DNA of 64,000 nt from NCBI GenBank assembly GCA_002331145.1, contig DCYT01000002.1, positions 23,337 to 87,336 of the forward strand. Reading direction: 5' to 3'. The translations under genes were made by a program, and so were the position numbers. Below the pieces are notes generated by a model that had not been told where the DNA came from, made no database searches, and saw nothing but the letters and a program-made list of their open reading frames with translations. Source of the stretch: Candidatus Minusculum obligatum (GTDB taxonomy: Bacteria > Patescibacteriota > Minisyncoccia > Phycocordibacterales > Phycocordibacteraceae). Within the stretch, counting starts at the first letter, position 1, and the number at the start of each line of letters is the position of its first letter. Positions 1 to 64,000 of the stretch are shown piece by piece.

Positions 1-1092
1 CTCTCTGAGCACGGGGCTCGAGAATGTCTTGAGATGATTCTAGATCTTGCGGGTGGGGAAGTTGTTGGCATGAGCCGAGCAGGATCTGAGCTCCCAGAGC
101 ATGCAAAGGTAGAGCTTTCAATTGAGCGAGCAAATAACTTACTGGGACTTTCTCTATCTCGAGATGAGGTGCTCGATATTCTAAAGCGTATTGGAGCATC
201 TTACGATGGAGAAGATACTCTTACCGTTGAGATTCCTCATGAAAGGGTAGATTTACGTATTGAAGAAGATCTAATCGAGGAGATTGGAAGATTGTACGGA
301 TATGACAAACTTCCTGAGATGGATCTTCCTGCAGCTGATGCGCCAGAGGCACATAAAACATTTTTGGTATTTGAGATAATTCGGGACCTTCTAACAAAAG
401 AAGGGTTCTCTGAAATATATGGATACTCTCTAAGAGATAAAGGAGAAGAGAAGCTTCTTAATGCTCTTAATACAGAGAAGAGCTACATGCGAGTAAATCT
501 AAGTGATGGGCTCGAGGAAGCTATTATTTTAAATAAAAACAACTTACCCCTTCTTGGAAAAGAGCATGTAGATATATTTGAAATTGGAAATGTATTTGGG
601 AAGGACGAGAAGACGCACTTTGGTATTGCCACAAGCAGAAAAAAGAAAGAAAAGATTTTTGAAGAGATTCTAGGAAAACTTGAAGAAGTTCTTGGTGTGA
701 AAGTGGAGGGGAAAATAAATCAGAATGTTTTTGAAGCAGATCTAACTTCTGTTATTGAAAAGGTTGATGCTAAAGACCTTCCAGAGTATTCAGCGCCTGA
801 TGTTCAGTTTGCTATTCCATCGGCTTATCCATTTGCACTTCGAGATGTTGCGGTATGGACCCCAGAGGGAACAACAGAAGAATCTGTAAGAGCGCTTATA
901 GAAGATGAGGCAGGAGAGCTGTTATATCGAATTGATCTATTTGATGAATTTAGTAAAGACGGGCGAACATCATATGGATACCATCTAGTATTCCAGTCTG
1001 ATACTGAGACGCTCAAGGATGAAGAGGTAAACACCATTATGGATAGAGTGTACGAGATGTTGAAGGGTCAAGAAGGGTTTGAGATTCGGTAG
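1..1092 (+). CDS. pheT: Phenylalanine--tRNA ligase beta subunit (5'-partial)
   Basis: Frame is open from base 1. B5 motif R.DL..EEDLIEEIGR.YGY and C-terminal FDX-ACB domain (YP...RDVAV, LFDEF). Confidence 0.95.
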   Translation, partial: LSEHGARECLEMILDLAGGEVVGMSRAGSELPEHAKVELSIERANNLLGLSLSRDEVLDILKRIGASYDGEDTLTVEIPHERVDLRIEEDLIEEIGRLYGYDKLPEMDLPAADAPEAHKTFLVFEIIRDLLTKEGFSEIYGYSLRDKGEEKLLNALNTEKSYMRVNLSDGLEEAIILNKNNLPLLGKEHVDIFEIGNVFGKDEKTHFGIATSRKKKEKIFEEILGKLEEVLGVKVEGKINQNVFEADLTSVIEKVDAKDLPEYSAPDVQFAIPSAYPFALRDVAVWTPEGTTEESVRALIEDEAGELLYRIDLFDEFSKDGRTSYGYHLVFQSDTETLKDEEVNTIMDRVYEMLKGQEGFEIR

Positions 1093-1149
1093 TTGTTTAA
1101 AGGAGTTACTTCTGATACCTTCGAGATAGGAAACAGAAAGGATTGTGTC

Positions 1150-1443
1150 ATGCACACGATTTGCAACACAACGATTCTCAAAGGAGAGGTCGAAGGGCTT
1201 TGTCTTGCACACAAAGAACATAAACTTCTTCCTCCAGATATTCGCAGGTGGCTGAAAGAAATTGAGGATCGAATTTCTCCTTCAGTTTGGTCTTTGATCC
1301 AGGAGTATGGTCAGGATTCTGAGAATAATATTTTCTCTTTACCTTGGGTTCCAACCTCAACCACGGTAGACAAAAGGCTGCAGGCTCTGTATGCATTTTG
1401 TTTGCGTGTCTGGTACCGTGACCACGCAGAAAGAGTTCATTAA
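1150..1443 (+). CDS. Hypothetical protein (ORFan, 97 aa)
   Basis: ATG at 1150 preceded by AGAAAGGA and a TTGTTT-17-TACCTT promoter-like sequence; followed by a hairpin. Confidence 0.65.
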   Translation: MHTICNTTILKGEVEGLCLAHKEHKLLPPDIRRWLKEIEDRISPSVWSLIQEYGQDSENNIFSLPWVPTSTTVDKRLQALYAFCLRVWYRDHAERVH

Positions 1444-1446
1444 ATT

Positions 1447-1476
1447 ATGCGCGCAGATATTGCTATCTGCGCGCAT
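1447..1476 (+). terminator. Hairpin terminator
   Basis: 13-bp inverted repeat ATGCGCGCAGATA-ttgc-TATCTGCGCGCAT. Confidence 0.7.
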
Positions 1477-1543
1477 TCTTCAGTTAATAACACCTGTTAA
1501 ACCGATAGTATTTATGCTAAAATACAGCTAACTAACAGGATAT

Positions 1544-3571
1544 ATGGCAAAAGGTAAGCAAGAAACAAAAGGCAGCTATGGCGCCAAGGATATTACTGTT
1601 CTCGAGGGGCTAGAGCCAGTACGAAAGCGTCCAGGTATGTACATTGGTACAACTGGTCCTGATGGACTTCATCACCTTATTTGGGAGGTTTTTGATAACT
1701 CTCGGGATGAGGCAATGGCAAATGAGGCGGATGATATTGAAGTTACACTTCTTCCAGATTCTACTATTCGTGTAGTTGATAACGGGCGAGGTATTCCTGT
1801 AGACAAGCATCCAAAGACAAAAGTTTCAGCTCTTGAAACTATTATGACGACACTCCATGCGGGAGGTAAGTTCGGTGGTGAAGGATACAAAGTGTCAGGA
1901 GGGCTTCATGGAGTGGGAGTGTCTGTAGTTAACGCGCTTTCAACAATGACGCGTGCTGAGGTGCACAAAGATGGAGATGTGCACATGCAGGAGTACAACA
2001 TTGGAAAAGCAAAGGCTGCAGTAAAGAAAGTTGGGAAGAGCAAAAATCGAGGAACGGTAATTACATTCCGAGCAGACGATACTATTTTTGAAACAGTTGA
2101 ATATTCTTGGGACAAGATCGTATCGCACCTTCGGCAGCAAGCATACCTTGTAAAAGGAACACGTATTTCAGTATTAGATGCACGAGAGACTAAAGATCTT
2201 GATCTTAAGAATGTTTTCTACCTTCGAGATCTTGGTCTTGAGATGCCATCACAGTCTTTTTACTTTGAGGAGGGACTGAGGTCTCTTATTGGTTTCCGAA
2301 ACCAATATCAGACTCCAGTACACAAAAATATTTTCTATATTGATCGATCTGTTGAGGATGTGCAGGTTGAAGTTGCACTTCAGTATGTAGATGACATCTC
2401 ATCACGACTTACTGCCTTTGCGAACAATACCTACAACCCAGAAGGAGGTACGCACGTAACAGGATTCAAGACTGCACTTACGCGAACACTAAACGCGTAC
2501 GCAAAGAAGAATAACCTCATGAAGGATGAGACCTTCACAGGAGACGATGTGCTTGAGGGTATTACTGCTGTTATCTCAGTAAAGCTTCCAGAGATTCAGT
2601 TTGAGGGACAGACAAAGGCAAAGCTTGGATCAGTTGAAGCTCGTGGTGCGGTAGAGACAGTGTTTGGAGAAGGGTTCTCAGATTTCCTAGAGGAGCACCC
2701 AGATGATGCAAAGCACATCATCTCTAAAATCACACTTGCCCTTAAGGCGCGAAAGGCTGCAAAAGCTGCTAAAGAGTCAGTGCTTCGAAAAGGAGCTCTC
2801 GAAGGAATGACACTTCCTGGAAAGCTTGCTGACTGTTCAAGCAAGAGCGCAGAGGATTCAGAGATCTTTATTGTAGAGGGAGACTCAGCGGGAGGATCTT
2901 CTAAGCAGGCGCGAGACAGGAAGACGCAAGCCATCCTTCCTCTTCGAGGAAAGATTCTAAATGTAGAGCGAGCGCGTATTGATCGAATGCTTGCCTCAGC
3001 TGAGATTAAAGCTCTTGTTATTGCTATGGGTACAGCAATTGGAGATGTATTTGATATTGAAAAACTTAGGTACCACAAGATTATTATCGCAACCGATGCC
3101 GATGTAGATGGAGCGCACATTCGTACGCTACTTCTTACTCTTTTCTATCGATACTTTAAGCCGGTAATTGAAGGAGGGTATTTGTATATTGCACAACCAC
3201 CACTCTATAAGATTCAGCAGGGGAAGAAGGTAAATTATGTATATACAGAAGAGGAGAAGGTAGAGCTTCTTGGAGAGGATGCTGATGTTGTAGAAGAGGA
3301 AGGAGGAGAGGAAGCTGAGGAGCAGGAAGCGGAAGAGACAGCAAAGAAATCACCAAAGGCTCGTATCCAGCGATACAAGGGACTTGGAGAGATGAACCCA
3401 GACGAGCTGTGGGAGACAACTATGGATCCTGAGAACAGGGTGTTGAAGCAAGTGACAATTGAAGATGCTGTTCAGGCGGACAAGATCTTCGACATTCTTA
3501 TGGGAACGGATGTTCCATCTCGAAAGAACTTTATTCAAACGAATGCAAAGCTTGCGAACGTAGACGTATAA
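1544..3571 (+). CDS. gyrB: DNA gyrase subunit B
   Basis: VRKRPGMYIG, LHAGGKF, SGGLHGVG, EGDSAGG, PLRGK, DADVDG and QRYKGLGEM motifs. Confidence 0.98.
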   Translation: MAKGKQETKGSYGAKDITVLEGLEPVRKRPGMYIGTTGPDGLHHLIWEVFDNSRDEAMANEADDIEVTLLPDSTIRVVDNGRGIPVDKHPKTKVSALETIMTTLHAGGKFGGEGYKVSGGLHGVGVSVVNALSTMTRAEVHKDGDVHMQEYNIGKAKAAVKKVGKSKNRGTVITFRADDTIFETVEYSWDKIVSHLRQQAYLVKGTRISVLDARETKDLDLKNVFYLRDLGLEMPSQSFYFEEGLRSLIGFRNQYQTPVHKNIFYIDRSVEDVQVEVALQYVDDISSRLTAFANNTYNPEGGTHVTGFKTALTRTLNAYAKKNNLMKDETFTGDDVLEGITAVISVKLPEIQFEGQTKAKLGSVEARGAVETVFGEGFSDFLEEHPDDAKHIISKITLALKARKAAKAAKESVLRKGALEGMTLPGKLADCSSKSAEDSEIFIVEGDSAGGSSKQARDRKTQAILPLRGKILNVERARIDRMLASAEIKALVIAMGTAIGDVFDIEKLRYHKIIIATDADVDGAHIRTLLLTLFYRYFKPVIEGGYLYIAQPPLYKIQQGKKVNYVYTEEEKVELLGEDADVVEEEGGEEAEEQEAEETAKKSPKARIQRYKGLGEMNPDELWETTMDPENRVLKQVTIEDAVQADKIFDILMGTDVPSRKNFIQTNAKLANVDV

Positions 3572-3604
3572 CAAAAGCGCCCCAGACGGGGCGCTTTTGT
3601 TATA
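3567..3604. terminator. Bidirectional intrinsic terminator
   Basis: TATAACAAAAGCGCCCC-agac-GGGGCGCTTTTGTTATA between convergent genes. Confidence 0.9.
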
Positions 3605-3619
3605 AGAGAATAGTAAGCG

Positions 3620-4366
3620 TTAGTTTGCTACGGTGATTTTTACAAATGCACCATTATTATCCTCAGCAGATTCAACAACTCCACTCTTGTGGTCAATTGC
3701 AACTGCAATCTGTAGATCAGTTCCAACCTTTGATCGGTCAAATCCGATTACGTACTCAATCTTTTCTCCAGGGAGAAGGTTCTGTACGTGCTCAGCTTTT
3801 CCTTCAAAGATGTAGGTTGTCTCAGTTGGCATTACAACATTGAATCGCCAATTAGTTCCTGTCTCTTTTGTTCCTTTATTCTCAACTGCAAACTTCACGG
3901 CAATTCGATCAGTTTTTGAAAGAGTTGATGTGGCAACAAAGTTATCTGCTGCATATCCACCAACAAGCTTTCCTGTTGCAAGAATAGTTGGCACAAGATC
4001 AGGAAGTCCGTTTGGATCTGATACTGGTGCTCCAGGATTCTGTTCAGTTACTTCTGTTGTTTCTCCTCCAGGTGTTGGAGTTACAGCAGGAGTCTCTACA
4101 ACAGGCTCCTCAACTTCCGGCTCAAGAACGATAGGGAAGTTGGTTGTTGGAGTTGTAGTGCTTGTCTCAACGACAATTACGTCTCCATCAGCTGGTACGA
4201 AGATGCTTGTTATACCTACGACAGCAGCTGAGAGTCCATTAACCGCACCGTTTACAACGGTAGGGATGAATCGAGCTGAATTTCCAGCAAGTACAACAGC
4301 AAGAGCAAGAAGGGTAATGAACCCAACTACTGCAAGACCATTGATTGCTGCGTTTTTTGTTTCCAT
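3620..4366 (-). CDS. Membrane-anchored protein with Pro/Thr linker and CARDB-like Ig domain
   Basis: N-terminal TM helix, PT/PE-rich linker, and PDL...F.V.N.G...V.ES.EDNN motifs typical of CARDB. Confidence 0.7.
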   Translation of the reverse strand: METKNAAINGLAVVGFITLLALAVVLAGNSARFIPTVVNGAVNGLSAAVVGITSIFVPADGDVIVVETSTTTPTTNFPIVLEPEVEEPVVETPAVTPTPGGETTEVTEQNPGAPVSDPNGLPDLVPTILATGKLVGGYAADNFVATSTLSKTDRIAVKFAVENKGTKETGTNWRFNVVMPTETTYIFEGKAEHVQNLLPGEKIEYVIGFDRSKVGTDLQIAVAIDHKSGVVESAEDNNGAFVKITVAN

Positions 4367-4479
4367 ATTGTTTACTAACGCTTACTAATAAGTGGCAGAT
4401 TTTTACCATAGACAGAGTCTAATGTCAAGCACAAGAGGAAGCGGTTCTCTTGACAAAAGAGTTCTTTTAGTGTACTAAT

Positions 4480-5172
4480 ATGCCAGTCAATATGACTGAG
4501 CGCAAGACAGTATTTGTACAGACAGTGCGAGTTATTCGCACAATCCTACGGAATAAGTGGAAATTCCTGGCAATTTTTGTAATTGCCTTTCTTACTTTTG
4601 TATGGATTCTTGGGCGTCTAGATTTGCTCCCAGAGCCAGACACTTCAAAGAGTCTAAGTACTATTACAATTTCAAAGGAAAAGAATTCTTTTCCTGCGGC
4701 AGCTGCAGTTGCACTAGCAAAAACAGCTGAAAAGCCAACTCGCGTTGTTATTGACTCAGTTGGTGTTGATGTTGAGGTAAATAATCCGTTTAAGACAGAT
4801 ATTGCCTCACTTGATAACTCACTACTCTCAGGAGCTGTGCGATATCCAACATCAGGAAAGCTTGGAGAGAATGGAAATGTTGTGATCTTTGGTCACAGTT
4901 CGTACCTTCCAGTTGTAAAGAATGAATACTTTAAGGCATTCAACGGACTTCAGAATCTAAAGCGTGGAGAGATTATTGAGGTGCATGGAGAAGGTCTTGT
5001 ATATGAGTATGAGGTAAGTCGTGTGTATGAGGCAGATGCCACAGATACACGGATTCCACTTACAAAAGATTCAAAGAAACTGACTCTTTCTACATGTAAT
5101 TCATTTGGTGATCTAAATGATCGACATGTGGTAGAGGCATATTTCGTGGGAAGCAAAAAGATTTCTTCGTAG
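4480..5172 (+). CDS. Sortase
   Basis: N-terminal TM; catalytic His (FGHSS), TLSTC motif and downstream Arg (DRHVV). Confidence 0.92.
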   Translation: MPVNMTERKTVFVQTVRVIRTILRNKWKFLAIFVIAFLTFVWILGRLDLLPEPDTSKSLSTITISKEKNSFPAAAAVALAKTAEKPTRVVIDSVGVDVEVNNPFKTDIASLDNSLLSGAVRYPTSGKLGENGNVVIFGHSSYLPVVKNEYFKAFNGLQNLKRGEIIEVHGEGLVYEYEVSRVYEADATDTRIPLTKDSKKLTLSTCNSFGDLNDRHVVEAYFVGSKKISS

Positions 5173-5246
5173 AAATTTCTTTGCTCTCTATGAGAGCGTG
5201 AACATTACAACCGTCGCTACGGCGACGCAACAGAGAGGAAAAGCCG

Positions 5247-6230
5247 ATGGTTATTCGAATCATCATTCTGGCTGCGTCGCTCATCTTCGGATCGGCGGCT
5301 CACGCTCAGACACCATGGACAAATTGGGGCTCAGCTCCATATGCGTCCAGTCAGGAAGAAGCTTTCGAGCTCCTGCCTGAAGCGCTTGTTGCGCTTGGGG
5401 TTCCGCAGGAACTTCACAGCGAATTCATTGATATGGTTTCCGAGAATCCGGATGGGGAAGAAATCTTCCTTGATCCGAATGATCGGCTCATCGCGATGAT
5501 GAGTGGGGGTGCAAACCCTCATGCCATGCATGACGTGCCTGTTGCAGCCATTCCGGTCAATGAGACTGGTACGGTTGTGCAGGCAGCGCGTGCGCGCAAA
5601 TGGGAGATTGAGTATGAAGGCGTCACGTACGTCCTCATCCTCCCGGAAATCTGTTTCAACTGGTCGTACAATACCTTCGAGGTTGAAGTACGAGAAGTTG
5701 AGGTGCCACCTCCTCCCGAGGAATGTGCCATTATCGTATTTCCGGCTCAAGAAGGCTGGGTTGTTCGAAACTTCTTCCTTGCGGAAGAGAGTCGACTGCC
5801 TGCTAGCAATTGCTGGGCACTGCTTGATGGCGTTGATCATGAAGATGGTGCACGTATAAGCTCCTTGCCTGGTCGTTGTGATAACTGCGATCTTGAGCCC
5901 TACTTGCGTTGGGCACGTCGTGAGCACGGTCTTCGTGGAAGTCCTGTGAACAGCGCTAAGTATGGCGCCGAACGTGGCAATGTGCATGCGGTAATCATTC
6001 CGATCTCGCAGATTGAAAACTACAATACGATCTGCGTGGGTCCAGATGAACAGCGCCAGCGCTATTCGCCGGTGACAGTCGAACCCAGTGATTGGGATTC
6101 GGCTCTCCGGGAAAACCCGTTCGCGATTGATTTGCCTCAAGGGCAAACAATTCTGATTACCCATCAAGTGAACATCGAGGGGCGGCACTTTGAGTCGCTT
6201 CCGCGACGTCGCACCTGGCTGTGGTGGTAG
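5247..6230 (+). CDS. Secreted hypothetical protein, Cys-containing, GC-richer than flanks
   Basis: Signal peptide ending AAHA-Q, GAGAGG SD, own downstream hairpin. Confidence 0.8.
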   Translation: MVIRIIILAASLIFGSAAHAQTPWTNWGSAPYASSQEEAFELLPEALVALGVPQELHSEFIDMVSENPDGEEIFLDPNDRLIAMMSGGANPHAMHDVPVAAIPVNETGTVVQAARARKWEIEYEGVTYVLILPEICFNWSYNTFEVEVREVEVPPPPEECAIIVFPAQEGWVVRNFFLAEESRLPASNCWALLDGVDHEDGARISSLPGRCDNCDLEPYLRWARREHGLRGSPVNSAKYGAERGNVHAVIIPISQIENYNTICVGPDEQRQRYSPVTVEPSDWDSALRENPFAIDLPQGQTILITHQVNIEGRHFESLPRRRTWLWW

Positions 6231-6233
6231 GCA

Positions 6234-6260
6234 GTAGGAGAGTGCACTGCACTCTCCTAC
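6234..6260 (+). terminator. Hairpin terminator
   Basis: GTAGGAGAGTGCA-c-TGCACTCTCCTAC. Confidence 0.7.
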
Positions 6261-6281
6261 ACACCTCTCTTTTTTATACTT

Positions 6282-9143
6282 ATGATTTCAAAACCAAAAA
6301 ATATCCTTGCATATGCAAAAGCACATCCGATTAAGTCGGCTGTTCTTGGTGCATTTACATTTTTTACAATTCTAGGTGCAGGCTTTGGAACATTTTATGC
6401 AATTGCACCTGAGAGTGCAGAGGCACTTATTACAGGTGGGCCTGGATGTTGCGGAGGAACTTATGATCCAATTATCGTTGATCCTTGGATTCCTGGCGGA
6501 GGAGGTGGCTTCGGCGGAGGAGGTGGCGGAGGAGGTGGATCTGCTCCTGCTCCAACATGTACGCTTTCTGCTAATCCAAACTCAATTCTTGCAGGAGGAA
6601 GCTCAACGCTCACTTGGACAACAAGTTATGCAAATGAGGTAACTATCGATAATGGTGTCGGAGGAGTTGCCATTGGTTCTGGGACAACAAGTGTAAGTCC
6701 ACCAAACACAACAACCTATAGGCTTTCTGCTACAAACACTATAACGGGACGAACTACTGTGTGTACTGCAGCAGTAACTGTTACTCCAGCTCCAGTAGCG
6801 CCAAGCTGTACGCTTGATATTGCGCCTGCAGTTGTTGAGCTTGGAAATTCAGCTTCAGCATCTTGGACAACAACAAACGGAAGCACTTTTAGTATTAGTG
6901 GAGGAATTGGGCCTGTAACACCAGTTGCAGCAGGAAGCACAACAATTACACCAACAGCTCTCGGTACGTATACATATATTGGAGTAGTAACGAGCGCCAC
7001 AGGAGAAACTGCGACGTGTACTGACTCACTTGAGGTCATTCCACCAATTGTGGTGAATGCGCCAAGTTGTGAACTCAATGTCATTCCAGAGACAATTACT
7101 ATTGGAGATACAGTATCTATTGAGTGGGACACTCGATTTGCTAACACATTTAGTATTGATAATGGAATTGGAGCAATTTCAATTCTTACAACACCAGTTG
7201 CGGGAGGAGTTGTAAAAACAGTGCCAACAACAGAAGGGACAATTACCTACACGGGAACAGTAACAGCGCTCGATGGAACTACTGTGACATGTTCTGATAC
7301 GGTAAACGTACTTCCTGTTGGAGTGGATGCTCCTGCATGTACCCTTACTACCGATGGACTTGGTGCTGGGGAAACTGAAACAACAATCTACTGGACACTC
7401 ATCAATGTAGTTTCAGCAACTCTAAATGGAAAGAGTATTGCTCCTGTTGATGGTTCACAAACTGTAGGGGCAGGAACCTACACTCTTACTGGATCAAATA
7501 CAGATGGAGTTGAGGTTACGTGTGGACTTGTAATCGAACCGCCGCTTGATGGACCTGCTTGTACGCTAACAGCAGACAAACTTTCTCTTGCTCCAGGTGA
7601 GACAACTACAATCAACTGGACAATTAACAACGCAACAGAAGCAACGCTACAGCACCTTGATGCAGTTTCTATCATTGATCCAACAGATGGATCACAGTCT
7701 GCGGTTGCAGGAACGTACACACTTTCTGTAGGGAATGGAGTACAGAGTGACACGTGTGAGGTAACAATTGCAACAGTAACTCCAGGAGTACTTAGTTGTA
7801 CGCTCGATATTGACGAGGGTGTTATTCGATCTGGACAGTCAGCGAATATGACGTGGAGTACCAATGAGGCTGTCTCATTTACTATCAATGGAGATGATAA
7901 GGATCTTTCAGGAACTGAAGTTATTCGTCCACTGGGAGTACAGATCTATACATACACAGGAATTGCGACAGACGCAGATGGAAACACTGTTGAGTGTGCA
8001 GATACTATTCAGGTAACAGGAGGATCAGGTGGAGGAGGTCTCTCATGTGCAATGAGCTTCACCGAGTCTAATATTAAGAGTGGAGGGAAATCAACACTTC
8101 GATGGGAGGTTAACAATGCTGATCCAAGCACCATTGAAATTAATCAGGGAATTGGAAGTGTAGATCCAATTGATAGTGCTGATGTTACCAAGAATGCTGT
8201 TGGAACACATGAGTATATTCTTACCGCTCGTGGAGATGGAGATCAGGTAACATGTCGAGCAACCCTAACTGTTTCAGGAGGATCAGGTGGATGTACAAGT
8301 GGTTGTGGAGGTGGAAGCCGCCTGCCACAGGTGACTATCGATTTCCTTAAGGGGCCAAATGAGCAGCCTCTTGCCTTTGTTACTCTTTCACAAATTCCAT
8401 ATACAGGAATTGAGCTTGGGCAATTTGGCACAGTTATTTACTGGCTATTCCTAACAATCTGGAGCGGTGCAGTTGCATACCTTGTATTGTTCAAGATTGT
8501 GCCATTTACAGGCCGAAAACTGGCTGCAGTTAAGAATGGTGTGTCTGAGGCGATAAATGCCACAGAAGAGGGTACAATGGATATAACTATGCATGAGGAA
8601 ATGGAAGATATTCAAATGGATGGATTCTCTCCAAAGCAAGGAGATGAAGCTCTTTCTGTTGAAGATATTGTTCGTGGTCTCTCACGAATGCATCAAGAGT
8701 CTCGACCTGTCGCATCTGAGATTGAGGTGGAGGAGGAAGAGCCTGAGGTGTATGAGGCCGATGTAGCGCGCGAGATGGAAACAGCTCCAGTACAAACAGC
8801 AACACCACACTCTACTGGAGAAGAGCTTCAGCTACTCAATGCTCTTATGAGTGGAGATCGAGACACAAGCTTTAGTTTGCTGCGACGTGCAACTCGAAAT
8901 GGAGGTCGTCCAGATCTATTGATTGAGAAAGTGCTTGTGCACCTTGATGCTGCATATCGAGCACGAATTGATGGAATTCCTTGTTCTGAGGATGTGCGAC
9001 GAGCAACTGCAGCTCTAGATACTGCGCTTCTTGAGGAGGTGATTAGTTCTCTTGCATCTGCAATTGATACAACATATTCACAGTCTCAAACTGGAGCAAA
9101 GCTAGCGCTCGCTAGGGCGCACGCGGTGATTGAGCGCGGATAA
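6282..9143 (+). CDS. Large surface protein: 7 Cys-paired Ig/PKD-like repeats, IPYTG-TM sorting-like signal, cytoplasmic C-terminal domain
   Basis: N-terminal hydrophobic segment, Gly linkers, repeats of the form xPxCxL...W...Y...xxC, IPYTG at 8394-8408 followed by a TM helix and RKL. Confidence 0.85.
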   Translation: MISKPKNILAYAKAHPIKSAVLGAFTFFTILGAGFGTFYAIAPESAEALITGGPGCCGGTYDPIIVDPWIPGGGGGFGGGGGGGGGSAPAPTCTLSANPNSILAGGSSTLTWTTSYANEVTIDNGVGGVAIGSGTTSVSPPNTTTYRLSATNTITGRTTVCTAAVTVTPAPVAPSCTLDIAPAVVELGNSASASWTTTNGSTFSISGGIGPVTPVAAGSTTITPTALGTYTYIGVVTSATGETATCTDSLEVIPPIVVNAPSCELNVIPETITIGDTVSIEWDTRFANTFSIDNGIGAISILTTPVAGGVVKTVPTTEGTITYTGTVTALDGTTVTCSDTVNVLPVGVDAPACTLTTDGLGAGETETTIYWTLINVVSATLNGKSIAPVDGSQTVGAGTYTLTGSNTDGVEVTCGLVIEPPLDGPACTLTADKLSLAPGETTTINWTINNATEATLQHLDAVSIIDPTDGSQSAVAGTYTLSVGNGVQSDTCEVTIATVTPGVLSCTLDIDEGVIRSGQSANMTWSTNEAVSFTINGDDKDLSGTEVIRPLGVQIYTYTGIATDADGNTVECADTIQVTGGSGGGGLSCAMSFTESNIKSGGKSTLRWEVNNADPSTIEINQGIGSVDPIDSADVTKNAVGTHEYILTARGDGDQVTCRATLTVSGGSGGCTSGCGGGSRLPQVTIDFLKGPNEQPLAFVTLSQIPYTGIELGQFGTVIYWLFLTIWSGAVAYLVLFKIVPFTGRKLAAVKNGVSEAINATEEGTMDITMHEEMEDIQMDGFSPKQGDEALSVEDIVRGLSRMHQESRPVASEIEVEEEEPEVYEADVAREMETAPVQTATPHSTGEELQLLNALMSGDRDTSFSLLRRATRNGGRPDLLIEKVLVHLDAAYRARIDGIPCSEDVRRATAALDTALLEEVISSLASAIDTTYSQSQTGAKLALARAHAVIERG

Positions 9144-9166
9144 TACTCGATCATTTTTTACCGATG

Positions 9167-9202
9167 TATAAAAACAGCACTCGTATGAGTGCTGTTTTTA
9201 TA
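9167..9202. terminator. Bidirectional intrinsic terminator
   Basis: TATAAAAACAGCACTC-gtat-GAGTGCTGTTTTTATA. Confidence 0.9.
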
Positions 9203-9237
9203 ACTACGTAGTTAATTACGTAATTAACTACGTAGTT
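9202..9237. repeat. Perfect 36-bp palindrome of three 12-bp palindromic units
   Basis: AACTACGTAGTT-AATTACGTAATT-AACTACGTAGTT; overlaps the thrS stop codon. Confidence 0.9.
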
Positions 9238-10982
9238 GGTGCAAGTGCTCGAGAGTCTCGCTCTTCTATAAGTTTTTGGATAAAGTCATCTACGTTTACT
9301 CCATCAAGTTTTCCAAGGTCTCGATGCTCAGGAGAAACTTCATTGCTCTCAACTTCTTTATCTCCAACAACAATTACATATGGAACTTTTTGTCCTTTGA
9401 ATCCATAGATACGCTTTCCAAGAGAAATGTTCTCAGCATTTACTTCAACTCGAATATTTTGCGCTTCAAGTTTTTCTTTTAGTTCTTGTGTGTATGCTGC
9501 ATGGTCTTCTGATACTGGCACAAGCCCAACTTGTATAGGTGAGAGCCATAGAGGGAATGCTCCTGCAAAATGCTCAATTGCAACTCCTAGGAATCGCTCA
9601 AGAGATCCTGAGATAGCTCGGTGGATCATAACAGGGCGCTTTTTCTTTCCATCACTGTCTGTATATTCAAGCTTAAATCGCTCAGGAAGGTTGAAATCAA
9701 GCTGTGCGGTAGCTAATTGCCACTCTCGTCCAATTGCGTCAGTTGCAACAAAATCAATTTTTGGACCATAGAATGCTGCCTCTCCAGGCTCAGTTACGTA
9801 CTCTTTTCCAATCTCTTCAATACAAGACTTCAAAGTGTTGATTGAATTTTCCCAAAGCTCAGGAGTTCCAAGGTACTTCTCTGGCTCCTCAGGATCATTG
9901 GTAGAAAGTCTTACTGCAAGTGGCATATCAAAGGCTTCGTAGAAGTTTTTGATGATGTCGTAGATTGCGAGCACCTCGTCTTTTACTTGATCTTCAGTAC
10001 AAAATACATGGGCATCGTCCTGTGTAATTGATCGAACTCGAGTGAGTCCTGCAAGTTGCCCTGTATTTTCGTCTCGATATACCGTTGTTACCTCAGAGTA
10101 CCTGATAGGGAGATCTTTGTATGAGCGAGGTTGTGAGGCAAAGATTTGTGTGTGGTGAGGACAGTTCATCGGCTTCATGATGAACTCGTCATCTGTCTTC
10201 TTGCTTTTTACAAAGAAAATATCATCTGCAAACTTGTCATAGTGTCCACTTGTTTTGTAGAGATCACACTTTGCCATATGAGGAATATTTACACGCTCAT
10301 ATCCATAAGGCTTTGCAAGTTCCCACACAAACTCTTCAAGCTCTTTACGCATGATATTTCCCTTGGGTGTAAATAGGGGAAGTCCAGAACCAACAAGAGG
10401 AGAGAATGCAAAGAGATCAAGCTCCTTTCCAATCTTTCGATGGTCTCGCTTTTTTGCCTCTTCTTGTTGTTCTTTGTATGCATCAAGATCAGCTTTAGAT
10501 TCAAATGCTATTCCATAGATACGAGTAAGCATTTGATTGTTCTCATCTCCCTGCCAGTATGCTCCAGCAACATTTGAGAGCATGAAGGCTTCGGGATCAA
10601 TGTCCTTTGAAGACTCTACGTGAGGTCCTTCACAAAGATCTGTGAAGTTTCCAATAGTGTATGTAGAAAGTTTCGCACCTTCGTCATTTAGCTTTTCAAT
10701 GAGTTCAAGCTTATGAGTCTGGTCCTTGAAGCGCTGCTTTGCATCCTCGTATGTAATTTCATGCATCTCAGGAGTAAATCCTTCTTTGAGTATTTCGCGC
10801 ATAAGTTCCTCCAGTTTTGGAAGATTCTCCTCATTTACAGGAGATGAGAGTTCAATATCGTAATAAAAACCATTGTCTGTTGCAGGTCCCGTTCCGAATT
10901 TTGCCTTATCATCGTGCTCGAGCACAGCGCCTGCAAGTATGTGTGCTAGAGAGTGTCGAATCTTCAAAAGTTTGTCATCCAT
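9228..10982 (-). CDS. thrS: Threonine--tRNA ligase
   Basis: RHSLAH, DLCEGPH, RDHRKIG, KPMNCP, AAFYGPKID and IHRAI.GS.ERF motifs. Confidence 0.98.
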   Translation of the reverse strand: MDDKLLKIRHSLAHILAGAVLEHDDKAKFGTGPATDNGFYYDIELSSPVNEENLPKLEELMREILKEGFTPEMHEITYEDAKQRFKDQTHKLELIEKLNDEGAKLSTYTIGNFTDLCEGPHVESSKDIDPEAFMLSNVAGAYWQGDENNQMLTRIYGIAFESKADLDAYKEQQEEAKKRDHRKIGKELDLFAFSPLVGSGLPLFTPKGNIMRKELEEFVWELAKPYGYERVNIPHMAKCDLYKTSGHYDKFADDIFFVKSKKTDDEFIMKPMNCPHHTQIFASQPRSYKDLPIRYSEVTTVYRDENTGQLAGLTRVRSITQDDAHVFCTEDQVKDEVLAIYDIIKNFYEAFDMPLAVRLSTNDPEEPEKYLGTPELWENSINTLKSCIEEIGKEYVTEPGEAAFYGPKIDFVATDAIGREWQLATAQLDFNLPERFKLEYTDSDGKKKRPVMIHRAISGSLERFLGVAIEHFAGAFPLWLSPIQVGLVPVSEDHAAYTQELKEKLEAQNIRVEVNAENISLGKRIYGFKGQKVPYVIVVGDKEVESNEVSPEHRDLGKLDGVNVDDFIQKLIEERDSRALAPTT

Positions 10983-11000
10983 ATAGCCTTACTATACAAC

Positions 11001-11026
11001 AAATGCGACCTATTGGGGCCGCATTT
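11001..11026 (-). terminator. Attenuator terminator hairpin upstream of thrS
   Basis: Minus strand AAAUGCGGCC-ccaaua-GGUCGCAUUU followed by GUUGU (imperfect U-tract). Confidence 0.65.
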
Positions 11027-11056
11027 CATAATATAAACACAACCGCCAGAGAGCGC

Positions 11057-11092
11057 TTACCACGTTGTGGTTGTTGTGTTTGTTACGATCAT
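11057..11092 (-). CDS. Thr-rich leader peptide MIVTNTTTTTW upstream of thrS
   Basis: atg atc gta aca aac aca aca acc aca acg tgg taa: 6 Thr in 11 codons, 5 of them consecutive. Confidence 0.8.
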   Translation of the reverse strand: MIVTNTTTTTW

Positions 11093-11104
11093 AATAATAA
11101 ATAG

Positions 11105-11132
11105 AGAGTAGCAGATGGGTAAGGGAAGTCAA
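11105..11132 (-). promoter_or_regulatory. Sigma70-type promoter for the thrS leader
   Basis: TTGACT-16 nt-TACTCT with extended -10 TG. Confidence 0.6.
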
Positions 11133-11143
11133 TGTGAAAGGCG

Positions 11144-11326
11144 CTATGATTGTAGCGCCTTTTTCCTTTCCTTTCTTTTCTTCTCCAGTGCTCCAACTTT
11201 CTTTCGGAGTGATTTGCGAATGTTCACAACTTCTCTGTCGTCTGAGGTTTTCAGAACAATGATTTCAGTATTGATGCCTGCAATTTTTGCATCAAGAAGG
11301 AATATTTCCCGCTCTCGTTTTTCCAT
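11144..11326 (-). CDS. Small basic hypothetical protein (60 aa)
   Basis: GGGAGG SD before the ATG; TTGACA-17-CATCTT overlapping the dnaE 3' end. Confidence 0.6.
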   Translation of the reverse strand: MEKREREIFLLDAKIAGINTEIIVLKTSDDREVVNIRKSLRKKVGALEKKRKERKKALQS

Positions 11327-11355
11327 ATTTTCCTCCCACTTCTTGCTTCAAGATG

Positions 11356-14300
11356 CTACAAAGATTGTATTTTGTCAATGATAAGGCTTGTTTCGCCATT
11401 TCGGGCAGATAAACTTCCTTTTGTAACTACACATGAAGATTGGAAGAGAAGTCCATTGCACTGCTCATATAGTTTTGGAAATACAACACACTCAAGAGAC
11501 CCTGACTTATCTCCAATTTTTACAAAGGCCATTTTGTCTCCCTTCTTTGTTAGAAATGGTTTTACATCTTCAATCATTCCAGCAACTACTGTGGGGAGTG
11601 TGCTCTTGGGTCCATCAACTAATTGAGAAATATTCTTTTTTACATTCTTTAGTTTTTCTTCGTACTGATCAAGAGGGTGTCCGGATACATAAATTCCAAG
11701 AAGCTCTTTCTCCCATACAAGCTTGTCTTGCTTTGCTGCATCAGGTGCTTCTTCAAGATCAAGCCGGTGTGATGGGGTAAGAGATCCAAAGAGTGAGTCT
11801 TGAGCTCCTGCCTCAGCTCCTGCTTCTTTATGGAAGGTAAGCATTTGCTCAAGATTGTGAAGGAGTGTTCCTCGGTTTGCAAAAGAGTCTAGCGCACCAG
11901 ATTTGATAAGAGATTCAAGACCTTTCTTATTAAGAGCACTTGAAGTTACTCGAGAAAGGAAGTTTGCAAGACTCTCAAATTTTCCATTTGCTTCACGCTC
12001 TTCAATAATTGCATTGGCAACTCCTTCTCCAAAGTTTTTAATTGAAACTAATCCAAAGCGGATCTTTGTATTATTTTCAACAATCGTAAAGTCGGTATTA
12101 CTTTCATTTACATCAGGAGGAAGAACTGGAATTCCCATTCGCTCACACTCTGCAATTAGTATTGAAATTTTGTCGATTTCTCCCGCATCAGCGGTAAGGA
12201 GCGCTGTCATGTACGGAACAGGGTAGTTGGCCTTCATGTAGGCAGTTTGATAGGCAACACGTCCATAACTTGCGGCATGAGCTTTGTTAAATCCGTATCC
12301 GGCAAATGGGGCAATAAGTTCCCAAATTTGTGCAGCCTTTTCTGCAGTCATTCCATTTTCAACGCATCCCTTAAGGAATTTCTCATGCTGCCGTTCCATC
12401 TCTTCAGGAATTTTCTTTCCCATAGCCTTTCGGAGCTTGTCAGCCTCAAGCCATGAATATCCTGCAAGATGGATTGAAATAAGAAGCACGTCATCCTGGT
12501 AGGTAATCACTCCGTATGACATATCAAGAATGTCTTTCATTCGATCATCAAGATAAGTAATTTTCTGAGGGTTATATTTTCGCTCAATGTAATCGGGAAT
12601 AGATTCCATCGGACCTGGACGATACAGCGCTACCATCGCATTAATATCATTGATGTTTGTTGGCTTTAGTTCTTTAAGGAATCTTGTCATTCCAGAACCG
12701 TTCAATTGGAAGAGTCCTTCTGTTTGTCCTGTTGCAAGAAGTTTAAACGTCTTTTCATCATCGATAGGAACATTTTCAATATCAACGACATCACCAGTTT
12801 CTTCTTTTGCCATGCGCACAGCGTCCGCCAAGATCGCAAGGTTTTTAATACCAAGGAAATCAAATTTAAGAAGACCTGCATCTTCAACAGAGTGCATGTC
12901 GTACTGTGTGATAAGTTTTCCTCCTTTGGGATCGAGCTGAATCGGTGCCCAATCAATAAGTGGAGTAGGAGAGATCACAACTCCAGCAGCGTGCACTCCA
13001 GTTTGGCGAGCACACCCCTCAACTTTCTTTGCAAGATCAATAATCTCTTTTACATCCTCGTCTCCTTTATAGAGCTTCTTAAGTTCAGGCTCCATTTTAA
13101 GAGCAGTGTCGATTGTCATAGGGAATCCCTGGCTTCCAATAGGGATAAGCTTTGCAATACGGTCTCCAACCATATATGCGTGTCCTAGGGCTCGTGCTGT
13201 ATCTCGAACTGCAGCGCGGGCTGCCATAGTTCCAAATGTACCAATCTGCGCAACATGATCTTCTCCATACTTTTCTCGAGCGTAATTAATAGCTTCATCT
13301 CGTCTATTATCGGCAAAGTCCATGTCGATATCAGGAGCAGACGGTCGCTCTGGATTTAGGAATCGCTCAAACGGAAGTTTGTATTCAAGTGGGTTTACGT
13401 TTGTAATTCCAAGGAGGTAAGTGGTTAAAGACCCCGCAACAGATCCACGAATAGTCGTAAGGATTCCTTTCTCTCGTGCAAAGCGCAGAAGGTCTCCCAC
13501 TACAAGGAAATATGGCGCGTACCCTTTGTGCTTGATAATTCCAAGCTCATACTCAAGACGCTCTACAAGTTCGTCAGTCTTTTCTAAGTCTCGAGTTTTA
13601 ATTCCTTCATACGCTAGGCGAGAGAGCTCCTCCTGGTACCCAAGTCCACTTTCAATCTTAATGTCAGGGAATACCCAGTTTCCAAGTTCAAAATCTAGAT
13701 CAATACTATCCGCAATCTTTTTTGAGTTGGCAATTGCTTCAGGAATTTTTTTAAATGCTTTTTCAATATCTTTTGGTTTTTTAAATGAGAGATCTAGTCC
13801 TGTTGTTCCTGTTGCGTGCCGCCCTTCTCTGATTCGCATAAGCACCTCACGAGCCTCACGGTCCTCAGGCTTTAGGTAGTACACTTCCTGGTTTGCAACA
13901 ACAGGCACATCTTCTGCTTTCCCAAGTTCAATTATTTTTTCAACAAGAGCTCCCCGTTCTTTTTTCTCTGGGTGATCTGTTATCTCAAGGTAGAGATCAT
14001 CTTTAAAAATATCTTTGTATGAAGAAAGGAGTGCTGCGGCTTCTGTTGCATTTCCTTGATTTAAAAGAACAGAAGTTTCTCCTTGGTGTGTTGGGATAAT
14101 TGCTATTACACCCTCGCTACTTTCTTTGAGAAGCTCAAGGTCTACACGTGGTCGCTCGCAAAAACCAGTAAGGTATGAGTCAGTAATGATCTTTAGAAGG
14201 TTTTTATACCCTGTTTCGTTTTTTGCTAGGAGAATAATTCGGGCCAGGTCATGATCTCTTTCGTGATCCTCTTTTCGACTGCCGGGCGCTACATAGGTGT

Positions 14301-14499
14301 GGACACCGATAATTGGTTTGATGTCATTTTTTTTACACTCTTTATAAAACTCAATGGCACCGTGCAAGTTTCCTGTATCGGTAAGTGCCAAAGCCTTCAT
14401 TTCATACTTTTTTGCTGTTGCTACAAGCTCCTTCACTTTGGGGAGAGCGCGGAGGAAGCTATAGTGACTATGCGTATCAATCTGGACGTAATCGCTCAT
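11356..14499 (-). CDS. dnaE: DNA polymerase III alpha subunit
   Basis: PHP domain (HSHYS, TD.GN), FERFLNPER.S.PDID.DF, HAAGVVI, KFDFLG, FNKAHAA, C-terminal OB fold. Confidence 0.98.
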   Translation of the reverse strand: MSDYVQIDTHSHYSFLRALPKVKELVATAKKYEMKALALTDTGNLHGAIEFYKECKKNDIKPIIGVHTYVAPGSRKEDHERDHDLARIILLAKNETGYKNLLKIITDSYLTGFCERPRVDLELLKESSEGVIAIIPTHQGETSVLLNQGNATEAAALLSSYKDIFKDDLYLEITDHPEKKERGALVEKIIELGKAEDVPVVANQEVYYLKPEDREAREVLMRIREGRHATGTTGLDLSFKKPKDIEKAFKKIPEAIANSKKIADSIDLDFELGNWVFPDIKIESGLGYQEELSRLAYEGIKTRDLEKTDELVERLEYELGIIKHKGYAPYFLVVGDLLRFAREKGILTTIRGSVAGSLTTYLLGITNVNPLEYKLPFERFLNPERPSAPDIDMDFADNRRDEAINYAREKYGEDHVAQIGTFGTMAARAAVRDTARALGHAYMVGDRIAKLIPIGSQGFPMTIDTALKMEPELKKLYKGDEDVKEIIDLAKKVEGCARQTGVHAAGVVISPTPLIDWAPIQLDPKGGKLITQYDMHSVEDAGLLKFDFLGIKNLAILADAVRMAKEETGDVVDIENVPIDDEKTFKLLATGQTEGLFQLNGSGMTRFLKELKPTNINDINAMVALYRPGPMESIPDYIERKYNPQKITYLDDRMKDILDMSYGVITYQDDVLLISIHLAGYSWLEADKLRKAMGKKIPEEMERQHEKFLKGCVENGMTAEKAAQIWELIAPFAGYGFNKAHAASYGRVAYQTAYMKANYPVPYMTALLTADAGEIDKISILIAECERMGIPVLPPDVNESNTDFTIVENNTKIRFGLVSIKNFGEGVANAIIEEREANGKFESLANFLSRVTSSALNKKGLESLIKSGALDSFANRGTLLHNLEQMLTFHKEAGAEAGAQDSLFGSLTPSHRLDLEEAPDAAKQDKLVWEKELLGIYVSGHPLDQYEEKLKNVKKNISQLVDGPKSTLPTVVAGMIEDVKPFLTKKGDKMAFVKIGDKSGSLECVVFPKLYEQCNGLLFQSSCVVTKGSLSARNGETSLIIDKIQSL

Positions 14500-14542
14500 T
14501 TAGACACTAGTATACCAAAACAGATGATATAGTGTCTTGTAT

Positions 14543-15007
14543 ATGAAAAAGGGATTTACTCTCATAGAGCTTTTGGTGGTAGTTGCCATTATTGGAATGC
14601 TTTCTTCTGTAGTTTTGGCATCTTTAAACACTGCACGGGGAAATGCACGAGACACACGACGTCAGTCAGATCTTAAGCAAATACAGACTGCTTTAGAGCT
14701 TTATTACAATGTAAATAATGCATATCCAAATGAGACAGGATGTGACTCAAGTCAGGGAACTTCTTCAGGAGGATGTCCATCAGGAGGACTTGGAGGAAGC
14801 GACTGGAACTCAAGCAGCTTTATCTATCAAGCTCTTGTACCCACGTACATTCAGGCTCTTCCAGTAGACCCTATGAACAGCGGAGTCTATTACTACACAT
14901 ATGAACCAGCAAATCCTGCAGGACAAAACTACTGTCTTGGTGTTCCGCTTGAAGGTGGAGGGAGGTTTAACTTAAAAGATGGAACACCACTTGCAGGAAG
15001 TTGTTAA
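14543..15007 (+). CDS. Type IV pilin / GspG-like pseudopilin
   Basis: Class III signal KKG|FTLIELLVVVAIIG, plus ARD..R..D, P.DP and Cys pairs. Confidence 0.9.
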   Translation: MKKGFTLIELLVVVAIIGMLSSVVLASLNTARGNARDTRRQSDLKQIQTALELYYNVNNAYPNETGCDSSQGTSSGGCPSGGLGGSDWNSSSFIYQALVPTYIQALPVDPMNSGVYYYTYEPANPAGQNYCLGVPLEGGGRFNLKDGTPLAGSC

Positions 15008-15577
15008 ATGTATATTGCAGGCATAGATGAGGTTGGAAGAGGGCCACTTGCTGGTCCTGTTTCTATTGGAATTGTGTGGGTCAAAAAAGATCTTGATCTG
15101 AAGGAGAAATACCCAACCCTCAATGATTCAAAAAAGCTTTCTGAAAAGAAGCGAGAGGAAATATATAAATTAGCAAAGAAAGATTCTGATATTTCATATG
15201 TGGTTGTGAGTAATGCAGCAAAAGTTATAGATGAGAAGGGAATTGAGTTTGCAATTAGAGATGCAATTGCTAGGGGGTGTAAAAAACTTCCCGAAGATAC
15301 ATCTATATATTTAGATGGAAGACTTAAGGCTCCAGATAATTTTAAACAAGAGACTGTAGTTGGGGGAGATGCAAAAATTCCAGCAATTTCCTTAGCCTCT
15401 ATAATGGCGAAGGTAGAGCGGGATAGATATATGAAGAAAATATCAGAGGATTATCCTCAATATGGTTTTCATAAGCATAAAGGGTATGGAACAAAAGCTC
15501 ACATGGAAGCAATTGTTGATTGTGGGTTTTGTGAATTCCATAGGGAGAGTTTTTGTAGAAATTTGACCCAAGAATAG
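15008..15577 (+). CDS. rnhB: Ribonuclease HII
   Basis: GIDEVGRGPLAGP, DSKKL, ASI.AKV.RD and HKGYGT motifs. Confidence 0.97.
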   Translation: MYIAGIDEVGRGPLAGPVSIGIVWVKKDLDLKEKYPTLNDSKKLSEKKREEIYKLAKKDSDISYVVVSNAAKVIDEKGIEFAIRDAIARGCKKLPEDTSIYLDGRLKAPDNFKQETVVGGDAKIPAISLASIMAKVERDRYMKKISEDYPQYGFHKHKGYGTKAHMEAIVDCGFCEFHRESFCRNLTQE

Positions 15578-15613
15578 ATTTCTTGTAGAACAAGTGAGGA
15601 AAAGGAGGTTCCA

Positions 15614-15802
15614 ATGGAGCTTTATTGGATTGGTTTTTCTCTTATGGTGGCTGGTGTTGTTATAGCGGGTATTTTGCCTGAGTATGTAACGAGAAAGCCG
15701 GCATGTCGGATGTCTCTTTATATAGGAGGCTCCATAATTGTATTTATTGGAGTGTTTCTTGCAGTCTATGCTGCACTTGATGAATGGCCCGCTGCTTTGT
15801 AG
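15614..15802 (+). CDS. Small two-TM membrane protein (ORFan)
   Basis: AAGGAGG SD; two hydrophobic helices. Confidence 0.7.
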   Translation: MELYWIGFSLMVAGVVIAGILPEYVTRKPACRMSLYIGGSIIVFIGVFLAVYAALDEWPAAL

Positions 15803-15853
15803 CGGGCTTTCACTTGCCTTTTTATGCATATATGAGTATAGTGCTAGCCACAT

Positions 15854-16201
15854 ATGAGTTCACGAATGAAAATCACGCGAGGAAAGACGGGAAGCCGTCG
15901 AAGCCACCACGGCCTTACAGCGCCGCGTCTTTCGCATGACAAAGAGACTGACTCAACTCACAAGCGACACCATGTAGACCTTGAGACAGGAATGTACCGA
16001 GGAAAGCAGATTTTTGAACCTAAGGTGAAAACTCCAAAGGTAGAAGAAGTAGCAGAAGAGGTGGTAGAGAAAATTGAGGAGGTAGCAGAGGAAGTAAAAG
16101 AGGAGGTAAAGGAAATTGGAGAGGAGATTAAAGAAGATATTGAAGAGGTAATCGAAGCAGTTACAGAAGAGAAAGAAGAAAAGAAAGAGGAAGAGAAATA
16201 A
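15854..16201 (+). CDS. rpmF: 50S ribosomal protein L32 (Cys-free) with acidic C-terminal extension
   Basis: RRSHH...RHHV...GMYRGKQ core, followed by a ~55-aa Glu-rich tail. Confidence 0.9.
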   Translation: MSSRMKITRGKTGSRRSHHGLTAPRLSHDKETDSTHKRHHVDLETGMYRGKQIFEPKVKTPKVEEVAEEVVEKIEEVAEEVKEEVKEIGEEIKEDIEEVIEAVTEEKEEKKEEEK

Positions 16202-16209
16202 ACAGAAAA

Positions 16210-16239
16210 CAAAAAGTCCCGCTTGTGCGGGACTTTTTG
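16210..16239 (+). terminator. Intrinsic terminator
   Basis: CAAAAAGTCCCGC-ttgt-GCGGGACTTTTTG. Confidence 0.85.
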
Positions 16240-16268
16240 TATGCTACTTTTAACTCACGTTCTTTTAT

Positions 16269-17159
16269 ATGGCGAACCGACACCTTGCGCGATCAATTGT
16301 TCTTCAAACCCTCTTTGAGTGGGACTCTGTTGAAGGAGAAAAAGGAAATGCAAAAGAAATTTATGATCGAAACGTAGAGGAGTTTGCATCTGACAGTCGA
16401 GATGACAGGTTTATGCAGGAGCTTCTAGATGGAGTGCTCGCCAAACAAAAAGATATTGACCTCATTATAGTAAAAGCAGCACCTGATTGGCCGCTTGAAA
16501 AGATTTCAACCGTAGATCGGAATATTTTACGTATTGGACTATTTGAACTTCTCTTTGGAGATAGGGACCAAGTACCTGCAAAGGTGGCTATTAATGAAGC
16601 TATTGAATTAGCAAAGACATTTGGAGGAGATAGTAGCGGGCGATTTATAAATGGAGTACTTGGTGCTGTATATAAAGAAATTGGAGAGCCGGGGAAAAAT
16701 GACACAGGAAAAGGGAAGGGTGTAAAAGAGTTGCCAATTGAGAAGTATGGAGGAGCTGTTGTATATGCTGAGCATGAAGGACAGACATACCTTGCTCTTG
16801 TACATGATATTTTCGGACATTGGACATTGTCTAAGGGGCATATTCAAGATGATCCAAGCACGGAAGAGGGTGTAAAGAGAGTAATAAAGGAGGAATTGGA
16901 TCTTGATGTGGTGGTAGAAGAGCAGGTGGGAGAGAATGAATATGTAGCAAGTCATCCTGAAAAAGGGAAGACAAAGAAGATTGGAAAGTATCATTTAGCA
17001 AAAGCTGATTTTGCCCCGCTAACGCTAAAGAAATCGGGGGGATTAGATGATGCAAAGTGGTTTAAATTGCAGGATATCCTTGAGCTCAATTTCTATCGTG
17101 ATATGCTCCCTGTGGTAACTACTGCCGTGCAGAAGCTTGCCGCTAAGAAAGATTCATGA
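16269..17159 (+). CDS. nusB: NusB fused to a C-terminal NUDIX-like domain
   Basis: NusB motifs RHLAR, DRNILR, VAINEAIELAK, FINGVLG; then W.L.KG...KR.IKEEL (degenerate Nudix box). Confidence 0.9.
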   Translation: MANRHLARSIVLQTLFEWDSVEGEKGNAKEIYDRNVEEFASDSRDDRFMQELLDGVLAKQKDIDLIIVKAAPDWPLEKISTVDRNILRIGLFELLFGDRDQVPAKVAINEAIELAKTFGGDSSGRFINGVLGAVYKEIGEPGKNDTGKGKGVKELPIEKYGGAVVYAEHEGQTYLALVHDIFGHWTLSKGHIQDDPSTEEGVKRVIKEELDLDVVVEEQVGENEYVASHPEKGKTKKIGKYHLAKADFAPLTLKKSGGLDDAKWFKLQDILELNFYRDMLPVVTTAVQKLAAKKDS

Positions 17160-17845
17160 GCACAATCAAAGATTTTCAAAATAAATTAGGAGTTACATTC
17201 TCTGATATTTCACTATTAGAAACGGCGCTAACACACCGGTCATTTTTGAATGAGAATAAATCAGACGGGCTTCAGCACAATGAACGTCTCGAATTTTTGG
17301 GAGACGCGGTACTTGAACTTGCCACAACAGACAGACTTTTTAAGAATTATCCAAAAGCGCCTGAGGGAGAGCTAACTGCCTATAGAGCAGCACTTGTGAA
17401 TACACTTTCTCTTGCTGCCATCTCAGAGGAGCTTGGGCTCAATGAATATATTCGACTTTCAAAGGGAGAGGCAAAAGATACAGGGCGCGCACGACAGTTT
17501 ATTCTTGCAAATGCAGTAGAGGCAATTATCGGAGCTCTATACTTAGATCAAGGGTATGAAGCAGCTGAGAAGTTTATCGCTACATATTTTTATCCAAAGC
17601 TTGATGAAGTTATTGAAAAGAGACTTTGGCAGGATGCCAAGAGTGCTTTTCAGGAGAAATCACAGGAGAGGGTTGGAATTACACCTCAGTACAACGTGAT
17701 AAGTGAAGAAGGACCAGATCATGACAAGACATTTACTGTTGCAGTAGTGCTTGGAGATGATGAAGTAGCACAAGGAACAGGACTTTCAAAACAGGAGGCA
17801 GAACAAAACGCAGCACGAGCTGGGCTTGATTCGAAGGGTTGGTAA
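17156..17845 (+). CDS. rnc: Ribonuclease III
   Basis: ALTHRS, NERLEFLGDAVL and C-terminal dsRBD. Confidence 0.98.
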   Translation: MSTIKDFQNKLGVTFSDISLLETALTHRSFLNENKSDGLQHNERLEFLGDAVLELATTDRLFKNYPKAPEGELTAYRAALVNTLSLAAISEELGLNEYIRLSKGEAKDTGRARQFILANAVEAIIGALYLDQGYEAAEKFIATYFYPKLDEVIEKRLWQDAKSAFQEKSQERVGITPQYNVISEEGPDHDKTFTVAVVLGDDEVAQGTGLSKQEAEQNAARAGLDSKGW

Positions 17846-17864
17846 AAAATGATACACTATCTCC

Positions 17865-20009
17865 ATGCAGCTAAAGGCGCTGGAGCTAACAGGATTTAAG
17901 TCGTTTGGTAAGAAAACGACTCTTTCTTTTACCAAGCCAATTACATCTATTGTGGGACCCAATGGGTCAGGAAAAAGTAATGTAGCAGAGGCATTTCGCT
18001 TTGCACTAGGTGAACAATCTATTAAAAGTCTTCGAGGGAAAAGAGGAGAGGATCTTATCTTCTCAGGAAGTGCGCAAACTCCTCGAAGTAACAAAGCGAG
18101 TGTAAAAGTAACGTTTGATAATTCAAATAAACTTTTTAATGTAGATTTTCCAGAGGTAACAATTGAACGAACAGTATTTCGAGATGGAGTAAATGAATAT
18201 TCTATAAATGGATCAAAGGTTCGCCTAAAAGATGTGCACGAACTTTTAGCCCATGCCAACATTGGTCAAACAGGACATCACATAATCTCTCAAGGAGAGG
18301 CAGATAGAATTCTGTCTTCAAATGCAAAAGAGCGAAGGAGTATGATCGAAGAAGCTCTTGGGCTTCGTGTATATAAATATAAAAAGGAAGAGGCACAGAA
18401 GAAGTTGGCAAAGACAGAAGAGAATATTGGAAATGTAGAGTCTCTACGAAAAGAAATTGCACCGCATCTGCGTTTCCTTAAGAAGCAGGTAGACAAGGTA
18501 GAGCGAGCAAAAGAACTCAAGGATGAGCTTGTTGGAGAGTATCAAGAGTATTTTGCACTTGAGGAAGCATGGCTCAAAGAAGAGGAGGGAAAGAATAAAG
18601 ACGCCCTCAATGAGCCAGAGAAACGTCTTGAAGAGATAGAGAAAGAAATCCAAGATCTTCCAGAAGATTCTCCGGTAGATACTTCAGATTTTGATACAAA
18701 GGTTCAAGAAAACGAATTTAAGCTCCGAGATCTTGAAGATGAGAGCCAGAATGCATTTCAGAAGCTATCTCGAATAGAAGGAGCTCTTGAGCTTACAAAA
18801 AAGAACCAAAGCACTGAAGAGAAGGTTTCAATTCATGCTGATACATTCTCTGAGTTTCGAAACAATGTACTTAAGGCAGGTGAAGAGGGAGAAAGAGCAG
18901 ATTCATTTGGAGACATGAGAAAAGCGTTTGATGGTCTTTTGAATGTTGTGCGCCCATTTGTAGATGCGTACAAAACAGCAGAAGTAGAGACTGAGGACAC
19001 AACAGAGCTTGAAGAAGAGCACGCACAGCTTAAAGAGGAGTATGAGAAAGCACGGTCTTCAGTACAGGAAATAAGGACAAGTATTTCAGAACTTCGCACA
19101 AAGAGAGAGGAAGTGCGAAATAAAACACAGGAGGGGCAGATAAAGCGTCTTGCACTTACTGCAGAGCAGGCAAAGCTCATTGCGCTCACCACATCACACA
19201 AAGAGCGTGCAGAGCGTCTTCGGGTTGAGCGTGAAGAGTTTGAACGCGAGCATAGAGAGGCTCTTGCGTTAATTGGAGAAGAGGCTGTTCGATATGAAAA
19301 GACTAAAGTAAGAGATGAGGCGCGAAGTGTACAGGAAGAGCGAAAGAGGAATATTCAGCGAATGAAGATTCGAGTCGAAGAGCTTGGCGGTGGTGGAGAG
19401 GAGGTTATGAAGGAGTTCTCTGAAGTGCAGCAAAGAGAAGAGTTCCTTGGAAATGAGGTGGAAGATTTGCAAACTTCGGCAGAGGCTCTTAAGGAACTTA
19501 TTGTAGAGCTCGAGAAAGAACTCACCTCTACATTCAATGAAGGTCTTGTGGCGATCAATACTGCCTTCAATGAATTTTTTGTAACAATGTTTGGTGGGGG
19601 ATCTGCACGTCTTGTTGCGGCAGATGCAAAAGACGAAGAAGAAGGAGTAGAAGATATTGGAATTGATGTGTCTGTATCAGTTCCTGGAAAGCGCGTGAAG
19701 GGACTCATGGCGCTTTCAGGTGGTGAGAGAGCCCTAACTTCAATTGCACTTATCTTTGCGATGAGTCAGGTGAACCCACCTCCTTTCCTTATTCTTGATG
19801 AGACGGACGCAGCCCTCGATGAAGCAAACAGTAAGCGTTATGCAGACATGATTGAGAATCTTGCAAAGCGATCACAGCTTATTCTTATCACACACAATAG
19901 AGAGACTATGAGTCGGGCGGGAGTACTCTACGGAGTAACTATGATGGGAGATGGAATTAGTAAACTCCTTTCTATTCAGTTTGAAGAGGCTGTGCAGGTT
20001 GCGAAGTAG
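17865..20009 (+). CDS. smc: SMC-family ATPase, short (714 aa)
   Basis: GFKSF, Walker A GPNGSGKS, Q-loop SQG, LSGGE, LDE.DAALD, ITH; follows rnc. Confidence 0.9.
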   Translation: MQLKALELTGFKSFGKKTTLSFTKPITSIVGPNGSGKSNVAEAFRFALGEQSIKSLRGKRGEDLIFSGSAQTPRSNKASVKVTFDNSNKLFNVDFPEVTIERTVFRDGVNEYSINGSKVRLKDVHELLAHANIGQTGHHIISQGEADRILSSNAKERRSMIEEALGLRVYKYKKEEAQKKLAKTEENIGNVESLRKEIAPHLRFLKKQVDKVERAKELKDELVGEYQEYFALEEAWLKEEEGKNKDALNEPEKRLEEIEKEIQDLPEDSPVDTSDFDTKVQENEFKLRDLEDESQNAFQKLSRIEGALELTKKNQSTEEKVSIHADTFSEFRNNVLKAGEEGERADSFGDMRKAFDGLLNVVRPFVDAYKTAEVETEDTTELEEEHAQLKEEYEKARSSVQEIRTSISELRTKREEVRNKTQEGQIKRLALTAEQAKLIALTTSHKERAERLRVEREEFEREHREALALIGEEAVRYEKTKVRDEARSVQEERKRNIQRMKIRVEELGGGGEEVMKEFSEVQQREEFLGNEVEDLQTSAEALKELIVELEKELTSTFNEGLVAINTAFNEFFVTMFGGGSARLVAADAKDEEEGVEDIGIDVSVSVPGKRVKGLMALSGGERALTSIALIFAMSQVNPPPFLILDETDAALDEANSKRYADMIENLAKRSQLILITHNRETMSRAGVLYGVTMMGDGISKLLSIQFEEAVQVAK

Positions 20010-20052
20010 TGGTATATTCAGGGAAGTTGATCCAAGCAGAAAAGGGACTTCC

Positions 20053-20205
20053 ATGAATCTTGGAAATTATGGAAGATCACCACATGAGCTTGAAAGAGCT
20101 CGTGAGGAAGCTGAGCAGTTGATTCGTCGACGACCTCCGCCAATAGAAGATGTTCGTACTGCGCGTGAGCGTCGTCGCGGACGGAACCCTAAAGATGGCC
20201 ACTAG
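20053..20205 (+). CDS. Small Arg-rich hypothetical protein (50 aa)
   Basis: ATG after AAAAGGGA, with TGgTATATT -10 upstream and a terminator downstream. Confidence 0.5.
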   Translation: MNLGNYGRSPHELERAREEAEQLIRRRPPPIEDVRTARERRRGRNPKDGH

Positions 20206-20225
20206 AGCCTTTCAGCAACACAGAA

Positions 20226-20249
20226 AAGCCGCGTCCTTGGACGCGGCTT
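20226..20249. terminator. Bidirectional terminator
   Basis: AAGCCGCGTCC-tt-GGACGCGGCTT. Confidence 0.8.
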
Positions 20250-20251
20250 CT

Positions 20252-22189
20252 TTATTTCTTTTCTTCTGCAAGAGCAAAATCTAGAAGGCGATCAATAGTA
20301 TTTACTTTAATTAGTCGCACACGAACAGTGTCTCCAAGCTGATATGTCTTTCCTTTATTTTGTCCAACAAGTCGATACTTGCTCTCTTCGTATGAGTAGA
20401 AGTCATCTCCCATGCTTCGGATAGATACAAGTCCTTCAGATCGAGTATCTTGCTCCTCTACAAAGATTCCTCGCTCCATTACGCCTGTAATGATTGCATC
20501 AAATTCTTTCCCAACGAATTGCTCCATGAATTCAACTTGCTTTAGCTTGATTGAATCTCGCTCTGCTTCAGATGCTGAGATTTCTCTCTCAGTTGATCTA
20601 AGTGCGTCCTCATCAATACTTGCAATCTCAGCTTGTGAGAGCTTTCGTCCACTTGCAACTGCTTTTATCAACCTATGCGCTATAAGGTCTGGGTATCGCC
20701 TAATAGGAGAGGTGAAGTGAGAATAAAATTCAAACGCTAGTCCAAAGTGTCCAATATTTTTTGTGCTGTAGATAGCCTTGCTCATTGATCGAATAGCAGT
20801 TGTCTTTACAAGATATTCCTCCGGAGCTCCCTCGATTTCTTTAAATAATCTATTGAGATCTTTTCCAGTTATTCCTCCTTCTTTTTCTGTTGGAAGTTCG
20901 TGTCCAAGCACCTTCAGGAATTCTGCAAGGATTTTAATTTTTTCATCATTTGGTGTGTCGTGAATTCGGTAGATAAATGGTCGAGAACCACCACTGTCAT
21001 TTGCAATGTTAGTCATGTACTCAGACACCTTTTCATTTGCAAGAAGCATAAAGTCTTCAACAAGAAGGTTGGTATCTTGCCGCTCCTTTAGGTACACACG
21101 AACAGGAACACCGCTCTCATCTACTTCAATCTTCACCTCATCTCGATCAAAAGAAACAGCTCCTCGTTTTGTCCGCTTCAAGCGAAGCTTCTTTGCAAGA
21201 GTGTTAAGAGTATTTAGCTCCTCAAGGAACGGTCCATCTTGCTTATCAAGTACACCTTGAGCTTCTTCATATGTAAATCGTTTGTCTGAGTAGATTGCAG
21301 TTTCTCCATACCACTCATCATGAATATTTCCTTCTGCGTCGAGCACGAAGATTGCACTCATGGCGAGACGATCTTCCTCAGGCCGTAGTGAACAAAGATT
21401 TTCTGAAAGTACGTGTGGAAGCATGGGGATGGTTCGGTCTACAAGATAGACGCTTGTGGCACGTTTTCGTCCCTCATCATCAATTGCAGTTCCTGGAGTT
21501 ACAAAGTACGAAACGTCTGCAATATGAATCCCAATTTCGAACTTTCCATCATCAAGTTTTTTAACTGAGATGGCATCATCAAAATCTTTTGCGTCTACTG
21601 GGTCGATGGTGAAGGTTGTAATGCCTCGCATATCACGACGCCCTTCAATACCAGCTTTGAGAAGATCTGCTCCTTTTTCTTCAAGCTCTTCAGCTTCCTT
21701 TTGCACAGGAAGAGGGAAGTCAGCTTCAAATCCACCACGAAGAAGAAGTGCTCGCATCTCAACTTCATGATCTCCAACTGCTCCAAGCACTTCCATAATC
21801 TCTCCTTCAGGAAGGTTCTTTGCCTCATTCCATCCAGAGAAGTGAAGAATTGCTTTTACATTTTCTTTTTGTTCTCCCTTTGCAATAAAGAAGGGCACCT
21901 TTGTTCTTTTGTGATCTGCATAGAAAAGCCAATCTCCTTCCTCTTGTACGATTCGTCCCACGTACTTTTCTTGTCCGCGCTCAAGAATCTCTACCACCTT
22001 TGCAGCAGGCCGACCTCTCTCCATCCCAGCTTTTTCAAATCGCACCAAGTCCCCAGATAGGGCGGTACTCGTATCTCCAATTCGTACAACAAGTGACTCT
22101 TTGTCACCAAAATCAATAAAACCAACACCCTTGCGAGTGATGGAAATAATTCCCTGATCATCTTTTGGAGTTTTTTCGTCTGTTTTCAT
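20252..22189 (-). CDS. rnr: Ribonuclease R
   Basis: TIDP.DAKDFDDA, HIADVS, HFTSPIRRYPDL motifs and C-terminal S1 domain. Confidence 0.95.
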   Translation of the reverse strand: MKTDEKTPKDDQGIISITRKGVGFIDFGDKESLVVRIGDTSTALSGDLVRFEKAGMERGRPAAKVVEILERGQEKYVGRIVQEEGDWLFYADHKRTKVPFFIAKGEQKENVKAILHFSGWNEAKNLPEGEIMEVLGAVGDHEVEMRALLLRGGFEADFPLPVQKEAEELEEKGADLLKAGIEGRRDMRGITTFTIDPVDAKDFDDAISVKKLDDGKFEIGIHIADVSYFVTPGTAIDDEGRKRATSVYLVDRTIPMLPHVLSENLCSLRPEEDRLAMSAIFVLDAEGNIHDEWYGETAIYSDKRFTYEEAQGVLDKQDGPFLEELNTLNTLAKKLRLKRTKRGAVSFDRDEVKIEVDESGVPVRVYLKERQDTNLLVEDFMLLANEKVSEYMTNIANDSGGSRPFIYRIHDTPNDEKIKILAEFLKVLGHELPTEKEGGITGKDLNRLFKEIEGAPEEYLVKTTAIRSMSKAIYSTKNIGHFGLAFEFYSHFTSPIRRYPDLIAHRLIKAVASGRKLSQAEIASIDEDALRSTEREISASEAERDSIKLKQVEFMEQFVGKEFDAIITGVMERGIFVEEQDTRSEGLVSIRSMGDDFYSYEESKYRLVGQNKGKTYQLGDTVRVRLIKVNTIDRLLDFALAEEKK

Positions 22190-22211
22190 CCCATGACTAT
22201 AGCGTATTACC

Positions 22212-22240
22212 TTGACGAAATACAGCCCGCTTGCTATGTT
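22212..22240 (+). promoter_or_regulatory. Promoter giving a leaderless rpsP mRNA
   Basis: TTGACG-17-TATGTT (with TG), 6 nt before the ATG at 22247. Confidence 0.75.
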
Positions 22241-22246
22241 TCCCGC

Positions 22247-22750
22247 ATGTTAGTAATTCGATATCAGAGGGTTGGACGTCGCAACGATGCGTCTTTTCGT
22301 ATTGTTGTAACAGAACATACAACTGGCCCAAAGAGTGGAAAGCATGTTGAGCAGCTTGGCTCATACAATCCAAAGACCAAGGCGGTAACTTTGAAGAAAG
22401 ACCGAATTGAGCATTGGATGAGTGTAGGAGCACAGACTTCAGATTCAGTACACAATCTTCTTGTAAAGGAAGGTGTGCTTGAAGGAGGAAAGATCAACGT
22501 ACTTCCAAAGAAATCTCCAATTGCAAAAGAAGTAGAAGAGGCAGAGGAGGCAGCACCAGCTGCAGAGGCTGCTCCTGAGGGAGAAGAAGCTCCTGCAGAG
22601 GAAGCTGTGGCAGAGGAAGCAGCTCCAGCTGAGGAGACTCCTGTAGTTGATGAGGCGCCCGCAGAAGAGGTGAAGGAGGAGGAAGCTCCTGCAGCAGAAG
22701 AGGCGCCAGAAGCACCAGCAGAAGAGGAAGAAAAGAAGGAGGACGCGTAA
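22247..22750 (+). CDS. rpsP: 30S ribosomal protein S16 with Ala/Glu/Pro-rich tail
   Basis: MLVIRYQRVGR...RIVV...E.LGSYNP...W.SVGAQ.SDSV; start reassigned to 22247. Confidence 0.95.
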   Translation: MLVIRYQRVGRRNDASFRIVVTEHTTGPKSGKHVEQLGSYNPKTKAVTLKKDRIEHWMSVGAQTSDSVHNLLVKEGVLEGGKINVLPKKSPIAKEVEEAEEAAPAAEAAPEGEEAPAEEAVAEEAAPAEETPVVDEAPAEEVKEEEAPAAEEAPEAPAEEEEKKEDA

Positions 22751-22828
22751 GTAGTCCCCGTAAGGCCCTTGACGTAATTATCTAATCCTTAGATAATTCA
22801 AGTAATCAGTAACGATAGTACGTTTTGT

Positions 22829-23134
22829 ATGGAAAGAGACCAGGAATTTCTCGAGCAAGTAATTAAAGCTATGGTAGAGCATCCGGAGGATGTTGTAGTT
22901 AGTCGTAGCGTTGATGAGATGGGAGTGCTGCTAACTCTTGATGTAAATCGAGGAGATATGGGTACTATCATTGGAAAAGACGGACAAACTGCAAAAGCAA
23001 TCCGGACACTTCTTCGAGTTGTTGGAATGAAGCACAATGCCCGAGTTAATCTAAAAATTAACGAGCCAGTAGGAGGGAAGCGTGCATCAGAGCAATTCCA
23101 GAGTGTAGATGAGGCAATCGATCAGATGGCATAG
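22829..23134 (+). CDS. khpA: KH-domain RNA-binding protein
   Basis: DMG.IIGKDG.TAKAIRT motif; located after rpsP. Confidence 0.9.
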   Translation: MERDQEFLEQVIKAMVEHPEDVVVSRSVDEMGVLLTLDVNRGDMGTIIGKDGQTAKAIRTLLRVVGMKHNARVNLKINEPVGGKRASEQFQSVDEAIDQMA

Positions 23135-23152
23135 TCATCTGTACGAAACAGC

Positions 23153-23184
23153 AAATGCGTGTATCTTTAGAGGTGTACGCATTT
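23153..23184 (+). terminator. Hairpin between khpA and trmD
   Basis: AAATGCGTGTATCT-ttag-AGGTGTACGCATTT followed by T residues. Confidence 0.6.
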
Positions 23185-23188
23185 TTGT

Positions 23189-23824
23189 ATGAAGTATCAC
23201 ATCATTTCAGTTTTCCCAGAATCAACAAGCTCATACCTTGAGAGCTCGCTTCTTAAGCGCGCAAAAGAGAATGGGATTATTGATGTGTCTTTTTATAATA
23301 TTCGGGACTATACAGAAGATAAGCACAACAAAGTAGATGATCGTCCATATGGAGGAGGTCCAGGGATGGTTATCTCTGCTATGCCAGTTCTAAAGGCAGT
23401 AGAGGATGCAGTAGAGAAGTCAGAAAATCCTTTAATTGTTTTCTTTACGCCTCATGGAGAAGAGTTTTCAAATACAATGGCAGATGAGATTAAAGATGAA
23501 TACACAGATGCCATCTTCATTTGTGGGCACTATGAGGGAGTTGATGCGCGAGTGACACAAATTTTAAAAACAAAGAATGTTTCTATTGGAAACTATGTAC
23601 TTACAGGAGGGGAGCTTCCAGCTCTTGTAATGATTGATGCTATTACACGACGTATCCCTGGAGTATTGGGAGATGGCCTGTCAGTAGAAGAGAATAGGAT
23701 TGCACCAAAGGACCCATATACACGTCCTGAGTGTTTTGAATATCAAGGAGAAGAGTATTGTGTGCCAGAAGTACTTCGTTCTGGAAACCATGCAAAAATT
23801 GATGAATTTCGAAAAGAGAATTGA
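23189..23824 (+). CDS. trmD: tRNA (guanine-N1)-methyltransferase
   Basis: VDDRPYGGGPGM, CGHYEGVD.R, SIG.YVLTGGE and VPEVL.SGNH motifs. Confidence 0.97.
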   Translation: MKYHIISVFPESTSSYLESSLLKRAKENGIIDVSFYNIRDYTEDKHNKVDDRPYGGGPGMVISAMPVLKAVEDAVEKSENPLIVFFTPHGEEFSNTMADEIKDEYTDAIFICGHYEGVDARVTQILKTKNVSIGNYVLTGGELPALVMIDAITRRIPGVLGDGLSVEENRIAPKDPYTRPECFEYQGEEYCVPEVLRSGNHAKIDEFRKEN

Positions 23825-23874
23825 CGAATAGATTTTAGAGGAGCATAGTGAAGAAAGAAAAGGGAGGTAAAGAC

Positions 23875-24123
23875 ATGAGTTCTATTTCGCAGACAGAGAT
23901 ACTCACTTTGGGTGATCTTGAGAATGCTGTGGCGGTTGGAAATATTCAACTTGCGCAACATGCATTTGATAACAGCAATCAGGGTGTGGGAGATATCCCT
24001 CGCCTTGAAATGCTGATACCCAAACTCGAGAGTCTCAAAGAGGCTCCGGAAAAAGGTCCTCATTTTCACGAGATTAAAAATCTTATTGAAGGTATTCGGG
24101 ATCGAATTAGCTACCTCAAGTAG
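23875..24123 (+). CDS. Hypothetical protein (ORFan, 82 aa)
   Basis: GGGAGG SD; TTGACG-17-CATAGT overlapping the trmD stop; hairpin at 24132-24159. Confidence 0.65.
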   Translation: MSSISQTEILTLGDLENAVAVGNIQLAQHAFDNSNQGVGDIPRLEMLIPKLESLKEAPEKGPHFHEIKNLIEGIRDRISYLK

Positions 24124-24200
24124 TGGCGATCAAACAGCTGTCAGAAATGGCAGCTGTTTTTCTATGGTACGATTTATATAGAAAAAGAAAGGAGTGTGTC

Positions 24201-24503
24201 ATGCCCGTTCCCGCACGTATAGAGGAACATGAGCTTCACGTCGCATATTGTGCATGCTGCCAATGCATTTGTGCTGCCGAGAAGTCCGGGTTAACCATGG
24301 AGGATGTGAAGAATATTGAGGACTACATTAAGTTCCTCACCGATTATTTCGCTTCCCCGCAAACGTTGTACGCTCTTCAAAACCAAATTGCCAACACCAT
24401 TGGTCTTTTGGAGCAAGAGCAGCCAAGCGGATGGGAAGAGGACTACTGTATTCTTTCCGAATTCCTTGTAACTTTGTCTGAGGTGATACATTGCACCTCT
24501 TAA
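24201..24503 (+). CDS. Hypothetical Cys-rich protein (ORFan, 100 aa)
   Basis: AGAAAGGAG SD; CACCQCIC cluster; terminator at 24519-24547. Confidence 0.6.
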   Translation: MPVPARIEEHELHVAYCACCQCICAAEKSGLTMEDVKNIEDYIKFLTDYFASPQTLYALQNQIANTIGLLEQEQPSGWEEDYCILSEFLVTLSEVIHCTS

Positions 24504-24518
24504 GACACAAAATTTTAT

Positions 24519-24547
24519 AAAGGCGATGCTAAATAAGCGTCGCCTTT
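24519..24547 (+). terminator. Hairpin terminator
   Basis: AAAGGCGATGCT-aaata-AGCGTCGCCTTT. Confidence 0.7.
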
Positions 24548-24558
24548 CCACAGCTTTG

Positions 24559-24587
24559 TTGACAGTAAACTAACAAAAGCATATACT
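24559..24587 (+). promoter_or_regulatory. rpoB operon promoter
   Basis: TTGACA-17-TATACT, near consensus. Confidence 0.85.
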
Positions 24588-24740
24588 CCTAGTGACGAAT
24601 TTACGACTGAGTTACGGGAGCAACGAGAGATTTTCGTACAATTAAAGAGATTACTAAATTGAGCGCACAGCGTAGCGCGAGCCCTTGTATATTGGGTTCA
24701 ATTTTTGCGTCTACCTGTTTAACAAAAACATAACTCGGCT

Positions 24741-27700
24741 ATGGCAGGACTAAACCAAAAGCATTTTGGGAAATACGTGGAGCCCCGCGTGGACTTCCCA
24801 GACTTGGTGCTTCACCAGCGTGAGTCATTCAAATGGCTTACAAAAGAGGGACTTGGAGAACTCTTCAATGAATTCTCACCAATCCCTGATTACTCAGGAA
24901 AGAAGTTCAATCTTTCATTTGAAAGTTTTGAAGTAGGAGAGCCAAAGTGCACTCCAGAACATGCTAAGGGAAATAAGCTAACGTACGATGCGCCACTACG
25001 TGCAACCGTAAAGCTAGAGAACAAGACATTTGGAGGAGAGAAGACTCAAGAACTCTTCCTTGCAGACATTCCGCTTATGACAGAGCAGGGTAGCTTTGTG
25101 ATTAATGGAGTGGAGCGAGTAATCGTTCCTCAGCTTGCTCGAAGTTTCGGAGTATTCTTCACAAGCGACATTGTTCGTGGACACGAGCAGTTTGGTGCCA
25201 AGATTATTCCAGCACGTGGTGCTTGGGCTGAGCTTGAGAGTGCTCCCGATGGAACAATTCACGTAAAAATTGATCGAAAACGAAAATTCCCCGTAACAAC
25301 ACTTCTTCGTGTATTTGGCGCAACTCGCGACAAAGACATGCTTGATCTTGTAGGAAAGAGTTCAGCTGCGAAGGAGGTTATCGCGAAGACTCTTGAGGAG
25401 GATCCAGCAAAGACTCCAGAGGATTCATTTATTGAGATCCATAAGCGACTTCGAGATGGAGACCTTGCAACAGCCGAGAACGCAAAGGAATTCATCAATT
25501 CAATCTTCTCAGATGAGCGGTACGATCTTTCACGAGTTGGACGATACCGATTCAACCACCGATTCAATCACTCTCTTGCCGAGAAGGAGCTTGATCGTCG
25601 AACACTATCTCTTGATGACCTTATCGACATTGTAATTAATATTGCGGAGCTAAATGCAGATCCAAATGCAACTCCTGACGATATTGATGACCTAGGATTC
25701 CGTCGAGTACGATTCATTGGAGAGCTACTCCAGCAGCGAATGCGAGTTGGAATGTCTCGAATGAAGCGAAACATTCAGGATCGAATGTCTACAATTGATG
25801 CTGAGACAACACTTCCAATGCAGATCATTAACCCGCGACCACTTGCGGCATCTGTAAAGGAATTCTTTACCGCAAACCAGCTATCTCAGTTCATGGATCA
25901 GCAGAATATCTTAGCTGAGCTTGAGCACCTTCGAACGCTTTCAGCGCTAGGGCCTGGAGGACTAAGTCGTGAGCGTGCTGGTATTGAGGTTCGAGACGTA
26001 CACCCATCTCACTATGGGCGACTTTGTCCTATTCACACACCTGAGGGACAGAACATTGGACTTATCCTGCGAATGGCAACACACGCACGAACAAATGACT
26101 TTGGAGTTATTGAGACTGCGTACGCAAAGGTGGAAAAGGGAATTGTACAAAAAGACGTTGTGTACCTAAATGCATTTGATGAGAAAGATTTCACAATTGC
26201 TCATGGTGCTATCAATGTAGATGATAAAGGGAAGATCTCAGATGAGTATGTAGAAGCCCGAAAGGGAGGAGAGCCTACACTTGTAGCTCGAAATGACATT
26301 GACCTTATTGATGTGTCTACGTACCAGATGTTCTCAATCGCAACAAACATGATTCCGTTTGTGGATCACGATGATGCTAACCGAGCGCTCATGGGGTCAA
26401 ACATGCAAAAGCAGGCGACTCCTTGTCTTATTCCTGAGGCACCACTTGTTTCAACAGGAATTGAGGAGCACGCTGCTCGAAATACAGGACGACTTGTGCT
26501 CGCACAAGAAGCTGGAGAAGTTGTGTTTGTGGATGCACGAAAGATTGAGGTGAAGAACAGTAAGGGAAAGAAGCAGGTATATCCTCTTACAACTCTTACT
26601 CAGACAAACCAGAACTCAGCATTTAACCACCGACCTTCTGTATCTCTTGGAGATAAGGTAAAGAAGGGAGATCTTCTGGCTGATGCTAGTTCATCAGATC
26701 ACGGACAGATGGCACTAGGACAGAATGCTCGAGTTGCCTTCATGACATGGTCAGGATGGAACTACGAGGATGCCATCATCATCTCAGAGAAACTTGTACA
26801 GGATCACAAATTCTCAACAATTCACATTGAGGACTTTGAGTCAGTAGTACGAGACACAAAGCTTGGAGCAGAAGTTACAACTCACGATATTCCAAACGTA
26901 GGAGAGCTACGACTTAAGAACCTTGATGAGGAGGGAATTATCCGTGTGGGAGCTGAAGTACGATCAGGAGATATCTTGGTTGGAAAGGTAACGCCTAAGG
27001 GAGAAACACAGCTAACACCTGAGGAGCGACTTCTTCGATCTATCTTTGGAGATAAAGCCAAGGATGTGAAGGACACATCACTTCGTCTTGAGGGAGGAAA
27101 GCGAGGACGAGTTATTGGCGTAAAGGTCTTCTCTCGAGAGCAGGGAGATAATCTTGAGAGTGGAATCATCAAGAAGATCGTTATTACCGTAGCGCAGGTT
27201 CGAAACGTAACAGTGGGAGATAAGCTTGCTGGACGTCACGGAAACAAGGGAGTTATCTCACGAGTACTTCCTGTTGAGGACATGCCGTACGACAAGAACG
27301 GAGATCCAGTTGATGTAATCCTTACACCTCTTGGAGTTCCTTCTCGAATGAACCTAGGACAGATTCTTGAGATGCACCTAGGACTTGCAGCGAATGCTGG
27401 AGGATATCAGGCTGTTGTTCCTGCCTTTGGAGGAGCGACTATGGCTGAGATTCAGGATGAGCTTGAAAAGGAAGGATTTGATCGTTCAGGAAAGCAGAAG
27501 CTATACGATGGACGAACAGGAGATTCCTTCGCGCAAGATATCGCGGTTGGATATATGTACATCTTGAAACTTCACCACATGGTGGAAGACAAGATTCACA
27601 TGCGTTCAATTGGACCTTACTCTCTTATTACGCAGCAGCCTCTTGGAGGAAAAGCGCAAAATGGAGGACAGCGATTCGGAGAGATGGAAGTGTGGGCACT

Positions 27701-27917
27701 TCTTGGATATGGATCAGCATATACGCTTCGCGAAATGCTAACCATCAAGTCAGATGACATTCAAGGACGATCAGCTGCCTTTGACGCAATCGTTAAGGGA
27801 GAGCCAATCACACAGCCAGGAACTCCAGCTTCATTCTCTGTATTGATGAATCAGCTGAAGGGACTTGCCCTAAATGTAGAGCTATTAGAAGAGGGCGATA
27901 GCGAAGAAACTAAGTAA
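24741..27917 (+). CDS. rpoB: RNA polymerase beta subunit
   Basis: FVINGVERV, RDVHPSHYGR.CP, GDKLAGRHGNKG and GGQRFGEME motifs. Confidence 0.99.
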   Translation: MAGLNQKHFGKYVEPRVDFPDLVLHQRESFKWLTKEGLGELFNEFSPIPDYSGKKFNLSFESFEVGEPKCTPEHAKGNKLTYDAPLRATVKLENKTFGGEKTQELFLADIPLMTEQGSFVINGVERVIVPQLARSFGVFFTSDIVRGHEQFGAKIIPARGAWAELESAPDGTIHVKIDRKRKFPVTTLLRVFGATRDKDMLDLVGKSSAAKEVIAKTLEEDPAKTPEDSFIEIHKRLRDGDLATAENAKEFINSIFSDERYDLSRVGRYRFNHRFNHSLAEKELDRRTLSLDDLIDIVINIAELNADPNATPDDIDDLGFRRVRFIGELLQQRMRVGMSRMKRNIQDRMSTIDAETTLPMQIINPRPLAASVKEFFTANQLSQFMDQQNILAELEHLRTLSALGPGGLSRERAGIEVRDVHPSHYGRLCPIHTPEGQNIGLILRMATHARTNDFGVIETAYAKVEKGIVQKDVVYLNAFDEKDFTIAHGAINVDDKGKISDEYVEARKGGEPTLVARNDIDLIDVSTYQMFSIATNMIPFVDHDDANRALMGSNMQKQATPCLIPEAPLVSTGIEEHAARNTGRLVLAQEAGEVVFVDARKIEVKNSKGKKQVYPLTTLTQTNQNSAFNHRPSVSLGDKVKKGDLLADASSSDHGQMALGQNARVAFMTWSGWNYEDAIIISEKLVQDHKFSTIHIEDFESVVRDTKLGAEVTTHDIPNVGELRLKNLDEEGIIRVGAEVRSGDILVGKVTPKGETQLTPEERLLRSIFGDKAKDVKDTSLRLEGGKRGRVIGVKVFSREQGDNLESGIIKKIVITVAQVRNVTVGDKLAGRHGNKGVISRVLPVEDMPYDKNGDPVDVILTPLGVPSRMNLGQILEMHLGLAANAGGYQAVVPAFGGATMAEIQDELEKEGFDRSGKQKLYDGRTGDSFAQDIAVGYMYILKLHHMVEDKIHMRSIGPYSLITQQPLGGKAQNGGQRFGEMEVWALLGYGSAYTLREMLTIKSDDIQGRSAAFDAIVKGEPITQPGTPASFSVLMNQLKGLALNVELLEEGDSEETK

Positions 27918-27918
27918 T

Positions 27919-30900
27919 ATGCCTATGCGAAAACGAAATAATCTACATACCTTCGACACAATGGCGATTTCAATCGCACCGCCTGAGAAAATTCTTGAGT
28001 GGAGTCATGGAGAGGTAACAAAGCCAGAGACAATCAACTACCGAACACAGCGCTCAGAAAAGCATGGTCTTTTCGATGAGAAAATCTTCGGACCTGAGAA
28101 GGATTACGAGTGTTACTGTGGAAAGTACAAGGGAATTCGATACAAGGGAATTATCTGTGATAAGTGTGGAGTAGAAATCACACGATCAGTAGTACGACGT
28201 GAGCGAATGGGACACATTGAGCTTGCTACACCTGTATCACACATTTGGTTCTTGCGAGCCCTTCCATCACGAATGGCAACAGTGCTTGGAATGACATCAG
28301 CTGACCTTGAGAAGGTTGTCTACTTTGCAGGGTATATCGTTACTTCAGTTGCAGAGGCTGAGAAAAATCGACTTATCGCTGAACTTGATAACGAGTTCCA
28401 GACAAAGTTTGCTGCTGCAAAAGAAGCTGCAGAGAAGGATCGTCTAAAAGAACTTGCAACAAATACTCGAAATGAAATCGACGGAATTGTTGTGGGACGA
28501 GTTCTTGATGAGGTTGATTATCACCGATTCTCAGTAAAGTACTCAACTCTATTTGAGGCTGAGATTGGAGCTGAGGCCGTATTTGAGATCTTCAAGAAAC
28601 TTGATCTTGTAAAGCTTAAGGAGGATCTTGAAGAGCGATTCCCGAAAGCTGGAGCACAGGAGAAAGAGAAGCTTACAAAGCGGATCTCACTTATTTCAAG
28701 CATGATCAAGTCAGGTGTTAAGCCTGAGTGGATGTTCCTAACACGAATCCCAGTTATCCCGCCCGCAATCCGTCCAATGGTTGCACTCGAAGGAGGAAGG
28801 CACGCTACATCTGATGTAAACGACTTATACCGTCGTGTGATTAACCGAAACAATCGATTAAAGAAGTTGATGGATATTCACGCACCGGAGGTTATTCTTC
28901 GAAACGAGAAGCGAATTCTTCAAGAGGCTGTTGACGCACTTCTTGATAACTCAATCCGAAGGGGGACTGGAGGAGCACTAAATGCTAGTCAGCGACGACC
29001 GCTTAAGTCTCTTACTGACTACCTAAAGGGAAAGCACGGATACTTTAGGCAGAACCTTCTAGGAAAGCGAGTAGATTACTCAGGGCGATCTGTGATTGTG
29101 GTTGGACCATCTCTTGAGCTTGATGAGTGTGGACTTCCAAAGCACATGGCGCTTGAGCTATTTAGACCATTTATTATTGCGAAGCTTCTCGAGCGAGAGC
29201 TCGCCTTTAACATCCGAGGAGCAGGACGTCTTATTGAAGACTCTGTTCCTGAGGTATGGGAGATTCTTGAAGAGGTAATTGAAGGAAAGTACGTAATGCT
29301 TAACCGTGCTCCTACACTTCACCGTCAGGGAATCCAGGCATTCCGCCCAACTCTAATTGAGGGAAATGCTATCCAGCTTCACCCTCTAGTTTGTCCTGCG
29401 TTTAACGCGGACTTCGATGGAGACCAGATGGCGGTTCACGTACCGCTTTCAGAGGAGGCACAGATGGAGGCACGGGAAATTATTTCTGCAAAGAAGAACG
29501 TTCTTAAGCCTGGGTCTGGAGATCCTGTGATCTCAATGAGTCACGATATTGCACTTGGAATCTACTGGATGACACGTGCAGTTGAGGGTGCGAAGGGAGA
29601 AGGAAAAGCATTTGAATCTCCAAATGCTGCAATTACAGCACATGACTATGGCGTAATTGATTTCCGCGCAAAGGTACACGTACTTCCTACAGAGGATAAT
29701 CCAAAGTACGCAATCTTTAATGGGGAGCGATTTGAGACAACAGTTGGTAGGCTTCTTGCAAACTCAATCTTCCCTAAGGACTATGACTACATTAATGATG
29801 ACATCAACAAGAAGCGACTTGGACAAATCATCAACCAGCTTATTGAGCGATATGGTATCGACAAGATTCCAAGTATTGCTGACAAGATCAAGAAGTTTGG
29901 ATTCAAGTACGCAACCGATGGAGGAGTTACGTGGAGTCTAAGTGACATTAAGGTTCCTGAAGAGAAGGAAGGAATTGTTAATGAAGCTATCGAAAAGGTA
30001 CAGGAGCTTCGAGATCAGTACGATAACGGACTTATTACTCGAGATGAGCGAAAGCGAATGAGTACTGAGATCTGGTATAAGGTAAAGGAGGATATTGAGA
30101 AGACACTTCCTGCGACACTTGAGGAGCATGGTTCAGTTGCAACTATGATGAACTCAGGAGCGCGAGGAACAATCTCAAACCTTTCACAGATGGCAGGAAT
30201 GAAGGGACTTGTAACAAACCCCAAGGGAGAAGTTATTGAGTTCCCGATTATCTCATCTATGAGCGAAGGATTTACTCCGGTTGAGTACTTTATGAGTACC
30301 CACGGATCTCGAAAGGGACTTGCCGATACAGCCCTTGGAACAGCGAAGGCCGGATACCTTACACGTCGTCTCTTTGATGTGGCTCAAGACGCTATCATTT
30401 CTGAGGTTGATTGTAAGACAAAGCAGGGAATCAAGATCTCACGAGAGAGTGCTTCAGGAATCCAGAAAGACTTTGCAGAAAGTATTGTTGGACGGAATCT
30501 TCTTGAGGAGCTTAAGGATAAGAAGGGCAAGGTGCTATTCCCGAAGGGACACCTTATTACTCACCCTGATGCTCGTGTTATCGAGGAGTCAGATGTTGAC
30601 GAGCTAATGGCTCGGTCTCCAATGACATGTACTGCAAATCATGGAATTTGTCAGAAGTGTTATGGATCAGACCTAACTACTCGAGAAGAGATTGATCTTG
30701 GAGAGGCAGTAGGAACAATCGCCGCTCAAGCGATTGGAGAGCCAGGAACACAGCTAACCATGCGTACATTCCACGCCGGAGGTATTGCGGCAGCTGGAGG
30801 AGATATTACACAAGGACTTCCACGTGTAGAGGAGATGTTTGATAAGCGTCATCCAAAATCTCCTGCTGTTATCGCATCATGTTCTGGAACTGTTATTGAG

Positions 30901-31635
30901 GTAAATAACGAAGTTGGAGCAAAGACTATTGTTGTAGCTCCTGAGATTGGAGAGGAGAAGGGAGGAAAGAAGAACGACAGCGTTACCTTCAAGGTACTTC
31001 CTGCTCGTCTTCCTCTTGTGAAGGTTGGAGACAAGATTGAGAAGGGTCAGTTCCTAACTGACGGATCAGCTGATCTTCCAGATCTCTTCAAGTATGCAGG
31101 ACGTGAGGCAACACAAAACTATGTGATTTCTGAGGTAAGTAAGATTTACGAGCTTCAGGGAGCGCCAGTTTCTCACAAGCACATCGAGGTAATCATTCGT
31201 CAGATGTTCTCACGAATGAAGATTACCGAGGCAGGTGATGCGTCACTATCTCGAGGAGATGTGATCTCACAAGGTGAGTTTGCAGAACTTACTGCAAAAG
31301 CAAAGGAGGCAGGAACAGATGCGCCAAAGGCAGATCATCTTGTTTCTGGAATTACCGATGTAGCGCTTACAAGAAAGAGCTTCCTATCAGCTGCATCCTT
31401 CCAGCACACAACAAAGGTGCTTATCAACGCATCAGTGCGAGGGGCAACAGATACTCTACGAGGACTCAAAGAGAACGTTATTATCGGACGTCTTATCCCT
31501 GCAGGAACAGGATTCAAGGGATCTAAGAAGCAGGTGATGATCAAAGAGCTTCAGGACGAGAGAGACGTACGAGTAGCTCAAATACGAGCAGAGCGAGAGG
31601 CTCGAGAGGCAGAGGAGACAGAAACAACAAAGTAA
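27919..31635 (+). CDS. rpoC: RNA polymerase beta' subunit
   Basis: [21 protein letters not shown] and [13 protein letters not shown] motifs; Zn-ribbon Cys retained. Confidence 0.99.
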
Positions 31636-31638
31636 TCT

Positions 31639-33306
31639 ATGGCATCAAAAACGATCGAAGACATCAAAAATAAACTTTCGATCGTTGATGTTGTAACGCC
31701 ATACGTAAAACTCATTAAGGCAGGGAGGTATCAGAAAGGACTTTCTCCTTTCACCAAAGAAAAGACACCGTCATTTTTTGTTTCTCCCGATAGAGGTACG
31801 TACCATTGCTTTAGCAGCAATCAAGGTGGCGACATATTCACGTTCATTGAAAAGATGGAAGGAGTGGACTTTAAGGGTGCGCTCAAGATCCTTGCAGATA
31901 AAGCAGGTGTTGAGATTGTGTACGAAGCAAAAGGAAAGAAAGATGCTCGAGACAATCTCTACCAAGCTGTTGCATTAGCTGAGCAGTTCTACAAAGAGCA
32001 GCTACAAGCAAGTGATACTGCAAAAGAGTATGCAAAGGGTCGTGGAATCACTGGAGAAACTGCACGTGACTGGGGGATAGGGTATGCGCCAGATGACTGG
32101 CGAACCTTCCTCACTTACGCTGAAGGAAAAGGAATAAGTATTCCAATTCTTCTTAATGCGGGTCTCATCAAAGAATCTGATGGAAAGAAAGGAACGTACT
32201 ATGACAGATTTCGGAACAGACTTATGTTTCCGATTCGTGACATAGCTGGACGTACAGTTGGATTCTCAGGACGTACTCTAAGTACTGACAAAGACGAAGC
32301 AAAGTACTTAAATAGTCCAGAAACAGATATCTACAAGAAATCAGAACTTCTCTATGGCTTGGATAAAGCCAAACAAGAAATTCGAACTCGTGGGTATGTG
32401 CTTGTTGTAGAGGGGCAGATGGATTTGATGCTTTGCCATCAGGCAGGGTTTCTAAATACCATCGCACTCTCAGGAACTGCATTTACACAGACGCAGATGA
32501 GTCTCATCATGCGCTTTGCAAAGAATGTAATGCTTGCGCTTGATAGCGATAAGGCAGGAATTACCTCGGCTGAAAAAAGTGCAGCGCTTGCAATCTCTAT
32601 GGGGTGCAAGGTGAAGGTGGTTCCTATGCCAGAGGGTGAGGATCCTGCAGACATAATCGTAAAAGATGAAAAAGTCTTTGCGGATATGGTGGCAAAATCA
32701 GTACATATTATTGATTTCCTCACAGCGCACTACATGCATCTTGGGAAAGACACACGGGGTGCCCTAGAGCTTGTAGAGCAACATGTGATTCCACTCATTA
32801 AGGCAATTCCAAGTCCTATTGAGCGAGAGCACTTCGTAAAAGAAGTTGCAGGCATGCTCGATGTCTCATCGACATCAGTACTTGAATCAGTGAATTCAGC
32901 AACTGTTACGCCAAATACACAAGCTGTAGAGGTGAATGTTGCGCCAGCTTCTGTGGAAGTTGAGGACCAGGCAACAAAGAGAGTTCTCACACTCTCAGCC
33001 CTAACTATCCTTTATAAAGAACACCCTGCTATTTCAAGAATAGAAGAGGTGCTCAAAAAGTATGGTGGGAAGGTTGAGACTCCAGAGAAAACTCTCTTTG
33101 AGACAGAACAAGTATTTGGAGAGAATCCAAAGGAAGAAGACATTGAACTTTTTGCCACAGAGTGTGAAAAGGAGTTCATAAAAAACGAACTTGCAGATGC
33201 AGTCCAGAAACTGCGTCTTGCAGAGAAGGAGAGAGATGAGAAGTTGGTTGATGAGCTTTCTGCAAAAGTTGCAGAGCTCACAGGTACACTTCGAACATAT
33301 TCATAA
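31639..33306 (+). CDS. dnaG: DNA primase
   Basis: [25 protein letters not shown] and Toprim VEG.MD / D.D.AG motifs. Confidence 0.97.
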
Positions 33307-34583
33307 TGGCTACAAAGAAAACAACAAAAAAAGTAGTAAAAAAAAGCGTTACCAAAACGCCTAAAGCGGCAGCTGCACGTAAGTCAGCACCAAAAAAACC
33401 GGCAGCAACTAAAAAGACTGCGGTAAAGAAAACAACAACAAAGAAGGTAGTAAAGAAAGCAGCACCTAAGAAAGCTCCTGCTAAAAAACCAGCAGCTCCA
33501 AGAGGAAAAGCTGCAAAGATGCTCAAGCAGGCAGAGATGCTTGTAGACAAGGGGCGAGCGCGAGGATACGTAACATATAGCGAAATTCTTCGTGAGTTCC
33601 CAGAGATTGAGAAAGACATTGTCTTTCTTGAGGAACTGTATGAGCGATTTAATACAGTTGGTGTTGATGTGCTTGAAGGTGGAGGAATGCTTGAAAATGA
33701 TGCTGATGAGTATCTTCAGAATCGAAATGTATACAGAAAGGGAGAGGGGGGAGGATATGACTCAATTCAGATTTACCTTCGGGAAATCGGACAGTATCCA
33801 CTTCTAAATGCGGCGCAAGAGCGTGAACTTGCAAAGCGTATTGTAGAGGGCGATGAAGAAGCAAAGCATATTCTTGCACGAAGTAACCTACGTCTTGTAG
33901 TTTCTATTGCAAAGAAGTATGCAAACCGAAGTCCAGACCTTACACTTCTTGATCTTATTCAGGAAGGAAACATTGGACTATATAAGGCGGTAGAGAAGTT
34001 TGACTACACAAAGGGGTATAAGTTCTCAACATATGCTACTTGGTGGATTCGTCAGGCTATTACACGTGCGCTAGCCGATCAGTCACGAACCATTCGTATT
34101 CCGGTACACATGGTTGAGACAATTGCTAAGTACAAGCAGGTTTCTCGGCGTCTCTCACAGGCTCTTGGACGTGATCCTATGCCAGAGGAGATCTCAGTTG
34201 AGATGAATGTAGATGTAGAGAAGATTTATCAGATTGAGAAGATTAATCAAGACACTCTTTCACTTGAGAATCCTGTGGGGTCTGATGATGATGAGAAGTC
34301 TACACTCGGAGACTTTATCGCAGACGATAAACTTCCAACTCCAGATAAGGATACGTCAGAGCGAATCCTATCTGAGCAGCTTGAGGATATTCTCGATGAT
34401 CTTTCTGAGAAGGAGCGAAAGATTCTCGAGATGCGACACGGGCTAGCCGATGGTGTGTATCATACACTTGAGGAGGTAGGAAAAGAATTTGGTGTTACGC
34501 GAGAGCGTATTCGTCAGATTGAGGCCAAGGCACTTGAGAAGATTCGAAGTCATGAAAAATCTCGAAGACTAAAGAGTTATTAG
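33306..34583 (+). CDS. rpoD: Primary sigma factor with Lys/Ala-rich N-terminal extension
   Basis: [32 protein letters not shown] and TRERIRQIE motifs. Confidence 0.97.
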
Positions 34584-34600
34584 TCTCTGTAAAGAAGATA

Positions 34601-34630
34601 AGGAACAGCCACTTTTTAGTGGCTGTTCCT
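34601..34630 (+). terminator. Hairpin terminator
   Basis: AGGAACAGCCACT-tttt-AGTGGCTGTTCCT. Confidence 0.75.
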
Positions 34631-34645
34631 GTATAATGCCCCTAT

Positions 34646-37564
34646 ATGAATCTCTTTGAGGAGGCGTACAAAAGGCTTAATAAAGACCAGAAAAGGGCCG
34701 TGGATACGATTGAGGGGCCTGTAATGGTGATTGCAGGGCCTGGAACGGGAAAGACACAGATTCTTACCCTTCGTATTGCAAATATCCTCAAAAACACTGA
34801 TACACCTCCATCTGCTATTCTTGCTCTTACCTATACAGATGCGGGGGTAAATGCGATGCGAGAGCGCCTTGTGCAGTTTATTGGTACCGAAGCGTACCTT
34901 GTGCGTATCCATACATATCACTCATTTGCAGAGAGTTTAATAAAAGAATATGGAGAGCATCTAGAGCGTTTGCGAGATGGAATGCTTGCAGATGATGTGG
35001 ATCAAAGAGAAATACTTGAGAGGGCTTTTGATTCAGTCTCAGCACCACTTCTAACAAGTAGAGGAGATGCATACAGGGGAATAAAAGAAGTTGTAAGGTT
35101 TATCGATACTGCAAAGCGAGAGCTCTACACTCCAGAGAAACTTTTGAAGGAATATAAAGAAGATGAAGAGAGGATACGAAACCTGGAAGATTTTGAACAT
35201 GTAAAAGGTGCGCACAAAGGAAAGGTGAAGGCGGAATACTTAAAGGCACTCGCAAAGATTGAGAAAAATACTCAAGCTACAGAAATTTATAAAGCGTATG
35301 AAGATATTCTTCGAAGAGAAAATCGATATGATTATCAGGATCTTTTGCTTGAGTTAGTCGCAGCTCTAAAAGAGAATCAAGAATTTAAACAAATTCTTCA
35401 AGAGCAATTCTTATATTTCCTTGCAGATGAGCACCAGGATGCAAATGCAACACAGAATGAAATCTTGCTGGAGCTGGCAGACTTTCACGATTCACCAAAT
35501 GTATTTGTGGTGGGAGATGAGAAGCAGGCGATCTATAGATTTCAAGGAGCAGACCTTGATACCTTCCTAACACTCAAGGAGCGATATCAAAATGCAGAAG
35601 TTATTTTGCTTGAGACAAACTATCGATCAACCCAAGAGGTGCTTGATACAGCACATGAGCTTATATCAAAAGCTCCAATTCCAGATGAGAGTCTTCGAAA
35701 GGAACTTGGTGCACATCACGGAAGTGGAGCTAAGGTACGTGTGTGTAAAGCTCACGATGGTGAGGATGAGCTCTCACAAGTTGTTGGATATATAGAAAAG
35801 CTTCTAAAAGAAGGAGTAAGTGAGAAGGATGTTGCGGTACTTGTGCGAAACAATGCAGATGCATCTATTGTTGCTGGTGCATGTATGCGAGCAAAAATCC
35901 CTTTTACTATTATGGCGAAAGAGAATGTGCTAAAGAGTGCGTTTGCAAAACTCTACATTAATTTACTCCGTGCTATTTGGGATGGAGATACTATCGCACT
36001 AACTAAAGCACTCTTTCTCCCAGGGATTGTAAGCGATGGCACAGACAGGTTGAAACTCATCGAAGCTCTTAGGAAAACAAAGAAAAACCTTCTTAAAGAT
36101 ATAGATGAGAGCAAGTTCTCAGAAAAAGAAGAAATAAAGAAATTAAAAGAAGTGTTTGCTGAACTTCATGAAGAAGTGCACGCATTTCCTGCGGCCCGTG
36201 TAGTTCCGCATATTATTTCAAAACTAAACATTGTATCTGGAATAACGAAGAGACTTGATGCCCAAGAACTTTATGGAATTCTTCAGGCACTACTACACGA
36301 TGTAGAGAAATTTGCCGGCGCATATCCCGGATCTGACATAGGAGCATATCTTGAGAGGGTAGATTTAATTGAAAAGCATGAGCTTTCTGTTATCTCAACA
36401 AAGAAAGAGGTACGAGGTATTCAAATAATGACCGCGCATAGTTCAAAAGGTCTTGAGTTTCCATATGTAATTATTCCTTTTGCTACTGATAGAAGGTATG
36501 GAAAGAAGCGGGCGAATGAGCTATCAGTTCCAGGATCATTAATCCAAGAAGAGCACGATGAGCGAAGACTTTTGTATGTGGCACTTACCCGTGCAGAAAA
36601 AGAAGCGCTTATTACCTATGCTGCAAGGAATGCTTTGGGAAGAGAGGAAACTCCAACAAGGTTTATTCATGACATGGGTGAGCTGCTAGAGGATATGGAG
36701 AGTTTTGAAACAACACTGCCATTAGTTGCAGAGGAGGAGCGAACATCACTTATTGATACTTCATACATAAAAGACAGGCTTCTAGAATCTGGAATGTCAG
36801 CAACAGCATACGGAAACTACAAAGCATCTCCATGGAAGTATTTCTTTAGAAATCTTCTAAGGCTTCCAGAGGGGAAGACACTGCCACTTATTTATGGATC
36901 TGCAGTGCATGCTGCGCTGGAGGAAGCGGGAAATCAATCCCTTGCAAAGGGAGAGTTTGATATCAAAGAAGTAGAGAAGCTTTTTGAAGAGAAGATGCAG
37001 TCTTCTGATCTAACTGAAAAAGAAAGAAAAGAATATACGCCAATAGGAAAGAAAGTTCTGAAGGAATATTTAGAACAGACAACGCTTCCAAAAGAAGGGA
37101 AGACAGAGTTTTCAGTTTCAGCACCATTTGAGATTCCAGGAGTTGGGACGCTAACCATTCGAGGAAATCTCGATCGACTAGATATCGTTGATGGATCTTC
37201 TGTACGTGTAGTTGATTACAAGACAGGGAAGCCAAAGAGTGAGAATGAGATTAAAGGATTAACTGCAAATGGTGATCCTTCGTACTACGTGCAGCTTATG
37301 TTCTACGCATTGCTTCTAAAGCACGACCCATCACACTTATACAATATGAAAGAGGGGGTGCTTGAGTTTGTAGAGCCAAATGCAACAAGGAAGTATGTGT
37401 CTCGATCTTTTGTAATTGATGAGAAGGAGCTCTCAGAATTTGAGGAGGTCTTTAAGAAAGACCTTGCTGATATAGCAAGCGGCGCATTTTTGAATGCGCC
37501 GCTTAGCGATGACTACAAAGAGTTAGTCGAAATGATTAGCTTGAAGAAAGAATCTGGTCAATAA
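34646..37564 (+). CDS. UvrD/PcrA-like helicase fused to a PD-(D/E)XK nuclease (AddA/AdnAB-like)
   Basis: AGPGTGKT, DEHQD, VGDEKQAIY, NYRS, T.H.SKGLE, YVALTRA; C-terminal G.LDRLD...VDYKTG...QL.FY. Confidence 0.9.
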   Translation: MNLFEEAYKRLNKDQKRAVDTIEGPVMVIAGPGTGKTQILTLRIANILKNTDTPPSAILALTYTDAGVNAMRERLVQFIGTEAYLVRIHTYHSFAESLIKEYGEHLERLRDGMLADDVDQREILERAFDSVSAPLLTSRGDAYRGIKEVVRFIDTAKRELYTPEKLLKEYKEDEERIRNLEDFEHVKGAHKGKVKAEYLKALAKIEKNTQATEIYKAYEDILRRENRYDYQDLLLELVAALKENQEFKQILQEQFLYFLADEHQDANATQNEILLELADFHDSPNVFVVGDEKQAIYRFQGADLDTFLTLKERYQNAEVILLETNYRSTQEVLDTAHELISKAPIPDESLRKELGAHHGSGAKVRVCKAHDGEDELSQVVGYIEKLLKEGVSEKDVAVLVRNNADASIVAGACMRAKIPFTIMAKENVLKSAFAKLYINLLRAIWDGDTIALTKALFLPGIVSDGTDRLKLIEALRKTKKNLLKDIDESKFSEKEEIKKLKEVFAELHEEVHAFPAARVVPHIISKLNIVSGITKRLDAQELYGILQALLHDVEKFAGAYPGSDIGAYLERVDLIEKHELSVISTKKEVRGIQIMTAHSSKGLEFPYVIIPFATDRRYGKKRANELSVPGSLIQEEHDERRLLYVALTRAEKEALITYAARNALGREETPTRFIHDMGELLEDMESFETTLPLVAEEERTSLIDTSYIKDRLLESGMSATAYGNYKASPWKYFFRNLLRLPEGKTLPLIYGSAVHAALEEAGNQSLAKGEFDIKEVEKLFEEKMQSSDLTEKERKEYTPIGKKVLKEYLEQTTLPKEGKTEFSVSAPFEIPGVGTLTIRGNLDRLDIVDGSSVRVVDYKTGKPKSENEIKGLTANGDPSYYVQLMFYALLLKHDPSHLYNMKEGVLEFVEPNATRKYVSRSFVIDEKELSEFEEVFKKDLADIASGAFLNAPLSDDYKELVEMISLKKESGQ

Positions 37565-38225
37565 CTCCTTTCATTTGCTCATACGGTAGAGCGCTTGAGA
37601 AGCTAACTGGTTCCTCTCCTTCCATAATAACGATGTTAAATGGAGTTCCTGTTCCTCCAGCCTCAACTGCTGTGTTGAATGAGTTCTGTACTTTCTCTGT
37701 GTACTTTCCGCTTGCAACACATGCATCGAGTGCTTCTTTTGATACACCAACCTGTTCTGCGTACTCTCCGTACTTACTTGGATCGGTTTGTTGATTTCCT
37801 GGTGCGTTCTCAAATAGAACATCAAGGAAGCTCCAGAATGAATCATTTCCTCCAAGTTCCGCTACACACTCAGCAGCTTCTGCATGCTTTGCTGCATTTG
37901 GGTGAATAGATGATAGAGGGAAGTGTCGGTATACCCATGCCACGTCTCCTGATGGACCATACTCATCAATGATTTGCTTCATTGTCTCATGGAAGTTCTT
38001 ACAGAACGGACAATCAATATCTGAGTACTCAATAATAGTAATTTTCGCATTAGGACTTCCTAGGATGTGATCATCCTCTGTAATTGGAAGTACAACACTC
38101 ACATCAGCTTCCTGCTGATTATTTGGGTTTTGTGGAGCCTGTTCATTAAAGAATACTGCTCCTGCAATCAGCAGTCCTGCCACTACTATCGCTCCTGGAA
38201 TCGCAAATTTAGCCATATATTTCAA
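37536..38225 (-). CDS. DsbA-family thiol-disulfide oxidoreductase
   Basis: TM anchor, YSD.DCPFC, YRHFPL, GTP cis-Pro loop. Confidence 0.92.
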   Translation of the reverse strand: MKYMAKFAIPGAIVVAGLLIAGAVFFNEQAPQNPNNQQEADVSVVLPITEDDHILGSPNAKITIIEYSDIDCPFCKNFHETMKQIIDEYGPSGDVAWVYRHFPLSSIHPNAAKHAEAAECVAELGGNDSFWSFLDVLFENAPGNQQTDPSKYGEYAEQVGVSKEALDACVASGKYTEKVQNSFNTAVEAGGTGTPFNIVIMEGEEPVSFSSALPYEQMKGVIDQILSSS

Positions 38226-38242
38226 TCTTATCGTGCTATTAT

Positions 38243-39067
38243 ATGGGCCAGTATACCATGGAAGTTTTTACAGCCATCATCCTTGGTCTTATCCAAGGAA
38301 TCACAGAATTTCTCCCAATTTCGTCAACCGGACACCTTGTTTTGGTGCAAGAATTCTTAGGAGTATCTGATATTTACGGGCTTTCTTTTGATGCAATCTT
38401 ACACCTTGCTACTGCCTTGGCTGTTGGAATCTACTTTTTTAAAGATTTTCTAAAGATTGCCTATGCATTTCTTTATAGAATTACAGGTCGTCCAGTTGTA
38501 AAAGAGGATGAGACAATGCTCTTGCTTCTCATTATCGGAACTATTCCAGCTGCAGCATTGGGATTTTATTTAGAAGATTACATGGATACCATCTTCCGGA
38601 ATCCTGTTTTGGTTGCCTGGACACTTATCTTGGGAGCCCTTATCTTCCTTTTGGCTGAGTGGGTGGGGAAGCGATATCAGGAGCAAGAAGAAGTTCCTAC
38701 AAAAATGAAAGCACTTTGGATTGGATTCTTCCAAGCGCTCGCCCTTATTCCAGGAATGAGTCGCTCTGGTATGACAATCTCAGGAGGATTGATGCTTGGT
38801 CTTACAAGAGAGGCTGCAGCACGCTTTGGATTTATGTTGGCTTTTCCAATTATCCTTGGATCTGGAGGAAAGAAGTTTCTCGATCTTCTAAATGCTGGAA
38901 CTTTTGATGCAAATATTGCTCCAATATTCTGGGGAGCAGTTGCAGCGTTTGTAAGTGGGCTTTTGGTTATTCATTACCTTCTAAAATTCCTGCGAAATCA
39001 TTCGCTTACTGTATTTGCGGTGTATAGAATACTATTGGCAATAGTTGTGCTTGTTTGGTTTGTCTAA
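38243..39067 (+). CDS. uppP: Undecaprenyl-diphosphate phosphatase
   Basis: QGITEFLPISSTGH and PGMSRSG.TI motifs. Confidence 0.97.
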   Translation: MGQYTMEVFTAIILGLIQGITEFLPISSTGHLVLVQEFLGVSDIYGLSFDAILHLATALAVGIYFFKDFLKIAYAFLYRITGRPVVKEDETMLLLLIIGTIPAAALGFYLEDYMDTIFRNPVLVAWTLILGALIFLLAEWVGKRYQEQEEVPTKMKALWIGFFQALALIPGMSRSGMTISGGLMLGLTREAAARFGFMLAFPIILGSGGKKFLDLLNAGTFDANIAPIFWGAVAAFVSGLLVIHYLLKFLRNHSLTVFAVYRILLAIVVLVWFV

Positions 39068-39101
39068 CTACTGAGTTAACTACGTAGTTAACTCAGTAGT
39101 T
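39066..39101. repeat. Second perfect 36-bp palindrome of three 12-bp units
   Basis: AACTACTGAGTT-AACTACGTAGTT-AACTCAGTAGTT, filling the gap between convergent genes. Confidence 0.9.
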
Positions 39102-39102
39102 G

Positions 39103-39678
39103 CTAAAGACCTAAAGTTTGCGTCACAGCCCCTCCATCTGATTTATCCCACTCTGAAGTATCGATTTTAATATCTCGAATCTCATTAAGGTCTTTCCACT
39201 TAATGATTCCGTTTTCTTTTGCATATTCAAAAATATCTTTTGTTACTTTCACGTCCTGAAGACAATACTCACGCACTTTGTCTACGAGTCCTTGCTGCCA
39301 CCATTCAATAGCCTTAAGTCCATCAGCACTTTTTCCTTCTCCAAGTGTTGCTTCAGCTAAGTTATTTAGACGAATACGTCGCCCAAGGGATTTATGTACA
39401 TCCTTTAGAAGATCAATGCTTTTAATATTTGTTAAATCACCAGGATAGTATTTGTTGAGGAGGGGAATATCGAACGTATCTGAGTTAAATCCAATAAGAG
39501 CATCAGTTGATTCAACTAGTGGCCAGAAGTTTATAAGCTCTTCTGCTGTGTAGCTTGTGTACTCGTCTGTTTTGCTGTTGTAGGCACCCAAAATGGCGAT
39601 ATCCAGTGTTGTTACCGTCTTCTCATTAATATACGGAAGAGTATCCGTTGTTTCGATATCGAATACTATGTAGTTCAT
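39103..39678 (-). CDS. DEDD-type 3'-5' exonuclease (RNase H-like, YprB-like)
   Basis: FDIET, GFN...FD and YC..DV motifs. Confidence 0.85.
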   Translation of the reverse strand: MNYIVFDIETTDTLPYINEKTVTTLDIAILGAYNSKTDEYTSYTAEELINFWPLVESTDALIGFNSDTFDIPLLNKYYPGDLTNIKSIDLLKDVHKSLGRRIRLNNLAEATLGEGKSADGLKAIEWWQQGLVDKVREYCLQDVKVTKDIFEYAKENGIIKWKDLNEIRDIKIDTSEWDKSDGGAVTQTLGL

Positions 39679-40937
39679 AGACTCTCGTTTATAAGGTCGA
39701 GAATGTTCTCTTTCTTTGTTTCAAGCTCATCTCCAGTTTCAATATTTTTTAGCGTAACCATAGAGCTCTTCGCTTCATCCTCTCCATAGACAATGACATG
39801 CGTAATATTTCGCTTTTCTGCATCTTTGATTTGGTCTCCAATTTTCTTTCCTGAAAGATTTACGAATACCGAAAGGCCTTGCTCTCGCAATTCGTTTGCA
39901 AATGCTTGTGCAGCAGGAATATTCTCCTCACTTGGTGTTGCAAGGTATATGTGTGAGCTGAAATCCACTTCAGGAAGTAGATCATGTGTCTCTAGGAAGT
40001 CCTGAAGCGTTACGTCTCCAAAAGCAAATCCTACAGCTGGAATCTCATCATTTGAGAATAGGGAAAGGAGATTATCATATCGTCCTCCTCCAAAGAGAGC
40101 TCGTGCATTTGATGGATCAGTATCAAAGAACTCAAAGATAACTCCTGTGTAGTAATCAAAACCACGAACAAGTGTTGGATCGTACACGACATTTTCAATT
40201 CCGCGCTCTTTGAGTGTTGCGATAAATGTTTCAAGCTTTTCTTTCTCTTCTTTAACTGAAGGGTCATCAGCACCATCAATACAAGCAAGTGGATCTTTTC
40301 CGTCTCCTACAAGTTCTTTTTGCTTTTCTTCAAACTCAGAAGCTTCCATCTTGTTCTTTCGATCAAGAAGTCGCATGTATGAAGCATGATCTTCATCCTT
40401 AAGAGCAGAAGCTTTACATGCTGCAGTTAGGAGTTTTCGTGAGTTAATTCGAATTGAAAATGTCTCATCTCCTGCACCAAATGCTCGAAGCACATCTCGT
40501 CCTACGCGGATAACTTCAAGATCAGCTTCTCCTTCTGGTGCTCCTACAAGATCAACATCTACTTGATAGAACTCTCGAAGACGTCCTTTCTGTGGTCGTT
40601 CATATCGGAAACGGTTTCCAATTGAATACCATCGAAGTGGGAAGGGAATCTCTCGCCGCTTTGCGGCTGCCATACGAGCCAAGGTAGGAGTCATCTCAGG
40701 ACGAAGGGTTACCTTTCGATCTCCACGATCGGTAAAAGTGTAGGTTTGCTCATTCACAATCTCTTCACTCGTTTTTGATTCATAGAGCTCAGCTCGCTCA
40801 AGAGGAGATGCGTCATACTCAGAGTATCCATACTTTGCTAGTACATCCTGCACAATTGCAAAAAGAGCCGTAAGACGGGCTTTGTCATCTGGATAGAAGT
40901 CTCGAACTCCTTTATATGGATCTGTGTCTAATTTCAT
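39675..40937 (-). CDS. hisS: Histidine--tRNA ligase
   Basis: LRPEMT, FRYERPQKGR.REF.Q, RGFDYYTG and GGGRYD motifs. Confidence 0.98.
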   Translation of the reverse strand: MKLDTDPYKGVRDFYPDDKARLTALFAIVQDVLAKYGYSEYDASPLERAELYESKTSEEIVNEQTYTFTDRGDRKVTLRPEMTPTLARMAAAKRREIPFPLRWYSIGNRFRYERPQKGRLREFYQVDVDLVGAPEGEADLEVIRVGRDVLRAFGAGDETFSIRINSRKLLTAACKASALKDEDHASYMRLLDRKNKMEASEFEEKQKELVGDGKDPLACIDGADDPSVKEEKEKLETFIATLKERGIENVVYDPTLVRGFDYYTGVIFEFFDTDPSNARALFGGGRYDNLLSLFSNDEIPAVGFAFGDVTLQDFLETHDLLPEVDFSSHIYLATPSEENIPAAQAFANELREQGLSVFVNLSGKKIGDQIKDAEKRNITHVIVYGEDEAKSSMVTLKNIETGDELETKKENILDLINESL

Positions 40938-40958
40938 ATCTTTCTATTCTACGATCTC

Positions 40959-41498
40959 TTATACATCATGCAAACTTCCAGGGCGTTTTTTAATCTCCTC
41001 CATAATAAGTCGCCTTATTTTTCGAGGATTTCCAACAGTTTTCATTATTAAATCATGCTTATGTCCCGCGGTTTCTATGTGCACGTCTCCAATATTAAAG
41101 AGGGTTGGGAAGAAGCCATGAATATCTGTCTGTACATCCTGAATGCGCTCAATACGGAAACTATTTACCTGTCGACTAAAGAATCCGCGCTGCACGATTC
41201 CAACGATCCTCTGATTGCTAATAATCCAAGTATCAAGATAGAAGTCAGTTATAAAGTGCATCATTCCAAGCCATAGCAAAAGGAAGAGAAGGCCTGCGCC
41301 AAGCGTTACGATATCTTCAGGAAATCCCGGGAAACTCACATATCCTAATGGCGTCCAAATATTTCCGTCTATAAATGCAGCTTGCACAAGAGAGGTTAGG
41401 TATCCTGCAAAGATAAATGGCAGAACACCAACCAAAAATACAAGAGAGTGTCGACGTATTGTCTTTCGGTGCTTTTCTCCGCTTCCAAGATTAAACAT
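40959..41498 (-). CDS. Membrane protein with bacterial PH domain (bPH_2-like)
   Basis: Two TMs, then W.I.N.RI...Q.G.F...IQDV...G.V.IETAG. Confidence 0.8.
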   Translation of the reverse strand: MFNLGSGEKHRKTIRRHSLVFLVGVLPFIFAGYLTSLVQAAFIDGNIWTPLGYVSFPGFPEDIVTLGAGLLFLLLWLGMMHFITDFYLDTWIISNQRIVGIVQRGFFSRQVNSFRIERIQDVQTDIHGFFPTLFNIGDVHIETAGHKHDLIMKTVGNPRKIRRLIMEEIKKRPGSLHDV

Positions 41499-41715
41499 AA
41501 GGCATTTTACTTACTATCATTCCAATAAGGAAAAGAGACACTCCATAGTAGGCAATGAGTACAAGAATCGAAATGACAATATTTCGTCCATATACAAGCC
41601 AATGGTAGGTAATAGAGAAAGAGAAAATAATCCAGAAGAGAGCAACAATTCCGGAAACGAGTGAGACGATAGGGAGATCTTGAATATATTGAAGCAATAC
41701 TGACAGATCAGTCAT
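41491..41715 (-). CDS. Small membrane protein
   Basis: Two TMs with YHW..YG; overlaps both neighbours. Confidence 0.7.
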   Translation of the reverse strand: MTDLSVLLQYIQDLPIVSLVSGIVALFWIIFSFSITYHWLVYGRNIVISILVLIAYYGVSLFLIGMIVSKMPYV

Positions 41716-42439
41716 GCTTATAGTGTGCCACGGTATACCGGGCTACGCCATACTGATCAGTGCGTGGAGAAACAGTAAATGAGGAAGGGAAGAGCTCCAT
41801 AATTTCATCACTTTGGGTGCTGTCATGCTCCAAGTAAAGTGCTCCGCCAGGATTGAGGTGATCTTTTAATTTTTCTACAAGCTCTCGAATAAAAATAAGG
41901 CCATCATCTCCTGCAAAGAGAGCAATGAGAGGTTCAAAATTTATAACTCCTTTAGGAAGATCGCGATTCTGTGGAACGTACGGAGGATTTGCAAGGATAA
42001 TATCGAATGAACCTTCGATATTTTTAAACACATCACTCTGAAGGATTTCTACTTCATTTGTAATGCCATTCTCTTTTATATTCTTTTCAATTGTTGCTAG
42101 GTGATTCTCATCAAGCTCTGCAAAGGTGATAGAGTCCTGCGGACGTGCTTTTGCCCAGGCAATGCCAAGTGCTCCTGATCCTGCAAAGATGTCCAGAACT
42201 TTCTTTGGAGATTCGTCAGTTTCTTTAAGCGCTTGCTCAAGCCAGAACTCGCTTTCAACTCGTGGGATAAGAGGCTTTGAATCAAGATGGATTGTTGTAT
42301 TTAAAAAAGGTGCGTTCCCAATGATATAGGCTAGAGGTTCGCCATTGTCTAGGCGCTCCTTATCTATCTGAAACTCAGTGGTAGCTTTCCCGTTATATTT
42401 TTCCTGAAGCAATTGTTGCTCCTCTCTCGTATCTATCAT
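41708..42439 (-). CDS. prmC: Release factor glutamine methyltransferase
   Basis: GEPLAYI.G, LIPR.E.E, LD.FAGSG and NPPY motifs. Confidence 0.92.
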   Translation of the reverse strand: MIDTREEQQLLQEKYNGKATTEFQIDKERLDNGEPLAYIIGNAPFLNTTIHLDSKPLIPRVESEFWLEQALKETDESPKKVLDIFAGSGALGIAWAKARPQDSITFAELDENHLATIEKNIKENGITNEVEILQSDVFKNIEGSFDIILANPPYVPQNRDLPKGVINFEPLIALFAGDDGLIFIRELVEKLKDHLNPGGALYLEHDSTQSDEIMELFPSSFTVSPRTDQYGVARYTVAHYKHD

Positions 42440-42549
42440 AAAAGTATGTGCACCATATAACCAAGAAGAATGAATCCAAGCAAGAGGAGAATGTAGGCAA
42501 GGTGTTGGTATGACATAGACGACTGTACTTTAAGAAGTATACTACGATC

Positions 42550-43242
42550 ATGTTTGGAGTTAGAAAGCGGGTCCTTGGTCTAGGACTTTTTCTTATTGCT
42601 ATGCTTGTTGTATGGTTTTTCCTCAAGGACGTAGTAACCCTTGAGGTATTGCAGGCAAAGCAAATGGAGCTAAAGGCATTTGTTGATACAAACTATTTTC
42701 TAGCACTCCTTATCTTCTCTGTTGTGTATGCGATCTCAGCGACAACCGCTTTCCCTCTAGGGGGTATTTTTGTACTTCTTGCAGGATTCCTCTTTGGCGT
42801 AATTGTGGGAACTGTAGTTACTGTGCTTGCTGCAACACTTGGAGGAGCTGCGCTTTTCCTTGTAACCAAGTATGGATTTAAAGAATGGGTAGAGAATCAC
42901 TATGGAAAGTACCTAGCACCCATTGAAAAGGAGTTAAGTGAGCATCCAGCCTCGTACATGCTTTTTTTGCGATTTATGCCGGTAGTTCCTTATGTTGTAA
43001 TTAATGTGGTGCCAGCTCTTGTAAATGTACGCTTCAGTACATTTTTATGGACAAGTATTATCGGTCTTTTGCCAGGAGCACTCATCTTTACGATAGCAGG
43101 GAAGGAGCTCTCCCGTATTGCTAGTACGGGTGATGTAATGACTCCATCATTTATCTTTGCACTCCTATTGCTTGGCGGGCTATCTCTTGTGCCGCTTGTA
43201 TATAGGAAATATCGTAAATATAAAGAACGCAACGTATCTTGA
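42550..43242 (+). CDS. TVP38/TMEM64 (DedA/VTT) family membrane protein
   Basis: G.LFG...G, LRF.P..PY..IN and F.WTS.IGL.PG motifs. Confidence 0.88.
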   Translation: MFGVRKRVLGLGLFLIAMLVVWFFLKDVVTLEVLQAKQMELKAFVDTNYFLALLIFSVVYAISATTAFPLGGIFVLLAGFLFGVIVGTVVTVLAATLGGAALFLVTKYGFKEWVENHYGKYLAPIEKELSEHPASYMLFLRFMPVVPYVVINVVPALVNVRFSTFLWTSIIGLLPGALIFTIAGKELSRIASTGDVMTPSFIFALLLLGGLSLVPLVYRKYRKYKERNVS

Positions 43243-43277
43243 CAAACTGTCAATAATAGTGCTATAATACGTTCGTT

Positions 43278-43538
43278 ATGAACGATAATCCAGCAGCACT
43301 TCGAGAGTGTCTTCAGGGAGATTGTAATAAGATCCTTCGAGAAACGCTTCATGCATTTGATGCAGAAGAGCAGCAGTCAAAGAATGTTTGTGATATTGAT
43401 GTCGATGCAGTGCTTGAGCGTCCGCTTACAAAGCTAAACTATGGACGAGTAGCAAAGCCAAAGACATCGTTTGTGATCCCACGAACTCCACAAGCTTCTG
43501 GCGCTCGAGGATTTATCAAAGATCTCCTTACGAAATAA
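43278..43538 (+). CDS. Hypothetical protein
   Basis: TTGACA-18-TATAAT directly upstream; host-like codon usage. Confidence 0.7.
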   Translation: MNDNPAALRECLQGDCNKILRETLHAFDAEEQQSKNVCDIDVDAVLERPLTKLNYGRVAKPKTSFVIPRTPQASGARGFIKDLLTK

Positions 43539-43585
43539 ACAATTTATTTATAGAAGAAAACGCATGCGCTTGATATACTTAGCGC

Positions 43586-44044
43586 ATGCGTTTTCATTTT
43601 TGGTATACAGTTTTTTCACTCTTCTTCTTTGTAGAGGCAGTTTTAGCGGTAATGCACTTAGGGTCACTGGGACTTATTCCTACGTGGATTCCTGTTTTTG
43701 ATTTTATTCTTCTTACACTTGCCACATTCAGGCTAACTCGACTGTTTGTATATGACAGTATTACAGCTTTCGTTCGGGGATGGTTCTACGGACAGCCTAA
43801 AAATAGTTTCCTAGGAACACTTAATACTCTTATTAACTGCCCATGGTGCACCGGTCTTTGGTTTGGTTTCCTTACCGCGTACTTCTATTTCCTAACACCA
43901 TACGCTTGGTTCTTCATTCTATTCCTTGCGGTTGCAGGACTCGGGACTATGGTTCAGATCTTCTGTAACTTGCTTGGTTGGAGCGCAGAAGCTGCAAAAC
44001 AGAAGGCAAGCAATGGGAATGGGCCACACGTTTGTGGAGGTTAA
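43586..44044 (+). CDS. DUF1360-like membrane protein
   Basis: LATFRLTRL..YD.IT...R and L..CPWC.G.W motifs. Confidence 0.85.
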   Translation: MRFHFWYTVFSLFFFVEAVLAVMHLGSLGLIPTWIPVFDFILLTLATFRLTRLFVYDSITAFVRGWFYGQPKNSFLGTLNTLINCPWCTGLWFGFLTAYFYFLTPYAWFFILFLAVAGLGTMVQIFCNLLGWSAEAAKQKASNGNGPHVCGG

Positions 44045-44046
44045 AT

Positions 44047-44078
44047 AAAAACAGTGGACAATATTGTCCACTGTTTTT
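44047..44078. terminator. Perfect palindrome / terminator
   Basis: AAAAACAGTGGACAATATTGTCCACTGTTTTT. Confidence 0.75.
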
Positions 44079-44087
44079 CTTATGTTA

Positions 44088-44107
44088 ATATGAATGTATG
44101 TTCATAT
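44088..44107. promoter_or_regulatory. ArsR/SmtB-type operator overlapping the start codon
   Basis: ATATGAA-n6-TTCATAT matches the SmtB/CzrA TGAA-n6-TTCA core. Confidence 0.75.
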
Positions 44108-44382
44108 CTTCAAACATCGAACAGTCAGCAGAGCTTCTAAAACTTTTAGGAGACACTACTCGATTGAAAATCCTTAATCTTCTTTTCTCTGAAGATCGAG
44201 ATATGTGTGTAAATGAAATTGCCTACGAAGTAGGAGCAAGTCAGTCAGCAACAAGTCATCAGCTTTCCAAATTAGAGGCACTTAATATAGTGTCTTGTTT
44301 TCGTGATGGTCAAAAGGTTTGTTATGAATTAACTGACAAGCCAATTGTCGATTCTATTAGAAATATTTTGAAAGTTGTATGA
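44098..44382 (+). CDS. ArsR/SmtB family transcriptional regulator
   Basis: LGD.TRLKIL, CVNEIA...SQSA.SHQL..L and R.G..V.Y motifs. Confidence 0.93.
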   Translation: MFISSNIEQSAELLKLLGDTTRLKILNLLFSEDRDMCVNEIAYEVGASQSATSHQLSKLEALNIVSCFRDGQKVCYELTDKPIVDSIRNILKVV

Positions 44383-45374
44383 GAAACCATGCTCAAATAG
44401 TCGCAATAGTAATTCTCTTTATTGTTGCAATACTTGGATACTTTTTATTTATACAAAATAGAGGTCCAGAGTTTACATTCGAGGAAAACCAAACTGATAC
44501 AATTATAGATACTCATACTATGGAAGAAATAAATACAACAGATGGAACAAAACATTCAATTCCACTTAATGAAATCCTCTCAGGAGGACCACCAAAAGAT
44601 GGAATTCCTTCAATTGACGATCCAAAATTTCTTTCAGCTGAGGATGCAGGTTTCCTTGCAGGAAGTGATGTAGGGCTTGGACTTTCAATTGGTGGAGAGG
44701 ATAGATTTTATCCATATCAGATTTTGGTATGGCATGAGATTGTAAACGATACTGTTGGAGATACTCCAGTGCTTGTAACGTACTGTCCTCTTTGCGCTAC
44801 AGGGATTGTATTTGAGCGGAAAGTAAAGGGAGAAGAACAGGAATTTGGAGTGTCAGGAAGGCTTTGGCAGAGCAATCTTCTTATGTATAACCGAGGAGAG
44901 GAAGAATCTCTGTGGTCTCAGGTGCTTGGGGAGGCTGTTGTGGGAGAGCATACAGGAGAGAAGCTTGCTGTGGTTCGCTCAAGTACCGTTAGGTGGGAGG
45001 ATTGGAAGCGTGAGCATCCGGATACAAAAGTGCTTTCAAAAGACACTGGTGCTGTGAGAGTATATGGACAGGACCCATATGGTGATTATTACACCAATGA
45101 GTCAGTATCTTTTGGTGCGTCATTTAGTGACACAAGACTTCATCCAAAAGCATTTGTGCTTGGAATAGAGGTGCAAAATCAATTTAAGGCATATCATAAG
45201 GATGCTCTTCCTGAAGGAGAGACAAAAGACTCCTTTGCAGGAGTGGAGGTGGTGATTAGTAAGAATAGTATCGGAGAGGTATCTATGAGCGTTGCAGGAG
45301 AAGAACTTCCATATGTTGGAGGATTCTGGTTTAGCTGGCTTGCAGTACACGAAGAAACGGAATTATATAAATAG
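44379..45374 (+). CDS. DUF3179-family protein (CPLC motif)
   Basis: GGPPKDGIP.ID.P.F, WHEIVND, VTYCPLC, FGVSG.L..SNL.MY and FWF.W motifs. Confidence 0.88.
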   Translation: MRNHAQIVAIVILFIVAILGYFLFIQNRGPEFTFEENQTDTIIDTHTMEEINTTDGTKHSIPLNEILSGGPPKDGIPSIDDPKFLSAEDAGFLAGSDVGLGLSIGGEDRFYPYQILVWHEIVNDTVGDTPVLVTYCPLCATGIVFERKVKGEEQEFGVSGRLWQSNLLMYNRGEEESLWSQVLGEAVVGEHTGEKLAVVRSSTVRWEDWKREHPDTKVLSKDTGAVRVYGQDPYGDYYTNESVSFGASFSDTRLHPKAFVLGIEVQNQFKAYHKDALPEGETKDSFAGVEVVISKNSIGEVSMSVAGEELPYVGGFWFSWLAVHEETELYK

Positions 45375-45375
45375 T

Positions 45376-46017
45376 ATGAATCAAGGAACAACAATAGCAG
45401 GAGCACTTATTGCAGGAGCAGTAATCTTTAGTAATGGAAATACACAAGTAGCAGGTGGAGGTAACGAGAATCAAAACCAAGAAGTAAATATCGCTGAAAT
45501 AACAGAGAGAGATCATCTTTTTGGAAATCCAAATGCGCCAATAAAGATTGTGGAGTATTCAGATTTTGAATGTCCTTTCTGTTCACGATTCCATCCAACT
45601 GTAGAGCAGGTAGTACAAGAGTTTGATGGAGAGGTTGCGTGGGTATATAGGCACTTCCCATTAAACATTCATGCAAATGCAGAACCTGCTGCAGAGGCAA
45701 GTGAGTGTGTAGCAGAGCTTGGAGGGAACGATGCTTTCTGGAGTTTTTCAGAAGAGCTGTTTAATAATCAGAGAGGTCTTGGAGAGTCTCTATATCTACA
45801 ACTTGCAGCAGCTGAAGGTGTGAGTGAGTCAGCAATGCAAAGTTGTCTTGATAGTGATCGACACCTAGCAAAGGTGCGAAGTGACATGCAGGACGCTATC
45901 AATGCAGGAGGTCGAGGAACACCATTCTCTGTTGTTATTGGAGAGAATGGAGATATGGTTCCATTCTCAGGAGCGCTTCCGTATGAGAGCGTAGTGAGCG
46001 TTATCAATTCTCTATGA
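45376..46017 (+). CDS. DsbA-family oxidoreductase
   Basis: YSDFECPFC, YRHFPL, GTP; start reassigned to ATG 45376. Confidence 0.9.
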   Translation: MNQGTTIAGALIAGAVIFSNGNTQVAGGGNENQNQEVNIAEITERDHLFGNPNAPIKIVEYSDFECPFCSRFHPTVEQVVQEFDGEVAWVYRHFPLNIHANAEPAAEASECVAELGGNDAFWSFSEELFNNQRGLGESLYLQLAAAEGVSESAMQSCLDSDRHLAKVRSDMQDAINAGGRGTPFSVVIGENGDMVPFSGALPYESVVSVINSL

Positions 46018-46517
46018 AAGTAACCCTAGGAATTGTCGTCGTTATCCTAATAGCTCTTGGAGCGATACTTTTCTTTGCGGGTAGTAGTGAGAATACAGTG
46101 CGTGCACAGGTGCCAGATTTGGCACTAATACAGCATGGAGGTGAAGAGGTTGCGTTAGCAGAGATTAAAGGATTTGCTGTGCTTAATAGTTGGGCAACAT
46201 GGTGTCCATTTTGTGTGCAGGAAGTTCCAGATTTTGTAGAGCTACAGAAAGAATTTGAAAACGTATCTGTGGTTCTTATAAATCGTAGTGAGGACGCTGC
46301 CAAAGCAGAAGCTTTCTTGGAGGGTAGAGGAGTGAATCTTTCAGATCTTATATTCCTTGAAGATCCTAAAGATTCCTTCTATAAGGGAATTGGAGGGTTC
46401 TCAATGCCTGAGACACTCTTTGTAAAAGATGGAGAAGTAATCTTCCATAAGAGAGGATTCATAAACTTGTCTGAAATGAGAGATTTAACCACTAGCTTAA
46501 TAAATGGAACACTATGA
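46014..46517 (+). CDS. TlpA/ResA-like thioredoxin
   Basis: TM anchor, WATWCPFC and MPET motifs. Confidence 0.9.
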   Translation: MKVTLGIVVVILIALGAILFFAGSSENTVRAQVPDLALIQHGGEEVALAEIKGFAVLNSWATWCPFCVQEVPDFVELQKEFENVSVVLINRSEDAAKAEAFLEGRGVNLSDLIFLEDPKDSFYKGIGGFSMPETLFVKDGEVIFHKRGFINLSEMRDLTTSLINGTL

Positions 46518-47284
46518 TTGAAGTAGAAATAGGATTCATCATCTCAGCATTCATTGCAGGCCTTGTTATGTTCTTGGCACCCTGCACGCTTCCCATTGTT
46601 CCTGCATACCTTGGGTTCATTAGTGGTGTATCTCTTAAAGATCTTGCAAAGCTTGAGGGAGAAGAGCGAAGGAGGGTTCAAAGAAAGATTTTCCTAAACG
46701 GCGTTGCATTCATTCTTGGATTCACACTCATCTTTGTGCTCTTTGGAACGCTCGCTGGGCTTTTGGGAGAAGCGCTGGCGCCGGTTCGAATATGGCTTGC
46801 TCGAATAGGCGGGGTACTTGTAATACTCTTTGGACTTTTCATGCTTGGAGTATTTGATCTTAAATTCCTGCAGACAGAGAAGAGACTAAAACTTCCTTCA
46901 TTTATGAAGATTGGGTCTCCAACAACTTCATTTGGTATAGGATCAGCATTTGCATTTGGGTGGACTCCTTGTGTTGGTCCAATTCTTGCAAGTATTCTTC
47001 TTCTTGCTTCAACTTCCTCAACAGCATTCCAGGGAGGATTCCTGCTCCTTATCTTTTCTCTAGGGCTTGCAGTACCGTTTCTTATTGTTGCTGCAGCAAC
47101 AAGCTATGCAAGCTCATTTATTGAGAGGGGAGGGAAATTCTTAAAGTATGTCTCTATTATCGGAGGAATATTCCTTCTAGGTCTTGGAACACTGCTCCTC
47201 ACAGACAATTTTGGTCTTCTTATCCAGTATGGGTATCAGTATTTTGATTTCCTAAACTATGAAGCGCTACTAGATTATCTGTAG
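46514..47284 (+). CDS. ccdA: CcdA/DsbD-beta membrane electron transporter
   Basis: FLAPCTLP..PAY and GWTPCVGPIL motifs. Confidence 0.92.
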   Translation: MIEVEIGFIISAFIAGLVMFLAPCTLPIVPAYLGFISGVSLKDLAKLEGEERRRVQRKIFLNGVAFILGFTLIFVLFGTLAGLLGEALAPVRIWLARIGGVLVILFGLFMLGVFDLKFLQTEKRLKLPSFMKIGSPTTSFGIGSAFAFGWTPCVGPILASILLLASTSSTAFQGGFLLLIFSLGLAVPFLIVAAATSYASSFIERGGKFLKYVSIIGGIFLLGLGTLLLTDNFGLLIQYGYQYFDFLNYEALLDYL

Positions 47285-47393
47285 AAGCTGAAATAGGGGA
47301 AATACACAATAACAGTACAAAAAACAATACAATGCAAGTATTCTAAAATGGCTCTACAAAGGGCCTTTTTTAGTATAAAAGAGGTCTAAACAC

Positions 47394-47423
47394 TTGACAA
47401 ATACTACATATATGTATTATAAT
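47394..47423 (+). promoter_or_regulatory. Sigma70 promoter
   Basis: TTGACA-18-TATAAT. Confidence 0.75.
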
Positions 47424-47468
47424 AGCGTCGCATTAATCTAATACGGTATATTAGTACCTTAATTCATT

Positions 47469-48029
47469 ATGATGCATCTTATTACTTCGATCGCTATTGC
47501 GAGTTTTTTATTTGGAGGAACGCCAGTTGCTCCAATCGCAGTAGACAATCTTAAGTCAGCTGAGGAAGGATACTTTCTCGCAGCGCACATTCCAAAAACA
47601 TATACGGTTAAGCTAACTGGATACAACGCTCTTGAGGCGCAAACTGATGAGGATCCATTTACGACTGCTAGTGGTCTATACTCTAATCCTGAGATTATTG
47701 TAGCCAAGAGTCGTGACATCGATCTTCCGTTTGGTACGGTTGTGAAAATTGATTCAAGCAATCGAGAGCTAACAGGAAGTTGTGGTGTAGAGGTGGTGTC
47801 TGAGCAGATTGGATACCGAGTGATCGGAGACGTAACACATGCACGTAAGTCGATGCAGATTGACGTTCTCCTAGATCATACAAAGCCTGTAGACCTAAAC
47901 GGTAAGTTACTAAACCCAAGTATTATTCTTGGAATCTGTGAAGGAGTACAGATTGAGGTTGTCGGAAAGATTGACCTTGATAAAGTCCCTTCAACGCAGA
48001 AAGAACTAGCCAAGCTGATTGAAGGTTAA
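47469..48029 (+). CDS. Secreted 3D-domain (MltA-like) protein
   Basis: TGYN....QTD.DPF.TASG, A.SRD..LPFGT.V and D......IDV motifs. Confidence 0.8.
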   Translation: MMHLITSIAIASFLFGGTPVAPIAVDNLKSAEEGYFLAAHIPKTYTVKLTGYNALEAQTDEDPFTTASGLYSNPEIIVAKSRDIDLPFGTVVKIDSSNRELTGSCGVEVVSEQIGYRVIGDVTHARKSMQIDVLLDHTKPVDLNGKLLNPSIILGICEGVQIEVVGKIDLDKVPSTQKELAKLIEG

Positions 48030-48036
48030 ATCAAAT

Positions 48037-48066
48037 AAAAAACACCCCCTTGCGGGGGTGTTTTTT
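48037..48066. terminator. Bidirectional terminator
   Basis: AAAAAACACCCCC-ttgc-GGGGGTGTTTTTT. Confidence 0.9.
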
Positions 48067-48069
48067 GAT

Positions 48070-48270
48070 TTATGCTCGAGCTACGTTTGTGGCGTTAGGT
48101 CCCTTAGGTCCGTCACTTACCTCAAATGTAACTGCGTCTCCTTCTCGAAGGTCGTTGAACTCTGTATCGTTAAGCTCGTTTGCGTGGAAGAAAAGATCCT
48201 TGTCTCCCTCATCCGGCTTAATGAATCCAAAACCTCGGTCAGTAACACGAGCGATTGTTCCTTTGTTCAT
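48070..48270 (-). CDS. Cold-shock domain protein
   Basis: RNP1 RGFGFI, RNP2 DLFFH and KGP.A.NV. Confidence 0.95.
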   Translation of the reverse strand: MNKGTIARVTDRGFGFIKPDEGDKDLFFHANELNDTEFNDLREGDAVTFEVSDGPKGPNATNVARA

Positions 48271-48369
48271 TTCTGCAAGAGAAATTATCTACTAACTCAA
48301 AACCTTGGTAGAAAAATTTCTCACCAGAATGCTTTGATTGGTGCACAGTAGTATGAAAGTCTCTGAATG

Positions 48370-49146
48370 TCAATAGAGTTTTGCCCAAAAGGGGATAGAG
48401 AAGAGTCTTCTATACAATCCAATTTTTGTTCGGTGAATAGAGAGAGCAAACGCCTTTGTTCCAAAAGTGCTTCCAAGACGCATGGCAAGGGTCCTCATGT
48501 ATGTTCCAGAGCCAACTACTGCTCGTATTTTGAGTACTTGGAAGCCTCTATGTGTATTAGGAAGGAGATTTTTCCATTCTTCACGTATTTCATCTTGCCT
48601 GAAATCTGCACCAAGAGCTTTTTCTGGAAGAGTTGAACGGGGGATAGAAGAGAGTCTATCTTGTATATAGTTTATAAGGTATGCAGATGAGATAAATCGC
48701 GTATCCATAAGTTCTAGGTGATAAACAGTTTCCTCATGTGTTGGAATTTCAATAGTGTCGAGTGTCTTTTCAAGTGCGTATACAAAAAGAGGTTTTCCAT
48801 TAACTGGTTTTGATGAAAAGTGCGGATATTCACGAACGTGAGTACCAAGCTCAGACCTCAGTGCTCTTTGAATAATATTATTTGAAAGCCGTGTTTCTTG
48901 TAGGGCTTCTTTGGGAAGGCCAAGCATGTCTCCTGTATCAGTTTCAATATCAAGAAGCACTTCGATAATGTACTCCTTATCAAGTCCTAAATATTTTTCC
49001 CTTCGCTTTGTTTCTTCTCCTGTTAGCACAAGAAGTTTTCCGCTTGCCATAGGGTCAAGACGTCCAGCATAGGTCGCTTTTTCTTTTGTAGACCGCCTGA
49101 TTGCTTCAAGTGGAGTTTCTCCAACTTTCTTATTAATAACTTTCAT
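48370..49146 (-). CDS. truB: tRNA pseudouridine(55) synthase-like protein
   Basis: YAGRLDPMASG, KEY and GTYMR.LA motifs; start at ATG 49146 couples to the upstream stop (ATGA). Confidence 0.8.
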   Translation of the reverse strand: MKVINKKVGETPLEAIRRSTKEKATYAGRLDPMASGKLLVLTGEETKRREKYLGLDKEYIIEVLLDIETDTGDMLGLPKEALQETRLSNNIIQRALRSELGTHVREYPHFSSKPVNGKPLFVYALEKTLDTIEIPTHEETVYHLELMDTRFISSAYLINYIQDRLSSIPRSTLPEKALGADFRQDEIREEWKNLLPNTHRGFQVLKIRAVVGSGTYMRTLAMRLGSTFGTKAFALSIHRTKIGLYRRLFSIPFWAKLY

Positions 49147-49646
49147 AATTTTCTTGCATCGTATGCCCAATGAATGAGTGATTGGCGTTGTTTTGGTCTG
49201 CAAGAATAATCTTTTCTTCTGCAATTTTTAACAACTTGTGCAGCATGTCGCTTGTACGCTTCCCATCGCTTAATTTGTCGCTCATCATCTTCATGCCGTC
49301 GTCCCATATAGTATCTGCAATACCATTGGAACCATCCTCGAGGATCATCTTTATGTATCCAGCCTTTTTCTCTCCAAACAGAAAGAGGTTGTGATGCATT
49401 AAGCCCAAAGTAATTTAAATCTTTGTACCGTTTTTTATCCGGAGAGAGTTTTGCTTTTGTAAACCAGCTCTTTGGGAATTCTTTTCCACCATCTGTCATA
49501 TATAGTCCTCCAAAAGAACCAAGCTCCAACATTTCTTTTGGAGTAAGGTTTGGCTTAAAGTCTTTGTGAAAATTTTTCCCCTCGGGTTCTGTGAGGTAGT
49601 ACGTATAGTTTTGAAACATGTCACGCACAACAATCTTTTTTCTCAT
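49143..49646 (-). CDS. Conserved hypothetical protein
   Basis: F.PNLTP.EM..LG.FGG.Y, DPRGWFQWYCRYY.GRR and RQ.L.HW motifs. Confidence 0.85.
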   Translation of the reverse strand: MRKKIVVRDMFQNYTYYLTEPEGKNFHKDFKPNLTPKEMLELGSFGGLYMTDGGKEFPKSWFTKAKLSPDKKRYKDLNYFGLNASQPLSVWREKGWIHKDDPRGWFQWYCRYYMGRRHEDDERQIKRWEAYKRHAAQVVKNCRRKDYSCRPKQRQSLIHWAYDARKL

Positions 49647-49687
49647 GCTTCTTAGTATACAAAAAATGGGCTAATAGCCCATTTGTT

Positions 49688-49879
49688 TTACTTACGCCCC
49701 ATTTGCCACCCGTTGAAAGCCATTACTGCGGCCACAACTCCGATAACAAGACTTGCCCACAGAGGGAGGTCATATGTTCCGATTGTTAGATCCCAAGATC
49801 GAAAGAATCGAAGAAGGTGTAGTGCACCACCGATTCCAAAAAGAATGGCAGCAAGATTAAAGAAATCTTTTCTTTTCAT
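49688..49879 (-). CDS. Small membrane protein
   Basis: TM-HLLR...W...IG....P.W-TM pattern. Confidence 0.7.
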   Translation of the reverse strand: MKRKDFFNLAAILFGIGGALHLLRFFRSWDLTIGTYDLPLWASLVIGVVAAVMAFNGWQMGRK

Positions 49880-49981
49880 GTGAATTTTTATTACTTATAA
49901 ACTTTCTACGTATACTGAGTGTAGCAATAAAGTGTAGGTATTTCTGTAAATTACGTAGTTTTTGTTGATATACTTTTTTAT

Positions 49982-50389
49982 ATGACATTCATTCAAATAA
50001 TATATTTATATTTTCTTACCATTCCAGTCTTCTTTATTATTGATTTGTTATGGATTGGAGTGATTGCAAAAGATTTTTATCGTAATCAAATAGGATTTCT
50101 TTTAGGCCCAGTCAATTGGGTGGCAGCAATTGTTTTCTACCTTATTTTTATTGCTGGAATCTTAGTATTTGCAGTGCTGCCAGCGCTTGATGCAGGTTCC
50201 TTAATGAAAGCTGTTGTACTAGGTGCCTTCTTTGGTTTTGTTGCATATGCGACATATGATCTAACAAATCTTGCCTTAACAAAAAACTGGCCCCTCATGG
50301 TTACTGTCGTAGACATGATTTGGGGCGCAGTTATTGCAGGTTCAGTTGCAACAGCGAGTTATCTTATTGCAACAAAACTTTTCTCTTAA
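49982..50389 (+). CDS. DUF2177-family membrane protein
   Basis: D..WI, YATYDLTN.A...NWP and D..WG motifs. Confidence 0.88.
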   Translation: MTFIQIIYLYFLTIPVFFIIDLLWIGVIAKDFYRNQIGFLLGPVNWVAAIVFYLIFIAGILVFAVLPALDAGSLMKAVVLGAFFGFVAYATYDLTNLALTKNWPLMVTVVDMIWGAVIAGSVATASYLIATKLFS

Positions 50390-50544
50390 ATTCCTGGTGC
50401 AAAGAATTCTCCAAGGAAGAACGGCCAAAGAATGATTGCAAGAAGTCCTTTAAAGAAACTTAGCTGCAAGAACCCAATGGTAAATAGCCATGCAGCAAAC
50501 CAGAATCCTTCAAAGAAATAATGTGTAATTTTTATTTTTTGCAT
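50386..50544 (-). CDS. Small membrane protein
   Basis: WF..WLFTIGFL.L.F.KG.LA...WP..LG; ATG at 50544. Confidence 0.65.
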   Translation of the reverse strand: MQKIKITHYFFEGFWFAAWLFTIGFLQLSFFKGLLAIILWPFFLGEFFAPGI

Positions 50545-50552
50545 ATGTTTTA

Positions 50553-50741
50553 TTATACACTTTCTGCTTTCTCCCACTCCTCATTAAATTTTCCCATCCA
50601 CTCTTTTTTATTTTCTGGCGTTGCTCCCTCAATAATTTCTTTATGATCAGACATATAGTGTGGATGCATTGCATCCATCATATTCTCTGGTGTATCTGCG
50701 GTAAATTCTTTATCACAGTCTGGACATGTCATTTTTTTCAT
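50553..50741 (-). CDS. Small metal-binding protein (DUF1059-like)
   Basis: CxxC...H....H ligand pattern. Confidence 0.7.
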   Translation of the reverse strand: MKKMTCPDCDKEFTADTPENMMDAMHPHYMSDHKEIIEGATPENKKEWMGKFNEEWEKAESV

Positions 50742-50754
50742 ATGCGTTAATTAT

Positions 50755-50784
50755 AACAAAGCCCCGCATGTGCGGGGCTTTGTT
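50755..50784 (-). terminator. Hairpin terminator
   Basis: AACAAAGCCCCGCA-tg-TGCGGGGCTTTGTT. Confidence 0.75.
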
Positions 50785-51359
50785 TACAGTTTGATATCAA
50801 TTTCTGCTCCTTCTCGAAGTTTTTGGATAACTGTTCCAAGGAATTGTTGCATTTTTCCTTGTCCGAGTTCCATTTTTAGTTGCGTTTTTATCTCGTCAAA
50901 TTTAGGCGCTCCTTCCTTTGAAGCAAGATGCTCATCATATAGTTTTTGCGCTTCCTCATCAGTTGCTTCAAGATCCTGTCCCTCAAAGATTTCTTTGTAG
51001 TACTGATCGATAGTTCGTTGCCTTGTGATTGTGTCTTTAAGACCTTCTTTTGTAAGGCTCATTCCTTCAAGTTGCTTTGCAAATGTTTCCTCATCTGGGA
51101 ATTTTGCTGCAATAGCATCAAATTCTTTTTGTACATCTTCATCCTTTACGCTGTATCCTTTCTCTTTTGCTGCAGCAAAGATAAGTTCATCATTTACAAG
51201 CTGCTGTGCCACCATCTTTTCAAACTGAGCGTACTTATCAGCATCAGTTTTATCTGGTGTTGGAATGTTTGGATTGTGAGAGAGCTGTGCCAGCTGTGCA
51301 TCAAGCATCTCGCGTGTAATTTCTGTTCCGTTTACGGTTGCAATAGTCATAGTCTGCAC
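50784..51359 (-). CDS. SurA/PrsA N-terminal-domain chaperone
   Basis: ATVNG.EIT, L...ELI..AA...G..V and LRE.AEI motifs; no parvulin domain or signal peptide visible. Confidence 0.8.
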   Translation of the reverse strand: MQTMTIATVNGTEITREMLDAQLAQLSHNPNIPTPDKTDADKYAQFEKMVAQQLVNDELIFAAAKEKGYSVKDEDVQKEFDAIAAKFPDEETFAKQLEGMSLTKEGLKDTITRQRTIDQYYKEIFEGQDLEATDEEAQKLYDEHLASKEGAPKFDEIKTQLKMELGQGKMQQFLGTVIQKLREGAEIDIKL

Positions 51360-51397
51360 AGGCTATCACGTAAGAAGCGCATGGTAAAATGCCATCC

Positions 51398-53044
51398 ATG
51401 ACTCAAAGAGAAGCTCTCGATATCCTAAAGGCTGGCCGAAATGTATACCTTACTGGTCCTGCTGGAAGTGGAAAAACATACGTATTAAATCAATACACAA
51501 AATACCTAAAAGAGCGGGGAGTTGTAACTGCAATTACCGCATCTACTGGTATAGCAGCAACACATATAGGAGGCATGACGATACATTCATGGAGTGGTAT
51601 TGGCATCAAAGATACGCTCTCAGATTCTGACATCGATCTTCTTGTACAAAAGGAACATCTTTTTAAGCGGTACGAAAAAACAAAGGTTCTTATCATTGAT
51701 GAAGTTTCCATGATGCATCCTGAGATGTTTGATGCACTTGATCGACTGGCCAGAGCAATGAAAATGAATGAGAAGCCTTTTGGAGGAATGCAAATTGTAT
51801 TATCTGGTGACTTCTTTCAGCTTCCACCAATAACAAAAGGAGGAGGGAGTATCTATGTAGATAGTTCAAAGGCTTGGAAAAGTATGGATATTCGAGTGTG
51901 TTATCTAGAAGAACAGCACAGACAGCAAGGAGGATCACTGGAAAATATCTTGTCTGAAATACGTGATGGAGAAATTTCATACAGTACACAAGAGATATTC
52001 GAAGAACTTCTCGAGAATAAACAAAGATTAAATGGAGAGCCAACTCGCTTGTATACACACAATGCAGATGTAGACGCTATTAATGAAGCAGAGCTTGAGA
52101 AGCTCGAGGGAGAGCTCTTTTCATACGAAATGGATTCAAGAGGGAAGGCAAATCTTGTAACAAGTCTTTCAAAGAGTATTTTGGCACCTCAATACCTAAA
52201 TATTAAAAAGGACGCAATTGTGATGTTTGTAAAAAACTCTTTTGAAGAAGGGTATGTAAATGGAACTCTTGGAAGAGTTGTTGATTTTGAAGAGGGTAGT
52301 CCTGTTGTAGAAACATACGAGGGAAAGAAAATAACAGTATCTCCTGCAACATGGGAGATTCAAGATGATGGAAAAGTATTAGCTGCGGTAGATCAACTGC
52401 CTATTCGTCTTGCTTGGGCCATAACGGTACACAAAAGCCAGGGAATGAGCCTTGATGCAGTGGAGATGGATCTTTCAAAATCTTTTGTGCCAGGACAAGG
52501 ATATGTAGCACTTTCAAGACTTCGTGATATTGAAGGGCTCACGCTCCTTGGGCTTAATCGCATGGCACTTACTGTGGATCCGTATGTAATTGAACTAAAC
52601 AAATGGCTTTTAGATGAATCTGCAAAATGGTCCAAAAGAATTGCGAAGTTTAGTAAAGAAGAGTTTGTAAAAATGCATGAGGAGTTTGTAGATAGGTGTG
52701 GCGGAACAAATGATGAGAGGGAGATAGAAAAGAACAAGGCAGCAAAAGAATATGAGGGTATGCAGGAGGTAATTCCATCTCACCACAAAACTCTTGTATT
52801 GCTTGAAGAGAAGATGAGTCTCAAAGATATGGCAAAAGAGCGGAAAGTAACAAAAGCAACAATCATTTCTCATCTAGAGAAGTTAAAGAGTGAAGGTGTT
52901 GGAGACTATGAGTATCTAAAACCCAAAGGTCTTGCAGCAATGAAAAAGGTAATAAAAGAAGAGGAGAAATTATCTTCTGCGCACAAGAAGCTGAGAGGGA
53001 AATATACGTACGAAGATTTGAGACTTGCGAGGTTATTTGCCTAG
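51398..53044 (+). CDS. Pif1/RecD-like helicase with C-terminal HTH
   Basis: TGPAGSGKT, IDEVSM, GDFFQLPP, AWAITVHKSQG and YVALSR motifs. Confidence 0.92.
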   Translation: MTQREALDILKAGRNVYLTGPAGSGKTYVLNQYTKYLKERGVVTAITASTGIAATHIGGMTIHSWSGIGIKDTLSDSDIDLLVQKEHLFKRYEKTKVLIIDEVSMMHPEMFDALDRLARAMKMNEKPFGGMQIVLSGDFFQLPPITKGGGSIYVDSSKAWKSMDIRVCYLEEQHRQQGGSLENILSEIRDGEISYSTQEIFEELLENKQRLNGEPTRLYTHNADVDAINEAELEKLEGELFSYEMDSRGKANLVTSLSKSILAPQYLNIKKDAIVMFVKNSFEEGYVNGTLGRVVDFEEGSPVVETYEGKKITVSPATWEIQDDGKVLAAVDQLPIRLAWAITVHKSQGMSLDAVEMDLSKSFVPGQGYVALSRLRDIEGLTLLGLNRMALTVDPYVIELNKWLLDESAKWSKRIAKFSKEEFVKMHEEFVDRCGGTNDEREIEKNKAAKEYEGMQEVIPSHHKTLVLLEEKMSLKDMAKERKVTKATIISHLEKLKSEGVGDYEYLKPKGLAAMKKVIKEEEKLSSAHKKLRGKYTYEDLRLARLFA

Positions 53045-53060
53045 GTAGATGTTGCTATGA

Positions 53061-53086
53061 AAAATAGCCCGCAAAAGGGCTATTTT
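53061..53086 (+). terminator. Intrinsic terminator
   Basis: AAAATAGCCC-gcaaaa-GGGCTATTTT. Confidence 0.75.
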
Positions 53087-53120
53087 CTCTTGCTCCGTAT
53101 ATATGATGAAATCCGAATGT

Positions 53121-53447
53121 ATTTCAGACGGAGTCTGAAATGAACGGCGAGAGCCGGTGGTGGCCCGTACATACACCTCCGCGAGGTGATCTCCACATAC
53201 TTTCCGCACCGACACGACAAGCTAACGCTCGCCGTGCACAAATAGAATCCTTCTTTGCACTTTTATCCTTTCCTGCGCCCCCATTTTTTGGGAAAGAAGA
53301 AAAGAAGTTTCTATTTGCCTTCTGCTCCGCAGAAGGGGTGCTTGTACCTCCAGGTATGTGTTTACTTCCCCTAGAGAAGCAAAAGGCACTTTCCAGAGCC
53401 TCTAGCGAGGCTTCCAAACGCTTCAATTACACCAATTGAAGCGTTTG
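53121..53447. other. Structured GC-richer non-coding segment at the island boundary
   Basis: Several nested inverted repeats and no convincing protein. Confidence 0.45.
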
Positions 53448-53469
53448 AGGGGAAAGTGTGTAGATATTT

Positions 53470-53856
53470 CTAAGCAAGAGCATCAATGCTTTGTTTAAGT
53501 TGTTTTTCTACATCTTGAGCAACACCTTTAAGTATATCTGATTCAACCATACTCATTGCGGCAGAAGGAAGGATAGAAGAAACATATGTATTCTTGTTTT
53601 GTTCATACACAATCACATTACAAGGAAGAAGGAGTCCTATTTCTTTTTCTGCTGAAAGTGCTTTGTGCGCAAATGTAGGATTACATGCGCCAAGAATTGT
53701 GTAGCGATCATAATCAGCGCCAATTTTTTCTTTCATGGTTTTTTGTACATCAATAGTTGTAAGTACTCCAAAACCATTATCAGCGAGTGACTTTTTTACA
53801 GCACCAATTGCCTCATCAAAAGAAAGGGACGTCTTTACGGTGTGACTGTATTTCAT
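53470..53856 (-). CDS. DUF302-family protein
   Basis: GFGVLT.ID, ILGACNP and GLLLPCNV motifs. Confidence 0.9.
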   Translation of the reverse strand: MKYSHTVKTSLSFDEAIGAVKKSLADNGFGVLTTIDVQKTMKEKIGADYDRYTILGACNPTFAHKALSAEKEIGLLLPCNVIVYEQNKNTYVSSILPSAAMSMVESDILKGVAQDVEKQLKQSIDALA

Positions 53857-54092
53857 GCAAGTTTATTATATGTCACTGCAAACAGATAGAAGGCAATAAA
53901 TGACATAATTGCAGCTTCAATCATCCCTGTTAGTGTTCCAACAATAGTGGGGGAATAGAAGAGGTGCATTTCTTGCATTGCTGAAACTGCAATCGTATAA
54001 ATTCCCAGAGAGTTAAAGATAGTTAGAAGGAGCATGATAAGAGCAGAAACAATTCCTGCTGCATACCCAAGTGCTTTTGCATGTAATTTCAT
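53853..54092 (-). CDS. Small membrane protein
   Basis: Two TMs with MH.F and ...YN motifs; overlaps the DUF302 start. Confidence 0.75.
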   Translation of the reverse strand: MKLHAKALGYAAGIVSALIMLLLTIFNSLGIYTIAVSAMQEMHLFYSPTIVGTLTGMIEAAIMSFIAFYLFAVTYNKLA

Positions 54093-54137
54093 ATCAGAAA
54101 AGATTTACTTTAATAAAATAGGGGATAAAGAATTGAC

Positions 54138-54164
54138 GTATAATACCCCCTAGGGGTATTATAC
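54138..54164. promoter_or_regulatory. CsoR-type operator overlapping the promoter
   Basis: GTATAATACCCC-cta-GGGGTATTATAC (C/G tracts flanked by AT-rich arms) within TTGACG-18-TATTAT. Confidence 0.88.
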
Positions 54165-54170
54165 CTTCTA

Positions 54171-54443
54171 ATGAAGAAAGATATCAAGAAGAGAGTTGTG
54201 CACAGGTTGAAAATCATCGAGGGGCAAGTGAAAGGTTTGCAAAGAATGGCAGAAGAAGAAGAGTATTGTATTAGCATCATTACTCAAGTTTCAGCAATGA
54301 GGCAAGCACTTTCTTCTGTAGAAGACTTAATGCTTGAAAATCACTTACTTACACATGTGGTGAGTCAAATGAAGAGCAAGAAAGGTCAAACGAAAGCAGT
54401 GGAGGAAATGTTGTCCATTTATAAACTTTCAAAGAAAAAGTAG
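54171..54443 (+). CDS. CsoR/RcnR family metal-sensing repressor
   Basis: RL..IEGQ..GL.RM, YC....TQ..A...AL and ENHL.TH motifs. Confidence 0.93.
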   Translation: MKKDIKKRVVHRLKIIEGQVKGLQRMAEEEEYCISIITQVSAMRQALSSVEDLMLENHLLTHVVSQMKSKKGQTKAVEEMLSIYKLSKKK

Positions 54444-54447
54444 ATAT

Positions 54448-55275
54448 ATGAATGCAAAAATACTTGGAATTGGAGCTTTTGTCGCACTACTCATTGCTGG
54501 CTTTGTGTTGGTGCAAGGTGGTGTTCCAGAATCTAAAATGGTTGAAGAGCACAGTGATTCTCTAGAATCATACGAAATGAGTCCTTCACAAGCTGTTAGC
54601 CGAATGCAAAGCAAAGATGATGTTGTGGTTCTTGATGTTCGAACAATTCAAGAATATGAAGAAATTCACCTTCAAAATGCTCTCTTGCTCCCCGTGCAGG
54701 AACTTTCTCAAGCTTCACTTGATGCGATTGGTCTTTCTGACAAAGATCAGGAAATAATTCTCTATTGCAGGAGTGGTGCTCGGAGTAAGACGGCTTTCGA
54801 TATCATGAATTCTCTTGGGTATACAAATATAAAAAGCGTTGCAGGAGGGATGATTCATTGGCAAGAAGATAATTACCCACTTACAGAGGTAGGAAAATTC
54901 AATGAATCAAAGAATATTCAGGAAAGTGACGAAAACACAATGGGTCCAAAGATAAGTGTCGATCGTAAGCTACATGATTTTGGAGAGATTCCTCAATTTG
55001 CAGGTGTAGTACAGACTATGTTTACTGTTACAAATTTGGGGACAGAAACTCTTACTGTTGGCGATATTACAACTAGTTGTAGCTGTACATCAGCAACACT
55101 GTCTTCATATTCTATTGGGGTGGGAGAGAGCGCTGAACTTACCGTTCTCTTTGACCCTGATTTACACGAAGAGCCAGAGGGTGTGTTTACACGAACGGTA
55201 TTTATCCCAAGTAATGACGTGAATACTCCAGAGGCAGAAGTTGCAGTACAAGTCGATATATTAGAAGGAGTTTAA
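54448..55275 (+). CDS. Membrane-anchored rhodanese + DUF1573-like fusion
   Basis: LDVRT..EY...H, YCRSGARS; then HDFG.I...F...N.G...TSCSCT. Confidence 0.85.
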   Translation: MNAKILGIGAFVALLIAGFVLVQGGVPESKMVEEHSDSLESYEMSPSQAVSRMQSKDDVVVLDVRTIQEYEEIHLQNALLLPVQELSQASLDAIGLSDKDQEIILYCRSGARSKTAFDIMNSLGYTNIKSVAGGMIHWQEDNYPLTEVGKFNESKNIQESDENTMGPKISVDRKLHDFGEIPQFAGVVQTMFTVTNLGTETLTVGDITTSCSCTSATLSSYSIGVGESAELTVLFDPDLHEEPEGVFTRTVFIPSNDVNTPEAEVAVQVDILEGV

Positions 55276-55286
55276 AATTAGATAAT

Positions 55287-55757
55287 ATGAATAATTACAT
55301 CGTAGGAGCACTAGTTATTGCAGGAGCACTTATTGCAGGAGCAATATTCTTTGTGGGTGGAGGTCCTGTTACAGAAAAGGTTGTGGCATCGGAGATTACT
55401 CTTGAGGCAAACGAGTATGATTTTGGTGACATTGATATTTTTGGTGGAAAGGTAAAAGCAACTTTCCCACTTACAAATACTGGAAGTGCTGATGTGACAG
55501 TGCTGTCTGGAGTTACAAGTTGTATCTGTACAGAAGGAGAAATAGATTCACTTTCCTTTGGCATGCATGGAAGTGATGGCGAGACAGTAATACCGGCAGG
55601 AGAGACAAGGGAGTTGGTTGCAATATATGATCCATTAGCACATGGTCCTGATGGAGTTGGGAAAATAAAGCGACAGTTGCAACTAAAGACAAACTCTTCG
55701 GTAACTGAGTACATCGACGTAAGTTTTACAGGAAATGTAGTAAAGAATGCTGAGTAA
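55287..55757 (+). CDS. DUF1573-like protein with extra His motifs
   Basis: YDFG.I, TSCICT, GMHG and DPLAHG motifs. Confidence 0.82.
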   Translation: MNNYIVGALVIAGALIAGAIFFVGGGPVTEKVVASEITLEANEYDFGDIDIFGGKVKATFPLTNTGSADVTVLSGVTSCICTEGEIDSLSFGMHGSDGETVIPAGETRELVAIYDPLAHGPDGVGKIKRQLQLKTNSSVTEYIDVSFTGNVVKNAE

Positions 55758-55771
55758 TAAATAATATTCTC

Positions 55772-56725
55772 ATGGATAAAGTAAAAATAGCACTCGTAGG
55801 TATCGCATTCATTCTCTTGTCAATCATGCTTGTTGGAGGATTTAGTCTACTGACTTCTCCTACTATGGTTCCAGGATTTTCTCTGGCATTTTTGGCAGGG
55901 ATATCAATGATTGTGCTTCCGTGTACTTTTCCTCTTGTGTTTATCATTGTTCCTCTTGCGCTCTCAAAACAAAACGTGAAGAAAGGCATCATTATGGCAC
56001 TTCTTTTTGGTCTTGGTCTTACCGTTACATTTACGCTGTATGGTCTAGCACTCGGATGGCTGGGTGGTTTCGTTGGATTGTACAAAGTTGTCAGTGCAAT
56101 GCTTCTTATTGGAGGTATAGCAGCCCTCTTCTTTGGATTGGCAGAACTTGGTTTAGTGAACTTCTCTTTGCCATTTCGAAAAACTATTCTTCCACAGTCG
56201 CTCCAGCAAAAGAATGACTACATACGGAGCTTCTTTCTAGGCTTCTTCTTGGGAAACGCCGGAGTTGGTTGTCCAAATCCAGCCTTCTACATATTGTTTG
56301 GGTACGTTGCCACACTTGGAGATCCTATTACTGGGGCGTCTCTTGGAGCATTACATGGAATAGGAAGAATGGTTCCTCTTCTATTTCTAGTAGTTCTTGC
56401 AATTCTTGGAATAAATATGATGGAAAAGGTGAGTGCATATCAGGAAAGGGTAAAGCGTTGGGTTGCATGGTCGCTTGTTGTGCTTGGAGCATTCATACTT
56501 AACTATGGACTCTTTGGCATGGCATGGTTTGAAAAATCAGGTATTCATGAAGCATGGAATCAGTTCCTTCTTGCGGTAGTTCCAAAAATTGCAGAGTCAG
56601 CAGAGCTTGAGTCAGCTCTGCAGCTTCCGCAGGGTGTTGGTGGTATTATGCCCTGGATAGTTCTTGGTGCGGTTATAAGTGGGGTAATTGTATGGAGTGC
56701 GGTTAAGGCACGAAATAGTAAATAA
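55772..56725 (+). CDS. CcdA/DsbD-like transmembrane protein
   Basis: LPCTFP and GVGCPNP Cys-Pro pair in a multi-TM scaffold. Confidence 0.8.
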   Translation: MDKVKIALVGIAFILLSIMLVGGFSLLTSPTMVPGFSLAFLAGISMIVLPCTFPLVFIIVPLALSKQNVKKGIIMALLFGLGLTVTFTLYGLALGWLGGFVGLYKVVSAMLLIGGIAALFFGLAELGLVNFSLPFRKTILPQSLQQKNDYIRSFFLGFFLGNAGVGCPNPAFYILFGYVATLGDPITGASLGALHGIGRMVPLLFLVVLAILGINMMEKVSAYQERVKRWVAWSLVVLGAFILNYGLFGMAWFEKSGIHEAWNQFLLAVVPKIAESAELESALQLPQGVGGIMPWIVLGAVISGVIVWSAVKARNSK

Positions 56726-56727
56726 TT

Positions 56728-56880
56728 ATGACTAACTTTATACAAATAGCATATGCACATGGAGGAGAGGAAGTTGAAGCTGTAACAGCTCTTGATTTCT
56801 CAGGGCCACTTATTGCTCTGGGAATGATTGTTGCAGCAATTATTATTGCAAAAATTATTTCTAAGAAAAAAATAACATGA
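56728..56880 (+). CDS. Small membrane protein (50 aa; below the ORF-track cutoff)
   Basis: MTNFIQIAYAHGGEEVEAVTALDFSGPLIALGMIVAAIIIAKIISKKKIT; fills the gap exactly, with an ATGA overlap with the next gene. Confidence 0.75.
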   Translation: MTNFIQIAYAHGGEEVEAVTALDFSGPLIALGMIVAAIIIAKIISKKKIT

Positions 56881-57134
56881 TTAAAGTAACACTTGTCCGC
56901 CCAGAAGGATGTCATCATTGTAAGGAGGTTAAAAACACACTTGAGGGAATGAGAGATGAATTTCCTGATATTTCAATTGAAGAAATTGATATGGTTACAC
57001 CTGAAGGAAGGGAGCTTGTTCAAAAATATCAGATGCTATCAAGCCCAGGGATTTTAATTAATGATGAATTCTTTGCTTTTGGCGGCGCTACTGAGGAACA
57101 GTTTAGAAAAAAGTTTAACGAAATTAATGGCTAG
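56877..57134 (+). CDS. Glutaredoxin/thioredoxin-like protein
   Basis: CHHC motif and cis-Pro SSP.I.IN. Confidence 0.85.
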   Translation: MIKVTLVRPEGCHHCKEVKNTLEGMRDEFPDISIEEIDMVTPEGRELVQKYQMLSSPGILINDEFFAFGGATEEQFRKKFNEING

Positions 57135-57155
57135 GCCTGGTAAAGAATAAAGAAA

Positions 57156-57869
57156 ATGTTGTTGGGAATTAAAAGTAAAAAAGTTGCACTCTTGCGCCAC
57201 TTAGCAATGGCTATTGTTGGGGGATTGCTTGTGTATTTGGTTTGGTCACTTAATGGTACGTGGAGTCCAGATATGCGGTTGTGGAAAGCATTTGGTGGAG
57301 CATCTTTTTTCCTCCTATGGTTTGCTGTTGTTATTGGGCCGTTAGCAAAGCTTCTTCCATCATTTAACTTAATGCTCTCGTATCGTCGCGAGGCAGGAGT
57401 TTGGTTTTTTATCATTGCATTGGTGCACGGATATCTCATTCTTGATGGCTGGGTGCGGTGGAATGTATGGGAATTTTTCGGCTATCAATACTTTACTGAA
57501 GTAGAGATGTATTTAAGAGTTGAGCCTGGGTTTGGATTAGCAAGTTTACTTGGACTTGTTGCTCTCATGTTTGCTCTTGCGCTTGCTGCAACATCTTTTG
57601 ATTGGGCAGTTAATCTTCTAGGTATTACTTCTTGGAAATGGTTGCATATGTTTGCGTACGTTGTGTTTTATTTGGCAGCAATGCATGTTGTATATTTTGC
57701 CTTTATTCATTACACACCTTCGTTTAATAGGCTTGCTATGGGGCTTCCAACAGATTATCCAGATAACCCATTGAAATATTATTATCTCAACGCACTTCTG
57801 AGTGTGTTTGTTTTGCAGACATCTGCTTTTATTGCAACGGTACGTAAAAATAAAAGAGCAAGCTGGTAG
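57156..57869 (+). CDS. Ferric-reductase-like transmembrane protein (MsrQ-like)
   Basis: RRE.GV....ALVH, LAATS.D.....LG...WKWLH...Y......H (heme-ligand His pattern). Confidence 0.85.
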   Translation: MLLGIKSKKVALLRHLAMAIVGGLLVYLVWSLNGTWSPDMRLWKAFGGASFFLLWFAVVIGPLAKLLPSFNLMLSYRREAGVWFFIIALVHGYLILDGWVRWNVWEFFGYQYFTEVEMYLRVEPGFGLASLLGLVALMFALALAATSFDWAVNLLGITSWKWLHMFAYVVFYLAAMHVVYFAFIHYTPSFNRLAMGLPTDYPDNPLKYYYLNALLSVFVLQTSAFIATVRKNKRASW

Positions 57870-57872
57870 CGT

Positions 57873-58553
57873 ATGGTATTTGAAACAATAATTAAAGGAC
57901 GTAAAAAAGTTGCAAAAGGTACTTGTGAAATAACTTTCAAAAGACCCGAGAAATTTGTATTTAAAGCAGGGCAATATATACAAATTGCCATACCAGAATT
58001 ACTTAGTCCGGATTTAAGGGGTAATTCACGGCTATTTTCTGTCACTTCGTCTCCGGACGATTTAGAAAATATCCGCGTAGTTTTTAGAGTCTCTACTAGT
58101 GGATTCAAACAAACATTGGTGAGTATGCCAGTTGGTGCAACAGTGCAAATTGAACAGGCTGCTGGCAGTTTTGTTTTACCGCAATCACCAAAACAGCAAC
58201 AAATTTTTGTTGCTGGCGGTGTTGGCATCTCTCCATTTATGAGCTACTTCAATCAAGAGAATACTCCATTTGAGAAAGGGCAGACTACTCTTTTTTATGG
58301 AAATCAAAACGAAGAGAGTGCCGCATATGTTACTGAGCTCCGCGCTTTTGCAAAGAGGTATCAATCTTTTTCACTTCAAGAGCTGTATGAAAGACCTTCC
58401 TCTGAATTCTTTAGGAGAAATGCGCAAATGTATAAAGATGCTACGTGGTGGGTGGTTGGGCCACCGGCAATGGTTGGAGTTGTTGTAAACGGACTTCAAT
58501 TAGGGGGTGTGGACCAAAATAATATTATAACTGAACCCTTTGAAGGATATTAG
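57873..58553 (+). CDS. FAD-binding ferredoxin-NADP reductase-like oxidoreductase
   Basis: F.AGQY, RLFS..SSP, AGG.GISP and GPP.MV motifs. Confidence 0.88.
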   Translation: MVFETIIKGRKKVAKGTCEITFKRPEKFVFKAGQYIQIAIPELLSPDLRGNSRLFSVTSSPDDLENIRVVFRVSTSGFKQTLVSMPVGATVQIEQAAGSFVLPQSPKQQQIFVAGGVGISPFMSYFNQENTPFEKGQTTLFYGNQNEESAAYVTELRAFAKRYQSFSLQELYERPSSEFFRRNAQMYKDATWWVVGPPAMVGVVVNGLQLGGVDQNNIITEPFEGY

Positions 58554-58557
58554 ACAT

Positions 58558-59328
58558 ATGAAAAATACTTTAGGATTAATTGTTTTTATTCTCGTACTTG
58601 TTGCACTAACTGCAATATTTTTTCTGAATGGTAGAAATACAGAAGTAACAATCGATGAAATATTTTCTGTATCTGCTCAGGATATTAAAGATCAAATTAC
58701 CATTGATCGTGTTGTTATGGACCAGCCAGGATTTATTGTGGCACGAGAAATTATAGATGGAAAACCGGGGCAGATAGTGGAAGTAAGTAAGTATTTAAAG
58801 GCGGGCGAAAATGTTGATGTTGTTATAGGTCTTGCACAACCATTAATTGAGGGGGTTGGTGTGAGCAGCGATCAATTTGATCAAGAAATTGTTGTTGCTG
58901 TGTATTATGATGATGGAGATAAGGGCTTTAATCCGTCTCTTGATTCTCTTGCATATCGTGAAGGGGAAGTGCTCGCACGGTTTGTCAAAACAGGAGTAAT
59001 GGCGCCTGAGTCAGCAGTGGTGCCAAACACTAAGGGTGAAAATATTGATGTTGCTCAAATAGTTACCTATACAGACAGTGGGTTTATTCCTCGGAACAGT
59101 GAAATTTCTTCTGGTGATACTGTTCGATTTATTAATAAGAGCAGTAATCAAATGTGGGTTGCCTCAAATGGGCATCCGGCACATATGATACTTCCAACAT
59201 TTGATCAGTTTAGTGCTTCTTCATATGGTGAAAGTTATGAATACACTTTTGAAAAAGAGGGGGTGTGGGAGTATCACGATCACATAAATGCTAGCCAGGT
59301 TGGTGTCATGTTAGTTCATTCAAATTAA
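58558..59328 (+). CDS. Membrane-anchored protein with C-terminal cupredoxin-like domain
   Basis: GF.P....I..GDTV.F.N, VAS..HP.H and YTF.K.G.W.YHDH motifs. Confidence 0.8.
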   Translation: MKNTLGLIVFILVLVALTAIFFLNGRNTEVTIDEIFSVSAQDIKDQITIDRVVMDQPGFIVAREIIDGKPGQIVEVSKYLKAGENVDVVIGLAQPLIEGVGVSSDQFDQEIVVAVYYDDGDKGFNPSLDSLAYREGEVLARFVKTGVMAPESAVVPNTKGENIDVAQIVTYTDSGFIPRNSEISSGDTVRFINKSSNQMWVASNGHPAHMILPTFDQFSASSYGESYEYTFEKEGVWEYHDHINASQVGVMLVHSN

Positions 59329-59333
59329 ATTAC

Positions 59334-59804
59334 ATGCAAAATACAATAAATATTTGGGGAGTGTCTGCCATTATTGGCATAACGGTTTTGTTACTTGGTG
59401 GCGTTGCATTGTTGCCAAAAGCTCCTACAGGAGAGGGAGATGCTGTTGCTGCGGGACTCCATTGGCATCCTGAATTGCAAATTTTTGTTGATGAAGAAAA
59501 GCAGCAAATTCCAGCAAACATAAGGCTTGGTGGTGGCGGACATCAGCCAATACATACACACACAGAAGATGTTGAGGAAGGAGTACTTCACTTTGAGTTT
59601 GGAGGAGTTGCCTATACTGGAGATCTTCGTTTAGGAAACTTCTTCCGTATTTGGGGAAATAAAGATATGCAAACAGCGTTTGGCGTACTTGAACGAATGA
59701 TAGTAAATGGAGAAGAAAACAGTGAATTTGGAGAATATATTGTACAAAGTGAAGACAAAATAGAGCTCCACTACAACACTTTATTGCAGGGAGAGGTTAT
59801 GTAG
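59334..59804 (+). CDS. Membrane-anchored His-motif protein
   Basis: HWH, IP..I, PIHTH, LHFE and LG.FF..WG motifs. Confidence 0.8.
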   Translation: MQNTINIWGVSAIIGITVLLLGGVALLPKAPTGEGDAVAAGLHWHPELQIFVDEEKQQIPANIRLGGGGHQPIHTHTEDVEEGVLHFEFGGVAYTGDLRLGNFFRIWGNKDMQTAFGVLERMIVNGEENSEFGEYIVQSEDKIELHYNTLLQGEVM

Positions 59805-59847
59805 GCATGTTATTATTACTTAAATAAAAAAATAAAATATTGTTACT

Positions 59848-60573
59848 ATGGAAGAAAAAAAGAAAGAAGGGATGAATTTGGCAGTTCCGGGTGCGATTAT
59901 GTTTGCTGGAATACTCATTGCTGGCGCATTAGTGTTCTCCTCACTGCAAAGCAGTGGGGGACAGCAAGTAGCTGAAGAGGCTCCACAAGACGCAGGGTCT
60001 CTTGACGCAATGGATCCAGTGTCAGAAAAAGATCACGTTCGAGGGAATCCAAATGCTCCAGTTATGATTGTTGAGTATTCAGACTATGAATGTCCTTTCT
60101 GTAAGCGCTTCCATGAGACCATGAACCAGGTTATGGATACATATGGTGCTGAAGGAAAAGTTGCGTGGGTATATCGGCACTTTCCTCTTGACCAACTCCA
60201 TCCAGTAAAAGCTCGGCAAGAAGCTGCCGCAGCAGAATGTGTTGCTGAAATTGGCGGAGATGACATGTTTTGGAGGTTCTCAGATAGATTCTTTGAGCTT
60301 ACGCCATCTAACAATCAAACCGACCTCACCGTGGTTCTTCCACAAATTTATTCTGAACTAGGTCTTTCGCAAGCAAAGGTGAATGAGTGTGTTGCAAGTG
60401 GGAGGTATGATGATCATATTCAAGCTGAGTTTGAAAATGCTGTGGCAACAGGAGGTCGTGGTACGCCGTGGAGCATTCTTATAGCTGCAGACGGTACAAA
60501 GTACCCACTGTCTGGCGCACAACCTCTTAGTGCTATAAATCAGCTTATTGAACTTGGATTAGGAAACAACTAG
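59848..60573 (+). CDS. DsbA-family oxidoreductase
   Basis: YSDYECPFC, YRHFPL and GTP motifs. Confidence 0.92.
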   Translation: MEEKKKEGMNLAVPGAIMFAGILIAGALVFSSLQSSGGQQVAEEAPQDAGSLDAMDPVSEKDHVRGNPNAPVMIVEYSDYECPFCKRFHETMNQVMDTYGAEGKVAWVYRHFPLDQLHPVKARQEAAAAECVAEIGGDDMFWRFSDRFFELTPSNNQTDLTVVLPQIYSELGLSQAKVNECVASGRYDDHIQAEFENAVATGGRGTPWSILIAADGTKYPLSGAQPLSAINQLIELGLGNN

Positions 60574-60577
60574 TCTT

Positions 60578-61099
60578 ATGGAGAAGCAAAGAATATTCGC
60601 ATATATTCTTATTGGAGCCATCATTTCTTTCATTGTTTTTTCTCTTGCTGTATTTCTTCCAAACCTTACTCTTGTATGGACGATAGCAAATTCTCCTGCT
60701 TTGTTAGGTGAAAAATTTGCACTGCTTGTGAGTTTATATGGTGCTATTGGAACAAACTTTACATTTCTTGCAGCGGGGTACACCATTTTGATGTCTCTCT
60801 TGTTTGGCTTAAATGTCACACTGCTGATTTATCTTGTGCGTAGCAGGAGTGTTGGTGCTGTTGGTAAAAATGCCGCAGTTAGTATAGGGGGTCTTATAAG
60901 TGGAATACTGGGTGTTGGGTGTGCTGCTTGTGGAACATTTATCCTCTCAGCGGTACTTGGACTTGTAGGTGCAGCCGGGTTACTTACGCTTCTACCGCTT
61001 GGTGGAGAAGAGTTTGGAATAGTGGGTGTTCTTTTGCTAGCATATACAACATATGCACTGGTTAAAAAAATTCGTGAACCAAATGTTTGCAGCGCTTAG
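60578..61099 (+). CDS. Membrane protein with CAAC motif
   Basis: Four TMs, GCAACG motif and a C-terminal Cys. Confidence 0.8.
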   Translation: MEKQRIFAYILIGAIISFIVFSLAVFLPNLTLVWTIANSPALLGEKFALLVSLYGAIGTNFTFLAAGYTILMSLLFGLNVTLLIYLVRSRSVGAVGKNAAVSIGGLISGILGVGCAACGTFILSAVLGLVGAAGLLTLLPLGGEEFGIVGVLLLAYTTYALVKKIREPNVCSA

Positions 61100-61108
61100 A
61101 TAGCTAGT

Positions 61109-61570
61109 ATGGATACACTGATTATATTTCTTGGAAGCTATTTGCATTTCTTCATTATTGCAACAGCTTTATTAAGTGTTATTTTTGCATCTTCAAAAAT
61201 ACGTCTAGAATACATCTCTTTCTTAATTTTTGTTGGACTGCTTGCTTATTTGTTAGGAGAGTTAGTCGGTATGGTTGTATATAATCCACGACCCTTTGTT
61301 ATCTTAGAGGTTGTTCCACTTATTCCTCATGATCCAACAAACGGATTTCCTTCCACGCACGCACTTGTTTCTATAAGCATTGCTTTTGCTGTGTTTGTGT
61401 TTAATAAAAAACTTGGATTTGTACTTTTCTTGCTGGCAATCCTTGTTGGGGCTGGCCGTGTTTTTGCACAAATACACAGTGTTGAAGACGTTCTTGGGAG
61501 CATTGTTGTGGCGCTTGTGGCAGTATGTGTGGGGTTATTTGTCAAAAAGGTTTTTAAAAACCAATCCTAA
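61109..61570 (+). CDS. PAP2-family phosphatase (BcrC-like)
   Basis: RPF, FPS.H and RV....H...DV motifs. Confidence 0.88.
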   Translation: MDTLIIFLGSYLHFFIIATALLSVIFASSKIRLEYISFLIFVGLLAYLLGELVGMVVYNPRPFVILEVVPLIPHDPTNGFPSTHALVSISIAFAVFVFNKKLGFVLFLLAILVGAGRVFAQIHSVEDVLGSIVVALVAVCVGLFVKKVFKNQS

Positions 61571-61631
61571 TTTTAATGACATAACATTAATTAATGTGTA
61601 AGATTAACAAATAATTGACTAACAAAAATTT

Positions 61632-62372
61632 ATGGAAAAAAATACAGAGGAAGAATATAAAAAAAATCGAATGCAGACCAAACCTAAATCAAAAGCAGTT
61701 ACGTGGAGTCTAGCTGCCGTGGTTGTTCTTACAGGACTTATATGGGGTCTATCCTCTGGTTCAACAGATAATTCAACAGAAAAAAACTCGATAGCAAATA
61801 CGCTTACGGCAATTGTTGATGATGATTATATAGTTGGTCCAGCAAACGCACCTGTAACACTCATAGAGTACCTCGACTTTGAATGTGAAGCATGTGGTGC
61901 ATACTTTCCGCTAATAAAACAATTAGAGAAAGAGTTTCCAGATGATCTCCGGGTGGTGATGCGGTACTTCCCTCTACCAGGTCACAGAAATGGACTTACG
62001 GCAGCACTTGCCGTTGAAGCGGCAGCACAACAAGGAAAATACAACGAGATGCACGATCTATTATTTGAAGAACAGGAAAATTGGGGTGAGCGATCTGCAC
62101 CGGATCCTTTAATTTTCGAGGAATATGCAAAACAACTTGGGCTTGACACGGAACGATTCAAACAAGATGTATCTTTGCAATCTGTTAAGGATCGTATACA
62201 GCGTGATGTAGATTCAGGAAGAAAACTTGGCAATACTGGAACACCCTCATTCTTCCTAAATGGAAAAAAAATCAACAACCCGCGTAGCTATGAAACATTT
62301 CGACAATTAATTCTAGATGAAATTGAAATTGTTGGAGTGCAACATTCAACTTCTACCCAAATGCAGAATTAG
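61632..62372 (+). CDS. DsbA/BdbD-like oxidoreductase
   Basis: DFECEAC, RYFPL..H and GTPSFF.NG motifs. Confidence 0.92.
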   Translation: MEKNTEEEYKKNRMQTKPKSKAVTWSLAAVVVLTGLIWGLSSGSTDNSTEKNSIANTLTAIVDDDYIVGPANAPVTLIEYLDFECEACGAYFPLIKQLEKEFPDDLRVVMRYFPLPGHRNGLTAALAVEAAAQQGKYNEMHDLLFEEQENWGERSAPDPLIFEEYAKQLGLDTERFKQDVSLQSVKDRIQRDVDSGRKLGNTGTPSFFLNGKKINNPRSYETFRQLILDEIEIVGVQHSTSTQMQN

Positions 62373-62383
62373 TTAGCCATTGT

Positions 62384-62959
62384 ATGTCATTAGATCAATT
62401 CTCAACTTTGCTCACGCTTGGTTCTTCAGTACTTTTTGTAGGTCTAGCATTTATTGTGCTTGCTACTTGCACTTCAGAGAAGTTGCGTGAACATATGGCG
62501 CGTTTGGGGTACTTTTCTTACCTCTGGGTAATTGCTGGGGTATCGGCATTCTCTATAGCTAGCGCGTTTATTTATCAATTGGTTTATCTAACTCCTGTAT
62601 GTGAGCTATGTTGGATACAGCGTATTTTTTTCTACCCAATAGTTATTATAATGCTTGTCGCCATATGGCATCGTACGCGTGAGGCACACATCACCATAGC
62701 CATACTCTCTGCGCTTGGCCTGTTAGTGGCTATATATCATTACTATTATCAATTTCAGAAACTTGTTCTTGGAAATGTGCTGGCACTACCGTGTTCTTAC
62801 GGCGGACTTTTGCCAGCTTGTACGGATTCATCAATTCTTATATTCGGCTTTGTAACGATCCCTTTTATGGGCATACTTATGTTTGGAAGTTTTCTTTTAT
62901 TGGCCGGACTAGCTGAATTTGCTAAGAGACGCATGGATAGAATAATTAATAACAAATAA
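62384..62959 (+). CDS. DsbB/BdbC-like disulfide bond formation protein
   Basis: CELCW.QR...YP, a second Cys pair and FGFVTIP.M. Confidence 0.9.
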   Translation: MSLDQFSTLLTLGSSVLFVGLAFIVLATCTSEKLREHMARLGYFSYLWVIAGVSAFSIASAFIYQLVYLTPVCELCWIQRIFFYPIVIIMLVAIWHRTREAHITIAILSALGLLVAIYHYYYQFQKLVLGNVLALPCSYGGLLPACTDSSILIFGFVTIPFMGILMFGSFLLLAGLAEFAKRRMDRIINNK

Positions 62960-62971
62960 TTATTCAGTATT

Positions 62972-64000
62972 ATGCAAAACAACAACTTTAAAATTGCCAG
63001 ATTGTTACTTGTAGGGGTGGTAATTTTAGCTGTTCTTATAATAGGAGGGAAGAATCTGGCACGTATTGATGCATATATATCATTGGTCATACAAGATAGT
63101 CAGGATGAGACATTAGAATATACAGAAAAAATAGAAATTGTTATCAAACCTGGTGATACGTTTGCGACAATCATGGAATCTGCTGGAGTGTCATATGATG
63201 AGACGGAGGCAATGCTTGCCTCAGCAAAAGATGTATATGATCTTACGAAACTACACTCTGGAAAGTTCCTGCACCTGTTCCTTGTAGAAGAGGCATTTGC
63301 CGCGGTTGATTACGACCTCAATGACGAGATGAAAATAGTCATCGAAAAATATGAGGACAGCTTTGAGGCACGAGAGGAGCCGATTGTTTACGATACCTAT
63401 CAAACAAGCGCTGAAGCTGTCATCACTTCTTCACTCTTTGTCGACGGAGCAGAGGCAGGTCTCTCTGATGTGACACTTCTCGCGCTTGCTGATATATTTG
63501 CTTGGGATATTGATTTCTTGACAGATATTCGTAAGGGAGATTCTTTCAATATTGTGTACAAGAAACGATTTCTCGACGGAGAAGAAGCTGGTCCGGGTAA
63601 CATACTTGCCGCCCGTTTTGATAACCAGGGAGTGACTCATGCCGCTTTTTATTATAAGGACGCCTTTGGAGAAGAAGGCTACTATGATCTTCAAGGTAAA
63701 TCCCTTTCTCGCCAATTCTTGAAGTCTCCACTTGATTATTCCTACATTAGCTCTGGATTCAGTTATAAACGCGTAAATCCTGTCACCAAACAACTGACTC
63801 CTCATCGTGCAATTGACTATGCAGCCGATACTGGAACACCGGTTATTGCGACTGCAGATGGCAAGGTAACTGCTGCCGGATCAAAGGGTGGTTTAGGGAT
63901 TACTGTGGAGATCAGGCATGGTAGTTACCTTACGCAATATGCTCATCTTTCACGTATTGCCAAAGGAGTAGAAAATGGGGCGGATGTCGCCCAAGGAGAT
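62972..64000 (+). CDS. M23 family metalloendopeptidase (3'-partial)
   Basis: TM, IKPGDT (LysM-like), WDIDF..DIR.GD, HRAIDYAA..GTPV and YAHL motifs; runs off the window. Confidence 0.88.
   Translation, partial: MQNNNFKIARLLLVGVVILAVLIIGGKNLARIDAYISLVIQDSQDETLEYTEKIEIVIKPGDTFATIMESAGVSYDETEAMLASAKDVYDLTKLHSGKFLHLFLVEEAFAAVDYDLNDEMKIVIEKYEDSFEAREEPIVYDTYQTSAEAVITSSLFVDGAEAGLSDVTLLALADIFAWDIDFLTDIRKGDSFNIVYKKRFLDGEEAGPGNILAARFDNQGVTHAAFYYKDAFGEEGYYDLQGKSLSRQFLKSPLDYSYISSGFSYKRVNPVTKQLTPHRAIDYAADTGTPVIATADGKVTAAGSKGGLGITVEIRHGSYLTQYAHLSRIAKGVENGADVAQGD

Follow-up and report, generated by a model that had tools for sequence, protein, structure and literature searches.

A sortase locus of Candidatus Minusculum obligatum encodes a surface protein with a likely internal sorting signal and a putative DnaX-derived cytoplasmic tail

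The 953-aa protein encoded close to the only sortase gene of Candidatus Minusculum obligatum carries a likely sorting signal, IPYTG, which is located 244 residues before the C-terminus and is followed by a membrane helix and a cytoplasmic tail. The tail is predicted to be a derivative of domains II and III (lid and collar) of the clamp-loader subunit DnaX without the ATPase domain, the lid being clearly recognised in relatives. Our best reading of these features, which we hold tentatively, is that the sortase anchors an extracellular stalk and that the membrane-bound remainder is a pseudo-subunit which may dock on the clamp loader. To our knowledge, the substrates and acceptors of CPR sortases have hardly been described, and the literature searched contained no report of a membrane protein with a clamp-loader lid or collar. 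According to an excerpt of PMC6744442, over half of the CPR genomes encode a sortase. The present analysis names the signal, [IV]PYTG with its helix, together with its locus in 115 of 301 genomes sampled from one order, and shows that a protein need not end at its sorting signal.

The window, i.e. the whole stretch of DNA analysed, comprises 64,000 nt of contig DCYT01000002.1 (GCA_002331145.1; positions 23,337-87,336, forward strand), in which the locus occupies positions 3620..9143 (Table 1). The three ORFs described in an earlier note on this DNA, for a CARDB-like protein, a sortase and the 953-aa protein, are all present. A scan of the genome contigs returned nothing beyond a single nearly identical locus and two weak stray matches, and promoter and terminator scans gave signals at or below chance. 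The sortase, which had been called intact on the basis of its His, TLSTC and Arg, proves to be so: it matches PF04203 (E 1.5e-19, 70.4 bits versus a cut-off of 26.6), has all of its catalytic residues (H139, C206 in TLSTC, and R215) and carries an N-terminal membrane anchor. It is the sole sortase of the genome (one PF04203 match). In the sortases of neighbouring loci the triad is present in 75 (H), 76 (C) and 76 (R) of 76 proteins, the one miss being a cut fragment.

Table 1. Features of the sortase locus, in window coordinates.
Feature	Position	Strand	Remarks
CARDB protein ORF	3620-4366	-	248 aa
Sortase ORF	4480-5172	+	230 aa
Accessory secreted protein ORF	5247-6230	+	327 aa; absent from the earlier note
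Sortase-substrate candidate ORF	6282-9143	+	953 aa
Signal peptide, predicted	6282..6425	+	Hydrophobic stretch 17-42; cut after A48 read by eye
Seven two-cysteine Ig-like repeats, extracellular stalk	6549..8282	+	Repeat alignment with paired Cys
Extended sorting motif, residues 696-709	8367..8408	+	Ends in IPYTG 705-709 (8394-8408)
Membrane helix and basic residues K738, R745, K746	8433..8519	+	Hydropathy 2.0; helix at about 718-739, pLDDT 85-96
Short conserved helix, residues 790-802	8649..8687	+	Conserved in profile A1; possible remnant of the first lid helix
DnaX-type collar domain (domain III), predicted, residues 843-953	8808..9143	+	Fold and profile; near-invariant D889, K940

The signal peptide of the 953-aa protein was judged from hydropathy alone. 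The repeats of its stalk probably have an Ig fold, as suggested by weak Pfam matches in relatives and an I-set lead from the Atlas; the ectodomains of the relatives interchange SdrD_B, SpaA, VWA and DUF11 domains. It had been claimed that IPYTG at residue 705 is followed by a membrane helix, basic residues and about 200 further residues, and this arrangement holds, the hydrophobic stretch spanning about residues 717-742 and about 214 residues lying beyond the helix on the cytoplasmic side. The pattern [ILVM]PxTG occurs seven times among the 648 ORFs of at least 150 aa in the genome, and the only match of a motif-plus-helix profile in the genome is the 953-aa protein, the sole candidate substrate; the combination of motif and helix in this protein is not a chance occurrence. 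A second look-alike motif, VPFTG at residue 740, lacks conservation and faces the cytoplasm. Among 165 complete rows, whose motif counts are biased by their selection with the motif profile, P, Y, T and G fill their columns in 163, 161, 164 and 165 rows, respectively, and L stands at -3 in 160; conservation reaches nine residues upstream of the pentapeptide and also includes the linker past it, with G at +4 in 154 of the rows. The conservation of PYTG in homologues, on which the earlier note had made its proposal depend, is seen in a sample chosen by the collar profile only (n = 38) as well, in which the helix is preceded by xPxTG in 36 proteins and, more narrowly, by PYTG in 35; in the family set, xPxTG is found at this place in 27 of 27.

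Co-occurrence was analysed in the 301 genomes of the order using later profiles in place of profile A1 (130/301 genomes), which was dropped because it included an Ig repeat. A sortase is found in 112 of the 115 genomes with the motif versus 138 of the 301 overall, kin among these not being independent, and it is located upstream of the motif gene, on the same strand and within 10 kb, in 63 of the 92 genomes with a listed sortase place; the proposed co-occurrence and synteny of sortase with PYTG-helix-tail proteins are thus recovered. Homologues away from a sortase, a case that had been raised against the signal, were found, but with the motif lost or damaged: where the adjacent sortase is missing, there is no motif in G366 and L128/L129, it has decayed to APYIG in G330, and it reads LPETS in G446 and LPEVG in G290. 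As the motif is decayed or gone in these cases (G366, G330, G290/G446 and one metagenome fusion), IPYTG is likely a real sorting signal.

The system resembles the LPXTG/SrtA paradigm (S. aureus; classes A-F) in its signal peptide, xPxTG, hydrophobic helix and basic residues, and in a dedicated sortase with His, Cys and Arg adjoining its substrate. Unlike the canonical cell-wall sorting signal, as defined in a passage of PMC12445088, the signal here is not terminal, and its consensus is [IV]PYTG with an extended conserved segment upstream. The sortase also differs in scoring below the cut-off of every NCBIfam sortase class, A-F and GN, the best scores and cut-offs being 34/140 (SrtD), 32.5/165 (D), 28.4/160 (E) and 32.7/39.35 (TIGR01076). 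Among wall genes, the genome has three transpeptidases and one Mur ligase match, and a search for FemAB gave no match, in which the system is again unlike the paradigm. Some relatives at the same locus have canonical short tails, with 31-44 residues after TG. It is quite probable that the neighbouring sortase cleaves the 953-aa protein at IPYT|G; the cut would anchor the Ig-like stalk to the cell wall, with peptidoglycan as the presumed acceptor, and would leave behind a membrane-bound tail that is predicted to be an ATPase-less DnaX collar.

The suggestion that the tail has a folded domain of its own agrees with the predicted collar fold at its C-terminus. Its model matches E. coli gamma 245-363 over 110 residues (Z 14.2, rmsd 3.1; the first unrelated entry has 6.6), the best Foldseek E value is 2.9e-3, and profile-profile comparison with DnaX collars gave 95.3% (E 2.4e-8), at a sequence identity to DnaX of 11-16%. 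The collar family stays below the Pfam cut-off of PF12169 (best member E 0.002), searches of the sequences of solved structures with profiles A1, A2 and A4 returned nothing related, and A2 matches the single DnaX of the genome at only 1%; the evidence for the homology therefore comes from the comparison of profiles with profiles and of folds. Beyond the family, DnaX is all that the collar profile matches; the matches in G220, G517 and G560 were DnaX itself and were removed, which reduced the count for the order from 43 to 42. No AAA family match to the ATPase domain I was found in the 953-aa protein with Pfam or NCBIfam, the pre-lid region being occupied by the membrane helix and linker. An intact dnaX gene is present elsewhere in the genome, at C5:194591-195613. 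The DnaX origin of the tail had been missed by the earlier note.

The tails of relatives also contain a lid (domain II; residues 103-175 in the model of G262), which is found in 25 of 38 proteins; lid and collar follow each other in the same order as in DnaX, and 172 residues align to gamma 179-361. The protein in the window appears to have lost its lid, and the short conserved helix listed in Table 1 matches the start of the DnaX lid weakly (probability 10%, E 0.003). Like DnaX gamma/tau, the tail has a collar (III; PF12169) with the same fold over 110 residues and profile matches of 92-95%. Unlike DnaX, it lacks domain I, does not keep the sensor-2 motif of the lid, has a disordered lid-collar linker of at least 50 residues, is fused behind a membrane helix and has two collar charges reversed: the columns of D889 and K940 are conserved in 191 and 187 of 192 collars, respectively, where DnaX has R (27/27) and E (25/27). 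This paired reversal may make the tail collar unable to mix with DnaX.

Inactive subunits are not foreign to clamp loaders, delta and delta-prime being described as such in part of PMC6997377. The fold of the collar is shared by B. subtilis delta (Z 12.5), RFC (10.7), delta-prime 8val_E (10.6) and MgsA (8.3), and the lid profile also matches RFC5 (E 0.004). Unlike the tail, however, delta, delta-prime, the RFC small subunits and RarA/MgsA are all soluble proteins that retain domain I, and judged by sequence profiles the nearest relative of the tail appears to be DnaX. Stand-alone AAA+ lid-like domains, which share the lack of an ATPase, gave Z values of 8.2 (Pol epsilon B N-terminal, 2v6z), 7.0 (Pol alpha p68, 2keb) and 6.9 (archaeal DP1, 2kxe), a range that the comparison tool calls common arrangement; these domains differ from the tail in being eukaryotic or archaeal and soluble, with neither collar nor sortase signal. 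All three are replisome docking modules.

In the reading that we prefer, the tail would dock on the cell's own clamp loader, its presumed partner, as a membrane-tethered pseudo-subunit, and would hold or restrain the replication machinery at the spot of stalk export, e.g. a host-contact site. Among 82 relatives picked by hand, 17 have lid and collar, 12 collar only, 21 lid only and 31 neither; that all three kinds of tail are kept fits two surfaces, each binding something that DnaX binds. The position of the locus, with gyrB on one side in 14 of 20 loci and thrS (13) or dnaE (9) on the other, weakly supports a replication partner. Against docking stand the low identity to DnaX, the reversed collar charges and the apparent loss of the lid from the protein in the window; a complex prediction with two DnaX collars and the tail collar gave no answer (score 0.00) and counts neither way. 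The link is dispensable, since 31 of the 82 substrates have neither domain and both motif and sortase are absent from 160 of the 301 genomes. The wider proposal, that in an order of Patescibacteria a copy of dnaX became a membrane pseudo-subunit behind a sorting signal so that a stalk-building protein tethers or gates replication at the host-contact site, is conceivable but rather doubtful. Were the pseudo-subunit reading true, surface display would be linked directly and physically to the replisome, and if the tail binds DnaX, it would offer a testable handle on the coupling of replication to attachment in ultra-small bacteria that depend on a host; all the parts are small and can be produced in E. 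coli, with no need to grow the organism itself.

The tail would act with or without cleavage, because it persists in lineages that have lost both sortase and motif. In G366 and L128/L129 a membrane-bound tail is kept without motif, stalk or adjacent sortase, and in G253 it is kept without the motif next to a sortase; these motif-less tails sit behind an extra N-terminal hydrophobic segment. The collar thus survives the loss of sortase, motif and stalk, and therefore its job needs no cleavage; the earlier suggestion that cleavage drives a cytoplasmic signal is not supported and is weakened by these tails. Complementation of a truncated delta-prime by the tail was ruled out, short delta-prime subunits being equally common with and without it (48/50 genomes), and a helicase start joined to a tail on one 2-kb contig (P0125) is probably an artefact of assembly.

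Sortase processing would be the same if the collar were instead an orthogonal self-oligomerising module that clusters several precursors, sortase and CARDB protein in a membrane patch, thereby grouping the displayed stalks, without contacting the replisome. Collars join clamp-loader subunits into a ring (in part of PMC11436948), DnaX alone self-oligomerises (in part of PMC3643586), the paired R/E to D/K reversal would preserve a salt bridge within the family, and three separate fusions of the helix and tail to the N-terminal part of the CARDB protein (P0115, P0092 and G330) suggest a membrane complex; the 21 lid-only tails and the collars kept without stalk and sortase are left unexplained, however, and we regard this alternative as possible, on the unlikely side. 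The motif is kept on the nearly stalkless proteins of G427 and G485 (it is also found on a very short protein in G357), which adhesin display leaves unexplained and which weighs against the preferred reading; the cut itself may matter. In a more specific form of the model of the earlier note, the resulting Gly stub might lead to an intramembrane cut, the freed lid or collar then inhibiting or activating the clamp loader and so gating replication, with which the conserved post-motif linker and the predicted soluble fold of the tail would agree; given the motif-less tails, and no intramembrane protease gene seen in the annotated loci, such a cascade is improbable. It is very improbable that PYTG merely binds the sortase and holds it where the tail sets, the uncut stalk remaining membrane-anchored: the upstream conservation, the stalkless motifs and the absence of any other substrate to be explained would suit such binding, but the triad is intact, T and G are nearly invariant, canonical short-tailed versions exist at the same locus, and the only sortase would be left without a substrate. 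On a tree of the sortases that was built quickly from 74 rows, with strong support for 15 of its 71 branches, and that cannot order gains and losses, the tail label switches about 10 times, this genome being wrongly labelled collar-less (its locus lacked the substrate) and lid-only tails being labelled 'none'. These changes and the graded loss of lid, collar or both would suit a functionless, decaying remnant of an old dnaX duplication, an idea that is hardly credible, and largely refuted already for collar-bearing lineages, by D, Y, K and R positions conserved at 90-99% in the 192 collars, a collar that is single-copy in 49 of the 51 genomes of the family, and tails kept when all else is lost.

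The CARDB protein is membrane-anchored, with an N-terminal helix, a Pro/Thr linker and a CARDB domain (PF07705, residues 142-239, E 2e-6, above the cut-off); it has a homologue in 18 of 20 compared loci and is retained in the sortase-less G366. A role as Lys acceptor of the class C pilus type found no support in the displayed columns of the CARDB-domain block of about 20 homologues, among which no Lys column reaches 60%. The ORF following the sortase gene encodes an accessory secreted protein that belongs to no known family, without match in Pfam or NCBIfam, in a variable slot between sortase and substrate. Its homologues are limited to one of 20 order loci and one family locus, the GC content is 0.50 at 5001-6000 versus 0.42 just upstream, and in other loci the slot is filled by unrelated proteins.

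The window carries a set of four genes, flanked by gyrB on one side and by thrS and dnaE on the other (named by reading their translations rather than by family search), which encode a divergent membrane protein with a CARDB domain, a sortase, a secreted protein of 327 aa belonging to no known family, and a 953-aa protein that is the candidate sortase substrate. An earlier note had described the CARDB protein, an intact sortase and the 953-aa protein, and all are indeed present, the sortase having the catalytic residues H139, C206 and R215. It is the sole sortase in the genome (598 kb, 99% complete), and scored below every cut-off of the NCBIfam class profiles. A near-identical locus is found in the record Patescibacteria group bacterium UBA3533, and the named homologues belong to Candidatus Kaiserbacteria and Paceibacterota. 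The gene for the secreted protein has a raised GC content, and its slot holds unrelated secreted proteins elsewhere. The convergent substrate and thrS genes are separated by an inverted repeat between A and T runs, likely a two-way terminator, which is absent from the list of a terminator scan of the window.

Features of the window and of other loci discussed, with coordinates within each sequence
Sequence	Coordinates	Strand	Feature
Window	3620-4366	-	CARDB protein
Window	4480-5172	+	Sortase
Window	5247-6230		Secreted protein
Window	6282-9143	+	953-aa protein
Window	9160-9200		Inverted repeat
L115	4488-5348		Stalk-less substrate
L116	5377-6216		Stalk-less substrate
L128	4816-5760		CARDB fusion
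L224	1483-2682		CARDB fusion
P0092			CARDB fusion
L074 (G000, contig C5)	1468-2094		Delta-prime, 208 aa
L072 (G000, contig C5)	1477-2118		Tentative delta, 213 aa
L037 (G000, contig C5)	24-1502	opposite to dnaX	Large serine-recombinase-like ORF

The 953-aa protein begins with a signal-like N-terminus and seven two-cysteine repeats; IPYTG at residues 705-709 precedes a membrane helix, basic residues come next, and ~214 cytoplasmic residues form the tail, which bears out the arrangement claimed for it. Residues 681-953 as a query matched 621 representatives (E 0.001 or better), and in 165 complete rows from 195 proteins the motif residues P, Y, T and G were kept in 163, 161, 164 and 165, respectively. 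As these rows were chosen with a motif profile, a second set was chosen by the collar (DnaX domain III; residues 843-953) alone; xPxTG occurs in 36 of the 38 proteins examined (of 42 genomes), as well as in 27 of 27 proteins of a family set, so the proposed conservation of PYTG holds. Same-locus relatives reach canonical signals, with the chain ending 31-44 residues after TG, and their ectodomains interchange among SdrD_B, SpaA, VWA and DUF11 types. Recurring motifs close the short tails (C-termini of L023, L024, L027, L209, L220 and P0144), D-x-F-I-x-x-Q-I in some and a basic F-K-x-x-N-L-x-K/R in others, which are possibly separate docking helices.

In the AlphaFold model of residues 681-953 the last domain is confident. 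Foldseek placed E. coli clamp-loader chains at the head of its ranking (best E 2.9e-3, none below 0.001), and a wide structure search matched the model to gamma 245-363 (Z 14.2, rmsd 3.1, 110 residues), followed by delta, RFC and MgsA; unrelated rows start at Z 6.6. Since helical bundles with Z under 13 can arise by chance, sequence support matters: the collar profile matched 24 DnaX collars (95.3%, E 2.4e-8), and the whole-tail profile matched 27 DnaX (92.3%), with lid (DnaX domain II) and then collar in the same order. The tail model from genome G262 folds as lid plus collar, with 172 residues aligned to gamma 179-361 (Foldseek E 1.1e-4); its high rmsd reflects the flexible linkage of the domains, and its lid alone gave an rmsd of 3.3 against isolated gamma. 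The tail is homologous to DnaX, and lacks the ATPase domain. Such a sortase substrate, with a sorting signal followed by a DnaX-derived domain, is real, conserved and apparently undescribed: a full-text literature search, with subscription journals mostly outside its coverage, found no paper describing either a [IV]PYTG-type signal or a clamp-loader domain bound to the membrane. The family may be listed, unnamed, in the protein-family tables of PMC6744442.

In one set of 301 genomes of the order, a sortase was found in 138 and a motif-plus-helix match in 115 (both 112, sortase only 26, motif only 3, neither 160); no P value is attached, as kin are not independent. Among the sortase places listed (150 of 194), 63 of the 92 motif genomes so covered have a same-strand sortase no more than 10 kb upstream, so the suggested co-occurrence and synteny are both seen. 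These tallies include the unpublished G443, without which 115, 138, 112, 92 and 63 each fall by one. Twenty fetched loci, one of them a DnaX control, contain sortase (18), the CARDB protein (18), gyrB (14) and thrS (13), and each residue of the catalytic triad is retained in 75-76 of 76 sortase rows.

Loci lacking the sortase served as natural controls, its absence from incomplete genomes being no proof of loss. In G366, where a sortase was looked for and none found, the CARDB gene and thrS are present and the protein consists of helix, lid and collar, without stalk or motif. In G330 (90 contigs, no sortase found) the N-terminal part of the CARDB protein is fused to APYIG, helix and lid. Stalk and lid are retained beside thrS both in G446 (no sortase found), where the motif position reads LPETS, and in G290, which has LPEVG and a sortase 50 kb off. 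The loci L128 and L129, without sortase within 8.7-10.8 kb of sequence, encode a fusion of CARDB N-terminus, helix and collar. The motif therefore decays without its sortase, whereas the tail persists. Against a simple picture speak G253, which has lost motif and stalk with an intact sortase alongside, and G427 and G485, which keep the motif with the stalk almost gone. Stalk-less substrates consisting of a signal peptide, 10-20 residues, VPYTG, helix and collar adjoin an intact sortase in L115 and L116, and the CARDB N-terminal membrane part was fused to the substrate helix-plus-tail in three separate cases (L128, L224, P0092).

When 82 proteins with the motif, taken from hand-picked loci, were sorted by domain, 17 had both lid and collar, 12 the collar, 21 the lid and 31 neither, and one is cut; reversed decoys gave 0 matches in the lid search. 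The collar occurs in 42 of the 301 order genomes, in single copy in each, and in 49 of 51 family genomes. Its profile, run on a sample of 100 genomes of the phylum, matched DnaX alone. The lid profile matched 3 of 44 further genomes, all three already among the cases described.

The sortase would cut between T and G and transfer the stalk to a wall amine, leaving Gly, helix and tail in the membrane; the genome carries transpeptidase and Mur ligase genes, and FemAB was searched for and not found. We tentatively favour the reading that the tail would then dock on the clamp loader, since some lineages retain the lid without the collar and others the collar without the lid, and since these domains persist where the surface parts have been lost. 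That the tail instead self-oligomerises is somewhat unlikely: it fits the CARDB fusions and the reversal of charge between DnaX (R 27/27, E 25/27) and tails (D 191/192, K 187/192), in the register of the profile alignments, but not the lid-only tails. A second cut that frees the tail is improbable, and a motif serving as docking site only is slightly more so; both rank below docking on the clamp loader and self-oligomerisation.

The delta-prime of the window's own genome (G000) and a protein tentatively taken as its delta, on a TIGR01128 match of E 0.0015 with nothing from Pfam, seemingly miss the lid and retain a small collar; in 48 of 50 genomes of the order, delta-prime frames measure 202-299 aa, and the clamp loader seems reduced. 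In L066 (G023) the dnaX frame, of ~790 aa, has a long insertion resembling an intein or homing endonuclease. The ESM Atlas holds clusters of 110-116 aa proteins, some viral, with PF12169 in 21-54% of members; these are stand-alone collars or fragments, and could be phage clamp-loader modulators. In G000, the recombinase-like ORF, recognized by eye, terminates right at the 3' end of dnaX.

Follow-up and report, generated by a model that had tools for sequence, protein, structure and literature searches.

The window, the whole 64,000-nucleotide (nt) stretch of DNA that was analysed, comes from a Candidatus Minusculum obligatum genome (598,171 bases in six contigs, 99.3% complete; G000) whose nearest ThrS relatives lie chiefly in Paceibacterota, Nomurabacteria and Saccharibacteria. 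On the minus strand, dnaE (14499-11356) is followed by a basic open reading frame (ORF) of 60 amino acids without an NCBIfam match (11326-11144), a hairpin folding at −14.7 kcal/mol (11137..11162), a leader and a gene for a threonine-tRNA ligase of 584 amino acids (9228..10982), whose assignment as thrS in the first-pass annotation was upheld by a TIGR00418 match of 656 bits (cut-off 384). The hairpin is likely a terminator that separates the leader from the transcript of dnaE and the 60-amino-acid ORF. It is found again in G002, a genome of the same genus, and a third genus genome, G003, has a different hairpin in the equivalent position. At the site of the 60-amino-acid ORF the DNA of G002 is unrelated, yet its leader is near-identical.

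All parts of the leader lie on the minus strand. A putative distal promoter (P1, 11105..11132) combines a −35 box TTGACT (11132-11127), a 16-nt spacer and an extended −10 box TACTCT (11110-11105) with TG two bases upstream (TG-c-TACTCT); judging from the spacing, transcription would start at ~11098, about 6 nt 5' of a short upstream ORF (uORF, 11057..11092). This uORF has 11 codons, encodes MIVTNTTTTTW and includes six Thr codons, five of them consecutive (codons 6-10: ACA ACA ACC ACA ACG). Segment 1 (11073..11081) can pair with segment 2 (11035..11048; core 11044-11035 plus UGG 11048-11046) in a protector stem 1:2. Segment 2 has a second possible partner, segment 3 with the terminator loop (11014..11026; 11026-11017 plus CCA 11016-11014), giving an antiterminator 2:3. 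Segment 3 is also part of the putative terminator 3:4, whose 3' arm is segment 4 (11001..11010) and whose core stem joins 11023-11017 to 11010-11004. The three stems are mutually exclusive, with bare energies of −7.6 (1:2), −9.2 (2:3) and −14.4 kcal/mol (3:4; −10.3 kcal/mol for its 7-bp core, −14.4 when extended). Hairpin 3:4 ends 18 nt 5' of the thrS ATG (10982). An interrupted U-tract, UUUGUUGU (10996..11003; six U in eight), where a terminated 3' end is predicted near 10996-10997, abuts a proximal −10 box, TATAGT (P2, 10991..10996), 8 nt 5' of the ATG.

The promoter, uORF, segments and proximal box were thereby recovered base for base where the first-pass annotation had placed them. Two of its descriptions needed amending. 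Segment 1 can pair with segment 2 as proposed, but it is not confined to Thr codons: it runs from the last part of Thr4 through Asn5 and Thr6 into Thr7. The list of stems was right, but the reach of 2:3 had been understated: three extra pairs between UGG (11048-11046) and CCA in the terminator loop (11016-11014) take it from −9.2 to −13.5 kcal/mol.

When the 161-nt intergenic region was shuffled 20,000 times with its dinucleotides preserved, an ORF having both start and stop codons and five Thr codons in succession never appeared; nine shuffles gave one with four. Among 1,995 short ORF starts near gene starts of G000, no listed ORF besides the thrS uORF has a run of at least four Thr. Shuffling the 25 nt 3' of the uORF stop, with regions that had been picked after inspection of the sequence, matched the energy of 1:2 in 28 of 2,000 cases, that of 2:3 in 102 and both in none. 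At one and the same threshold, Thr-rich uORFs occur in 6 of 304 thrS upstream regions (described below), compared with 4 for Val, 2 for Ala and 2 for Pro; by count they stand little above the others, so that run length and stems are what distinguish them. Runs of four or five identical residues, chiefly Leu and Ser, do occur in short ORFs near other genes of G000, which lends something to the idea of a terminator-bearing intergenic region with an accidental ACA repeat. Set against the absence of the run from 20,000 shuffles, its conservation and its recurrence in several lineages, this idea is vanishingly improbable, and we conclude from the shuffles and the conservation that the uORF is not a chance occurrence.

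Conservation in relatives, on which the first-pass annotation had staked its reading, is seen in three of the four genus genomes, which retain the uORF and the alternative stems, with double-sided changes, across a ThrS divergence of up to 18%. The uORF peptide of G002 (ThrS 99% identical) is identical to that of G000; G003 (82% identical) has MNNTTTTTTTV; both keep the stems. When the three genomes are aligned, all 27 cells of 1:2 and 29 of the 30 cells of 3:4 are paired; two of the nine 1:2 pairs have changed in both bases, and no 1:2 pair is broken. Covariation, which had been proposed as a check, falls short of significance for 1:2 in an alignment of three (49 of 500 shuffles). Segment 3 does not vary, segment 4 differs at two positions and the loop bases that extend 2:3 (CCA or CCAG) are conserved in all three leaders, a pattern that fits a double constraint on segment 3. 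In the nascent RNA, 2:3 reaches −13.5 (G000), −16.8 (G002) and −18.5 kcal/mol (G003). Of four DNA sequencing runs compared with the region, X1 is possibly the source itself, X3 and X4 repeat the differences of G002 and are not independent of it, and X6 reaches the edge only. In the fourth genome, G001 (ThrS 83% identical), both promoter-like boxes are present and the ~95 nt between them, comprising the whole uORF and the hairpins, are missing; loss of the leader is the simpler reading. P1, as TTGACTTCC and the −10 box, is conserved in all four genomes, G001 among them.

To follow the leader beyond the genus, we assembled 341 thrS loci, 312 of them distinct and 304 with at least 200 nt of upstream DNA, a sample biased by its selection on similarity, its few rows from outside the candidate phyla radiation (CPR) and the deliberate search of the family of L192 once that locus was known. 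A Thr-rich uORF was found in 6 of the 304 regions, a T-box motif in 44 and both in none, as expected for two solutions to one job. The leaders outside the genus are L192, L231 and L235, from three genomes of a 12-genome Paceibacterota family in which 11 gave a thrS match. L192 (Candidatus Paceibacterota, ThrS ~50% identical) encodes the predicted leader peptide MLAITTTTTTTTA, L231 encodes MFKRTTTTTITTETA and L235 encodes MITSTTNTTS, each closed by a stop codon. No proximal −10 box was seen in these three, and their thrS therefore seems dependent on the leader transcript. A further phylum-wide sample of 89 loci (86 with sufficient upstream DNA), screened with a looser Thr-rich rule, gave a T-box motif in 8 and a Thr-rich short ORF in 4 (L423, L482, L464 and L407). 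One of these, L423, from a distant phylum member, has a predicted full attenuator with the peptide MKSLIVITTNTTTL, again followed by a stop, and a UUUUU tract. The family- and class-level samples held no further leader beyond the genus. On these sequences, a Thr leader before thrS is a real, scattered and uncommon device.

Several candidates were set aside: L183 has no stems, L407 looks like the tail of a gene and the Thr uORF of L007 (G030) has no start codon. About 180 nt 5' of thrS, L007 nonetheless carries a promoter, ACCACAACA close to the start, a long stem and a strong U7-tract terminator, and no T-box motif. Similar stretches at L221 (G540) and L229 (G613), each with an ACN run and its complement beside CCATG, probably belong to the leader of an opposite-strand gene. 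A DNA pattern joining the Thr run to segment 2 gave nine matches in 401 genomes of the order, only that of G000 lying before thrS; the matches were no more numerous than for a backwards control, and the pattern is too specific to help.

The thrS gene of Bacillus subtilis is under T-box control, and that of Escherichia coli is autorepressed, ThrRS binding an operator of tRNA-Thr anticodon-arm mimics beside the Shine-Dalgarno (SD) site. The first-pass annotation had cited T-box control of thrS as a Bacillus trait; it is not Bacillus-only, as T-box motifs precede thrS in many relatives of G000. Such loci have the T-box consensus and a terminator, with an ACC specifier-like motif in 36 of 44. The Rfam model RF00230 matched 8 of 9 of those tested, at 23-37 bits against a gathering score of 93, so far below it that the compact T-boxes here are predicted ones. 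At L044, L053, L087, L129, L014, L209 and others, a compact T-box, its ACC specifier held in a small hairpin loop, lies together with a terminator 60-250 nt 5' of thrS. L005, L011 and L029 have the consensus and the terminator, with no visible specifier stem, and are possibly degenerate or specifier-less T-boxes; promoter-like boxes lie just ~30-45 nt 5' of the T-box in L011 and L029. A T-box motif also precedes serS at L384 (G656) and at G653:C59:887, in genomes whose thrS has a leader peptide; in G656, at least, both kinds of switch can evidently coexist. G000 has no T-box motif in the leader or anywhere else in the genome, and RF00230 has no match at E ≤ 10 in 10900-11250.

The ThrS sister group of the genus consists of L062, L110 and L209 (support 1.0 in a 207-protein FastTree; SH-aLRT 99 in a 36-protein IQ-TREE quick tree), of which L209 and L062 have T-box-like leaders. 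On the ThrS trees the two leader groups sit apart rather than in a single clade, each of them with neighbours that bear T-boxes. Forcing them into one clade was rejected (approximately unbiased (AU) test, P = 1.1e-7, 25 rows), in a test whose grouping was named after the first tree and which omitted L231 and three kin, their frames being broken at TGA under table 11. A leader may, moreover, move or be lost independently of thrS. Two or more origins, or else transfer, are likely.

A more specific scenario, which we consider doubtful, is that CPR bacteria repeatedly converted a compact Thr T-box in place into a ribosome-read attenuator, keeping promoter and terminator. In 21 of 44 cases the T-box stem has an in-frame start codon two or three codons 5' of the ACC specifier, so that the specifier could have become an initial control codon from which a Thr run later grew. 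Against such conversion, comparison of the window's leader with the T-box leaders showed no significant similarity in sequence (mean z 0.39, best 2.7), and the pattern would be accounted for equally well by a newly arisen uORF or by transfer of a leader. If true, the scenario would provide a direct route from riboswitch to leader peptide, with near-leaderless initiation and without Rho.

We modelled the switch by folding the nascent RNA to the end of the core hairpin at equilibrium, omitting the U-tract as if held in the polymerase and masking the RNA covered by a ribosome to +9, +12 or +15 nt past the A-site codon. For G000, the probability of 3:4, P(3:4), was 0.95 without a ribosome and 0.00-0.13 with one on Thr7-10 (masks +12 and +15). 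With the ribosome at the stop codon it depended on footprint length (0.03, 0.18 and 0.84 at +9, +12 and +15), and under the shortest mask termination would require quick ribosome release. The corresponding values at the stop, for masks +12 and +15, were 0.56 and 0.94 in G002 and 0.79 and 0.95 in G003. These two leaders, L231 and L423 behaved like G000; in L423, P(3:4) was 0.97 free, 0.00-0.01 on Thr8-12 (mask +12) and 0.97 at the stop. The predicted switch was shallow in L192 (from 0.92 to ~0.5), the terminator of L235 barely formed (0.00 free) and the model gave no switch for L482. When all downstream RNA was free to pair, 3:4 was the most stable structure at every ribosome position in G000; antitermination would therefore have to be kinetic, occurring during transcription, which an equilibrium model cannot show. 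Antitermination is kinetic in the E. coli trp attenuator as well.

P(3:4) in G000 also fell when the ribosome was placed on Val3, Thr4 or Asn5, so that a stall anywhere mid-uORF would lead to antitermination. The uORF might thus sense general ribosome slowing or failed initiation, with Thr codons present mainly because ACA/ACC repeats pair well with the GU-rich segment 2. We think this very unlikely: the Thr run is in frame after the ATG in seven of seven clear cases, all four Thr codons are used and the cognate synthetase lies downstream. The first-pass annotation had proposed a scan of the other synthetase genes for cognate-codon uORFs; before 14 of them in G000 (argS, tyrS, lysS and pheT lay outside the set), neither a uORF rich in cognate or Thr codons nor a T-box motif was found. 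Likewise, no credible cognate uORF was found before the Ile, Val, Leu, Ser, Pro, Gly and His synthetase genes of G001, G003, G653, G656 and G660 (row L370 excluded), the Leu- and Ile-rich matches there lying in other frames of upstream genes or having no stems. Upstream of serS, a 300-nt stretch (G000:C5 ~198940-199270) is similar in G000, G001 and G003 and has no ORF of at least 90 amino acids on the serS strand; it may be an opposite-strand gene or a structured RNA.

The genomic setting bears on how such a switch could work. In a search for Rho that covered the four genus genomes and G653, no protein reached the cut-off (best 34.5 bits, cut-off 509), and NusA is present in all five genomes searched; intrinsic termination is therefore the likely output. 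NusA aids terminators with interrupted U-tracts. An SD-like 4-mer precedes 46 of 429 genes in G000, and TAnnnT boxes, scored for 261 genes with an upstream gap, end 6-9 nt before the ATG in 105 cases (elsewhere mostly 2-10 per position). Leaderless or near-leaderless initiation thus looks normal here, an SD-free uORF is plausible and TATAGT is likely a promoter. The distance from the P1 −10 box to the uORF ATG (12 nt) falls outside the 6-9 nt peak, into which the equivalent distances of L192, L231 and L235 fall. Homoserine dehydrogenase was not found in any of the five genomes searched; with the G000 assembly 99% complete, this fits the Thr auxotrophy that the first-pass annotation had thought probable. 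Threonine is probably taken up, and making more ThrRS would be one of few responses available. G000 has tRNA-Thr(UGU) and tRNA-Thr(GGU), and tRNA-Thr(CGU) was not found.

We therefore favour, with reasonable though not high confidence, a ribosome-dependent transcription attenuator that raises thrS transcription when charged Thr-tRNA is scarce, over a basal level from a leaderless promoter. RNA polymerase would start at P1 ~6 nt 5' of the uORF, and a ribosome would initiate without an SD sequence, as on most genes here apparently. With ample Thr-tRNA, the ribosome would reach the stop codon and cover the UGG extension of segment 2; its release would let 1:2 form, then 3:4, and polymerase would halt at the interrupted U-tract near 10996, probably aided by NusA. 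With scarce Thr-tRNA, the ribosome would stall on Thr7-10 and cover segment 1, segment 2 would pair with segment 3 and polymerase would read through into thrS. The original proposal of ribosome-stalling attenuation is in this way supported by the conservation of uORF and stems, by recurrence in distant lineages and by modelled ribosome positions that switch the terminator.

The weak U-tract, a caveat of the first-pass annotation, is real: six U in eight and interrupted in G000, it is interrupted in all three genus leaders, with five U in eight in G002 and G003 and a C first in G002. By a crude scan, the G000 tract is within the range seen behind 105 hairpins 3' of genes in the same genome, and its imperfection may be explained by P2 abutting it. 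The interruption also suits a different output for the same Thr-tRNA sensing, in which 3:4 and a weak hairpin of −4.3 kcal/mol covering the thrS AUG would act on translation of thrS, or on the stability of the P1 mRNA, rather than on termination; likewise, the leaderless Thr leader before thrS in Streptomyces lividans has no U-tract in the accessible text of its report (PMC8079986). Translational or stability control is nevertheless unlikely, as 3:4 stops 18 nt short of the AUG and masks no SD-like site (none is visible before thrS, and such sites are rare in this genome), the AUG hairpin is independent of switch state in most folds and both L192 and L423 have good U-tracts.

The other caveat, that TATAGT might be a second, leaderless promoter, was probably right. 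Its 8-nt spacing is the modal leaderless spacing of the genome, it is kept in all four genus genomes and P2 is likely a leaderless promoter for basal thrS expression, predicted from these features. The attenuator may accordingly govern only part of thrS expression in G000, acting in this genus as a boost rather than the sole gate, with P2 likely supplying a basal level that bypasses the switch. The same spacing and conservation, together with the loss of the whole leader from G001 and the bare promoter that alone precedes thrS in most relatives, would suit a real attenuator that is decaying or mostly bypassed, P2 making most thrS mRNA and the leader adding little. We judge this quite unlikely. 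All stems are kept with compensating changes despite 18% ThrS divergence, G002 shares the leader despite having unrelated DNA directly 5' of the insulating hairpin, and P2 has no TG extension, which is seen in 33 of 69 comparable promoters.

With its cognate uORF, exclusive stems and stall geometry, the G000 leader is predicted to work like a classical leader-peptide attenuator. The closest parallels in E. coli and its relatives are pheM-pheST, likewise a cognate-codon leader peptide with alternative stems before a synthetase gene, and the enterobacterial thrL leader (RF00506, Thr_leader), likewise a Thr-rich peptide with 1:2/2:3/3:4 logic. thrL governs biosynthesis genes and reads Ile too, whereas the G000 leader precedes a synthetase gene in a genome in which homoserine dehydrogenase was not found. 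The RF00506 model aligns on the same strand at 11103-10994 with 13.1 bits (E = 7; gathering score 55), too low for detectable homology, and no Rfam family has a gathering-level match within the window. Compared with pheM-pheST, the amino acid, gene and phylum differ, there is no SD sequence, the leader before the uORF is ~6 nt, Rho was not found, the U-tract is interrupted and a promoter lies behind the terminator. The predicted T-boxes share the input (uncharged tRNA-Thr) and the output (a terminator before thrS), and a TTGACN promoter precedes both kinds of leader, but sensing in G000 would go through the ribosome rather than through direct tRNA binding.

To our knowledge, almost nothing is known of gene regulation in CPR bacteria, and a survey of attenuators before synthetase genes, reportedly made by Lopatovskaya et al. 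in 2010, may include thrS cases. A literature search, mainly outside subscription journals, found nothing published about attenuation, leader peptides or T-boxes in CPR, and the accessible part of a 2026 review of the phylum has no passage on gene regulation (PMC13293708). A thrS leader peptide as such has a predicted precedent. In the accessible text on S. lividans, thrL-thrS is predicted to have a leaderless leader of 18 codons, two of them for Thr, with a single hairpin and without a U-tract (PMC8079986); leuL2-leuS and trpL2-trpS of Streptomyces appear as predicted attenuators before synthetase genes in the available portion of another report, which also names pheST as a classical attenuator (PMC1262725). 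As far as these sources go, the Streptomyces thrL, leuL2 and trpL2 are likewise leaderless cognate-codon uORFs before synthetase genes, thrS included, and the leaders here differ from Streptomyces thrL in having 5-8 consecutive Thr codons and the full three-stem switch. In bacilli, according to the part of the account available, hisS paralogs exchanged a T-box for a His leader peptide, for which a convergent origin was proposed (PMC2965389; cited in this comparison literature together with PMC4833913, likewise available in part); there the exchange followed gene duplication in Firmicutes, and here it concerns single-copy thrS among CPR relatives.

The mechanism is a textbook one, and the interest lies in the lineage, in the SD-free and Rho-free setting and in the repeated exchange with T-boxes. 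If the switch works as predicted, host-dependent and probably Thr-auxotrophic CPR cells monitor their amino-acid supply, and their transcription is coupled to near-leaderless, SD-free translation tightly enough for ribosome positions to be sensed without Rho. The three states of the thrS leader (compact T-box, leader peptide and bare promoter) form a natural series for the replacement of one sensing system by another, and the element, at 150 nt, is small enough for reporter or in vitro work.

Some observations on the genomes and genes searched lie outside the leader itself. The G000 assembly is without rRNA, and ARAGORN reports a tRNA with anticodon TAT (Ile) at G000:C5:295789-295862, alongside two CAT tRNAs. 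In several relatives (G005, G009, G013, G019, G038 and G039) the ThrS matches start at about residue 170-177, so that short ThrS without N-terminal domains may occur there. The thrS genes at L231, L232, L233 and L237 (G656, G657, G654 and G655) have four to six in-frame TGA codons at conserved Trp positions of ThrS, and those of G653, G658 and G660, from the same family as G656, have none; UGA-to-Trp recoding has been described for two Minisyncoccia lineages in the accessible part of a published report (PMC13695967).
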